Source: Candidatus Nanobsidianus stetteri | GTDB taxonomy: Archaea > Nanobdellota > Nanobdellia > Nanobdellales > Nanobdellaceae | NCBI GenBank assembly: GCA_000387965.1 | Contig: APJZ01000004.1 | Location: 6,136-38,135 of the forward strand | DNA: 32,000 bases | Direction of reading: 5' to 3' | Shown: positions 1 through 32,000 of the stretch, one piece after another | How positions within the stretch are numbered: position 1 is the first letter of the stretch | Layout of the letters: every line of letters begins with the position of its first letter | Notes under the pieces: generated by a model | Told to the model about the DNA's origin: nothing | Databases searched by the model: none | What the model saw: only the letters and a program-made list of their open reading frames with translations | Program-made: the position numbers and the translations under genes

Positions 1-304
1 ATAATACTTCATTACGTGATATTGTAAATAGATTACCAATAGAACTTTCATTCATACTTTTCGAAACTTTATCTGCAAAATTTTTTATATGAGATTTTAT
101 AATATAAATTGTTCCTGAATCATACCTTCCACCAATATTCTCATTTATTCTATCTTTTCCATATTTCTGTATTAATAATTCTGGAGATTCCAATATTATT
201 AATTTTAGTCCTTCAACTTTTATACCATTCTTATTGAAATATTCTATAGCTTCTTCAAAACTCTTTTCTATAATATAATCTAAATTATATTCGTCTTCTG
301 ACAT
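1..304 (-). CDS. hypothetical protein, N-terminal part only (gene continues past the left edge); paralog of ORF 389-1393
   Basis: Not in the supplied track. My hand translation of the reverse strand is open from the ATG at 302-304 down to base 1 (MSEDEYNLDYIIEKSFEEAIEYFNKNGIKVEGLKLIILESPELLIQKYG...). The first ~45 aa align with the N-terminus of ORF 389-1393 (shared Y.L..II, EY, GI, G..L.ILES..LL). A TTTATAAA box at 327-334 is centred ~26 nt upstream of the ATG. Confidence 0.6.
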   Translation of the reverse strand, partial: MSEDEYNLDYIIEKSFEEAIEYFNKNGIKVEGLKLIILESPELLIQKYGKDRINENIGGRYDSGTIYIIKSHIKNFADKVSKSMNESSIGNLFTISRNEVL

Positions 305-388
305 TACTATATAATAGTAGCAAAAGTTTATAAATTTTTATTATTTAAAATTTAGTACATTCAAAAATATATTTCATTATTTTTTAAA

Positions 389-1393
389 CTAATAATATGC
401 AATTTTAGTTACAGCATCTAATGTAGATAAATTTCTAACTTCTTTTATAACATCTTTTATATTTAAACATAATGATTCTTTATTTCTATCTATAATAATA
501 CTTGCATAACAATATCCTAAATCATAAGAAGCTCTTCTAAGTGCATTAATATAATCTTTTAGTAATCTTTTTGGAAAATTTCCCATAGCTGCAAAATAAT
601 CCATGGTTGCTAAGTTCCAAATATAGTTTTTACATTTTATTATATTTTCTTCTATGATTTCATATGTTTTCGAATGCTCTAGTAAATTGTACATATCAAT
701 GTAAGTTATATATTGTAAAGCAGAAACTGATAATTCCGGATTTGCCAATTCTTCTATATTAAAAATAAAATGTTCCTCTTCATGGATTTTAACATTAACA
801 GCAATAGCTTTTGCTATATCTTTTTTTATATTTTTGCCATCTGTATATAAGGGAGCAGATGCTACATCAAATATCGGAGATCCCAATCTAATGATAGATG
901 GTCTATTTATATTTATAAGATCCACTCTATATAACGTTTCATCTATACTCTTTTCTAATCGGTCTTTTATAATGTAAATTTCTTTTGTTTCTGGTACACC
1001 TATTGCAAGAGGTTTGCTATTTTCTATAGAATGTATAATATCTTCAAGTATCTTCTTATTTAATTCATTTATATCATCTGTATTATATATTTGCTTTAAT
1101 AAATATATCTCACCTATATAAAATTCCTTAAGATTTTTTTCATTTATTATATATATATTATCATAATTAGATATTTGCTCCAATAAAATTTTATCAATTG
1201 TATTAAGCTTTTGCTTTAATTTATCTTTTTTATATGTTTTTATCATATAGTACAATTCTGATAATAATTTTGAAGATTCTAATATCCTCAGTCTTACGCC
1301 TTTAATTTCTATACCAGTCCTTTTAAGATACTCTTTAAATTCTTTATGAGCTTCTTTTATAATATCGTACAAACCATATTTATCTGTTGTCAT
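389..1393 (-). CDS. hypothetical protein carrying an HEEEH (HExxH-type) motif; paralog of the partial gene at 1-304
   Basis: 334-aa ORF with its own TTTATAAT box (1415-1422) about 25 nt upstream of the ATG. HEEEH lies at residues 204-208 (nt 770-784, reverse strand CAT GAA GAG GAA CAT). I recognise no family beyond that motif. Confidence 0.7.
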   Translation of the reverse strand: MTTDKYGLYDIIKEAHKEFKEYLKRTGIEIKGVRLRILESSKLLSELYYMIKTYKKDKLKQKLNTIDKILLEQISNYDNIYIINEKNLKEFYIGEIYLLKQIYNTDDINELNKKILEDIIHSIENSKPLAIGVPETKEIYIIKDRLEKSIDETLYRVDLININRPSIIRLGSPIFDVASAPLYTDGKNIKKDIAKAIAVNVKIHEEEHFIFNIEELANPELSVSALQYITYIDMYNLLEHSKTYEIIEENIIKCKNYIWNLATMDYFAAMGNFPKRLLKDYINALRRASYDLGYCYASIIIDRNKESLCLNIKDVIKEVRNLSTLDAVTKIAYY

Positions 1394-1465
1394 TAATATA
1401 CAGTAATAAAAAAGTTTATAATTCTTAAATTTTTATCATCTAACTTTTTTATCAAATTTAATAAT

Positions 1466-2671
1466 TTATATAACAGCTAAAAATAATGGTAAATTGCTTT
1501 CATCTAAAATTATTACATCTTTTGGATAATTTTTATGAGCCCTTTTAGATTTAATTTCTATTTTTAAATTACTTGCAATAACATCTATCTCATAACTATT
1601 TCTATAATAATATACTTCCCCAAACCTTCTTTTTAAATGAGATTGTACAATCCATTCATATAATGCACTTTCTAGAAATTCTGTATTAGTCCATATACTT
1701 AAAGTTTTTGCCAAAAATGGATCTAATATAAAAAATTTTCTTTCTTTTCTCCAAATTATTTGTTTTTCTTTAAATAGAGCATAATCTAATATAAATAACC
1801 TTCTAAAAATTTCTATATAGTCTTCAACAGTCTTATAAGAAACCCCGACTTCATTTCCTATTGATGAAAAAGATAGAGGAGATGGAGCTTTAGATAAAAT
1901 TGTGGATATAATTGCCTTGGATAATTCAAGATTTCTTCTCGATCTTAAAATTTCATTTTCTATAGAACTTATAATTTGAAGACTTGTATCTTTATAACCA
2001 TTTATTGATAAAGGATATCCACCAGTTTCAATATAATTTTCAAATTCTTCAAATATTTTTGGTTCTAATCCAGATAGATTATTCATTCCTTCTAAAATGT
2101 TTTCATATTTATTTATTTTTATTCCTTTTATATTTAAATATTCTCTAAAACTTAAAGGATAAACATATATATCCTTTCCATTTCCCCTTCTACCGGGAAA
2201 TAATTCTACTTCTCCCTTTAATTTTATAGAAGAAGAACCTGTAATAGTTATAACATCATCTTTAAATTTTCCTATATCTATATATAATTTAATTGTTCTC
2301 CACCAATCATTTACATATGTAATTTCATCTAAGAAGATATATGATGTTTTTATATTTCTTTTTTCTTTTATTTTTAAATAATAATCAATTACTTTTTTTA
2401 ACTCTTCAAAATTTGTTAAATTTGAACAATCATAATAAAATATAGCCCAAGGATCCTTATTTTCTAATAATTTATTTATTAATAATTTTATTCCAGTTGT
2501 TTTACCAACCTGTCTGGGTCCTATAATAAAATTCAGTGAAAAAGGTTCTAAAGAAATATCTTTTAACCATTCAGGTATCCATCTCATTTTCATATTTTCC
2601 CATCTTTCTATTACTATATCCTTTTGATTAATATACCATGGGTTAAAGTAATATAATAGTTCATCATTCAT
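1466..2671 (-). CDS. AAA+ ATPase of the AAA_14 / DUF4143 type
   Basis: Walker A GPRQVGKTT and Walker B-like IFLDEITYV followed by NDWW. The ~400-aa length and the N-terminal pattern (YYFNPW...) are typical of archaeal/bacterial AAA_14 + DUF4143 ATPases. Confidence 0.85.
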   Translation of the reverse strand: MNDELLYYFNPWYINQKDIVIERWENMKMRWIPEWLKDISLEPFSLNFIIGPRQVGKTTGIKLLINKLLENKDPWAIFYYDCSNLTNFEELKKVIDYYLKIKEKRNIKTSYIFLDEITYVNDWWRTIKLYIDIGKFKDDVITITGSSSIKLKGEVELFPGRRGNGKDIYVYPLSFREYLNIKGIKINKYENILEGMNNLSGLEPKIFEEFENYIETGGYPLSINGYKDTSLQIISSIENEILRSRRNLELSKAIISTILSKAPSPLSFSSIGNEVGVSYKTVEDYIEIFRRLFILDYALFKEKQIIWRKERKFFILDPFLAKTLSIWTNTEFLESALYEWIVQSHLKRRFGEVYYYRNSYEIDVIASNLKIEIKSKRAHKNYPKDVIILDESNLPLFLAVI

Positions 2672-2672
2672 A

Positions 2673-2725
2673 TTAGAATTAATACTTCTAATATATTTAT
2701 AAATCGTTAGAAGTCATACTTCTAG
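2673..2725. promoter_or_regulatory. promoter of the ATPase gene: TATA box (TTTATAAA, 2696-2703) bracketed by two copies of a 19-bp palindrome TTAGAA-N7-TTCTAR
   Basis: Site 1 is 2673-2691 (TTAGAAttaatacTTCTAA). Site 2 is 2707-2725 (TTAGAAgtcatacTTCTAG). The copies match at 16 of 19 positions and are offset by 34 nt. The TATA centre lies ~28 nt from the ATG at 2671. Confidence 0.45.
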
Positions 2726-3072
2726 TAATATTTGGGTACTTTCATTCTTACATTTATAATCTACAATATTTAGAACTAAAATCATTAATAATTTTATTTG
2801 CTTTATAATAATATGTAGAATTTTTGAGATATAATAAATTCAAATAAATCTTTTTTCCATTATTAAAGTTAAATTTTAATACATAATTATCATCTCTTAA
2901 GATAAATTTTTCCATACCATTAAAAGGAAATTCTTTTATTATTTTTACAAAATATAATCAATAAAAATTTCGAAAGATACCAATATAAAGGTTAAAAATA
3001 TTCAATCTTAATGAAAATTTTAGCTGAATATTATAGTAAAAAGTTTTTAAATATTATATTAAAGTTATAAAA

Positions 3073-3705
3073 ATGGCGAACGAAGATTCTATAGGAAAAG
3101 CTCTAACTAGAGTTATTATATATTCAGTAATATTTGTAATAGCCATGGGAATAGTACAGTGGTTCTTCACAGCAGGATTACAAATATTATATAATATGAC
3201 AGGAATTGGAGCAATTTTAGGATTGGAGAATTATTCAATATATGCTATTATCCTTGTATTGATTATATTTGGGTGGTTTGTAATAGTCGCAGTAGCATCA
3301 ATGTTTTATGCAATATTTAAACCAAAGTATGGAGAATCTACAGCTTCTGCAATAAGAAGTTTAATAAAAATTTTAGGAATTGGTGGTCTATTTGCAGGTA
3401 TTGCTGGTGCAGTTGGAGGTGGTGTTGCAGGAGTAGCATTGGGTGGTTTTATTGGTATGGTAATAGGTTTCGCAACACAGCAAATCTTAGGTCAGGCTAT
3501 TGCTGGAATATTCTTATTATTAAGTAGACCGTTTGAAATCGGAGATGTTATAGATGTAGCTGGGGAAACAGATATAAAAGTACTAGATATAAATGCAATG
3601 TTTACAAAAGCATTGAGAACTGATGGAAATATAGTATTAATTCCAAACAATATGATAATTTCACAAAAGATAGTAATAAAAAAGAAAAATAATGAACAGA
3701 AATAA
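3073..3705 (+). CDS. small mechanosensitive ion channel, MscS family
   Basis: N-terminal TM helices and a Gly/Ala-rich pore helix (GIAGAVGGGVAGVALGGFIGMVIGFATQQILGQAIAGIFLLLSRPFEIGDVI). The conserved RPF.vGD motif and beta-domain start (VLDINAMFTKALRTDGNIVLIPNN) are characteristic of MscS. Confidence 0.8.
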   Translation: MANEDSIGKALTRVIIYSVIFVIAMGIVQWFFTAGLQILYNMTGIGAILGLENYSIYAIILVLIIFGWFVIVAVASMFYAIFKPKYGESTASAIRSLIKILGIGGLFAGIAGAVGGGVAGVALGGFIGMVIGFATQQILGQAIAGIFLLLSRPFEIGDVIDVAGETDIKVLDINAMFTKALRTDGNIVLIPNNMIISQKIVIKKKNNEQK

Positions 3706-3861
3706 TCTCTATATATTTTATAAATTTTTCTAAATTATTATCTAAATATTTTTCCTAAATTATATTCTAAAATTCTTCCATAATTTTCCATTTCTATAAA
3801 TAACTATAATCAATATTCATTTTAGAACTTATTTTTAAATTTCTAAAGATCTGAATAGAAT

Positions 3862-4290
3862 ATGGTTTCAATACCAACCTGGTTTATATATGCTTTAATA
3901 GGAGCAATATTTGCAGCTTTTTCACTACATTTGTCAAAATTGAGTTACAAAAACTAAATTCTATTACAGTAACAACCTTAAGATCAATCATTATGACAAT
4001 TATTATATTTATTATATTTATATTGGAAGTTAGAAATATAAACAACCTATTTAATTTGTCTAACAAAGATTTATATTTGTAATATTAAGTGCTCTATTTG
4101 GTGCCTTTTCCTAGATCTCCTTCTTTTATGCATTAAAAATTGGAAAATCTAGTAATATTAACATAATAGATAGATTAAACTTTTTATTTACAGTTTTATC
4201 GAGTCTTATAATATTAAATGAAGAATTAATAATCCGAAAGTTATTGCTAATATATTAATATTTACTGCTTTAGTATTATCGGTTATATAA
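3862..4290 (+). pseudogene. degraded EamA/DMT-type small membrane transporter
   Basis: Four collinear pieces read like one ~140-aa EamA-domain protein. Piece 1: MVSIPTWFIYALIGAIFAAFSLHLSKLSYKN, stop at 3955-3957. Piece 2 (shifted frame): NSITVTTLRSIIMTIIIFIIFILEVRNINNLFNLSNKDLYL, stop at 4080-4082. Piece 3 (shifted frame): ILSALFGAFS-TAG-ISFFYALKIGKSSNINIIDRLNFLFTVLSSLIILNEEL, where the TAG sits where this family has Trp. Piece 4 (shifted frame): VIANILIFTALVLSVI, stop at 4288-4290. Confidence 0.7.
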
Positions 4291-4304
4291 GATTTTAATA
4301 ATTT

Positions 4305-5327
4305 TTAGTTAGAATTATAATTATTAATCATATAGTTTATTAATTCATTAACATATGGATTACTCCATAGTCCGAAAGGATCACCATTAGCTCCATTCCA
4401 ATCATATATTCCAATTATATCTATACCCATTCCATGTAGCTGATTAATTATAGCTTCATAATATTTTATTGTAGCTTGATATCCTTGTTCAGAAGGACCA
4501 TTCCAATATCCCAGACCTTCAGAACTTATATAACCTTCTAAATCTCCATTTCTAAATCCCAATTCACCTATGAAAAATTTAATATTATTTTCATCTGCAA
4601 ATTGTTTATATTGCATAATAATGTTTATCATATATTTATTCATCGAAATATTTCCGTTATTATAAATATAATTTCCATATACTTCTAAACCAATCATATC
4701 CAATTTTATTCCATAATTATTTAACAAATAATTATATAATTCCACTATTCTTGTTGAATTTCCCATATCTACATAATAAAATAAATTTGCTTTTGGTAAA
4801 TAATTTTTCATTAAAGAATAATAATATGCTAACTGCTCTATTGGAGCTTTATCAATTTCACTAAATCCAATAACAATATTTTCTCCTCCATTAGTAATAT
4901 TTGATAAGTATTCTAAAAATTCTCTAATATTTTGATCATATTGTGATAAGTTTGTAATATTATCTCTATTAGTTGTAACAAACAAATTTATATAAATTGG
5001 TTTTTTATTTTTATTATTTTCATATAAATATAATATTTGATCTAAAGAATGTGTATAATTATCATTAAAAGTTACTATAACACCTTCTGTAATGGGGGAA
5101 TTGCTTTGAAAATAAGAATTCAATAGTTTATAAGTTCCATTGCCAGGTCCCCATGGAACATTCCAAAATATATATTGCGGATTATTCAAATTATTTGAAA
5201 TATTTTGATTTAAACTATTATTTATTCCATATTTAAAAATTAATGTTCCTAAAGTAGTTCCCACAATAAATCCAGCCAATCCAAATCCTATTAATTTCAA
5301 AAAACCTCTCCTATCTTTATCTATCAT
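4305..5327 (-). CDS. exported or membrane-anchored protein with a twin-arginine signal; possible TIM-barrel (clan GH-A-like) glycoside hydrolase
   Basis: The N-terminus MIDKDRRGFLKLIGFGLAGFIVGTTLG matches the Tat consensus (RR.FLK plus h-region). The body has alternating beta/alpha character, with FIGELGF (nucleophile-like GE.G strand end), GFSEID and IGIYDWN strand ends. The hydrolase assignment is weak. Confidence 0.6.
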   Translation of the reverse strand: MIDKDRRGFLKLIGFGLAGFIVGTTLGTLIFKYGINNSLNQNISNNLNNPQYIFWNVPWGPGNGTYKLLNSYFQSNSPITEGVIVTFNDNYTHSLDQILYLYENNKNKKPIYINLFVTTNRDNITNLSQYDQNIREFLEYLSNITNGGENIVIGFSEIDKAPIEQLAYYYSLMKNYLPKANLFYYVDMGNSTRIVELYNYLLNNYGIKLDMIGLEVYGNYIYNNGNISMNKYMINIIMQYKQFADENNIKFFIGELGFRNGDLEGYISSEGLGYWNGPSEQGYQATIKYYEAIINQLHGMGIDIIGIYDWNGANGDPFGLWSNPYVNELINYMINNYNSN

Positions 5328-5343
5328 TATTTAATATAAAAAA

Positions 5344-6333
5344 TTACAAGTTCGAAAAAAGAGAAGTACCTTGACTTTGTATTAACACTATATATGTACC
5401 ATAATAATCATTTATTTCATATACTGGATATTGTTGACCTTGTTGACTCTGATAAGTACCTATCTGCTGTACATTTGCAATAGTATCTACATGCAAAATT
5501 CCTCCACTTGATGGGTTTGAATTACCTGGAGTTCCGAGAATATAATCAGCCAAGTTAATGTCATTTCCTACACTATTTACTTGCTGTCCGTCTTGATATA
5601 ATATTATTACACTACCAATACCATTAATCCATTCCCAAAGACTATTTGAATATGGACCTTGATTTGAGGTTGGCATTACTACCATAGCATTTCCATTCAA
5701 TAAATTCTGGAATGCATTATATACATCTTGCCAATCTCTATCCGAAATTACTATATTATAAGGTATTTGTGAATCTGGTAAAATCCACTCACCATTCTGT
5801 AGAATAGCTTGACTTAAACCTGCTCTTCCCAATACTAAATAAACTTTATAATTAGTTCCATACTGTCGATTATAAGCATTTACTGCCGATAAGATATTTC
5901 CTATGTTAATATTTCCATTCGATACATATTTAATAGGAATTTTCATTTGTAATTTTGTGTTCGTAAGATAATCATATACTGTTAGATATGCATTATTGAT
6001 ACCTATTTGTGCACCTGTTAATTTTAAAGGTATAAATTGTTTATTGCTATTTCCAAATAATATTTGCTCCAAACTTTGTGGTTGACTTTGTGGTTGTGTC
6101 GTCGTTGTTGTAGTTGTATTCGTTTGTGTTGTAGTTCCTGTAACTGTTTCTGTAACCGTTGTATTTGATGTATATGTTTCAGTTACTGTAATGGTTACTG
6201 TTTCTGTTGCATTTCCTTCATATATTATTTCATTAGTTTTAGGTGAAGATAAATAACCTCCTACAAATCCTCCAAGAAACCCTGCTCCTGAAATCAATAA
6301 AGCCTTTAGGAAATCTCTTCTAGTGAGCCCCAT
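5344..6333 (-). CDS. exported or membrane-anchored protein with a twin-arginine signal and Thr-rich linker; function unknown
   Basis: MGLTRRDFLKALLISGAGFLGGFVGG is a textbook S/T-RR-x-FLK motif. It is followed by a linker (TETVTITVTETYTSNTTVTETVTGTTTQTNTTTTTTTQPQSQPQS) and a ~230-aa globular domain. It lies 16 nt upstream of the next Tat-signal gene on the same strand. Confidence 0.7.
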   Translation of the reverse strand: MGLTRRDFLKALLISGAGFLGGFVGGYLSSPKTNEIIYEGNATETVTITVTETYTSNTTVTETVTGTTTQTNTTTTTTTQPQSQPQSLEQILFGNSNKQFIPLKLTGAQIGINNAYLTVYDYLTNTKLQMKIPIKYVSNGNINIGNILSAVNAYNRQYGTNYKVYLVLGRAGLSQAILQNGEWILPDSQIPYNIVISDRDWQDVYNAFQNLLNGNAMVVMPTSNQGPYSNSLWEWINGIGSVIILYQDGQQVNSVGNDINLADYILGTPGNSNPSSGGILHVDTIANVQQIGTYQSQQGQQYPVYEINDYYGTYIVLIQSQGTSLFSNL

Positions 6334-6443
6334 ATAACAATAATATCAAAACATTTTATAAATTTTTCTATCCCAACAGTCATTTGATAATAATAAATAT
6401 ATCTTATACGAATATCATTTAAAAATTCTACAAAAATAACTTA

Positions 6444-7082
6444 TCAGATATTTTCTAATATTCTTTTAATTTCTAATAATTTACTTTGTAGTAACTTATA
6501 TTTATTAATTATTTCTTCCTTTTCTCTACTAATTTTATCTAAATCAGATTTTATTCTACCAATTTCTATTTGTAAACTTTTTATTGTTTCCTCTTTATTA
6601 TTTATTATATTTTTTAGTTCATCCCTTTCCCCTTTTAATTTTTCAATTTCTTCTTTAAGATTTTTTACTTGATTTTTTAGTTCATCCAATTCTTTATTAG
6701 AACTATTAAATGATAAAATTAGATTTAATTGTCCTGATTTTATCTTTTCATATGTTTCTATTATAAGAGAACCTGCCTTCGTTTTTCCACTAATATGATT
6801 TCTTATAGTTTCTTCGGATCTGCCCAATTCATCTGCAATTAAACTTATTGGCATTCCTGCTTTATATCTTGCATAAGCTGCTGCTGCAATTGCCAAACTA
6901 TCAATCCAGGTAGATCTTTCATTGGGGTCTTTTATTAATTCCAATATTTCTGGTCTATATAAAGTACCTATAATTAGAAATGTTTCTAATTTTTTTATAT
7001 CATTCTTTCCTAATGGATTTAATGGTATACTTTTAAAATCTATATCTATTTTTTCAGATTGTGTAGAAATAGTATCTACCAT
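6444..7082 (-). CDS. helix-turn-helix DNA-binding protein with a long C-terminal coiled coil
   Basis: HTH-like segment MPISLIADELGRSEETIRNHISGKTKAG. The C-terminal ~90 aa have a heptad-like charged pattern (ELKNQVKNLKEEIEKLKGERDELKNII...). A TTTATAAA box lies at 7106-7113. Confidence 0.6.
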   Translation of the reverse strand: MVDTISTQSEKIDIDFKSIPLNPLGKNDIKKLETFLIIGTLYRPEILELIKDPNERSTWIDSLAIAAAAYARYKAGMPISLIADELGRSEETIRNHISGKTKAGSLIIETYEKIKSGQLNLILSFNSSNKELDELKNQVKNLKEEIEKLKGERDELKNIINNKEETIKSLQIEIGRIKSDLDKISREKEEIINKYKLLQSKLLEIKRILENI

Positions 7083-7183
7083 AACAATATAGTTGTAAAT
7101 TAACTTTTATAAATCAAATAAAAGGGATAAAATATTAATATGAAAAAATAAATATAAACTATAGAATAAAAGATATTAAAAAA

Positions 7184-7552
7184 TTATTCCTTATCAACTT
7201 TCCAAATAGCAAACGCCAATAATATTTCTACTATATCTATTATCAATGTTATTTCAGCCAATACATTTGTAAATAAAGCATTTATATTACCTCCTCTAAT
7301 ATATTGAACATATCCTACGAATAATAATAATAACATTATTATCCAAAATATAATATTTGGCAAATAATATTTCTTCCAATTTAATAGGAATACTAGTCCT
7401 GATATTATAGATAATGCTACAAACATTCCTACAAATGCTCCAAATATTGGAAATACATTTACTGCTACTGCTCCTGCTACTAACATATGTACCCCAGCCC
7501 AAAAAGTTGCTAATAACATTCCAATCCAACCAATTATCTCTTTTACTTCCAT
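7184..7552 (-). CDS. small integral membrane protein (about four TM helices)
   Basis: 122-aa hydrophobic ORF with a TTTATAAA box at 7574-7581, ~25 nt upstream of the ATG. The same-strand ORF 7296-7529 in another frame is treated as spurious. Confidence 0.6.
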   Translation of the reverse strand: MEVKEIIGWIGMLLATFWAGVHMLVAGAVAVNVFPIFGAFVGMFVALSIISGLVFLLNWKKYYLPNIIFWIIMLLLLFVGYVQYIRGGNINALFTNVLAEITLIIDIVEILLAFAIWKVDKE

Positions 7553-7633
7553 CTTATAACTTTGTTATAAAGTTTTATAAAAATACTTTTTAACCCAAAT
7601 CTAAAAACCTTTATTATCTAATTTAAAAATAAC

Positions 7634-8089
7634 ATGAGACTTTGGTCTTTACATCCAAAATACTTAGACAAACTTGGCCTTTTAGGTTTATGGAGAGAAG
7701 CTTTATTAGCACAAAAAGTATTGCTAGGAAAAACAAAAGGATATAGAAATCATCCACAATTAATAAGATTTAAGAAAACAGAAGATCCAATATTATATAT
7801 AGGAACATATTTATATTATGTTTATTTAGAAGGAAAAAGAAGAGGATATAATTTTAATAAAGATAAAATAATTAAATATGATTTAAATTTAAAAATGCCA
7901 GTAACAATTGGTCAAATAAATTTTGAATTTCAACATTTGCTTGAAAAACTTAAAGTAAGAGATAAAGAAAAATATGAAGAAATAAAAGATGAAAAAACAA
8001 TAGAACCAAATCCAATATTTTATATTATTGATGGAGATATTGAAGAATGGGAAAAAGATAAAAAAGTTTTAAATAAAAAGAAGAAATAA
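7634..8089 (+). CDS. pyrimidine dimer DNA glycosylase / AP lyase family protein
   Basis: The N-terminus MRLWSLHPKYLDKLGLLGLWREALLAQKVLLGKTKGYRNHPQLIRF matches the conserved MRLWSLHP.YLD...L.ALWREALLAQ..L.G.T.GY..HPQL.RF signature I associate with this family. An oligo-T run (TTTTTATTTTT, 8092-8102) follows the stop. Confidence 0.7.
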   Translation: MRLWSLHPKYLDKLGLLGLWREALLAQKVLLGKTKGYRNHPQLIRFKKTEDPILYIGTYLYYVYLEGKRRGYNFNKDKIIKYDLNLKMPVTIGQINFEFQHLLEKLKVRDKEKYEEIKDEKTIEPNPIFYIIDGDIEEWEKDKKVLNKKKK

Positions 8090-8221
8090 GTTTTTATTTT
8101 TAAAAATTATCTAAAAATAAATCATATAAATATAATAAATCAAAACCAAGATAATAAATATTATTCTTAGTTCTAATTCATCAATATATAGTAAATGTTA
8201 AATATAAAAAATATTTTATAT

Positions 8222-9865
8222 TTATAGATTTTTTATATAGTTTAATATTTCTTTAATTGAAAAAGGCTCTCCAGAATGTTTTAATAATCTATTTTCAATT
8301 TCAATTCCCAATTCTTGTCTTATTAATTTTGATAATTGTCCAGTTAAATTATGCTCGATTGATACTATTTCTTTTGATTCTTCTAATAAATATTTGATTT
8401 CTTTTGGAAATGGAGATAGATAAGATATATGCAAATATTTCCAACCTTTTAAATATTTTAACGATTCTAATATTGGCATCTTATTTGAACCCCAAGAGAC
8501 AATTAACTTATTTCCTTCCCCATATATTTGATATGGTTCGAATTCTTTTATTTCCTTTTCAATTGATTCTAATTTTTTCATTCTCTTTTCACTCATTTTT
8601 TGTCCAATTTCATGATTTTCTGTTTCTATACCAAATTCATCATGTTCATATGATGATGCTTTTACAATCGCATCAAAACCAGGTATCGCCCTTAATTGAT
8701 AACCCTGATCATTTATTTTATAATTTTGATAATTCTTTGGAGGTTCTAAATCTATATATCTTGATATTTCTATATTTGGTACATATATATAATCAAAATT
8801 CATTTTTGATTCTCCTAAAAATAGATCTGACAATAATATTACTGGATTATTAAATTTATATGCGATATGGAATGCTTCAATTGTCTTTTCAAAAGCTTCT
8901 GCAGGATCTCCAGGTGCAATAACAATTCTAGGAAATTCCCCATGGCCAATATTTAATGCTTCTAATAGATCTGATTGATCTGTATGTGTTGCCATACCTG
9001 TTGAAGGTCCATATCTCTGAGCCCAGTAAATTACTAAAGGAATTTCTGACATACCTGATAAACTAATTGCCTCTGCCATTAAATCTATACCACCTCCAGA
9101 AGATCCAACCATTACTTTTGCACCCGCATAAGATGCTCCTAAAGCAATATTAATTGCACCAATTTCACTATCAGGTTGATATGTTACAATATTATATTTA
9201 TCCCTTAAAGATGCTAAAATATGTAAAACTGGAGAAGCGGGAGTCATTGGATATGCAATATATATATCTAAACCGGCAGCAATTGCTCCCAATGCAACTC
9301 CTTCGGAACCAGATAAATAAAATTGTTTCTTATATATTCTTTTTTCTATATTTTCTTTACTATTAATATTTAAATCATTATAAATTATATCAATTAATTT
9401 TAATTCTTCAGGATCATTTATTCTTTTTTCAAATACATCCTTAACTATTTCTTTATCTATATTTAAATATTTAAAAAATGCTAATAAGATAATTGTATTC
9501 CCATATTTTTTATCAACATTATATTTTTTATAATAATAATCTAAATCTACATCAATTTTTTTATTATATACAACATTTTTTGGTCCAATTATTAATCCAT
9601 TTTCCTTTAATTTTTTACTATGTAAATTTACGGTATTTTGATCAAATGCAATTATATAATCAAAATCTTCAAAATATGGGGCATATATTTTTTCTTTAGA
9701 TATACTAATAATATTATAATTATGTCCTCCCCTAATTAAACTCATATACCATCTATAATTAAATACATTGTATCCCAATTTAATGAATACCCTTGATATT
9801 ATATCTGCAGTAAAATCAATTCCCTGACCAGCCTGACCACCTATTAAAATATTTAGATCTACCAT
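8222..9865 (-). CDS. 2-oxoacid:ferredoxin oxidoreductase, fused gamma-alpha (alpha) subunit
   Basis: The N-terminal gamma-type domain (ILIGGQAGQGIDFTADIISRVFIKLGYNVF...IRGGHN) is fused to an alpha-type domain (SGSEGVALGAIAAGLDIYIAYPMTPASPVLHILA...GSSGGGIDLMAEAISLSGMSEIPLVIYWAQR.GPSTG). This is the two-subunit Sulfolobus-type architecture. Confidence 0.85.
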   Translation of the reverse strand: MVDLNILIGGQAGQGIDFTADIISRVFIKLGYNVFNYRWYMSLIRGGHNYNIISISKEKIYAPYFEDFDYIIAFDQNTVNLHSKKLKENGLIIGPKNVVYNKKIDVDLDYYYKKYNVDKKYGNTIILLAFFKYLNIDKEIVKDVFEKRINDPEELKLIDIIYNDLNINSKENIEKRIYKKQFYLSGSEGVALGAIAAGLDIYIAYPMTPASPVLHILASLRDKYNIVTYQPDSEIGAINIALGASYAGAKVMVGSSGGGIDLMAEAISLSGMSEIPLVIYWAQRYGPSTGMATHTDQSDLLEALNIGHGEFPRIVIAPGDPAEAFEKTIEAFHIAYKFNNPVILLSDLFLGESKMNFDYIYVPNIEISRYIDLEPPKNYQNYKINDQGYQLRAIPGFDAIVKASSYEHDEFGIETENHEIGQKMSEKRMKKLESIEKEIKEFEPYQIYGEGNKLIVSWGSNKMPILESLKYLKGWKYLHISYLSPFPKEIKYLLEESKEIVSIEHNLTGQLSKLIRQELGIEIENRLLKHSGEPFSIKEILNYIKNL

Positions 9866-9925
9866 TATTTTTTAATAAACTATAGCATATTTAAGATAAT
9901 ATTTTACCAAATTAGTAGTAAATTA

Positions 9926-11230
9926 TCAATATAATGTTTTTTCTAATAAATTTTCTTCCTTTATTTCTATTAATTCACCCCTTAAATCAATTGGTGTAGC
10001 ATTATTAATTTTTACTTTTATTGTTTTTCCCAAAATATTTTTATCAGATTTTACTATAATTTGCTTGTATGCATAGTTTCTAGCAATCCATGTATTTTCA
10101 TATTTTCCTTTTGATTCTACAATTGCATATCCCTCCCAATTTATCCATTGTTTATTTCTTTCATATGAATATTTATTAAATATAATTTTTAATTTTCTAG
10201 ATCTTTCTTTTACAATATGACCTGGTAATTGTTTATATAATTTAGATGATAATGTTTTTGGTCTTGACCAATATTTTGATATATTTATTATATCAAATTT
10301 TATATTTTCAACTAATTCTAATGTTTTTCTAAAATCTTCTTCAGTTTCTGTAGGATATCCAACAATTATATCTGTTGCAATTGCTCCTTCATAATATTTT
10401 TTCCTTATTTTTTCAACCAATTCATAGAAATCTTCAATACTATATCCCCTACCCATAGTTTTTAATACATTATTCGATCCCGATTGAACTGGTATATGAA
10501 AGAATTTAAATATATTTTCATTATCATAAGATTCCAATAATTTATCAATAAATTTATTTAAAATTCCTGGATTCGCCATTCCAACCCTTACATAATATTC
10601 TCCCTTAATATCTTTTAATCCAAATAATAAATCTGCTAAATCAATATTTAAATCATAACCATACGTTGCCAGATCTGTTCCTGTAAAATATATAATTTTT
10701 AATCCTTTTAATTTTGCATCTCTTACTTCTTTATAAATATATTCTGGGGGATATGATTTTGCATTACCTCTTGCCAATTTTGTAGCACAATATAAACAAT
10801 TCCATAAACATCCTTCCTGTAATATTATTGTTTTTATTGGATATTGATCTACAGAAGGTAATAGCAATTTATTTATATTTTTTCTATCAATTAGTACATC
10901 TATTTTTCCATTTAAATAATCTTCTAAAACTTTATCTACTTCGTCTATATGATCTAAACCAATCAATGGATATCCTTTAAATAGTTCGGGTTGATGTTGT
11001 ACTAAACAACCTGCCAAAATTAATTTTTTATCTTTATATTTATTTATTAATTTTATTGCTTTTGATTCCGTCGGTCCTTTAACAGTACAGGTATTTATTA
11101 TTAATATTTCACTTTCATCAGGATTTTCTGTATATTGATATCCTTTTTTAATTAGTATATTTTTCATTATATCTCCCTCAGCTTTATTCAATGTACATCC
11201 CAGAGTAATTATACTAAATTTCATAATCAA
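9926..11230 (-). CDS. radical-SAM methylthiotransferase, MiaB/MtaB (CDKAL1-like) family
   Basis: UPF0004 N-terminal domain (ITLGCTLNKAEGDIM...NTCTV...AGC), radical-SAM CLWNCLYC (Cx3Cx2C) motif, and a C-terminal TRAM-like domain. The true start may be the third codon (MKFSIITLGC). Confidence 0.9.
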   Translation of the reverse strand: MIMKFSIITLGCTLNKAEGDIMKNILIKKGYQYTENPDESEILIINTCTVKGPTESKAIKLINKYKDKKLILAGCLVQHQPELFKGYPLIGLDHIDEVDKVLEDYLNGKIDVLIDRKNINKLLLPSVDQYPIKTIILQEGCLWNCLYCATKLARGNAKSYPPEYIYKEVRDAKLKGLKIIYFTGTDLATYGYDLNIDLADLLFGLKDIKGEYYVRVGMANPGILNKFIDKLLESYDNENIFKFFHIPVQSGSNNVLKTMGRGYSIEDFYELVEKIRKKYYEGAIATDIIVGYPTETEEDFRKTLELVENIKFDIINISKYWSRPKTLSSKLYKQLPGHIVKERSRKLKIIFNKYSYERNKQWINWEGYAIVESKGKYENTWIARNYAYKQIIVKSDKNILGKTIKVKINNATPIDLRGELIEIKEENLLEKTLY

Positions 11231-11246
11231 ATTTTTTCAAAAATTT

Positions 11247-11894
11247 TTATATATATTCATCCAGCCTTTTATTTTTATATTTATTTAAATATTCTCTATA
11301 TTTTTCTTCATTATATTTTACTTCAATAATATCTAATCTTTTAATTGGTTTTAATTTATCACAATATTTAACCACAATATAATAAAATATATATTTTGAT
11401 GATACATTTAGGAAATGTGGTATAACTAAATATAAACCATTATCAGGTATTTCTTTATTTTTAACTACTAACCAAAATAGATCCTCTAATATTCTTATAT
11501 TTATTCTTAAATTATTTAATTTCTTAATTTCTTCATTATCTATATCTGAAAAATCTATAAAACTCTTTATTTTTTCTCTACCAATTTTTTCCAATTGTTC
11601 TGCTTTTTCTTCAATATATACTGCATATTTTAAATATTTTTCATTTTCTTCTGGCTTAGCTATCAATAAATATATATTAATTAAAAATAGTCTGATTATT
11701 TCAAAAATTTCATCATCTATTTTTGGAAATTCATTTAATGTTTTCTCTATATATTCATAAAATATAAACAATTCAACTTTTTCTCCTTTTTTTATATAAT
11801 CTTTTTCATTTATACAATATGTGTAAAAATGTTTCTTTTCAAGATCATTTTTTGGATTCATAAAATATATACATTTTTCAGAATTATTAAACAT
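11247..11894 (-). CDS. hypothetical protein
   Basis: 215-aa ORF with no recognisable motif. The start is uncertain: the ATG at 11892-11894 abuts the divergent ATG at 11895, and the internal Met12 (11859-11861) has a better-placed TATA-like box (11884-11891). Confidence 0.55.
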   Translation of the reverse strand: MFNNSEKCIYFMNPKNDLEKKHFYTYCINEKDYIKKGEKVELFIFYEYIEKTLNEFPKIDDEIFEIIRLFLINIYLLIAKPEENEKYLKYAVYIEEKAEQLEKIGREKIKSFIDFSDIDNEEIKKLNNLRINIRILEDLFWLVVKNKEIPDNGLYLVIPHFLNVSSKYIFYYIVVKYCDKLKPIKRLDIIEVKYNEEKYREYLNKYKNKRLDEYI

Positions 11895-12212
11895 ATGTCG
11901 GAAGAAATAAAATTGTTAGCAAAAATGCTAAAAGATGATCCAGATTACTTTAAAGTTCTAAATCACTTGAAGATAGCAAATTTGGATTATGCAAAAAATA
12001 TATCAAAATATACAAAAATTGATATTAATAAAGTAAATAAGATATTAGAAGAATTAAAGGAAATTGGATTGGTTGAAGAAGTACATAGTAGAACAGTTAA
12101 GAGATCAAAAGCAAGGTTAAAAAAGCAATTTGAGGTTAGAATGCATCATACATATTATAAATTAACATTATTGGGAAAACAAGTATATAAATATTTAAGA
12201 GATAATAACTAA
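11895..12212 (+). CDS. small winged-helix DNA-binding protein (DUF2250-like)
   Basis: I start at the ATG at 11895 (MSEEIKLLAKMLKDDPDYFKVLNHL...), not the track start at 11829, which overlaps the divergent gene. The wHTH-like core is LDYAKNISKYTKIDINKVNKILEELKEIGLVEE, followed by KRSKARLKK....HHTYYKLT, as I recall for archaeal DUF2250 proteins. Confidence 0.6.
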   Translation: MSEEIKLLAKMLKDDPDYFKVLNHLKIANLDYAKNISKYTKIDINKVNKILEELKEIGLVEEVHSRTVKRSKARLKKQFEVRMHHTYYKLTLLGKQVYKYLRDNN

Positions 12213-12213
12213 T

Positions 12214-12831
12214 ATGCCCATACTATGTTTAATAAGACATGGTGAATCATTATGGAATAAAGAAAATAGATTTACTGGATGGGTAGATGTACCATTAACA
12301 GATGAAGGAAGAGAACAGGCAAAAAAGGCTGGGGAAATATTAAAAAGTTTAGATATAAAATTTGATATTGCATATACAAGCTTATTATCAAGAGCAATTG
12401 AAACATTGGAAATTATTATAAGAACATTAGGGTATAATATTCCAGTGATAAAGGATATTAGTTTAAATGAAAGACATTATGGAGACCTACAGGGATTAAA
12501 TAAGGATAAAGTTTCAGAAATATATGGAAAAGAACAGGTAAAATTATGGAGGAGAAGTTTAAAAGTAAGACCTCCAAATGGAGAAAGTTTAGAAGATACA
12601 CAAAAAAGAACTATACCTTTTTTTGAAAGGGCAATAAAGGGAGATTTAGAATTAAATAAAAATGTTTTAGTTGTTGCTCATGGAAATAGTTTAAGGTCAA
12701 TTGTTTCATATATTGAAAATTTAAATGAAGAACAAATATTAAATTTAGAAATTGAACCTGCAGTACCTATTTTATATGATTATGATATATATAATAAGAA
12801 GTTTTATAATAAGAGAATATTAAAAATTTAA
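12214..12831 (+). CDS. gpmA: 2,3-bisphosphoglycerate-dependent phosphoglycerate mutase (short form)
   Basis: LIRHGESLWNKENRFTGWVDVPLTDEGREQA and VVAHGNSLRS are the dPGM catalytic-His signatures; ERHYGDLQGLNK and VKLWRRS are also present. It is shorter than bacterial GpmA because it lacks the mid-protein insertion and the C-terminal tail. Confidence 0.85.
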   Translation: MPILCLIRHGESLWNKENRFTGWVDVPLTDEGREQAKKAGEILKSLDIKFDIAYTSLLSRAIETLEIIIRTLGYNIPVIKDISLNERHYGDLQGLNKDKVSEIYGKEQVKLWRRSLKVRPPNGESLEDTQKRTIPFFERAIKGDLELNKNVLVVAHGNSLRSIVSYIENLNEEQILNLEIEPAVPILYDYDIYNKKFYNKRILKI

Positions 12832-12834
12832 TAT

Positions 12835-12909
12835 GCCGCGGTGCCCGAGTGGCCTAAGGGGGAGGGCTGCAGACCCTCTTCATCAGGGGTTCGAATCCCC
12901 TCCGCGGCT
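12835..12909 (+). tRNA. tRNA-Cys (anticodon GCA)
   Basis: Hand-folded cloverleaf. Acceptor GCCGCGG/CCGCGGC. D arm CCCG-AGTGGCCTA-AGGG. Anticodon stem GAGGG/CCCTC with loop CTGCAGA. T arm AGGGG-TTCGAAT-CCCCT. The discriminator is U, as expected for tRNA-Cys. No CCA is encoded. The variable region comes out as 6 nt in my fold. Confidence 0.8.
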
Positions 12910-14494
12910 ATTTTGTTATAAAATCTTTTCCAACATATTGCCTTAATATTCCAGGTATTAATATTCTATTATTTTTATAATCATAGTTATTTTCTATTAT
13001 ACATGTTAATGTTCTTTGTATTGCAGATAACGTACAATTTAATGTATGTACATAATCTAAACTATTATCTTTTCTTCTATATCTAATATTTGATCTTCTT
13101 GATTGCCAATCTGTTACATTTGATCCAGATATTAATTCTCTATATTTATTTTGTCCTGGAAACCATCCTTCAATATCATATTGTTTATAATTTCTCTTTC
13201 CCATATCCATTGATGCAATTATAACGGTTCTATATGGTATATTCAATTTTTCTAAAAATTCTTCTGCATTTCTTATTAATTCTCTATGATACTTTTCAGA
13301 ATCTTCTGGTTTACAAAATATATACTGTTCAATTTTATGGAATTGATGTAACCTAAATAATCCTTTTGTATCTTTACCATGTGCACCTGCCTCTTTTCTA
13401 AAACATGGACTCCATCCAACAATTTTAATTGGTAATTGCTCTTCCTCAATAATTCTATTATAATATAATGCAGTTATTGGATGTTCAGCAGTTCCTATCA
13501 AATATAGATCTTCTCCATCAATTTTATACATCATATCTGCAAAATCGTCCAATGTTATTATTCCTTCTAATATATCTCTTTTTAACATATACGGTGGTAT
13601 TGTAAATCTATAACCTTTATTTATCATGTATTTTACACCTTCTATACTTAATGATAAATCCAATAAAGATAATATACTAAATTCAAAGTAAAATCTAGAA
13701 CCTGAAACTTCTCCGGCAACATCTGTATCTGCTAAATTAAATTCTTTTAATATATCATATTGATGCTTTAATTCATGATTTACCTTTTTATATACTACTA
13801 TTTTATCATTATTTAGTTTACCAAAATCTAATACATCATTGAAATTTATTTCTTTAAAATCTTCTTCATCATTTAAAATTTTATTTAATTCTTCAAGTAG
13901 TTCTCTATTTTTTATATATTTTTCATATTCCTTATTATTTAATATTTCATTTAATTCAACAATTTTCCATCCAAACTTTTCAGTCTGTTCTTTAAATAAA
14001 TTTATATCATATACCCTAGGAATCCCCCAGAATTTTATTGGTGCGTTTTTACTTTCATCTCCGACAGGAACATCATTTGATAATAAATTTGGAAAATTCC
14101 ATAATAGATCTATTAAATTATTCTCAACATTATTAAATTCTTCCTCTTTTTTCTTTATTTCTTCATCTAAATCTTTTATATCTTCCCTTAATTTATTTAA
14201 TAATTCCTCTGAAACATTTCCTTCATGTATATCATATCCAACTTCTATTGCTGTTTTAATTAAGGTATTTCTATCTATTTTCCCATTTATATATTGAACA
14301 ACAGATCCATAAAACTTTGATAATAGATTTTTCTTATATCTTAATTTATCTAATTCTTTTTGTAACTCTCTTCTTTTATTATCTAACTCAATTGCTCTAT
14401 CTACAATATTTTCATCTAAACCTCTTTTTCTAAATGTTTCTTTATATAATTCTATATTGTTCCTTAAAAAATCTATATCAACTGGAAGCCCCAT
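12908..14494 (-). CDS. serS: seryl-tRNA synthetase (bacterial-type core with large insertions)
   Basis: N-terminal coiled-coil arm (LRNNIELYKETFRKRG...LDNKRRELQKELDKLRYKKNLLSK). Class II motifs SGSRFYF, LIGTAEHP, SPCFRKEAGAHGKDTKGLFRLHQFHKIE, NVTDWQSRRSNIRYR and HTLNCTLSAIQRTLTCIIENN. Confidence 0.9.
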   Translation of the reverse strand: MGLPVDIDFLRNNIELYKETFRKRGLDENIVDRAIELDNKRRELQKELDKLRYKKNLLSKFYGSVVQYINGKIDRNTLIKTAIEVGYDIHEGNVSEELLNKLREDIKDLDEEIKKKEEEFNNVENNLIDLLWNFPNLLSNDVPVGDESKNAPIKFWGIPRVYDINLFKEQTEKFGWKIVELNEILNNKEYEKYIKNRELLEELNKILNDEEDFKEINFNDVLDFGKLNNDKIVVYKKVNHELKHQYDILKEFNLADTDVAGEVSGSRFYFEFSILSLLDLSLSIEGVKYMINKGYRFTIPPYMLKRDILEGIITLDDFADMMYKIDGEDLYLIGTAEHPITALYYNRIIEEEQLPIKIVGWSPCFRKEAGAHGKDTKGLFRLHQFHKIEQYIFCKPEDSEKYHRELIRNAEEFLEKLNIPYRTVIIASMDMGKRNYKQYDIEGWFPGQNKYRELISGSNVTDWQSRRSNIRYRRKDNSLDYVHTLNCTLSAIQRTLTCIIENNYDYKNNRILIPGILRQYVGKDFITK

Positions 14495-14614
14495 CTGACC
14501 GATATACCATTATAAATTAATAAATTTTTATCCTTTTAAATATTTAAGATTAAAAATTTTATGCTAATAATATACGTTTATGGCTAATATGATAATATCA
14601 AATAATATAGAACA

Positions 14615-14875
14615 ATGAAGAATAAAAAGTATGAATATGTACCTTGTTATTATTGTGGAAGAATGGTGAGATTGGATAAGGCAATTAAACTAACAATTTC
14701 GCCAAAACTAAAACCAGATGTTTCTGGAGAACAGAGTCCTACATTAATTCTATCAAGTCCGATAAAAATATATATTTGCCCTGCATGTGCAAGGTATAGG
14801 GGAATTTCTAAGAAAGATATAAAAAATAAAAATAAAGAACAAGAAATTTTGAAGAAATTGGGAATTGAAGTGTAA
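14615..14875 (+). CDS. rps26e: ribosomal protein eS26
   Basis: VPCYYCGRMVRLDKAIK ... IYICPACA reproduces the eS26 zinc-ribbon pattern (C..CGR.V..DKAI ... Y.C..CA). The stop shares a base with the pheT start (TAATG). Confidence 0.65.
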   Translation: MKNKKYEYVPCYYCGRMVRLDKAIKLTISPKLKPDVSGEQSPTLILSSPIKIYICPACARYRGISKKDIKNKNKEQEILKKLGIEV

Positions 14876-16533
14876 TGGTTATTTTAGATGTATCTTTAAA
14901 TGAATTATATAAACTATTAAATAAAAATTTATCTGAAGAAGAATTAAATGAATATTTGTTAAATATAAAATGCGAATTGGATGAAATTGAAGGAAATAAT
15001 GCGAAAATTGAAGTAAAAGATTTTAATAGAATTGATCTATATAGTTTATCTGGAATTGCTAGAGAATTAAAGGGAATATTAAATATTGAAACTGGTATCC
15101 CAAAATTTGAAATAAGAGATTCTAATTATGATTTAATTGTTGATAAAGAAATATTGAATGTAAGACCATATATTGTTGGTGCAATTGTTAAAGATGTAAA
15201 ATTAAATGAAGATAGATTAAAAGATTTAATACAATTACAAGAAAAAATATCACAATCTTTTGGAAGAAATAGGCAAAAAGTTGCAATTGGTACACATAAT
15301 TTTGATCTGATTAAATTTCCTGTTTATTATAAATTAACAGATCCTGAAACAAGATTTATTCCTTTGGGATTTAATAGAGAATTATCTTTAAGAGAAATTT
15401 TAGAAAATACAGAAGCTGGTAAAAAATATTCATATATTTTAAATAAATATAATAAGTATCCAATATTAATTGATTCGAATAATAATATTATTTCATTTCC
15501 ACCAATAATAAATTCAAATAAAATTGGAAGGCTAGATATTAATACAAGGAATATTTTCATAGATGTTTCTGGTACAGATTTAGAAAAAATACTATTAGCA
15601 TTAAATGTAATTGTATTAGCATTAAAAGATTTCGGAGGGGAAATATATTCAATTAATGTAATATATCCGGATAAAAAAATTAAAACGCCAGAATTAAAGG
15701 TTATTAAAAAGGAAATGGATTTAAATAAAATTAAAAAATATTTGGGAATAGAATTAGATAGTAATAAAATTATTGAATATTTAAATAAAAAAAGAATGAA
15801 TGCAAAAATTGAAAATAATAAATTAATCATCGAATATTTAAATTATAGGGATGATATATTATCTGAATATGATATAATTGAAGAAATATTGATTTCTTAT
15901 GGATATAATAATTTAAAACCGAGGGAAATTAAAGTATATACAAAGGGAGAATTAAGTAGAGAAAGAAAGATTATGAATAATATAAGAAAGATAATGGTTA
16001 ATATGGGATGTATAGAAATATACACTCCAATATTATCTAATAAGGATATAAATAGTTTATTAAATGAAGATAGAGAAATTATTGAATTAATAAATCCAGT
16101 ATCCTCATCTTATAATTCAATTAGAGGATATTTATTATCATCTTTCTTACAATTATTATCTGAAAATAATGAATTAAAGTTCCCTGCGAAAATATTTGAA
16201 CTAAATAGAGTTTCATATATTAAAGATAATAAAATCATTGAAGATCTAAATTTATTATATATTTATTCTGATTATGAAGTTTCTGTGAATAATTCGTTAA
16301 AAGTATTAAAAAGATTATTTAAAGAATTAAAAATTGATTTTGATATAAGAAATTCAAATCATAAATTTTTAATAGATGGAAGACAAGGAGATATATTCGT
16401 AAATAATGAAAATATTGGATGGATTGGGGAAATTGATCCAAATATATTAGAAAAATTGAGTATAAAATATCCATTAACTGGTTTTGAAATAGGTATAAAA
16501 AAATTGATGAAATATATTAAATATGATATCTGA
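14875..16533 (+). CDS. pheT: phenylalanyl-tRNA synthetase beta subunit (archaeal type)
   Basis: ~550 aa, with B3/4-like and B5-like regions (RPYIVGAIVKDV, QEKISQSFGRNRQKVAIGTHNFD, ISFPPIINS). It lies immediately upstream of pheS and overlaps it. Confidence 0.9.
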   Translation: MVILDVSLNELYKLLNKNLSEEELNEYLLNIKCELDEIEGNNAKIEVKDFNRIDLYSLSGIARELKGILNIETGIPKFEIRDSNYDLIVDKEILNVRPYIVGAIVKDVKLNEDRLKDLIQLQEKISQSFGRNRQKVAIGTHNFDLIKFPVYYKLTDPETRFIPLGFNRELSLREILENTEAGKKYSYILNKYNKYPILIDSNNNIISFPPIINSNKIGRLDINTRNIFIDVSGTDLEKILLALNVIVLALKDFGGEIYSINVIYPDKKIKTPELKVIKKEMDLNKIKKYLGIELDSNKIIEYLNKKRMNAKIENNKLIIEYLNYRDDILSEYDIIEEILISYGYNNLKPREIKVYTKGELSRERKIMNNIRKIMVNMGCIEIYTPILSNKDINSLLNEDREIIELINPVSSSYNSIRGYLLSSFLQLLSENNELKFPAKIFELNRVSYIKDNKIIEDLNLLYIYSDYEVSVNNSLKVLKRLFKELKIDFDIRNSNHKFLIDGRQGDIFVNNENIGWIGEIDPNILEKLSIKYPLTGFEIGIKKLMKYIKYDI

Positions 16534-17923
16534 AATAGAATATAAAGTATTATCTATATTAAACGATAATTGGAAAAATTTAGATGAGATTTCAAATGAA
16601 TTAAATATTGATAAATATAAAGTGTTAAGGACTTTAGGCTTTTTAAGGGAAAAAGAATTAATAGAATTAAGAGAAGAAAAAATAAAAAGATATGAATTAT
16701 CAGAAATTGGAAAAAAATATTTAAAGGAAGGATTACCTGAAAGAAGATTATTAAATTTATTAAAAGAAAAGAAAGAATTAAATTTGGAAGAATTAAATGA
16801 ATATTTTAATAAAGATGAATTATCCTTCTCTTTAGGATTTTTAAGAAAAAATGGGGCAATAAAAATTGAAAATGGAAAAGTAATATATATTAGAGATATA
16901 GAAACATATGAAAGATATTTAGAAAATATTGATGAAAATACAATAAAATTATTTAAAGGAAGAAAAGGAATTATTGAAGAAAAAGAAGAAACAATTTATT
17001 ATGCAAAAATAAATGATAAAGGAAAAGAAATATTAAAAAATTATAAACCAGAAGAATATATTGAAAAATATACAAAGGAAGTTATTGATAAAAAGATATA
17101 TAAAAATAAAAAATTTAGACCATATGATATAAGGATAAATATTGAGGAAGAAAATATTGGAAGATATAATCCATATTTAGAATTTTTAGATAAAATAAGA
17201 GAAGAATTAATATCAATGGGATTTAAAGAAATGGATAAATATAGTATGATAGTATCACATTTTTGGGATTTAGATTCTTTATTTATACCACAAGACCATC
17301 CTGCAGGAGATATTTCAATAATGGATGCATTTTATATTAAAAATATACAATATATAGAAGATTTTCCAAAAGATTTATTTGAAAATGTTAAAAATACTCA
17401 ATTAAAATATTTTAAGATATTTGATGAAAATATTTCAAAAAGAACTATGTTAATATCTCATGATACTGCTATATCTGCAAAAACATTATTAAATGCAGAA
17501 AAACCTGGTAAATATTTCTTAATAGAAAAAGTATTTAGATATGATACAATTGATGCTAAACATTTTATTGAATTTAATCAACTTGAAGGAATTGTTTTAG
17601 ATGATAATTTAACATTTTTAGATTTATTGGGAATATTAAAAGAATTGGTATTAAATGTTGTAAAAGCAAAAAATGTAAAATTTTATCCGGCATATTTTCC
17701 ATTTACAGAACCTTCAGTTGAAGTATATGCCGAACATCCAAAATTGGGATGGATTGAAGTTGGAGGTGCAGGTGTATTTAGAGAAGAACTATTAAGACAA
17801 TTTAGTATAGATTATCCAGTATTGGCTTGGGGTCTTGGTGTTGATAGACTTGCAACAATATATTTGAATATTAATGATATAAGGGAATTGCATACTAGAA
17901 ATATTAAAAAATTGCAAGAATAA
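16523..17923 (+). CDS. pheS: phenylalanyl-tRNA synthetase alpha subunit (archaeal/eukaryotic type)
   Basis: Class II motifs FRYDTIDAKHFIEFNQLEG, YFPFTEPSVEV, GGAGVFREELL and AWGLGVDRLA, plus N-terminal winged-helix repeats. It overlaps pheT by 11 nt. Confidence 0.95.
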   Translation: MISEIEYKVLSILNDNWKNLDEISNELNIDKYKVLRTLGFLREKELIELREEKIKRYELSEIGKKYLKEGLPERRLLNLLKEKKELNLEELNEYFNKDELSFSLGFLRKNGAIKIENGKVIYIRDIETYERYLENIDENTIKLFKGRKGIIEEKEETIYYAKINDKGKEILKNYKPEEYIEKYTKEVIDKKIYKNKKFRPYDIRINIEEENIGRYNPYLEFLDKIREELISMGFKEMDKYSMIVSHFWDLDSLFIPQDHPAGDISIMDAFYIKNIQYIEDFPKDLFENVKNTQLKYFKIFDENISKRTMLISHDTAISAKTLLNAEKPGKYFLIEKVFRYDTIDAKHFIEFNQLEGIVLDDNLTFLDLLGILKELVLNVVKAKNVKFYPAYFPFTEPSVEVYAEHPKLGWIEVGGAGVFREELLRQFSIDYPVLAWGLGVDRLATIYLNINDIRELHTRNIKKLQE

Positions 17924-17933
17924 ATATCTTTTT

Positions 17934-18680
17934 ATGGATAATAATCCTAATGATATAATATTAAATTTTTCAAAAGATTTAATTGAAAAAGTTGATGGAT
18001 TGGTAAAATCAATTGTTTTATTTGGATCATATGCAGAAAATAGAGAAAATGAAAAGTCGGATATTGACTTATTAATAATAGTAGATGATATATATGCAAA
18101 TGATCTAAATATAACAGTTCCATTTTATTTTGATAATTTAAACAAATTATTGGCAGATGAAAAATATAAAAAAATCCATGTAACAACATTGACATTATCG
18201 AAATTTTGGGAAATGATAATAAACGGAGATCCATTGGTTTTAGATATATTAAGAAAGGGTGAAGCAATAATAGATCCTGCAGGAATTTTTGGTTCTCTTA
18301 AAAAAATGCTAGAAAATGGTTTGATAAAAACATCACCAGAATATTTAGAAATAATGAAAAAAAGAGCTGAAGAAGGAATAAATTATGCTAATTTAATGTT
18401 AATAAAGGCATTTGAAAGTTTATATAATTCAGTTGTAACAATCTCTCAATATTATTTAATTAAAAATAATATAAATATATATGGTCCAGAAGATATATTA
18501 AATAAATTTGAAGAATTAAAAAGAAAAAGAAAAATTTCTTCAGAAGTTTATAATTATTATAAAGAAATTTTTGAATATATGAAGAAAATAGAACATAGAG
18601 AAATTAAGAATATTGATTTGGATTTATTAAAAGAATTTTTAGAAGAATTTGAAAAATATAAAGAAAAATTAAATATTTAA
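17934..18680 (+). CDS. nucleotidyltransferase-domain protein with a helical HEPN/KNTase_C-like C-terminal domain
   Basis: Minimal NTase signature LFGSYAENRENEKSDIDLLIIVDD (GS ... DxD). The C-terminal ~120 aa are helical, with no obvious Rx4-6H motif. Gaps to pheS (10 nt) and bud32 (1 nt) imply co-transcription. Confidence 0.75.
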   Translation: MDNNPNDIILNFSKDLIEKVDGLVKSIVLFGSYAENRENEKSDIDLLIIVDDIYANDLNITVPFYFDNLNKLLADEKYKKIHVTTLTLSKFWEMIINGDPLVLDILRKGEAIIDPAGIFGSLKKMLENGLIKTSPEYLEIMKKRAEEGINYANLMLIKAFESLYNSVVTISQYYLIKNNINIYGPEDILNKFEELKRKRKISSEVYNYYKEIFEYMKKIEHREIKNIDLDLLKEFLEEFEKYKEKLNI

Positions 18681-18681
18681 A

Positions 18682-19398
18682 ATGGAATATAAATTAATTG
18701 GACATGGTGCAGAAGCAAAAATATATTTAATTGAAAGTGATAAAAAAGAGAATAATAAATATATATTTGAATTTAATAAGGATTTTTTAAATAAATTAGA
18801 AATTGATTCTGAAGAATTTAAAATTGAAAATGATAAAAATAAAATAGTATTAAAATATAGATATAAGAAAAAATATAGAAATGAATTAATTGATAAAGAA
18901 TTTAGAAAATATAGAACTAGAGTTGAAGCAAAAATATTAGAAAAATTATATAATTATATTAATGTTCCTAAATTATTATATAAAAATGAAGAAAATGGAA
19001 TTATTGTAATGGAATATATTGAAGGATATAATTTAGCGAAATATTTGGAAAAATTAAATTATGAAGAAATATTATATGAAATAGGAAAATATATAGGATT
19101 AATTCATAAAAATAAAATTGTTCATGGAGATTTAACTACTGGAAATATGATATATAATAATGGAAAAATATATTTTATTGATTTTGGATTAAGCTTCTTT
19201 TCCAATAGAATTGAAGATTATGCTGTAGATTTACATTTATTTAAAGAATTATTTGAATCAAATCACTGGAGAATTTCTGATAAATTTTCTTTAATATTAG
19301 AAGGATATAAAGAGAGTTTTCTAGAAAAATATGAAGAAGTTTTTCATAGATTAAAAGTTGTAGAATCTAGGGGTAGATATAAATCAATATTATTTTAA
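18682..19398 (+). CDS. bud32: Bud32/PRPK atypical kinase (KEOPS subunit)
   Basis: GHGAEAKIY P-loop, RTRVEAKIL, catalytic VHGDLTTGNMIY, FIDFGLS, EDYAVDLHLF, and C-terminal RGRY. It carries a ~45-aa Lys/Asn-rich insertion after the first strand. Confidence 0.85.
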   Translation: MEYKLIGHGAEAKIYLIESDKKENNKYIFEFNKDFLNKLEIDSEEFKIENDKNKIVLKYRYKKKYRNELIDKEFRKYRTRVEAKILEKLYNYINVPKLLYKNEENGIIVMEYIEGYNLAKYLEKLNYEEILYEIGKYIGLIHKNKIVHGDLTTGNMIYNNGKIYFIDFGLSFFSNRIEDYAVDLHLFKELFESNHWRISDKFSLILEGYKESFLEKYEEVFHRLKVVESRGRYKSILF

Positions 19399-19459
19399 TT
19401 CATTGATTAGCAATATTATTTAAAAATAGCTTAAATATATCAAAATTTCTTAATACTCT

Positions 19460-19642
19460 ATGGCAACATACATATGCCCAAGATGTCATTCAACAAATAT
19501 AGTACCATTATTTGCAAAAGATAATAGTTGGGTATGTTTAGATTGTGGATATCAGGGTCCTGCACAGTTGATAAATAAAGATTTAGAATATTTTTGGAAC
19601 GAGTATCAGAAACTCGAAAATATAAATAAGGTTAAGGGATAA
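19460..19642 (+). CDS. small zinc-ribbon protein
   Basis: CPRC...17 aa...CLDC four-Cys ribbon in a 60-aa ORF, 9 nt upstream of the next gene. Function unknown. Confidence 0.5.
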   Translation: MATYICPRCHSTNIVPLFAKDNSWVCLDCGYQGPAQLINKDLEYFWNEYQKLENINKVKG

Positions 19643-19651
19643 ATATTTTTT

Positions 19652-20374
19652 ATGTATGATTTCTGTTTACCAGATGATAATGAAGAAGAATTAGCAAGTG
19701 AATATTATAAAAATAGGATAAAAAATGTTGTTTTTTGTTATGAAGTCTTTGATAAAAATGATCTAAGATATTTTAAATTAAATAATATCTTGTATCATAA
19801 AAAATTAAACATATTTTATTGTGCCTTAATAAATAATGAAAATTTTAAAAAATCTTTAGAAATTGCAAATGAATTATTCTATTCTGATAAATATTATAAC
19901 GATTTATTATTTATTATTGGAAGAGATTTAAATTATAATGATAAGATTTTGAGTAAATATTTTTTAAATGGATTATTTGATCCAATTAAATATGATAAAA
20001 AATATTATTTTGGAGGAATAAATTATGTAAATATTAAAAGAATAAAAGAAAATAATTTGTCTATTCTTTTTTCAATGAAGAAATTAATTAATGATATTGA
20101 AAAATTTTATACAACTAAAAAATTTTTGGAATTTGCACAAAAGAAATATTTAAATATTCTTATAGGATCTTTTGCTGAAAATAAAGATGAGGTTCCAAAT
20201 AGATATCAAATATATTCTTTTTATAAAGTCTTAGGAATTTATTATAGTTTAAATTATTTAAATAAAATATTTGAGGAACAAATAATTAGGATAAGATTGG
20301 CAAAGAGAAAAGATTATTTTACAAAAGGATTTTATATAATTTCTTATCCATATCAGGATTGTAGAGAATATTAA
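19652..20374 (+). CDS. rnp3: probable RNase P protein component 3 (Rpp30/Rnp3, PHP-like TIM barrel)
   Basis: Length and pattern resemble archaeal Rpp30 as I remember it. MYDFCLP at the N-terminus is like the ..D.hv start. GGINYVNIKRIKENNLSILFSMKKLI ... KKFLEFAQKKYLNILIGSFAENKDEVPNRYQIYSF parallels SGIDHVLA...VAIELNF..LL ... ISTDAEN...I..PYDL. This is a memory-based alignment only. Confidence 0.5.
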   Translation: MYDFCLPDDNEEELASEYYKNRIKNVVFCYEVFDKNDLRYFKLNNILYHKKLNIFYCALINNENFKKSLEIANELFYSDKYYNDLLFIIGRDLNYNDKILSKYFLNGLFDPIKYDKKYYFGGINYVNIKRIKENNLSILFSMKKLINDIEKFYTTKKFLEFAQKKYLNILIGSFAENKDEVPNRYQIYSFYKVLGIYYSLNYLNKIFEEQIIRIRLAKRKDYFTKGFYIISYPYQDCREY

Positions 20375-22401
20375 GGTGGCCAGGGATTTTCAGATCCTGT
20401 AGAAATTGAAGGCATTACACCATTTGGAGGATATGCTCTAGCAACAACCCATTGTATGTATTGATATGAAGCAACACCACCAGTTCCTGCACCAATTTCT
20501 AATGTTGGATATTGATAAGGATTATAATTTAAATTAGAGTATGGATAGTTTCCATAATTTGAATTATATGATAAAGGATACATATCTAATAATGTTAATG
20601 GAACCCATACTTGATTAGAATTATAAATATAATATCCTGTTTGTGCATAAGATGAATTAACAATTAAATATGAATAAACAGTTCCTCCAGATGTTGAGAA
20701 AGATGTTTGATTTAATGTAATATTCGTTATCACAGATTTTAGATATGTAATACCACTTCCATATTCAAATTGTACAAATGTAGATAAATTGGATGTCGGT
20801 GTATATGTACTCACCGTAGATCCGATACTATACGCATAAATTTGCTGACTTGTATTTCCAAATAATGCTATTACATTTGCATGTCCAATACCATTATAAT
20901 ACCATGCCTCTTCAACAATTAATGGTATTTCTGGAATATTCCAATTATTTGGGGGTAAAATATATGTACCTTCACTAGTACCACCATTTAACATTTCAAT
21001 ACCATAAGAAGTCGCTGTAGGAGAAAAAGATCCTGAATAAATATATCTATTCCATCCATCAAATGTATTATTAAAATATCCATACGCTATAAATGTATAA
21101 TTACCATTATCATATCCTGAAATTACCTGAGGAGAAGCACCAACATATGGATAATATTGAGAATAATAGTTTGTATTATAATTTCCAATTGCCATATAAA
21201 TTACAATATTACTATTAGCAGGAATTCCATTTGGTATATTTACCCACCATACATCACAATATGTACTTCCATTAATTAATTGACCTTCATACCATGAATA
21301 AGATAATTGTCCATTATTTGAATTAAAGAACATTACATTTTGTCCATTTGGATTTATTTGATTAAATAATGTTGGATTATTTACATAAGCAAAATTTGAA
21401 CCAATATTAATGCTTCCATTACATATTGCTATATCTTGCTGGAAAGGCTCTGGAGTTGGAATAGGTTGATTATTATATAGTGTTATTGGAACATAATATT
21501 GTATTGATAAATTATTAATTGGCGTACATATTTCATTGCCCAAAGATTCTAAACAAAAATATAAATCATCATTATTATATTGATAATATCCAACAATTTG
21601 CTGACCTGAATAAATTAAACTACTATTAGAAGATGTATTAAAATTATTTCCAAATGATGGTATATTATAATTATCATAATATATATTATTCAAATTAATT
21701 GGACATATATCATTATTAATTATATTTACTGATATAATACTATTATTCAATTGAGCATTTGATATATTTAAAAAGCTCACAGAAATTCCATTCAAAATTT
21801 TCTGAACACTTAAAGATTTTATTTCTCCAGCAATACATTTATAATTATTTAAATATTGAAAAATCACATTTCCTTCCAAATTATATAAATTATTTAAATA
21901 ATTATCATTTATAGCAAATATATTTTGTGGATAAAATATAACATAATATGGTAAATTACCAGTTCCTTCAAATTGATTATTAAAATATGGGTTATATACT
22001 TCATACCCATTAAATATACAGTATCCAGTATTAGAAGATATTATAGAATAATTATTTATTATTTCAAATGCTACAAAATTATTTGCTGCATATGAAGGTA
22101 AGAAATTATAAACATCATCTACTACAATTACATGTGTTGAATTGAAATAATTTGGTACCTGTATAATATTATAAGAACAATTATAATAGACGGTAAATGG
22201 AATTAATGTAGATCCATACAAATTTAATATATTTTCAAATATATTGTTTCCGTATAATAATTTATATATTTCTCCATATTGGGGAAAAGTGTTTGAATAA
22301 AATTGAAATTCTTTATCTAATAAATCTAAGTTAGAAACAAAATAAAATAAAATTAATAATAATACAACGACTGAATATAAATATAATTGACTACGAGCCA
22401 T
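20371..22401 (-). CDS. large Asn/Tyr/Ser-rich surface protein: N-terminal anchor, DUF2341-like domain and concanavalin-A/LamG-like C-terminal domain
   Basis: N-terminus MARSQLYLYSVVVLLLILFYFVSNL. YVPITLYNNQPIPTPEPFQQDIAI...NVMFFNSNNGQLSYSWYEG...VWWVNIPNGIPANSNIVIYMAIGN fits the DUF2341 pattern. The C-terminal ...YIQWVVARAYPPNGVMPS ending is one I associate with Sulfolobales-type surface proteins. Very many N-x-S/T sequons. Confidence 0.8.
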   Translation of the reverse strand: MARSQLYLYSVVVLLLILFYFVSNLDLLDKEFQFYSNTFPQYGEIYKLLYGNNIFENILNLYGSTLIPFTVYYNCSYNIIQVPNYFNSTHVIVVDDVYNFLPSYAANNFVAFEIINNYSIISSNTGYCIFNGYEVYNPYFNNQFEGTGNLPYYVIFYPQNIFAINDNYLNNLYNLEGNVIFQYLNNYKCIAGEIKSLSVQKILNGISVSFLNISNAQLNNSIISVNIINNDICPINLNNIYYDNYNIPSFGNNFNTSSNSSLIYSGQQIVGYYQYNNDDLYFCLESLGNEICTPINNLSIQYYVPITLYNNQPIPTPEPFQQDIAICNGSINIGSNFAYVNNPTLFNQINPNGQNVMFFNSNNGQLSYSWYEGQLINGSTYCDVWWVNIPNGIPANSNIVIYMAIGNYNTNYYSQYYPYVGASPQVISGYDNGNYTFIAYGYFNNTFDGWNRYIYSGSFSPTATSYGIEMLNGGTSEGTYILPPNNWNIPEIPLIVEEAWYYNGIGHANVIALFGNTSQQIYAYSIGSTVSTYTPTSNLSTFVQFEYGSGITYLKSVITNITLNQTSFSTSGGTVYSYLIVNSSYAQTGYYIYNSNQVWVPLTLLDMYPLSYNSNYGNYPYSNLNYNPYQYPTLEIGAGTGGVASYQYIQWVVARAYPPNGVMPSISTGSENPWPP

Positions 22402-24208
22402 ATATAGAAAATCTAGAATATCCTAGGCCATAGGGATAAACTATACTACTACTATATTTATACCCGTTTGGTACCGGATTTACACTAAAATAATTCCAAT
22501 AATTATATAATATTATTGGTATTAATTGATCTGAATAATAAACATTTACAGGATAGCATTGGCTAATATTGATATTTGAAGATAATATATTATCCTGATA
22601 ATCCGGAGGAATTGAATAATCTATTATCAATTGAGAATATGGTTCTACAAAATTTATAGATTGTGGATTATTATATGCCTGCATATTATAATTTGGAATA
22701 TTCTCATATAATATTCCTGTATTTTGATTATAGTTTTTACCATAATAAATTATTACTGGGTTATAATAATTAAAATCTTCTGAATAATATATATTTTCTA
22801 ATTGATTTATTGTTAATGGTTGATTATAAAATGCAATTACATATATATTTCCTAAAAATGTACATTGAGGAGAATACATTGTTGTAGGAGTTCCTAAATA
22901 TATTGTTTCATTTGGTGGATAATATAAATTTAAAGGTTGCAAAGATGGCCAACCAGGGTAAGGTACTAATTGACCATAATATATTCCACTTTGATTTATA
23001 AATCCTCCATAAAATTGTCCGTTACTACTATTATATTCCCAGAAAACAAATACCCATTGATTCATTGGTAAAGTATAATTTGGTAAGTATCCTATAGTAA
23101 CACTTTCATCTATCCCTAAATAATATTGACCATTATTTGGTAAAATTATTTGTCTAAATGTAGAACCTGCATAATCATTTAATCCAGATAAATGAACTAT
23201 TGCACTTACATAATTTTCTCCAGAAGCACATGAAGAAGAATAATAACTATTTATATAAATCCAAGCAACAACTGTTATTGATGTATCTCCAGATAATACA
23301 GAAGGATAATACGAAGAATTTGTTAAATTAAAATATTGATTATTATTTGTAAAAGATATAACATTAGATTGATCTAAGCATTGAGGAGAAATATATAATG
23401 TTTCCCAACTAAATGGGAATATAACATATGGTACTAATTGAGCAGGTAAATTATTCACCAATTGATAATTGTTTGTTAAATTTAAATAATTAAAATTATT
23501 ATTTTCAGCTCTAAATAATATAATTATTGGTTGCGTATAACCGTTAGGTAAATTTAATGATATATTTACCATAGGAATATATCCGTTAGATGTACTAACA
23601 TATGATACATTTAAATATTGGATTTGTATTGGGTATAAATCAATATTATATGCATAAAATGAATATGGATCTACAGTATAATTAATAAAATTTGTTACAT
23701 TTGTTAAATTTAAATATATAGACAAATTACTAGAAGAATAACTAGATATTATTATCCCATACCAATCATCACTTGATGCAATATTTCCACATAAATTTCC
23801 TTGAGAATTATATATTAAGAAAAAGTTGTTAACTTGTCCATTTATATTTAATGAATATAATAAATTGTTTCCTAGATATGGAAATGGAAATAAAAATTCA
23901 TAACATGTTGAATTATAAGTATTATAAAAGTTTAAACTATAATCTACAGTTTGTTTTAAATCATAATAATTAAAATAACCTGATAACATACTATTATATA
24001 TTGAAGCTAGTACATCAAATTGATTTGTCTCTAAAAAACTTAGAAATTTATCATTATAAGTATTTGCTAGGGCGGTATACAATGTATATTTTTTATTAAA
24101 TATATTTATGTAATATGAAGGATTTTGAGGAAATTGTAAATTTGTTAAGAATATTAATATTAAAGATACAACTAATATTATTTCTACTAAATAATTAAAT
24201 GATCTCAT
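22391..24208 (-). CDS. large Asn/Tyr/Ser-rich surface protein with an N-terminal anchor and a LamG (Laminin_G_3)-like lectin domain
   Basis: The N-terminus MRSFNYLVEIILVVSLILIFLTNL is homologous to that of the downstream gene. LamG-like landmarks: ITVVAWIYINS, NQWVFVFWEYNSSNGQFYGGFIN, ETIYLGTP, FLGNIYVIAFYNQPLTINQLENIY. It overlaps the next gene by 11 nt, forming an operon. Confidence 0.8.
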   Translation of the reverse strand: MRSFNYLVEIILVVSLILIFLTNLQFPQNPSYYINIFNKKYTLYTALANTYNDKFLSFLETNQFDVLASIYNSMLSGYFNYYDLKQTVDYSLNFYNTYNSTCYEFLFPFPYLGNNLLYSLNINGQVNNFFLIYNSQGNLCGNIASSDDWYGIIISSYSSSNLSIYLNLTNVTNFINYTVDPYSFYAYNIDLYPIQIQYLNVSYVSTSNGYIPMVNISLNLPNGYTQPIIILFRAENNNFNYLNLTNNYQLVNNLPAQLVPYVIFPFSWETLYISPQCLDQSNVISFTNNNQYFNLTNSSYYPSVLSGDTSITVVAWIYINSYYSSSCASGENYVSAIVHLSGLNDYAGSTFRQIILPNNGQYYLGIDESVTIGYLPNYTLPMNQWVFVFWEYNSSNGQFYGGFINQSGIYYGQLVPYPGWPSLQPLNLYYPPNETIYLGTPTTMYSPQCTFLGNIYVIAFYNQPLTINQLENIYYSEDFNYYNPVIIYYGKNYNQNTGILYENIPNYNMQAYNNPQSINFVEPYSQLIIDYSIPPDYQDNILSSNINISQCYPVNVYYSDQLIPIILYNYWNYFSVNPVPNGYKYSSSIVYPYGLGYSRFSIYGS

Positions 24209-24231
24209 ATACCTATTATGAAAAAAATAAG

Positions 24232-24239
24232 TTTATATA
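24232..24239. promoter_or_regulatory. single TATA box (TTTATATA) shared by divergent genes 22391-24208 (-) and 24262-25140 (+)
   Basis: The 53-nt spacer contains one TATA-like box centred ~27 nt from both start codons. A-rich BRE-like tracts flank it on each strand (AAAAAAATAAG-TTTATATA-CCTTTTT). Confidence 0.5.
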
Positions 24240-24261
24240 CCTTTTTAAGAATATGTAAAAA

Positions 24262-25140
24262 ATGAGCATATTAATGAAAATCTTGTCTTTTATAGAAAAA
24301 AATTATAAGAAGTTTCTAATAATTTCCATATCAATATTTGTAATATTTGTTGGAATAATATTATTTAATTACTTTAAGTACGGATATATAATTAATAAAT
24401 CTATTACAATTTCCGGAGGTTATGTGACATTAATTAATAATAATTATCATATAACAAATACAGAAATACAAAATGTGTTGAATCAAATGAATATAACGGA
24501 TTATGTATTATATAATACACCAAATATTATTTATATTGAATCGGAAAAGCAAATTAATGAAACATTATTAATTAATTTATTAAATCAAGATTATAATATC
24601 AAACTATTGCCTACGGATATATCAATACAACAATATAGTTCTTTGGTAGGAAATCTTATATTTAATCAATTTTTATTCTTTGTAATTTTAGCAATGATAC
24701 TTACAGCATTTATAATATTCATAGCATTTAGAGCTTCTAAGATTACTTTAAATATAATATCTACAATATTATTTGATGTTATTGGATTATTAGCAATATT
24801 ATCTATAACAAAATATCCTATAGGAGCAAATGGATTTATTGGAATGTTAATGATTTTAGGATTTGCAATTGATAATAATGTAGTATTATCAACAAACATA
24901 GTAAAGGAAAAGGATAAACCATTTATTGAAAGAGTAAGAATGTCTTTTAGAGTTGGAATGCTAATGGAAATTATTGCATTATATACATTACTTTTATTAT
25001 ATTTTATAGTTCCAGAACCATCAGTTGATGAATTTGCATTTGTATTATCTGTTGCAATAATATTAGATTTATTATATTATCTTATTGGAAATATACCATT
25101 ATATAAATATTTTGAAGTTAAAAAAGAACAAGAAAGTTAG
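24262..25140 (+). CDS. secF: SecD/SecF-family protein-export membrane protein, most likely SecF
   Basis: One N-terminal TM helix, a ~100-aa external domain, then five or six TM helices. The conserved segment is MLMILGFAIDNNVVLSTNIVKEK (compare G.s.D..Iv..dRi.E). The ~290-aa size fits SecF. No SecD gene is adjacent. Confidence 0.55.
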   Translation: MSILMKILSFIEKNYKKFLIISISIFVIFVGIILFNYFKYGYIINKSITISGGYVTLINNNYHITNTEIQNVLNQMNITDYVLYNTPNIIYIESEKQINETLLINLLNQDYNIKLLPTDISIQQYSSLVGNLIFNQFLFFVILAMILTAFIIFIAFRASKITLNIISTILFDVIGLLAILSITKYPIGANGFIGMLMILGFAIDNNVVLSTNIVKEKDKPFIERVRMSFRVGMLMEIIALYTLLLLYFIVPEPSVDEFAFVLSVAIILDLLYYLIGNIPLYKYFEVKKEQES

Positions 25141-25595
25141 ACATCAACAACTATTTCTGCACTCCAATAGGTTTTCATTATTTTTGTAATATTTATATCA
25201 TGTAAAGTAACTGCTTTAACTTCTTTTTTAAATCCATGTTTTTCTTTATCATATTTTTCCCCATAAACCTCAAATCTACATACCCATTTATATTTCTTGC
25301 TTTCAACTCTAACTTTTTTTAAATTTTTTACTCTTATATCTCTTACAGCAAACTTATCCTTATAAAAAACCTCTTCTAAACATATTCTAGCAACATTATA
25401 TATAATTTCTAATATATTTTTTCCTTCAATTACAAATTGTTTTGATTCTTTTTTCTCAACTTTTTCATTATCATATATAATATTAAACATTCCCAATATT
25501 AATGCCTCAATTGCTCTCTTTGGTGTATTTCCATAACCAACAATCTTTATATCTGCTGTATGGTCTTCATATTCATATTCCCTCAAAACAGTCAT
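25137..25595 (-). CDS. archease (RtcB ligase activator family)
   Basis: YEYEDHTADIKIVGYGNT...AIEALILGMFNII at the N-terminus and VKAVTLHDINI...WSAEIVVDV at the C-terminus are the archease signatures. Confidence 0.9.
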   Translation of the reverse strand: MTVLREYEYEDHTADIKIVGYGNTPKRAIEALILGMFNIIYDNEKVEKKESKQFVIEGKNILEIIYNVARICLEEVFYKDKFAVRDIRVKNLKKVRVESKKYKWVCRFEVYGEKYDKEKHGFKKEVKAVTLHDINITKIMKTYWSAEIVVDV

Positions 25596-25625
25596 ATTAA
25601 AAATATTTTTAAATAATTTTATAAA

Positions 25626-25674
25626 TCAGTAGACCGACAACTCATCATTTTTCAGATTTTTAGATTCTCATCAT
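25626..25674 (-). ncRNA. C/D box sRNA (2'-O-methylation guide)
   Basis: The reverse strand reads AUGAUGA (C, 25668-25674), GAAUCUAAAAAU (12 nt), CUGA (D', 25652-25655), AAA, AUGAUGA (C', 25642-25648), GUUGUCGGUCUA (12 nt), CUGA (D, 25626-25629). All four boxes match consensus and both spacers are exactly 12 nt. It is intergenic. The true ends probably extend a few nt beyond the boxes. Confidence 0.8.
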
Positions 25675-25714
25675 AAAAGATAAATATATTAAAATTTTTA
25701 AATAAATATATTTT

Positions 25715-26221
25715 ATGGAAATATTGGATATAAAAATACCTGACAATGCAATAAAAGTAAATATATATTCAAGTTCCTTTAGAGATTTGGAAAAAATACC
25801 AAAGGATTATACATGTGAAGGAAAAAATATATCATTTCCAATAGTAATTGAAGAAATACCAAATAATACAAAAAGCATGTTATTATTTGTAGAAGATCCA
25901 GATGCACCTGGGGGTATATTTAGACATTGGATTGCATATATAAATAAACCAATAAAAAGTATACCTCCAGGAATTAAAAAGGAAAGAATTGTTAAAATAG
26001 ATGATGTACAAATTATTCAGGGTAAAAATGATTTTGGAAAAATTGGATATGATGGTCCATGTCCTCCAAAAGGTCATGGTAAACATAGATATTATACAAT
26101 AATATTATTTCTAAATAAAGAATTATATATAGACGGGTGGTTCTTTGAAGATTTTATTAGATATGTAAAGGAAGAAAATATTGTTGGATATGGATATTTT
26201 ATAGGAATATATGAAAGATAA
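25715..26221 (+). CDS. phosphatidylethanolamine-binding protein family (YbhB/YbcL-type)
   Basis: VEDPDAPGGIFRHW and GYDGPCPPKGHGKHRYYTIILFL are the PEBP signature motifs. Confidence 0.9.
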   Translation: MEILDIKIPDNAIKVNIYSSSFRDLEKIPKDYTCEGKNISFPIVIEEIPNNTKSMLLFVEDPDAPGGIFRHWIAYINKPIKSIPPGIKKERIVKIDDVQIIQGKNDFGKIGYDGPCPPKGHGKHRYYTIILFLNKELYIDGWFFEDFIRYVKEENIVGYGYFIGIYER

Positions 26222-26252
26222 TTTTTTCAATATTTTTATCATTTAAACTAAT

Positions 26253-26645
26253 ATGGAAAATGATCAAATATCAAAAGAACAAATTAATGATATAATAAAA
26301 GAATTATGGAATAAAGGATATACACCATCACAAATTGGAAGAGAGTTAAAGGAAAAATATGGTATAAAGGTTAAAGAAATATTAAACAAAAAATTGGTAA
26401 AATATGCAATAAAAGAATTAAATTTAAAGTTAGAAATACCAGAAGATCTATTATATTTATTTAAAAAAATAAATAGAATGTTGAAACATTTAGAATTACA
26501 TAGAAAGGATATTGTAACAAAGAAAAAATTGGAAGAACTTGAAAGTAGGGTAAAAAGTTTAATAAAATACTATAAGAAAAATAAAAAATTACCACAAACA
26601 TTCGAATATAGTAGAGATATTGCCAAGATGTATGGATATTCATGA
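26253..26645 (+). CDS. rps15: ribosomal protein uS15 (S15P/S13e)
   Basis: The archaeal uS15 N-terminal domain (GYTPSQIGRELKEKYGI) plus the S15 core (HLELHRKDIVTKKKLEELESRVKSLIKYYKK). The stop overlaps the start of the next gene (ATGA). Confidence 0.9.
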   Translation: MENDQISKEQINDIIKELWNKGYTPSQIGRELKEKYGIKVKEILNKKLVKYAIKELNLKLEIPEDLLYLFKKINRMLKHLELHRKDIVTKKKLEELESRVKSLIKYYKKNKKLPQTFEYSRDIAKMYGYS

Positions 26646-28024
26646 ACAATAGATTTTTATCCTATATAGAAGAAATATCTAATAGAATAAATAAGTCAAT
26701 AGAAAATAATCAAAATTTTTTAATTATATCTTCATTAAATCCCGATGGTATATCTTCGTCAATATTTTTATTAAAATATTTATATGAAAAAAATTCTGAA
26801 GTTCATCTGACATTTTTAGATTATATAAGTAAAAAAGAAATTAATAATTTGTTTCTAGGTGAGAGTGGTTATGAATATGATAACATAATATTTTTAGATA
26901 CTGGATCTATATTTTCAGATGATATAATAAAATTGAACAAGGATTTAAATAAAAAGATATATATAATAGATCATCATTTTTTAACAATAAAAGATATTGA
27001 ATTAAATAATGTTGTAAATCTTAATCCAAATATTTTTAATTTGGATGGTTATAAAGAACTATCTACATCGAATATATTATATTATTTATATCAAAGTTTA
27101 AATCCATACGATAAAAATATTCTATATTTATCATTAATTGGAAATTTATATGATTTTAATAAACTAAATAATGAAATACTAAATGAATTAATTGATAGAG
27201 AAATATTATCAAAATATACTGGAATAAATCTTCCAGGTATATTTACAAAACCTTTATATAAAGTATTAAGCTCTCCATTTAATTTTTATATTCCAAACAT
27301 TACTGGAAGTGATGAAAAGGCTTTGGAACTAGTAAAAGAATTAAATATAAAAGATAAAGGAACTGCTGGTATATTTTATAGAGATTTATTTGAAGAAGAT
27401 ATTAAAAAAATAGTTAGTAATATAATAAAATTAAAGTTAAAGTATAATTTACAAAGAACGGATGATTTAATAGGTGAAATATATAAAATTAATAAGAGCG
27501 AAGAAATTGGAGATTTATTAGAATTATTATATAATATTGAAGGATTAATTGAAAATAATAAAATAGAAGGGATATTATATTTCATTAAAAAGTATAATAT
27601 TGATATTTTAAGAGAGTCTGAAAATAATTTAAGATTACAATTTTCAAAATTATTATATGATATAATAAATAATAATGTACAGATAAAAGATGAAAATGGG
27701 TTAAAAATAATAACAATTGAGAAAAATTATGGAAAAGGATATTTTTTATCTTTATTATTAAATCTTCTAATTAGAGAAAATATAATAAATGGAAAGGTTA
27801 TTATTTTATTATATAAAGTAAATAATTTTTATAGAGGTATAATTAAGACAAATAAAGATGAAAATAAAAAATTAATAAATAATATATTGAAAAAGTTATT
27901 CGATAATAATATAATTTATTATTCTAGTTTTGACAATTTTGGTGGTTTTTTATTAGATATAAATAATTATGAGGAATTTATTAAAAAATTAAAAATAAAT
28001 TTAAGACAGGAGAATATTATATAA
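26642..28024 (+). CDS. DHH-family RecJ/Cdc45-like protein with partly degenerate catalytic motifs
   Basis: Motif I is NPDG instead of DxDG (IISSLNPDGISSS). Motif II FLDTG and motif III IIDHHF are retained. The DHHA1 GGGH position reads GGF (FDNFGGFLLD). It is translationally coupled to uS15. Confidence 0.65.
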   Translation: MNNRFLSYIEEISNRINKSIENNQNFLIISSLNPDGISSSIFLLKYLYEKNSEVHLTFLDYISKKEINNLFLGESGYEYDNIIFLDTGSIFSDDIIKLNKDLNKKIYIIDHHFLTIKDIELNNVVNLNPNIFNLDGYKELSTSNILYYLYQSLNPYDKNILYLSLIGNLYDFNKLNNEILNELIDREILSKYTGINLPGIFTKPLYKVLSSPFNFYIPNITGSDEKALELVKELNIKDKGTAGIFYRDLFEEDIKKIVSNIIKLKLKYNLQRTDDLIGEIYKINKSEEIGDLLELLYNIEGLIENNKIEGILYFIKKYNIDILRESENNLRLQFSKLLYDIINNNVQIKDENGLKIITIEKNYGKGYFLSLLLNLLIRENIINGKVIILLYKVNNFYRGIIKTNKDENKKLINNILKKLFDNNIIYYSSFDNFGGFLLDINNYEEFIKKLKINLRQENII

Positions 28025-28577
28025 TTTTCTTTTCCTTTAATCTATAAAATCCCTTCTTTAATATTTTTCTAATTATATATCTTTTATTTAATCCACCCAA
28101 TTTAATTGCAGCCTTTCTTAAACTCCCACTTTCAATTAATATATTTAATAGTTTTCTTTCCTTTTCATTCAATTTTTCATCATATTTTAATATTAATTTT
28201 GCTAATTCGATTAAATCAATCTTTTTCCCACCCCATGCAAATTCCTCAGAAGATATATTATTTATTATTTCTATAGGTTCAAATTCTATAATTGCAACCT
28301 CTCTATTTAAATCTAATCTTTTATATATTCTTTTTAAATCATTTATTAATTCTTCTTTATTATTATAACCATCCCTTTTTGCCTCTTCATCCGTTATTTG
28401 ATATAGTTTTTTTGTATATATATTTTTTACCCTAAATTTTCCGATTACTTTTCCTCCAGCATGTAAAATAAAAATATCTCCAGGTTTTAAATTCCCCTTT
28501 GATAATCTTATGGTTAAATTTTTATTTCCCTTTATTATATCATCTACATATTTTCCTAAAAATTGCAAATGCTTCAT
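28017..28577 (-). CDS. ASCH (PUA-like) domain protein fused to a C-terminal helix-turn-helix
   Basis: The N-terminal half (FLGKYVDDIIKGNKNLTIRLSKGNLKPGDIFILHAGGKVIGKFRVKNIY...ITDEEAKRDGY) has the ASCH pattern. The C-terminal LNEKERKLLNILIESGSLRKAAIKLGGLNKRYIIRKILKKG looks like a LuxR/sigma-r4-type HTH. Confidence 0.55.
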   Translation of the reverse strand: MKHLQFLGKYVDDIIKGNKNLTIRLSKGNLKPGDIFILHAGGKVIGKFRVKNIYTKKLYQITDEEAKRDGYNNKEELINDLKRIYKRLDLNREVAIIEFEPIEIINNISSEEFAWGGKKIDLIELAKLILKYDEKLNEKERKLLNILIESGSLRKAAIKLGGLNKRYIIRKILKKGFYRLKEKKII

Positions 28578-29188
28578 TAACCTTCAATTGGCGATGGTTG
28601 TATAGATAATCCCTCTACTTTATATACAGAGGCTTTACCATACTTAAATGCCCCATATACCATAAATACTGCGATTAATACTGCAGCAATTATTATTAAA
28701 ACAAATATCCCCTGTGAATTTCTATCTTCATTACCAAATTGATCTTTTAATATATTGAATGCTGTAGAAAATCCTTCTATATAAGTATATATATCCCAAA
28801 TAACAGCAATACTATTATATATTGCAATAAATATATCAAAAAAGCTTTTTGTTTTTGATGCAACAATTATGCTATTTACAGTTATAACAATTCCAAACAA
28901 TATTATTAAAAATCCAAATACTAAAAATGAGAATGAAAGGACTCCTAATAATGTATATATATCAATATATCCTAAATAATATGCTACAATTGATAATAAT
29001 GATGCATTACCATATGCTGCACCTGCAAATGATAATATTAACGTAGAATATGCAACCATTCTTGGCCAATCACTCTCTATATTATTTAATTTCATATATT
29101 CCAAAGCTTTTCCAGCATTATATGCATTCCATATAGATATTAATATATCAAATATTACAATCAATATATATAATATATCTATACCCAT
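28577..29188 (-). CDS. integral membrane protein (five or six TM helices), function unknown
   Basis: 203-aa hydrophobic ORF. Its stop overlaps the start of the ASCH-HTH gene (TTAATG on the reverse strand), indicating co-transcription. Confidence 0.6.
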   Translation of the reverse strand: MGIDILYILIVIFDILISIWNAYNAGKALEYMKLNNIESDWPRMVAYSTLILSFAGAAYGNASLLSIVAYYLGYIDIYTLLGVLSFSFLVFGFLIILFGIVITVNSIIVASKTKSFFDIFIAIYNSIAVIWDIYTYIEGFSTAFNILKDQFGNEDRNSQGIFVLIIIAAVLIAVFMVYGAFKYGKASVYKVEGLSIQPSPIEG

Positions 29189-29256
29189 AATCTTTATTCT
29201 AGAATTTATATTTAAAAATTAATATTTTAATATTTCAAGATTTTTTACTTATTATA

Positions 29257-29904
29257 ATGATAGATATAGCAACATTGTTTCAAGCATTCTCAACAATATT
29301 TATATCTACACTTACAAATGTAGAAATTATATGGATTACATATCCAGTTTATATAACATGGTTTGCAATGGAATTCTTAGTAGAAAGAAAAGAATTTAAG
29401 TATTCACACTCATTAGCGAATAGTATTATATTTTCATGGGTTTCCATAGATTGGTTAAGGCATCTATACTTAAATAATGAACTTAGCGATTATAATAAAT
29501 TACTTATAACACTATTTTTCTTATTTTTATCCCTATTTATATTAATAGCATCTATAAAAAGAAAAAAGATTGCAAAACTACTCGGAAAAACTGGATTTTT
29601 TTCTTATTTTCAGATTATGTTTACACCATTTATATATGGAGCAATAGAATTTAATTATATAAATTTTCTTTCTGTAATAATTTTCTTTCCATTAATATAT
29701 ATGGTAGTATATGTAATAGATAAATTGTTACCAGAATTCATTGAAGAAGAAGAGAAAAAATTTGAAGAAGAAAATGAAGAAGATATTAATAATTTTGCTG
29801 AAAGTAATTTACAATATAATCAACAAAACTATAGTAATTATTATAATTATTATAGATACAATTATGGAAACTACTATGGAAATTATTATAGATATAGAAG
29901 ATAG
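29257..29904 (+). CDS. integral membrane protein with an acidic then Tyr/Asn/Arg-rich low-complexity C-terminal tail
   Basis: Five or six TM helices, then EFIEEEEKKFEEENEED, then NLQYNQQNYSNYYNYYRYNYGNYYGNYYRYRR. The stop TAG (29902-29904) overlaps the 3' end of tRNA-Thr. Confidence 0.6.
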   Translation: MIDIATLFQAFSTIFISTLTNVEIIWITYPVYITWFAMEFLVERKEFKYSHSLANSIIFSWVSIDWLRHLYLNNELSDYNKLLITLFFLFLSLFILIASIKRKKIAKLLGKTGFFSYFQIMFTPFIYGAIEFNYINFLSVIIFFPLIYMVVYVIDKLLPEFIEEEEKKFEEENEEDINNFAESNLQYNQQNYSNYYNYYRYNYGNYYGNYYRYRR

Positions 29905-29973
29905 CCCCGACCGGGATTTGAACCCGGGCCTGTGGATTACGAGTCCACCGCTCTACCGCTGAGCTATCGGGGC
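29903..29973 (-). tRNA. tRNA-Thr (anticodon CGU)
   Basis: The reverse complement is GCCCCGA-TA-GCTC-AGCGGTA-GAGC-G-GTGGA-CTCGTAA-TCCAC-AGGC-CCGGG-TTCAAAT-CCCGG-TCGGGGC-T. It forms a perfect cloverleaf with discriminator U and no encoded CCA. Confidence 0.9.
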
Positions 29974-30009
29974 CTATGCTTTTAAATATTATTATATTTT
30001 TAATATTAA

Positions 30010-31083
30010 ATGGATTTTTCAGATATAGCAAAAGAGATAAAAGATTCAAACGAAGAAATATTAATAGTAGCAGATTCTGATTTGGATGGAAAAATGGCAT
30101 TAAGTTTAATGAAAATAATATTAGAAAAATTAAATAAGAAGTATATGGAGTATTTTAGAATTACTGGAGAAAATAATTTGGATCTAATAAGAATATTGGA
30201 TGGAATAATATTTAATAAGAAAACAATAAATACAATAATATTTTTGGACACACCCATGGATGACAAATATTTAATTAATTTTTCCAAAAGGCATGAAAAA
30301 ATAAAAATAATATATTTGGATCATCATAAAAGAAGGGTTCCAAAAATTTTACCAAACAATTTAATATATTTTGATGTGAGGGCATTATTTAATTTAGAAA
30401 TATGCACAACTAGTATATCATATAGAATTGGAAAAATGATATTTGGTGATGAATTTTCAAAATATTCTTTATTAGCATCTATTGGAGCTATTGGAGATTT
30501 TATGTTGGAAAATGATAAAGAACTATTAAAAGACCTACTAAAAAATTACAAAGGATTTTATAATGGTAAATATTTTTACATTCCCTATATAATATATTTT
30601 TATTTATTTTTGATATCACATCCATATGAAATATCAAAAAATATTGATAAAGCATTAAATATTGAAGAGTTTATAAAAGAATTTGACTTAAAAAAATTGA
30701 AGAATAGAGCAATAAATTATTATGATGGATTAAAAAGTGCTAAGAAAATATATGAATCTGAAAAATTGTTAGTATTTAAAGCAAAGAAATCTTCGATTAT
30801 ATCTACAATTTTATCATCATTTTATCCTGAAAAAATAATATTGGTACTATCTTTAAGAGAAAAATTATTTGGAAGATTATTTAAGGGAAAACATAAAAGA
30901 TATAGTATATCTTTAAGGAACCAATCTGGAAAATATGATTTAGGGATATTGATGAAAGAATTTGCAAAAAAATATGGAATAAGTGGGGGAGGACATCCGA
31001 AGGCAGCTGGTGGATTAATATATGAAAAAGATATAGAAAATTTGATAAAATTTTTAGAAGAAAAAGCAAATGGAAAGAATTAG
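30010..31083 (+). CDS. DHH/DHHA1 phosphoesterase (RecJ-like / NrnA-like) with intact catalytic motifs
   Basis: Motif I ADSDLDG, motif II FLDTPMD, motif III YLDHHK, motif IV GAIGDF, and DHHA1 GGGHPKAAGG. Confidence 0.8.
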   Translation: MDFSDIAKEIKDSNEEILIVADSDLDGKMALSLMKIILEKLNKKYMEYFRITGENNLDLIRILDGIIFNKKTINTIIFLDTPMDDKYLINFSKRHEKIKIIYLDHHKRRVPKILPNNLIYFDVRALFNLEICTTSISYRIGKMIFGDEFSKYSLLASIGAIGDFMLENDKELLKDLLKNYKGFYNGKYFYIPYIIYFYLFLISHPYEISKNIDKALNIEEFIKEFDLKKLKNRAINYYDGLKSAKKIYESEKLLVFKAKKSSIISTILSSFYPEKIILVLSLREKLFGRLFKGKHKRYSISLRNQSGKYDLGILMKEFAKKYGISGGGHPKAAGGLIYEKDIENLIKFLEEKANGKN

Positions 31084-32000
31084 ATTTTATTTATATGCAA
31101 TAAAAAGGTTAATTAAGAAAATATTGAAGAAGATTCTATAAATTTTTATAACTCAAATCTAGAATTTGTTTTAAACTAATTTTACTTTTAATATAAATAA
31201 AAAATATTTATATTATTTTTAGTGTTTTAAGTTAAAAAATCTCCAATACAATTTAAAAATATTTTTATTGATTTTTTACTTCATTTTCTAAGATTACAGA
31301 ATTTAACATTTTATAACCAAAATAATTATATAAATCTCAAATTTTTCCTAACTTAAAGCTTCGTTGAAAATAAAAAGTTCGTCAAAAATACTGTTAATTA
31401 TCTATACTAAAACTATTTCTATTTATAGTACCTAAAACTTTTAAAATTCCATCAACATAACCTTTTATTGGATTGTAGATTTATCATAGTTCAGTTCAAG
31501 AAAATACTAATTAGTATCGATTATTCCACAATTCGGTGCTCTTTAACTTGTTGCATCTAAATCTCTATACAAAAAATACATAGTTTTGATAAAACTTAAT
31601 GCTATAATGAGAACTATTATCCATACTTTTGTATTAATTACATTACATTTATCTGATTTCATCCAATAATTTAATAACATATTACCATTAAAATCGTTAA
31701 ATCCTATATCAACAAAATCAGATCTTATTTTATCTTGTAGTATCAAAGATCTCCTATTTAGATTTACTAATATTTGATAATCTGTCAAGTTGTTTTGAAT
31801 TAAAATATTGTCTATGATAAAACTTATCTAATATCTATGCCAAAAATTCTTCCTATCATGAATCTAAATATTTTTTACTTTTTTCTATACTAACTGTAAG
31901 AGATCCTTTATATTTCAAATTAGATGAAGACCATAATATCGTATGATATTATTTAAATTATATGTTATTATTTATCTTGTTTGTATTATATGCATGTCGA

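Follow-up and report, generated by a model that had tools for sequence, protein, structure and literature searches.

A conserved two-gene operon of the Nanopusillaceae encodes putative surface proteins, one with a hypervariable lectin-like cassette

The window (the whole 32-kb stretch of DNA that was analyzed) encodes two overlapping genes that we read as an operon specific to the Nanopusillaceae, encoding exported proteins held by an N-terminal helix. By this reading, to which we give somewhat better than an even chance, the product of the second gene (gene B) is a modular candidate adhesin with a recombining lectin-like cassette and that of the first (gene A) is its single-copy partner. How nanoarchaea recognize and hold their hosts is an open question and, to our knowledge, no nanoarchaeal host-attachment adhesin has been identified experimentally. 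The operon is conserved in all three cultivated systems, and its lectin-like cassette differs among them and among natural strains, which makes it a concrete and testable candidate for host specificity. If the proteins are ordinary envelope components, the result amounts to a routine gain in the annotation of two hypothetical genes.

Operon structure and conservation

The locus comprises the following features:
22391..24208, reverse strand: gene A, conserved 605-aa protein with N-terminal anchor, first gene of the operon (ORF; 20 orthologs; dN/dS)
20371..22401, reverse strand: gene B, modular 676-aa protein, second gene of the operon (ORF; full-length orthologs)
22391..22401, reverse strand: 11-nt overlap of the gene A stop and gene B start (ATGGCTCGTAG), putative translational coupling (sequence)
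24209..24261, no strand: divergent intergenic region of 53 nt with a central TATA-like box (TATATAAA, 24232-24239), 22-23 nt from each start codon (sequence)
24262..25140, forward strand: SecF-like gene, divergent neighbor, context outside the operon (PF02355, E 9.8e-16)

The list of open reading frames bears out the two genes and the overlap described in the first-pass annotation, but "giant" overstates proteins of this length. Both are real genes, because they have orthologs throughout the Nanopusillaceae and are under purifying selection (dN/dS 0.15-0.19 against close relatives; 0.15-0.16 for gene A). Gene A has 20 orthologs, one per genome and every one in the Nanopusillaceae, at 58-93% identity; no homologs were found outside this family, profile search included. 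Full-length orthologs of gene B occur in Nanopusillus, Nanobsidianus, YN1 and Nanobdella. The operon is conserved in all three cultivated Nanopusillaceae systems (N. acidilobi-Acidilobus, Nanobdella-Metallosphaera and YN1-Sulfurisphaera), and every Nanopusillaceae genome examined has the same order, with the SecF-like gene divergent from gene A and gene B following gene A.

The gene A-gene B junction is unchanged across three genera, with Nanobdella MJ1 and YN1 both carrying TATGGCTCGTAGTCAATTATAT, and the 11-nt overlap also occurs in loci L001, L003, L058 and L059. Translation of the two genes is probably coupled via this overlap, and the operon is probably leaderless. The divergent neighbor, 53 nt from gene A, was correctly recognized as SecF-like from the start; it matches NCBIfam SecF models at 1e-21, yet falls under the model cut-offs. 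The TATA-like box between the two start codons, about 27 nt upstream of the gene A ATG, is kept in Nanobdella and YN1. The proposed sharing of a divergent promoter is plausible given this conserved mid-spacer box, which may function as the promoter. Adjacency of the SecF-like gene and gene A is kept, but synteny of the whole region is likewise kept. The surroundings are dominated by housekeeping genes, as had been noted (aminoacyl-tRNA synthetase, RIO kinase, archease, S15 and DHH proteins).

Composition and origin

Both proteins are rich in Asn (14-15%), Tyr (12-13%) and Ser (9-10%) and contain about 1% Lys, a residue that makes up 10-17% of the cytoplasmic neighbors. With their N-terminal helix and this Lys-poor, Asn/Tyr/Ser-rich composition, both look extracytoplasmic. 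Potential N-glycosylation sites were said to be very many, and their density (2.5 sequons per 100 aa versus about 0.5 in neighbors) is indeed high. However, the counts of 15 and 17 are accounted for by amino-acid composition, since composition-preserving shuffles yield 11.8 and 13.5 (z = 1.1), and enrichment for sequons as such was rejected. Orthologs of the two genes were not detected in the N. acidilobi proteome table; this is weak evidence because proteins with about 1% Lys make poor tryptic targets. Trypsin-based proteomics and surveys based on signal peptides would miss such proteins.

Acquisition from, or mimicry of, a host of the Sulfolobales is unsupported. The GC content of both genes equals that of the genome, with no compositional anomaly, gene A is confined to the Nanopusillaceae, and the module of gene B has relatives in other acidophilic archaea; most of its distant relatives could not be placed taxonomically, and Micrarchaeia is the sole named group. 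A scan of genome contigs with exact peptide patterns returned Nanopusillaceae only, a type of pattern that cannot exclude distant relatives. The simplest reading of the perceived Sulfolobales "flavor" is a composition typical of proteins exposed to acid.

N-terminal leaders

Each protein begins with a short leader and a hydrophobic helix:
24134..24208, reverse strand: gene A leader and hydrophobic helix, aa 1-25, M-[RK]-[STA]-F-N-Y-L-[VI]-E-I-I-L... (ortholog conservation; model)
22327..22401, reverse strand: gene B leader and hydrophobic helix, aa 1-25, M-[AV]-R-S-Q-L-Y-L-Y... (ortholog conservation; model)

The predicted models place the helix at aa 2-23 in both proteins, and the published annotation gives one transmembrane helix and no signal peptide. 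The N-termini had been quoted correctly; the Glu in the helix is Glu9 of the 605-aa protein, one of seven residues (F4, Y6, L7, E9, I10, I11 and L12) invariant in 19/19 orthologs aligned. The two anchors were described as clearly related and homologous, which is not borne out statistically. Alignment by hhalign covers aa 2-21 only (E 0.28, probability 0.2%) and the BLASTP match (E 0.011) runs across low-complexity helices, so the similarity was rejected as a sign that the two N-termini share an origin. The basic Arg-Ser region is seen in gene B orthologs, but its conservation there is confounded because the RS codons overlap the gene A stop codon.

Both leaders fit the form of a class III signal (short and charged, ending in [KR]-[GAS], followed by a helix of ~20 aa); in gene B the overlap constrains the RS as well. 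Pilin, archaellin-family and TadC-adjacent proteins of the lineage carry short M-[KR]-[ST] leaders, in most cases with a Glu in the helix that follows, and it is this lineage-specific usage that makes a class III signal plausible for gene A and gene B. The TadC-adjacent proteins include RS↓Q and KS↓Q leaders, and the VEIIL of the gene A leader recurs in an archaellin-family protein of the lineage (MKS↓QFGTIIVEIIL; PF01917, 37 bits, above cut-off). Against this, models for pilins and archaellins (TIGR02537, PF07790, PF01917) match neither protein even at E <= 10; for Pfam this negative is weak because control leaders of canonical appearance also went undetected. Lacking in the window, and in the syntenic Nanobdella and YN1 loci, are an assembly ATPase, a TadC/FlaJ platform and a prepilin peptidase. 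The published gene table of N. acidilobi lists no prepilin peptidase (PibD/FlaK/EppA), and a crude motif scan for one across 352 kb of loci returned TadC only. Given that archaella are expressed, the genome presumably encodes a prepilin peptidase.

Domain architecture

Gene A probably carries a LamG-like sandwich:
22814..23356, reverse strand: putative LamG/ConA-like beta-sandwich, aa about 285-465 of gene A (sub-threshold HMM, weak model)

The LamG domain claimed for this protein is represented by sub-threshold matches and a poor structure model. Laminin_G_3 (PF13385) matches aa 290-400 at 16.5 bits (E 0.0097; Pfam gathering threshold 27.6 bits). Matches at E <= 0.1 occur in 11/19 orthologs, with a best E of 9.4e-5, and none examined reaches the Pfam cut-off. 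The predicted model has a mean pLDDT of 48.9, with beta strands at aa 350-420 reaching 66-80. Foldseek with this poor model as query gives weak matches, mostly to lectins or neurexin LNS domains (E >= 3e-3, none with E < 1e-3).

We read gene B downstream of its helix as four parts:
21505..22326, reverse strand: ortholog-specific conserved region, aa 26-299 (85-96% pairwise ortholog identity; no family match)
21097..21504, reverse strand: DUF2341-type first part of the module, aa 300-435, PITLYNNQ..PFQQDIAICNG ... YYPYVG, a putative scaffold (DUF2341 match; pLDDT 71-85)
20467..21096, reverse strand: hypervariable L-type-lectin-like cassette, aa 436-645, a predicted sandwich (pLDDT 75-95; Foldseek; ortholog identity)
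20374..20466, reverse strand: conserved tail, aa 646-676 (..WVVARAYPPNGVMPSISTGSENPWPP), YPPNGVMPS...WPP (ortholog alignment)

The first of these parts is absent from paralogs and is modeled with pLDDT below 50. The protein does not end at ...ARAYPPNGVMPS, as had been stated; this motif spans residues 653-665, and ISTGSENPWPP comes after it. Within the tail, R655, P658, P659, N660, M663 and P664 are invariant, and [YL]PPNGxMP recurs in the majority of the distant relatives of the module.

Sequence profiles and the predicted model support the assignment of a DUF2341-type, ConA-like (L-type lectin) module to gene B. The earlier domain call stands for the family, although the window protein itself matches DUF2341 (PF10102) below threshold (13.6 bits against 23.4; E 0.093, aa 352-410). 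Orthologs P0030 (26.4 bits) and P0036 (27.9 bits) exceed the threshold. A profile of the gene B module matches P0233, P0257 and P0275 (E 8.5e-18 to 4.5e-13), which in turn match DUF2341 at 1e-20, 1e-11 and 8e-11. The AlphaFold model, with pLDDT of 75-95 over aa 437-656, returns 107 PDB matches at E <= 1e-3 in Foldseek, headed by ERGIC-53, VIP36 and legume lectins. The L-type lectin matches have E of 9e-8 to 5e-5, a target-normalized TM of about 0.5-0.7 and about 250 aligned columns. Other matches include Emp46p, the M. jannaschii lectin domain 7elv and GH43-associated beta-sandwiches. The Foldseek output carries no query coordinates, so the placement of the lectin match on aa 436-645 is inferred. 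By sequence, the gene B profile matches no PDB chain, and a PDB search with the family profiles of both genes gave nothing meaningful.

Modules of the gene B type form a multigene family, and in the same genomes are fused to UpsA-like type IV pilins or to Sec-type leaders. Paralogs P0089 and P0055 match TIGR02537 above cut-off and the UpsA model NF046073 at E 1e-18, below its cut-off.

A mosaic cassette in gene B

Between strains, the cassette is 24-80% identical while its flanks are 91-100% identical, and ortholog identity in the cassette is 35-50%. Relative to the window, P0001 has flanks of 98-100% and a cassette of about 79-80% identity, and P0028-36 have flanks of 91-94% and a cassette of 24-31%. 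Paralog cassettes are 72-81% identical to that of the window, and the P0001 cassette is nearer to that of a Nanobsidianus pilin fusion (82%) than to that of the window ortholog (80%). Compared to the closest ortholog, dN and dS are 0.141 and 0.315 in the cassette versus 0.008 and 0.096 in the flanks. Thus, dS is raised about threefold and dN about seventeenfold, with a cassette dN/dS of about 0.45. P0028-36, N. acidilobi and Nanobdella have a wholly different cassette in its place. One cassette type is shared by the window, Nanobsidianus and YN1, and N. acidilobi and Nanobdella each have another. Because the cassette resembles paralogous pilin-lectin fusions as closely as it does orthologs and its flanks are conserved, the comparison points to recombination of the distal sandwich. 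Cultured N. acidilobi 7A, whose genome is complete, has gene B split by a +1 frameshift within the cassette; if real, this implies that growth on the host in culture does not require the cassette to be intact.

A diversity-generating retroelement was rejected, as the window has no reverse transcriptase domain, positions 19000-25500 hold no repeat of the cassette, and the variation is block replacement rather than adenine-specific substitution. A viral origin or reservoir of the cassette was also rejected, viral contigs bearing no related module.

Proposed function and alternatives

The analysis shows that the genes are real, conserved and arranged as an operon, that gene B is related to DUF2341 and has a mosaic cassette and, on a predicted model, that it has a lectin-type fold. 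Beyond this, we infer that both proteins are surface exposed and act in host attachment, with glycan binding, possible signal cleavage and a gene A-gene B complex. Sec would insert both proteins, which would either stay anchored by their helix or be cut after M-(A)-R-S by a prepilin peptidase; if cut, they could become minor or tip subunits of a type IV filament. The gene B cassette would bind glycans on the partner surface, most likely the host S-layer, and a swap of cassettes would then change binding specificity. In the Nanopusillus system, ConA and DBA label the host surface (PMC4935971), and the excess of non-synonymous SNPs in nanoarchaeal surface proteins (PMC6142677) also agrees with this reading. 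A stronger version has the cassette as the host-specificity determinant of the Nanopusillaceae, gene-converted from paralogous lectin modules (including pilin-lectin fusions), with the two proteins forming a minor-pilin-like complex at a tip or contact site and cassette types tracking hosts; we regard this version as unlikely.

Also unlikely, in our estimation, is that the proteins form an envelope scaffold, in which type II membrane-anchored proteins lie beneath the S-layer of the symbiont and their LamG/lectin domains hold the glycosylated S-layer of the symbiont itself or the bases of its appendages, much like the tethering of the archaellum to the S-layer by ArlF/ArlG. The annotated single transmembrane helix, lacking a signal-peptidase or pilin HMM signature, suits such a role, as do the similarity of the gene A helix to that of the small archaellin-family protein and the strictly single-copy, conserved nature of gene A and of gene B aa 1-435. 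The Nanopusillus surface is itself glycosylated and binds WGA (PMC4935971), and the frameshifted gene B of 7A fits a cassette dispensable for attachment. However, a buried structural role leaves the hypervariable, recombining cassette unexplained, and modules of the gene B type are also displayed on bona fide pilin-type proteins.

We hold it improbable that one or both proteins are extracellular ConA-fold enzymes (for example glycoside hydrolases, lyases or eqolisin- or thermopsin-type acid peptidases) that remodel the envelope of the host or symbiont. Glucanases and glutamic peptidases belong to the ConA-like superfamily, scytalidoglutamic peptidase 2ifw (E 0.011) and alpha-mannosidase II are among the weak Foldseek matches of gene A, and GH43-associated beta-sandwiches are among those of gene B. 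One source names the Nanobdella ortholog of gene A "family U32 unassigned peptidase", and for Nanobdella there are proposals of surface proteins that resemble pectin lyases and thermopsins. However, the gene A model is too poor for a fold to be inferred, the top gene B matches are non-enzymatic L-type lectins, and the U32 name is unsupported by any HMM; no Pfam or NCBIfam enzyme family is matched at threshold, and replacement of a whole cassette is atypical of catalytic domains. Similarly improbable is that the proteins are exposed targets, for instance receptors used by nanoarchaeal viruses or host defenses, that diversify to escape, on a lectin fold that is a tolerant scaffold: the cassette mosaic with its raised dN/dS and the excess of non-synonymous SNPs in surface proteins of Nanoarchaeota populations (PMC6142677) would fit, but we saw no sign of viruses using the module, its grafting onto pilins is an adhesin architecture (PMC9934059), and evasion is compatible with a candidate adhesin rather than exclusive of it.

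Comparison with known systems

The cell-cell attachment role suggested for the pair in the first-pass annotation is reasonable but unproven, and matches a proposal for other lectin-like proteins of the same family of organisms. In Nanobdella aerobiophila, lectin-like surface proteins (MJ1_0179 and others) have been proposed to act in host recognition (Kato et al. preprint 10.1101/2023.10.27.564410). Like the proteins described here, they combine an N-terminal transmembrane helix with a ConA-like sandwich and many sequons. The passages of that preprint that were searched do not mention orthologs of gene A or gene B, and by its own account the study was restricted to proteins whose signal peptides could be detected. 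Neither the operon structure nor the cassette variation reported here was found in the literature searched.

DUF2341 occurs in two large proteins of archaeal type IV pilus loci (arCOG03508 and others), which Makarova et al. (2016, PMC4858521) predicted to be tip adhesins, with PilY1 as the analog. Compared by description, gene B is likewise a large archaeal DUF2341 protein. However, only gene B of the pair has this domain, the pair has SecF and housekeeping genes for neighbors rather than a pilus locus, and it is confined to the Nanopusillaceae. PilC of Streptococcus sanguinis, which joins a short pilin moiety to Ig-like and ConA-like lectin modules and forms a tip complex with PilA and PilB (PMC9934059), resembles the predicted gene B protein in that a short hydrophobic N-terminus precedes large beta-sandwich modules, the last of them with a ConA-superfamily lectin fold. 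Gene B is also co-encoded with a possible stabilizing partner, and its Nanopusillus paralogs are true pilin-lectin fusions. Unlike PilC, the two proteins match no pilin HMM, sit outside pilus loci, carry an archaeal M-(A)-R-S leader rather than the bacterial G↓F..E motif, and are known here from sequence and models. Ups pili (UpsA/UpsB) of Sulfolobales mediate species-specific cell aggregation (PMC11823120). The idea of pilus-borne recognition of another archaeal cell is shared, as is the UpsA-like pilin N-domain on paralogs of the gene B module; the UpsA similarity is in those paralogs rather than in gene A or gene B, UpsA has no lectin module, and the window has no ups-type locus.

Among the best structural matches of the gene B model are the L-type lectins (ERGIC-53/LMAN1, VIP36, Emp46p, legume lectins and 7elv). 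Sequence identity to these is 6-14%, and the predicted gene B fold is embedded in a larger DUF2341-type module. In Neisseria, variation of a surface adhesin is driven by gene conversion between pilE and pilS. Gene B is similar in having a conserved locus with a variable segment that resembles sequences elsewhere in the genome, and conserved flanks that could guide recombination. It differs in that the donors would be intact paralogous genes rather than silent cassettes, in that the evidence is comparative only, and in that neither recombination machinery nor a guide sequence was identified. The pair belongs to a known class, the lectin-module adhesin candidates, of which it is a lineage-specific member rather than a new kind of system; what is new here is the mosaicism of the cassette at aa 436-645 of gene B.

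Gene content and composition

As the first-pass annotation had noted, the surroundings are dominated by housekeeping genes (Ser-tRNA synthetase, Phe-tRNA synthetase, RIO kinase, archease, S15, DHH/Cdc45-like proteins, POR). No pilus or archaellum machinery was identified among the genes of the 32-kb window. G+C is ~23% throughout, and the encoded proteins share 85-93% identity with proteins of N. acidilobi and with those of hot-spring metagenomes assigned to Candidatus Nanopusillus. The two surface-protein ORFs, here termed geneA and geneB, lie exactly where they were first described, and their overlap of 11 nt (ATGGCTCGTAG) is confirmed. The features discussed are:

4305-5327, (-), exported-type protein, 340 aa, twin-arginine-like leader MIDKDRRGFLKLIG..
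5344-6333, (-), exported-type protein, 329 aa, twin-arginine-like leader MGLTRRDFLKALL..
19652..20374, (+), 240-aa gene, convergent with geneB
22401..20371, (-), geneB, ORF of 676 aa
24208..22391, (-), geneA, ORF of 605 aa
24232-24239, TATA-like box TATATAAA
24262-25140, (+), SecF-like gene, divergent from geneA

Because the genome is so AT-rich, ORFs as long as geneA and geneB are not due to chance. Their dN/dS versus close relatives is 0.15-0.19, as it is for the adjoining SecF and 240-aa genes. Both proteins contain 14-15% Asn, 12-13% Tyr, 9-10% Ser and only ~1% Lys (9-20% Lys in cytoplasmic neighbours), which is, as far as composition predicts, the signature of exported proteins from a hot acidic habitat. 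The abundance of N-x-S/T sequons emphasized earlier is real (15 in geneA and 17 in geneB; 2.5 per 100 aa vs ~0.5 in neighbours), but composition accounts for it and it carries no independent signal, as shuffled sequences contain 11.8 and 13.5 (z = 1.1).

The 340- and 329-aa proteins, encoded side by side, matched no family in a Pfam search. The Kato et al. preprint (10.1101/2023.10.27.564410) gives only Sec genes for Nanobdella.

Operon structure and conservation

Homologs of geneA number exactly 20 in 5.8 billion proteins (58-93% identity), one per genome and all from Nanopusillaceae, including N. acidilobi (Nps_01540), YN1 (YN1_6950) and Nanobdella aerobiophila; a family-profile search added no others. 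Exactly the same gene order (SecF divergent from geneA, then geneB, then the convergent 240-aa gene) recurs in Nanobdella MJ1, in YN1 and on several metagenomic contigs, 11-nt overlap included. The junction TATGGCTCGTAGTCAATTATAT is nucleotide-identical across genera (Nanobdella MJ1, YN1), which would fit translational coupling of geneA and geneB. The Arg-Ser codons of geneB (CGT AGT) contain the geneA stop codon; thus, the conservation of these residues cannot count as separate support for cleavage there.

The intergenic region between geneA and the SecF-like gene is 53 nt, and the TATA-like box, kept in Nanobdella and YN1, lies 22-23 nt from each start codon (~27 nt by another count). It is near-palindromic (TATATAAA / TTTATATA). 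The co-promotion with SecF proposed earlier is therefore plausible, and the shared box may act as a single bidirectional promoter for divergent leaderless transcription. However, the adjacency need not be functional, given that the whole region is syntenic. The SecF-like gene has no SecD beside it (archease is next, on the opposite strand) and scores 77 bits vs the NCBIfam SecF cut-off of 282, so it is a divergent SecF. At the other end, geneB and the 240-aa gene overlap by 4 nt (20371-20374), as in the relatives' loci L001, L003 and L057-L059, and their overlapping stop codons leave no room for a terminator.

Domains and the lectin-type module family

Pfam and NCBIfam searches of the two proteins returned sub-threshold matches only (geneB, DUF2341, E 0.093; geneA, Laminin_G_3, E 0.0097), and a PDB sequence search with both family profiles gave no match. 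The assignment of DUF2341-like and ConA-like domains to geneB is nevertheless strengthened on three counts: two orthologs pass the DUF2341 cut-off, many relatives of its C-terminal module match that family well (see below), and the AlphaFold model, confident over aa 300-656 (pLDDT 75-95 at aa 437-656), matches L-type lectins (Foldseek E 1e-7 to 1e-5, TM ~0.6), including ERGIC-53, VIP36, Emp46p, legume lectins and a Methanocaldococcus lectin domain. The LamG-like domain of geneA is less secure. A LamG-like sandwich is likely, but sub-threshold matches occur in only 11 of 19 orthologs, the model is poor (pLDDT 49) and all structural matches fall short of E 1e-3.

The C-terminal 54% of geneB (..PITLYNNQ..PFQQDIAICNG.. 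to ..RAYPPNGVMPS..) is ~70% identical in hundreds of Nanopusillus proteins that differ in their front ends. Some are pilin-type (starting MKS|ISPIIA....; archaellin/pilin N-terminal model above cut-off, Sulfolobales UpsA pilin model at E 1e-18), others are Sec-type proteins of 800-1050 aa with a C-terminal anchor, and others have different leaders, e.g., MRLQSE.. or MKLTPP... Thus, bona fide pilin-lectin fusions exist in Nanopusillus-type genomes. The 606-kb N. acidilobi genome has at least six loci with a geneB-type module. Within this family, geneB is the one placed in a conserved operon, and its module follows a 300-residue domain of its own. A profile of the module found 667 cluster representatives among 1.84 billion, many of them long multi-module proteins of other organisms with DUF2341 at 1e-11 to 1e-20.

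Fusions of an UpsA-like pilin N-domain to a DUF2341/lectin module (P0089, P0055 and ~34 among the 120 homologs listed, e.g., at loci L012, L014 and L018) occur in Nanopusillus and Nanobsidianus, with TIGR02537 above cut-off and the UpsA model at E 1e-18. We found no description of them in the literature searched. A recurrent three-gene cluster (L056 1482-4647 in YN1; similar in L049, L050, L011, L024 and L033) encodes a 159-aa archaellin-family protein (PF01917, 37 bits), a 152-aa N-anchored protein and a 743-aa MRLQSE.. protein with the lectin module, and may be a second appendage-linked context for this module. Outside Nanopusillaceae, the PFQQ...YPPNGVMPS module is present in one to several copies in proteins of 500-2700 aa (P0233, P0257, P0229, P0265, P0275 and others), many of which have canonical archaeal class III leaders (..[KR]-x-Q-S-A-x-E-Y-L..). 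The sole taxon named for these is Micrarchaeia, and they look like a widespread pilin-anchored DUF2341 family in acidophilic archaea.

N-termini

Homology of the two N-terminal anchors, a central element of the first-pass annotation, is not demonstrable (hhalign E 0.28). Of the two readings it offered, an uncleaved anchor or a class III signal, the latter is plausible. The 352 kb of Nanopusillaceae loci contain four groups of proteins whose short leader, M-[KR]-[ST], runs straight into a hydrophobic helix that in most cases has a Glu within its first few residues: the UpsA-like pilin fusions; the 159-aa archaellin-family protein (MKS|QFGTIIVEIIL, PF01917 above cut-off); proteins of 228 and 231 aa directly after TadC/T2SSF genes (MRS|QSWIE, MKS|QHWIE); and geneA with geneB. 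The geneA leader is M-[RK]-[STA]|FNYL[VI]EIIL, with the Glu invariant and VEIIL common to the archaellin-family leader. This pattern favours pilin-like N-termini, for geneA above all; the leaders may be cleaved, and the proteins may either enter a filament or stay anchored in the membrane. On the other side, pilin HMMs did not match the N-terminus of either protein. The Pfam signal-peptide negative is weak, since controls with canonical-looking ..LQSAxEYL.. leaders also lacked a match.

The TadC/T2SSF genes (E 2e-13, 1.5e-14) are in two Nanopusillaceae genomes (L031 664-2627 and L044 786-2740), and the overlapping downstream proteins, with Glu at +5, look like minor-pilin candidates. The published gene table of N. 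acidilobi lists no prepilin peptidase, but the presence of one may be inferred from the expressed archaellum (PMC4935971).

A hypervariable cassette in geneB

Pairwise identity of geneB orthologs is 85-96% over aa 1-435 and only 35-50% over aa 436-645, a segment we term the cassette; geneA orthologs are uniformly 70-85% identical.

Segment comparisons of the geneB from the window
Closest ortholog (P0001, locus L057): aa 26-299, 98%; aa 300-435, 100%; cassette, 79% identity
Same ortholog, substitution rates: aa 1-299, dN 0.008 and dS 0.096; cassette, dN 0.141 and dS 0.315
Orthologs P0028-P0036: aa 26-299, 91-94%; cassette, 24-31% identity
Paralogous pilin fusions: cassette, 72-81% identity

The window cassette is equally similar to those of paralogous pilin fusions and of orthologs, and the P0001 cassette matches that of a Nanobsidianus pilin fusion at 82% identity, against 80% for the window cassette. 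Unrelated or very divergent cassettes are also found in the N. acidilobi MAG ortholog (P0032; strain 7A has the same type) and the Nanobdella ortholog, bounded by conserved YYPYVG..YDNG and PPNGVMPS..WPP flanks. Relative to the distant ortholog of YN1, divergence is about equal in all segments. The raised dS as well as dN, the sharp boundaries and the incongruent similarities indicate that sequence was probably imported through recombination or gene conversion between paralogs. Purely local mutation does not account for these features. Neither a reverse transcriptase in the window nor a template repeat for the cassette was identified. This mosaicism is a new observation.

Possible function and comparison with known systems

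The earlier observation is largely correct, and its interpretation is in part supported. On balance, we lean slightly towards a lineage-specific surface-protein pair whose geneB member displays a lectin-type module open to exchange, which probably recognizes a partner cell surface; anchoring would be pilin-like or by a signal anchor.

Two results weigh against a simple adhesin role. Proteomics of N. acidilobi detected neither ortholog, but the authors of that work noted that Lys/Arg-poor surface proteins escape tryptic digestion-based detection (PMC4935971), and geneA and geneB have only ~1% Lys. More importantly, the geneB ortholog in the complete genome of cultured N. acidilobi 7A is split within the cassette by a +1 frameshift, an extra T after ..TCAATGGGTT at ~3540-3550 of locus L028 (CP010514 271178-278240), with aa 1-481 in frame 1 and aa 482-653 in frame 2 (tblastn). 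This probably explains the separate entries Nps_01545 and Nps_01550. The split gene may be a genuine pseudogene or reflect a mistake in the assembly. If the frameshift is real, stable co-culture does not require an intact cassette.

Among the alternatives, a role as envelope scaffold is unlikely. An enzymatic role, set against the L-type lectin matches of geneB, is quite improbable. Equally improbable is that escape drives the cassette variation; no cassette or module relative was found on viral contigs.

For host specificity, the pair is a concrete candidate that can be tested in three cultivable systems, but it is not a new type of system. Its nearest characterized analogue is the modular minor pilin PilC of S. 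sanguinis, which forms a complex with partner pilins at the pilus tip and binds glycans there through a ConA-like module (PMC9934059). Two large DUF2341-domain proteins in archaeal type IV pilus loci are predicted tip adhesins (PMC4858521), and the Nanobdella preprint (10.1101/2023.10.27.564410) proposes MJ1_0179, a lectin-like protein with an N-terminal helix, for host recognition. In populations of Nanoarchaeota, non-synonymous variation is in excess among hypothetical surface proteins (PMC6142677). Given these precedents, the pair belongs to a known kind, to which our analysis adds the conserved unit of two overlapping genes, a leader pattern specific to the lineage and the mosaicism of the cassette.

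Follow-up and report, generated by a model that had tools for sequence, protein, structure and literature searches.

The question raised by this locus is whether the spacer between the divergent archease and PEBP genes of 'Ca. Nanobsidianus stetteri' Nst1 (Nanoarchaeota), an archaeon from Yellowstone, contains a functional C/D box sRNA gene and, if so, which RNA the sRNA would modify. Archaeal genome annotation routinely omits C/D box sRNAs. Such a gene had been read on the minus strand of this spacer in a first-pass annotation of the window, by which we mean the whole 32-kb stretch of DNA analysed here. The G+C content is 20-28% in the window and about 23% in the Nst1 genome; the archease protein encoded in the window is identical on JGI contig OBNano_10004 and in GCA_003086415.2, and the PEBP gene is Nst1_514 on contig C4 of the Nst1 assembly (Podar et al. 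2013). The description of the sRNA gene as unannotated holds for the published gene table, which includes tRNAs, rRNAs and RNase P RNA and has no sRNA entry; however, the same paper already states that Nst1 has 'putative snoRNAs', predicted with Snoscan (Podar et al. 2013). In the literature that we searched we found no treatment of the C/D box sRNAs of Nanopusillus, Nanobsidianus or Nanobdella.

The C/D box motif

From 25674 to 25626 the minus strand reads AUGAUGA-GAAUCUAAAAAU-CUGA-AAA-AUGAUGA-GUUGUCGGUCUA-CUGA (49 nt), which is exactly the arrangement of four boxes and two 12-nt spacers that had been claimed. Its parts are as follows:

25668..25674, minus strand: box C, AUGAUGA, a perfect match to the consensus
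25656..25667, minus strand: D' spacer, GAAUCUAAAAAU, 12 nt
25652..25655, minus strand: box D', CUGA, consensus
25649..25651, minus strand: D'-C' linker, AAA (k-loop)
25642..25648, minus strand: box C', AUGAUGA, consensus
25630..25641, minus strand: D guide, GUUGUCGGUCUA, 12 nt
25631-25639, minus strand: conserved core of the D guide, UGUCGGUCU
25626..25629, minus strand: box D, CUGA, perfect and invariant in all homologues

The predicted target core of the D guide is 5'-AGACCGACA-3', in which the C opposite G25634 (N+5) would be methylated. The D guide has a G+C content of 50% over its 12 nt, and its 9-nt core one of 5/9 (56%), compared with 0-3% in the flanks.

When both strands of the window were searched with a strict four-box pattern (RUGAUGA, 10-14 nt, CUGA, 1-12 nt, UGAUGA, 10-14 nt, CUGA), there was one match, against none in 2000 dinucleotide-preserving shuffles. 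The string UGAUGA occurs 25 times in the window, and CUGA follows at +11 to +13 only for the pair at the sRNA locus. A relaxed scan with up to two box mismatches again returned this locus as its sole match, with no match in 40 Markov shuffles. The claim that it is the only convincing locus of its kind in the window therefore stands. Allowing three box mismatches added one weak match within the POR gene. This C/D-like string (8593-8643, minus strand, with three box mismatches and spacers of 13-14 nt, inside the pyruvate:ferredoxin oxidoreductase gene) is most likely due to chance.

At the gathering level, an Rfam scan of the window returned tRNAs only. In a local scan by E-value the locus scored 24.7 bits (E=7e-4) with sR5 (RF01304) and 22.4 bits with snoPyro_CD (RF00095), both below the respective gathering scores of 40 and 45 bits. 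The box arrangement and spacing of the two families align end to end with the sRNA, but the guides are unrelated, and the sRNA is not a member of either family. Its predicted secondary structure has no terminal stem and no other fold (z = 0.17), as reported for the sRNAs of N. equitans. The likeness to the N. equitans C/D sRNAs (PMC3491384) extends to their size and layout (50-60 nt; C, ~12 nt, D', 3-4 nt, C', ~12 nt, D; no terminal stem) and to genes that are packed against or overlap their neighbours; some of these sRNAs, too, are without a predicted target. However, nothing similar to UGUCGGUCU is found among the 26 N. equitans guides, most of which have clear rRNA targets, whereas the guide in the window has none (PMC3491384; see below). 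The proteins with which such an sRNA would act are encoded by Nst1: the published gene table, from which we took their presence, lists Nop56/58 (Nop5) as Nst1_027, fibrillarin as Nst1_028 and L7Ae as Nst1_339 (Podar et al. 2013), so the check for these three genes that the first-pass annotation proposed comes out in its favour.

Conservation in close relatives

We reached syntenic loci through archease homologues and compared their PEBP-archease spacers. The sRNA is found in this spacer in N. stetteri QEFP02, N. acidilobi CP010514.1, AP031373.1, JBMFJD01 and Nanobdella aerobiophila AP019769.1, and all four boxes are invariant in these five loci. The D guide among these close relatives is GUUGUCGGUCUA, AAUGUCGGUCUA, AUUGUCGGUCUU or UCUGUUCGGUCUC; N. 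stetteri, N. acidilobi, AP031373 and JBMFJD01 share the same core, UGUCGGUCU, into which Nanobdella has one U inserted. In the homologues the D spacer measures 12-13 nt and the D' spacer 10-12 nt; the D' spacers of AP031373, JBMFJD01 and Nanobdella are rich in A/U, 10-11 nt long and unrelated in sequence. Even near-identical strains have three alleles of the D' spacer (12 vs 11 nt; G/A): in an alignment of 125 columns, comprising the PEBP-archease spacer and both flanking start codons, only three columns vary among these strains, and two of the three fall in the D' spacer. Because sequence and length of the D' spacer vary freely, even between strains, this spacer is unconstrained. Such a pattern indicates that selection acts on the D guide but not on the D' spacer, which is probably not a working guide. 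The A/U-rich D' guide had been suspected of being an orphan, and these observations support the suspicion. The archease proteins across the sRNA-bearing genera share 54-88% identity.

Distant lineages and the position of the guide

An archease-linked sRNA is present in at least seven further lineages, and a copy in NZ13-N lies 2.3 kb from archease. Related versions occur in four lineages at 54-61% archease identity:

DAIUEN01: GUGAUGA ACUGCUUGGUCUU CUGA UUA GUGAUGA ACUGAACUGCCU CUGA
ERZ1669402: ...ACUGCCAGUCUC..., then a second spacer rich in A/U
ERZ27236680: ...CAUGUCGGUAUA CCGA ... UCCGAACUGCCC CUGA, on the strand opposite to archease and downstream of it
NZ13-N: ...ACUGCCAGUCUU..., at the distance from archease given above
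L034, 9918-9967, plus strand (DAIUEN01): sRNA locus bearing a second guide
L036, 10500-10549, minus strand (ERZ27236680): sRNA locus bearing a second guide

Box C is AUGAUGA in 8/9 lineage versions and GUGAUGA in DAIUEN01, box D' is CUGA in 8/9 and CCGA in L036 (ERZ27236680), and the D'-C' linker is 3-4 nt long in all homologues. In the MAFFT alignment the first (C-D') module of the distant versions aligns with the second (C'-D) module of the window sRNA, which reveals that the conserved guide has changed place. In the Nanopusillus/Nanobdella group it occupies the D position and in DAIUEN01, ERZ1669402, ERZ27236680 and NZ13-N the D' position, as would be expected from a circular permutation or a module swap. 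The relocation resembles the case of N. equitans sRNA24, which is permuted and circular (PMC3491384), and the guide shuffling described for Pyrobaculum sRNA families (PMC6009581).

The second guide of DAIUEN01 and ERZ27236680, GAACUGCC, forms 12 and 10 pairs, respectively, with AGGCAGUUCGGU in 23S rRNA, and the DAIUEN01 match was equalled by none of 300 shuffled guides. The nucleotide at N+5 is the equivalent of E. coli A2602 in 23S rRNA, a nucleotide of the peptidyl-transferase centre. Since the second guide matches 23S rRNA, the members of this sRNA family appear to be true methylation guides, and the target search is able to detect real targets. By the same comparison, the Nanopusillus and Nanobdella versions have lost this second guide.

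On the evidence of its motif and its conservation, the locus is a genuine, conserved single-guide C/D box sRNA gene, and the comparison with relatives strengthens the identification made in the first-pass annotation. The contrary view, that the locus is a decaying relic or a chance motif without function, could draw on the unconstrained D' spacer and on the fact that we found no target for the conserved guide. However, the strict pattern never arose in the shuffled sequences, and a guide of 50% G+C together with four perfect boxes has been kept across genera in DNA that otherwise has 0-3% G+C. We consider this view highly improbable.

A different alternative is that the RNA has a role other than guiding: the kink-turns formed by C/D and C'/D' might bind L7Ae within the promoter and 5' region that the genes share, and in this way regulate the expression of archease or PEBP, or the RNA might act as a folding chaperone. 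The persistence of the sRNA near archease across lineages would fit such a role, and binding of L7Ae to k-turns in mRNAs has been proposed in archaea (PMC5539422). This explanation is improbable, however, as the sRNA of ERZ27236680 lies downstream of archease on the opposite strand, that of NZ13-N is 2.3 kb away, and the guide sequence itself is under selection, which a pure protein-binding element would not need.

Predicted promoters and neighbouring genes

The reading as a conserved guide RNA gene raises the matter of its expression. The genes and predicted transcription signals around the sRNA are:

25137..25595, minus strand: archease gene (Pfam PF01951), beside which the sRNA gene is conserved
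25715..26221, plus strand: PEBP (PBP family) gene, divergent from the sRNA
25695..25702, minus strand: predicted box A (TATA) of the sRNA, TTTAAAAA, assigned by analogy with N. equitans
25617..25625, minus strand: predicted box A of archease, TTTATAAAA, which is T-rich and possibly also forms the sRNA 3' end or terminator
25687..25694, plus strand: predicted box A of PEBP, TATTAAAA, assigned from spacing only

The distance from the first T of TTTAAAAA down to the A of box C is 28 nt. In N. equitans the 5' ends of sRNA13 and sRNA15, mapped by RNA-seq, likewise lie 28 nt downstream of the first T in TTTATAAA and TTTATAAT (Randau 2012, PMC3491384). Because the box A spacing is the same, this analogy suggests that the sRNA has its own promoter, back to back with that of PEBP. 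The putative box A of PEBP abuts that of the sRNA and starts 28 nt ahead of the ATG at 25715.

On the other side of the sRNA, TTTATAAAA is situated directly 3' of box D, its centre 26 nt and its first T 30 nt from the archease ATG (25595). A box centred 26 nt upstream of this ATG had been claimed, and it is indeed present, at 25625-25617. The 30-nt distance implies that the archease mRNA would be essentially leaderless. The 3' end of the sRNA and the archease promoter had further been described as interlocked; they are adjacent in the species of the window, but in other lineages box D is 37-38 nt from the archease ATG, which is 7-8 nt more than in the window, and the exact overlap is thus not conserved. 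Since this gap is longer elsewhere, the exact interlocking appears to be a feature of the N. stetteri species group. Co-transcription of the sRNA with archease is possible. Taken together, four predicted transcription signals and one RNA gene are packed in 119 nt of a reduced genome. As a further case of the tight packing typical of this genome, the archease and SecF-like genes are convergent and overlap by 4 nt (window 25137-25140).

Search for a target in rRNA

To obtain rRNAs of relatives we scanned metagenome contigs with a published Nanopusillus 16S oligonucleotide and recovered more through the neighbourhoods of S19 proteins. The set consists of five 16S and four 23S sequences, among them those of Nanobdella and those on a contig whose source sample also contains the archease allele of the window. 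Ungapped and RNAduplex searches with shuffled-guide controls covered the rRNAs of L017, L025, L019, L041 and Nanobdella. The gene order at the rRNA loci L017, L041 and L040 is ProS-23S-FlaI-TadC-TadC-S19-x-Tgt-16S; in the published Nst1 table the rRNA beside ProS is labelled 16S and the one beside Tgt 23S. As the gene order places 23S by ProS and 16S by Tgt, the two labels in the table appear to be swapped.

The motif CCGACA is absent from all sense 16S and 23S rRNAs of the relatives (five 16S, four 23S), alignments of 16S and 23S rRNA from eight species do not contain GACCGAC, and AGACCGACA has no site, with one mismatch allowed, in about 250 kb of related loci, rRNA flanks included. A complement to the D guide in 16S or 23S rRNA, where the first-pass annotation suggested looking for one, was therefore not found in the close relatives, and the best duplexes between the D guide and rRNA were equalled by shuffled guides in 22-69% of trials. 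The D' spacer has no match above chance in the relatives' rRNAs.

One could nevertheless assume that the sRNA is a canonical rRNA guide whose D guide pairs with GGGAGCGACAGC in 16S or AGGACCGGUAAA in 23S rRNA through a duplex that is mismatched or rich in G·U pairs. The 23S site forms 10 contiguous pairs with the guide of the window (7 Watson-Crick and 3 G·U) and is located near E. coli 1890-1901, a known methylation hot spot in which N. equitans sRNA26 has its target; the 16S site forms 10/12 pairs at -16.3 kcal/mol. However, shuffled guides perform as well at the rate given above, the 16S duplex has a G×G mismatch exactly at N+5, and the 23S site is unchanged in Nanobdella, where the extra U of the guide breaks the register. 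Moreover, the conserved guide positions G4 and U5 would be engaged in wobble pairs. We rejected both sites as targets of the D guide and regard a canonical rRNA guide as unlikely.

Several other candidates were rejected as well. The site GAGACCGGGUGGA in Nanobdella 23S rRNA forms 13/13 pairs with the Nanobdella guide only by way of four G·U pairs in a row, and the homologous site in 23S rRNA of the Nanopusillus type does not match the guide of that group. The sequence GAGACUGCCAGG in 16S h39/40 is like the target of the ERZ1669402 and NZ13-N guides; it has a central mismatch and is unfit for the guide of the window. Among host rRNAs, Sulfolobus 16S gave partial matches only (GAGACCGCAGU), and the D-guide complement anchored at a guessed 23S site (CCGUACC...) returned nine unrelated bacterial matches in the contig scan. 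A literature search for the target string returned irrelevant primers only.

Insofar as close relatives stand in for Nst1, these comparisons would exclude a canonical rRNA target for both guides. Because the target sequence is absent from 16S and 23S rRNA, the substrate of the D guide would be a non-rRNA stable RNA, probably a tRNA or another stable RNA. The corresponding target strings predicted from the guides of relatives are GAGACCGAACAG for Nanobdella (AP019769.1), AGACUGGCAGU for NZ13-N and AGACCRRGCAGU for DAIUEN01.

tRNAs as possible targets

The following tRNA genes were recovered:

Window: tRNA-Cys, tRNA-Thr
N. stetteri and N. acidilobi: tRNA-Phe and an intron-containing tRNA-Leu-UAA
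DAIUEN01: tRNA-Thr, tRNA-Phe and an intron-containing CAU tRNA
ERZ27236680: tRNA-Cys, tRNA-Glu
Among the tRNA genes of the group: a CAU tRNA with a 28-nt intron

None of the Phe, Cys, Thr, Leu-UAA, Ile/Met-CAU and Glu tRNAs, which represent 6 of ~42 tRNA species, is a convincing target of the D guide. The UNN-decoding genes among those recovered number four (Phe, Leu-UAA and Cys twice), and each of them has A36 G37 A38 C39 C40; this sequence, AGACC, is the box-proximal half of the predicted target and would place N+5 on C39. The continuation GACA follows in none of the four. The tRNA-Phe forms 7-8 contiguous pairs with each guide variant, the best value among the six species; however, it is identical in lineages whose guides differ, which argues that it is not the selected target. 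More generally, the Thr and Phe anticodon arms are invariant between lineages with different guides, which counts against a target in an anticodon arm. Two further observations are awkward for such a target: the guides of different lineages are not equally long, the 1-nt difference falling within the pairing region, and the ERZ27236680 guide has an A instead of a C opposite the would-be G37.

Scans of IMG/VR found no nanoarchaeal sequence. Phage tRNA-Trp genes in IMG/VR contain AGACCGACA by chance, in the form GUCGG-UUCCAGA-CCGAC-A, and show only that this format exists. Position 39 of archaeal tRNA-Trp is a known C/D-guided site. Clouet d'Orval and colleagues are said to have described, in 2001, a C/D guide in the tRNA-Trp intron of Haloferax and other Euryarchaeota that directs Cm34 and Um39. 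If the target of the window guide were an anticodon arm, the N+5 rule would point to the same position 39; the window guide is a free-standing gene, whereas the tRNA-Trp guide is borne by an intron. Such tRNA-Trp intron C/D sRNAs are also mentioned in PMC3491384.

Our best guess for the target is the anticodon arm of a UNN-reading tRNA (Cm39), with tRNA-Trp and tRNA-Tyr as the leading candidates; the published table gives the positions of both in Nst1, together with their neighbouring genes (Podar et al. 2013). A more specific reading, tentative and in our estimate rather doubtful, is that the D guide, encoded by a free-standing gene, acts in trans on tRNA-Trp or tRNA-Tyr and there directs 2'-O-methylation of C39 in the anticodon arm; as such it would be the nanoarchaeal counterpart of the tRNA-Trp intron guide. 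Archease is a cofactor of the tRNA-splicing ligase RtcB. If the tRNA-Trp/Tyr reading were true, the linkage to archease would reflect coupled ligation and methylation of tRNAs, and pairing with the guide might extend across the junction at which an intron-containing tRNA is spliced.

Other observations concern the tRNA genes themselves. The tRNA-Phe(GAA) gene, reported as missing from the Nst1 assembly (Podar et al. 2013), is located in N. stetteri QEFP02000003.1 (L037 15205-15280, plus strand; also L039 near 15210-15285), at a position beyond the end of the Nst1 contig that also ends the window. The last ~900 nt of the window (31084-32000, the end of Nst1 contig C4) are unlike N. stetteri and N. 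acidilobi, in which an S11 gene and an intron-containing tRNA directly follow the DHHA1 gene; this stretch probably reflects a boundary in the assembly or a region that varies. ARAGORN missed a tRNA-Leu(UAA) whose 17-nt intron is placed at 37/38 (L037 about 17310-17420 and L039 about 17010-17125, both minus strand); the published tRNA list has introns only in the Ile and Tyr tRNAs, and Leu(UAA) is absent from it (Podar et al. 2013). The introns of the CAU tRNAs at L001 3899-3999 (minus strand) and L034 4932-5034 (plus strand) are 28-30 nt long and contain a C-box-like CGAUGAG/CGAUGGG; the tRNA-Met intron of N. equitans holds a C/D-like RNA.

Discussion

The reading that we favour, with a probability of roughly 60%, is that the locus encodes a functional C/D sRNA of about 50 nt with its own box A, which acts as a methylation guide within an RNP, whose D guide alone is selected, and whose target is a stable RNA other than rRNA. 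Transcription would begin at the A of box C, driven by the sRNA's own box A, and may end in the T-rich stretch that doubles as the TATA box of archease. Together with L7Ae, Nop5 and fibrillarin the sRNA would form the RNP, in which the D guide (core UGUCGGUCU) would direct 2'-O-methylation of the C in 5'-AGAC*CGACA-3', while the D' spacer would serve only to keep the spacing between C' and D'. The substrate may be the anticodon arm of a tRNA with A36 G37 A38 C39, giving Cm39, or else another stable RNA.

The locus is mildly unusual in three respects: no rRNA target exists for the guide that is conserved, the D' spacer serves as filler, and the guide module, though it has moved, has stayed near archease. 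What is known of the mechanism of C/D RNPs is unchanged by it. It adds one well-supported C/D sRNA gene, with orthologues in seven archease-linked lineages and one located farther off. With a guide that is under selection and has no rRNA target, non-rRNA methylation in DPANN archaea becomes accessible to experiment in the N. acidilobi and Nanobdella systems, both of which can be cultivated.
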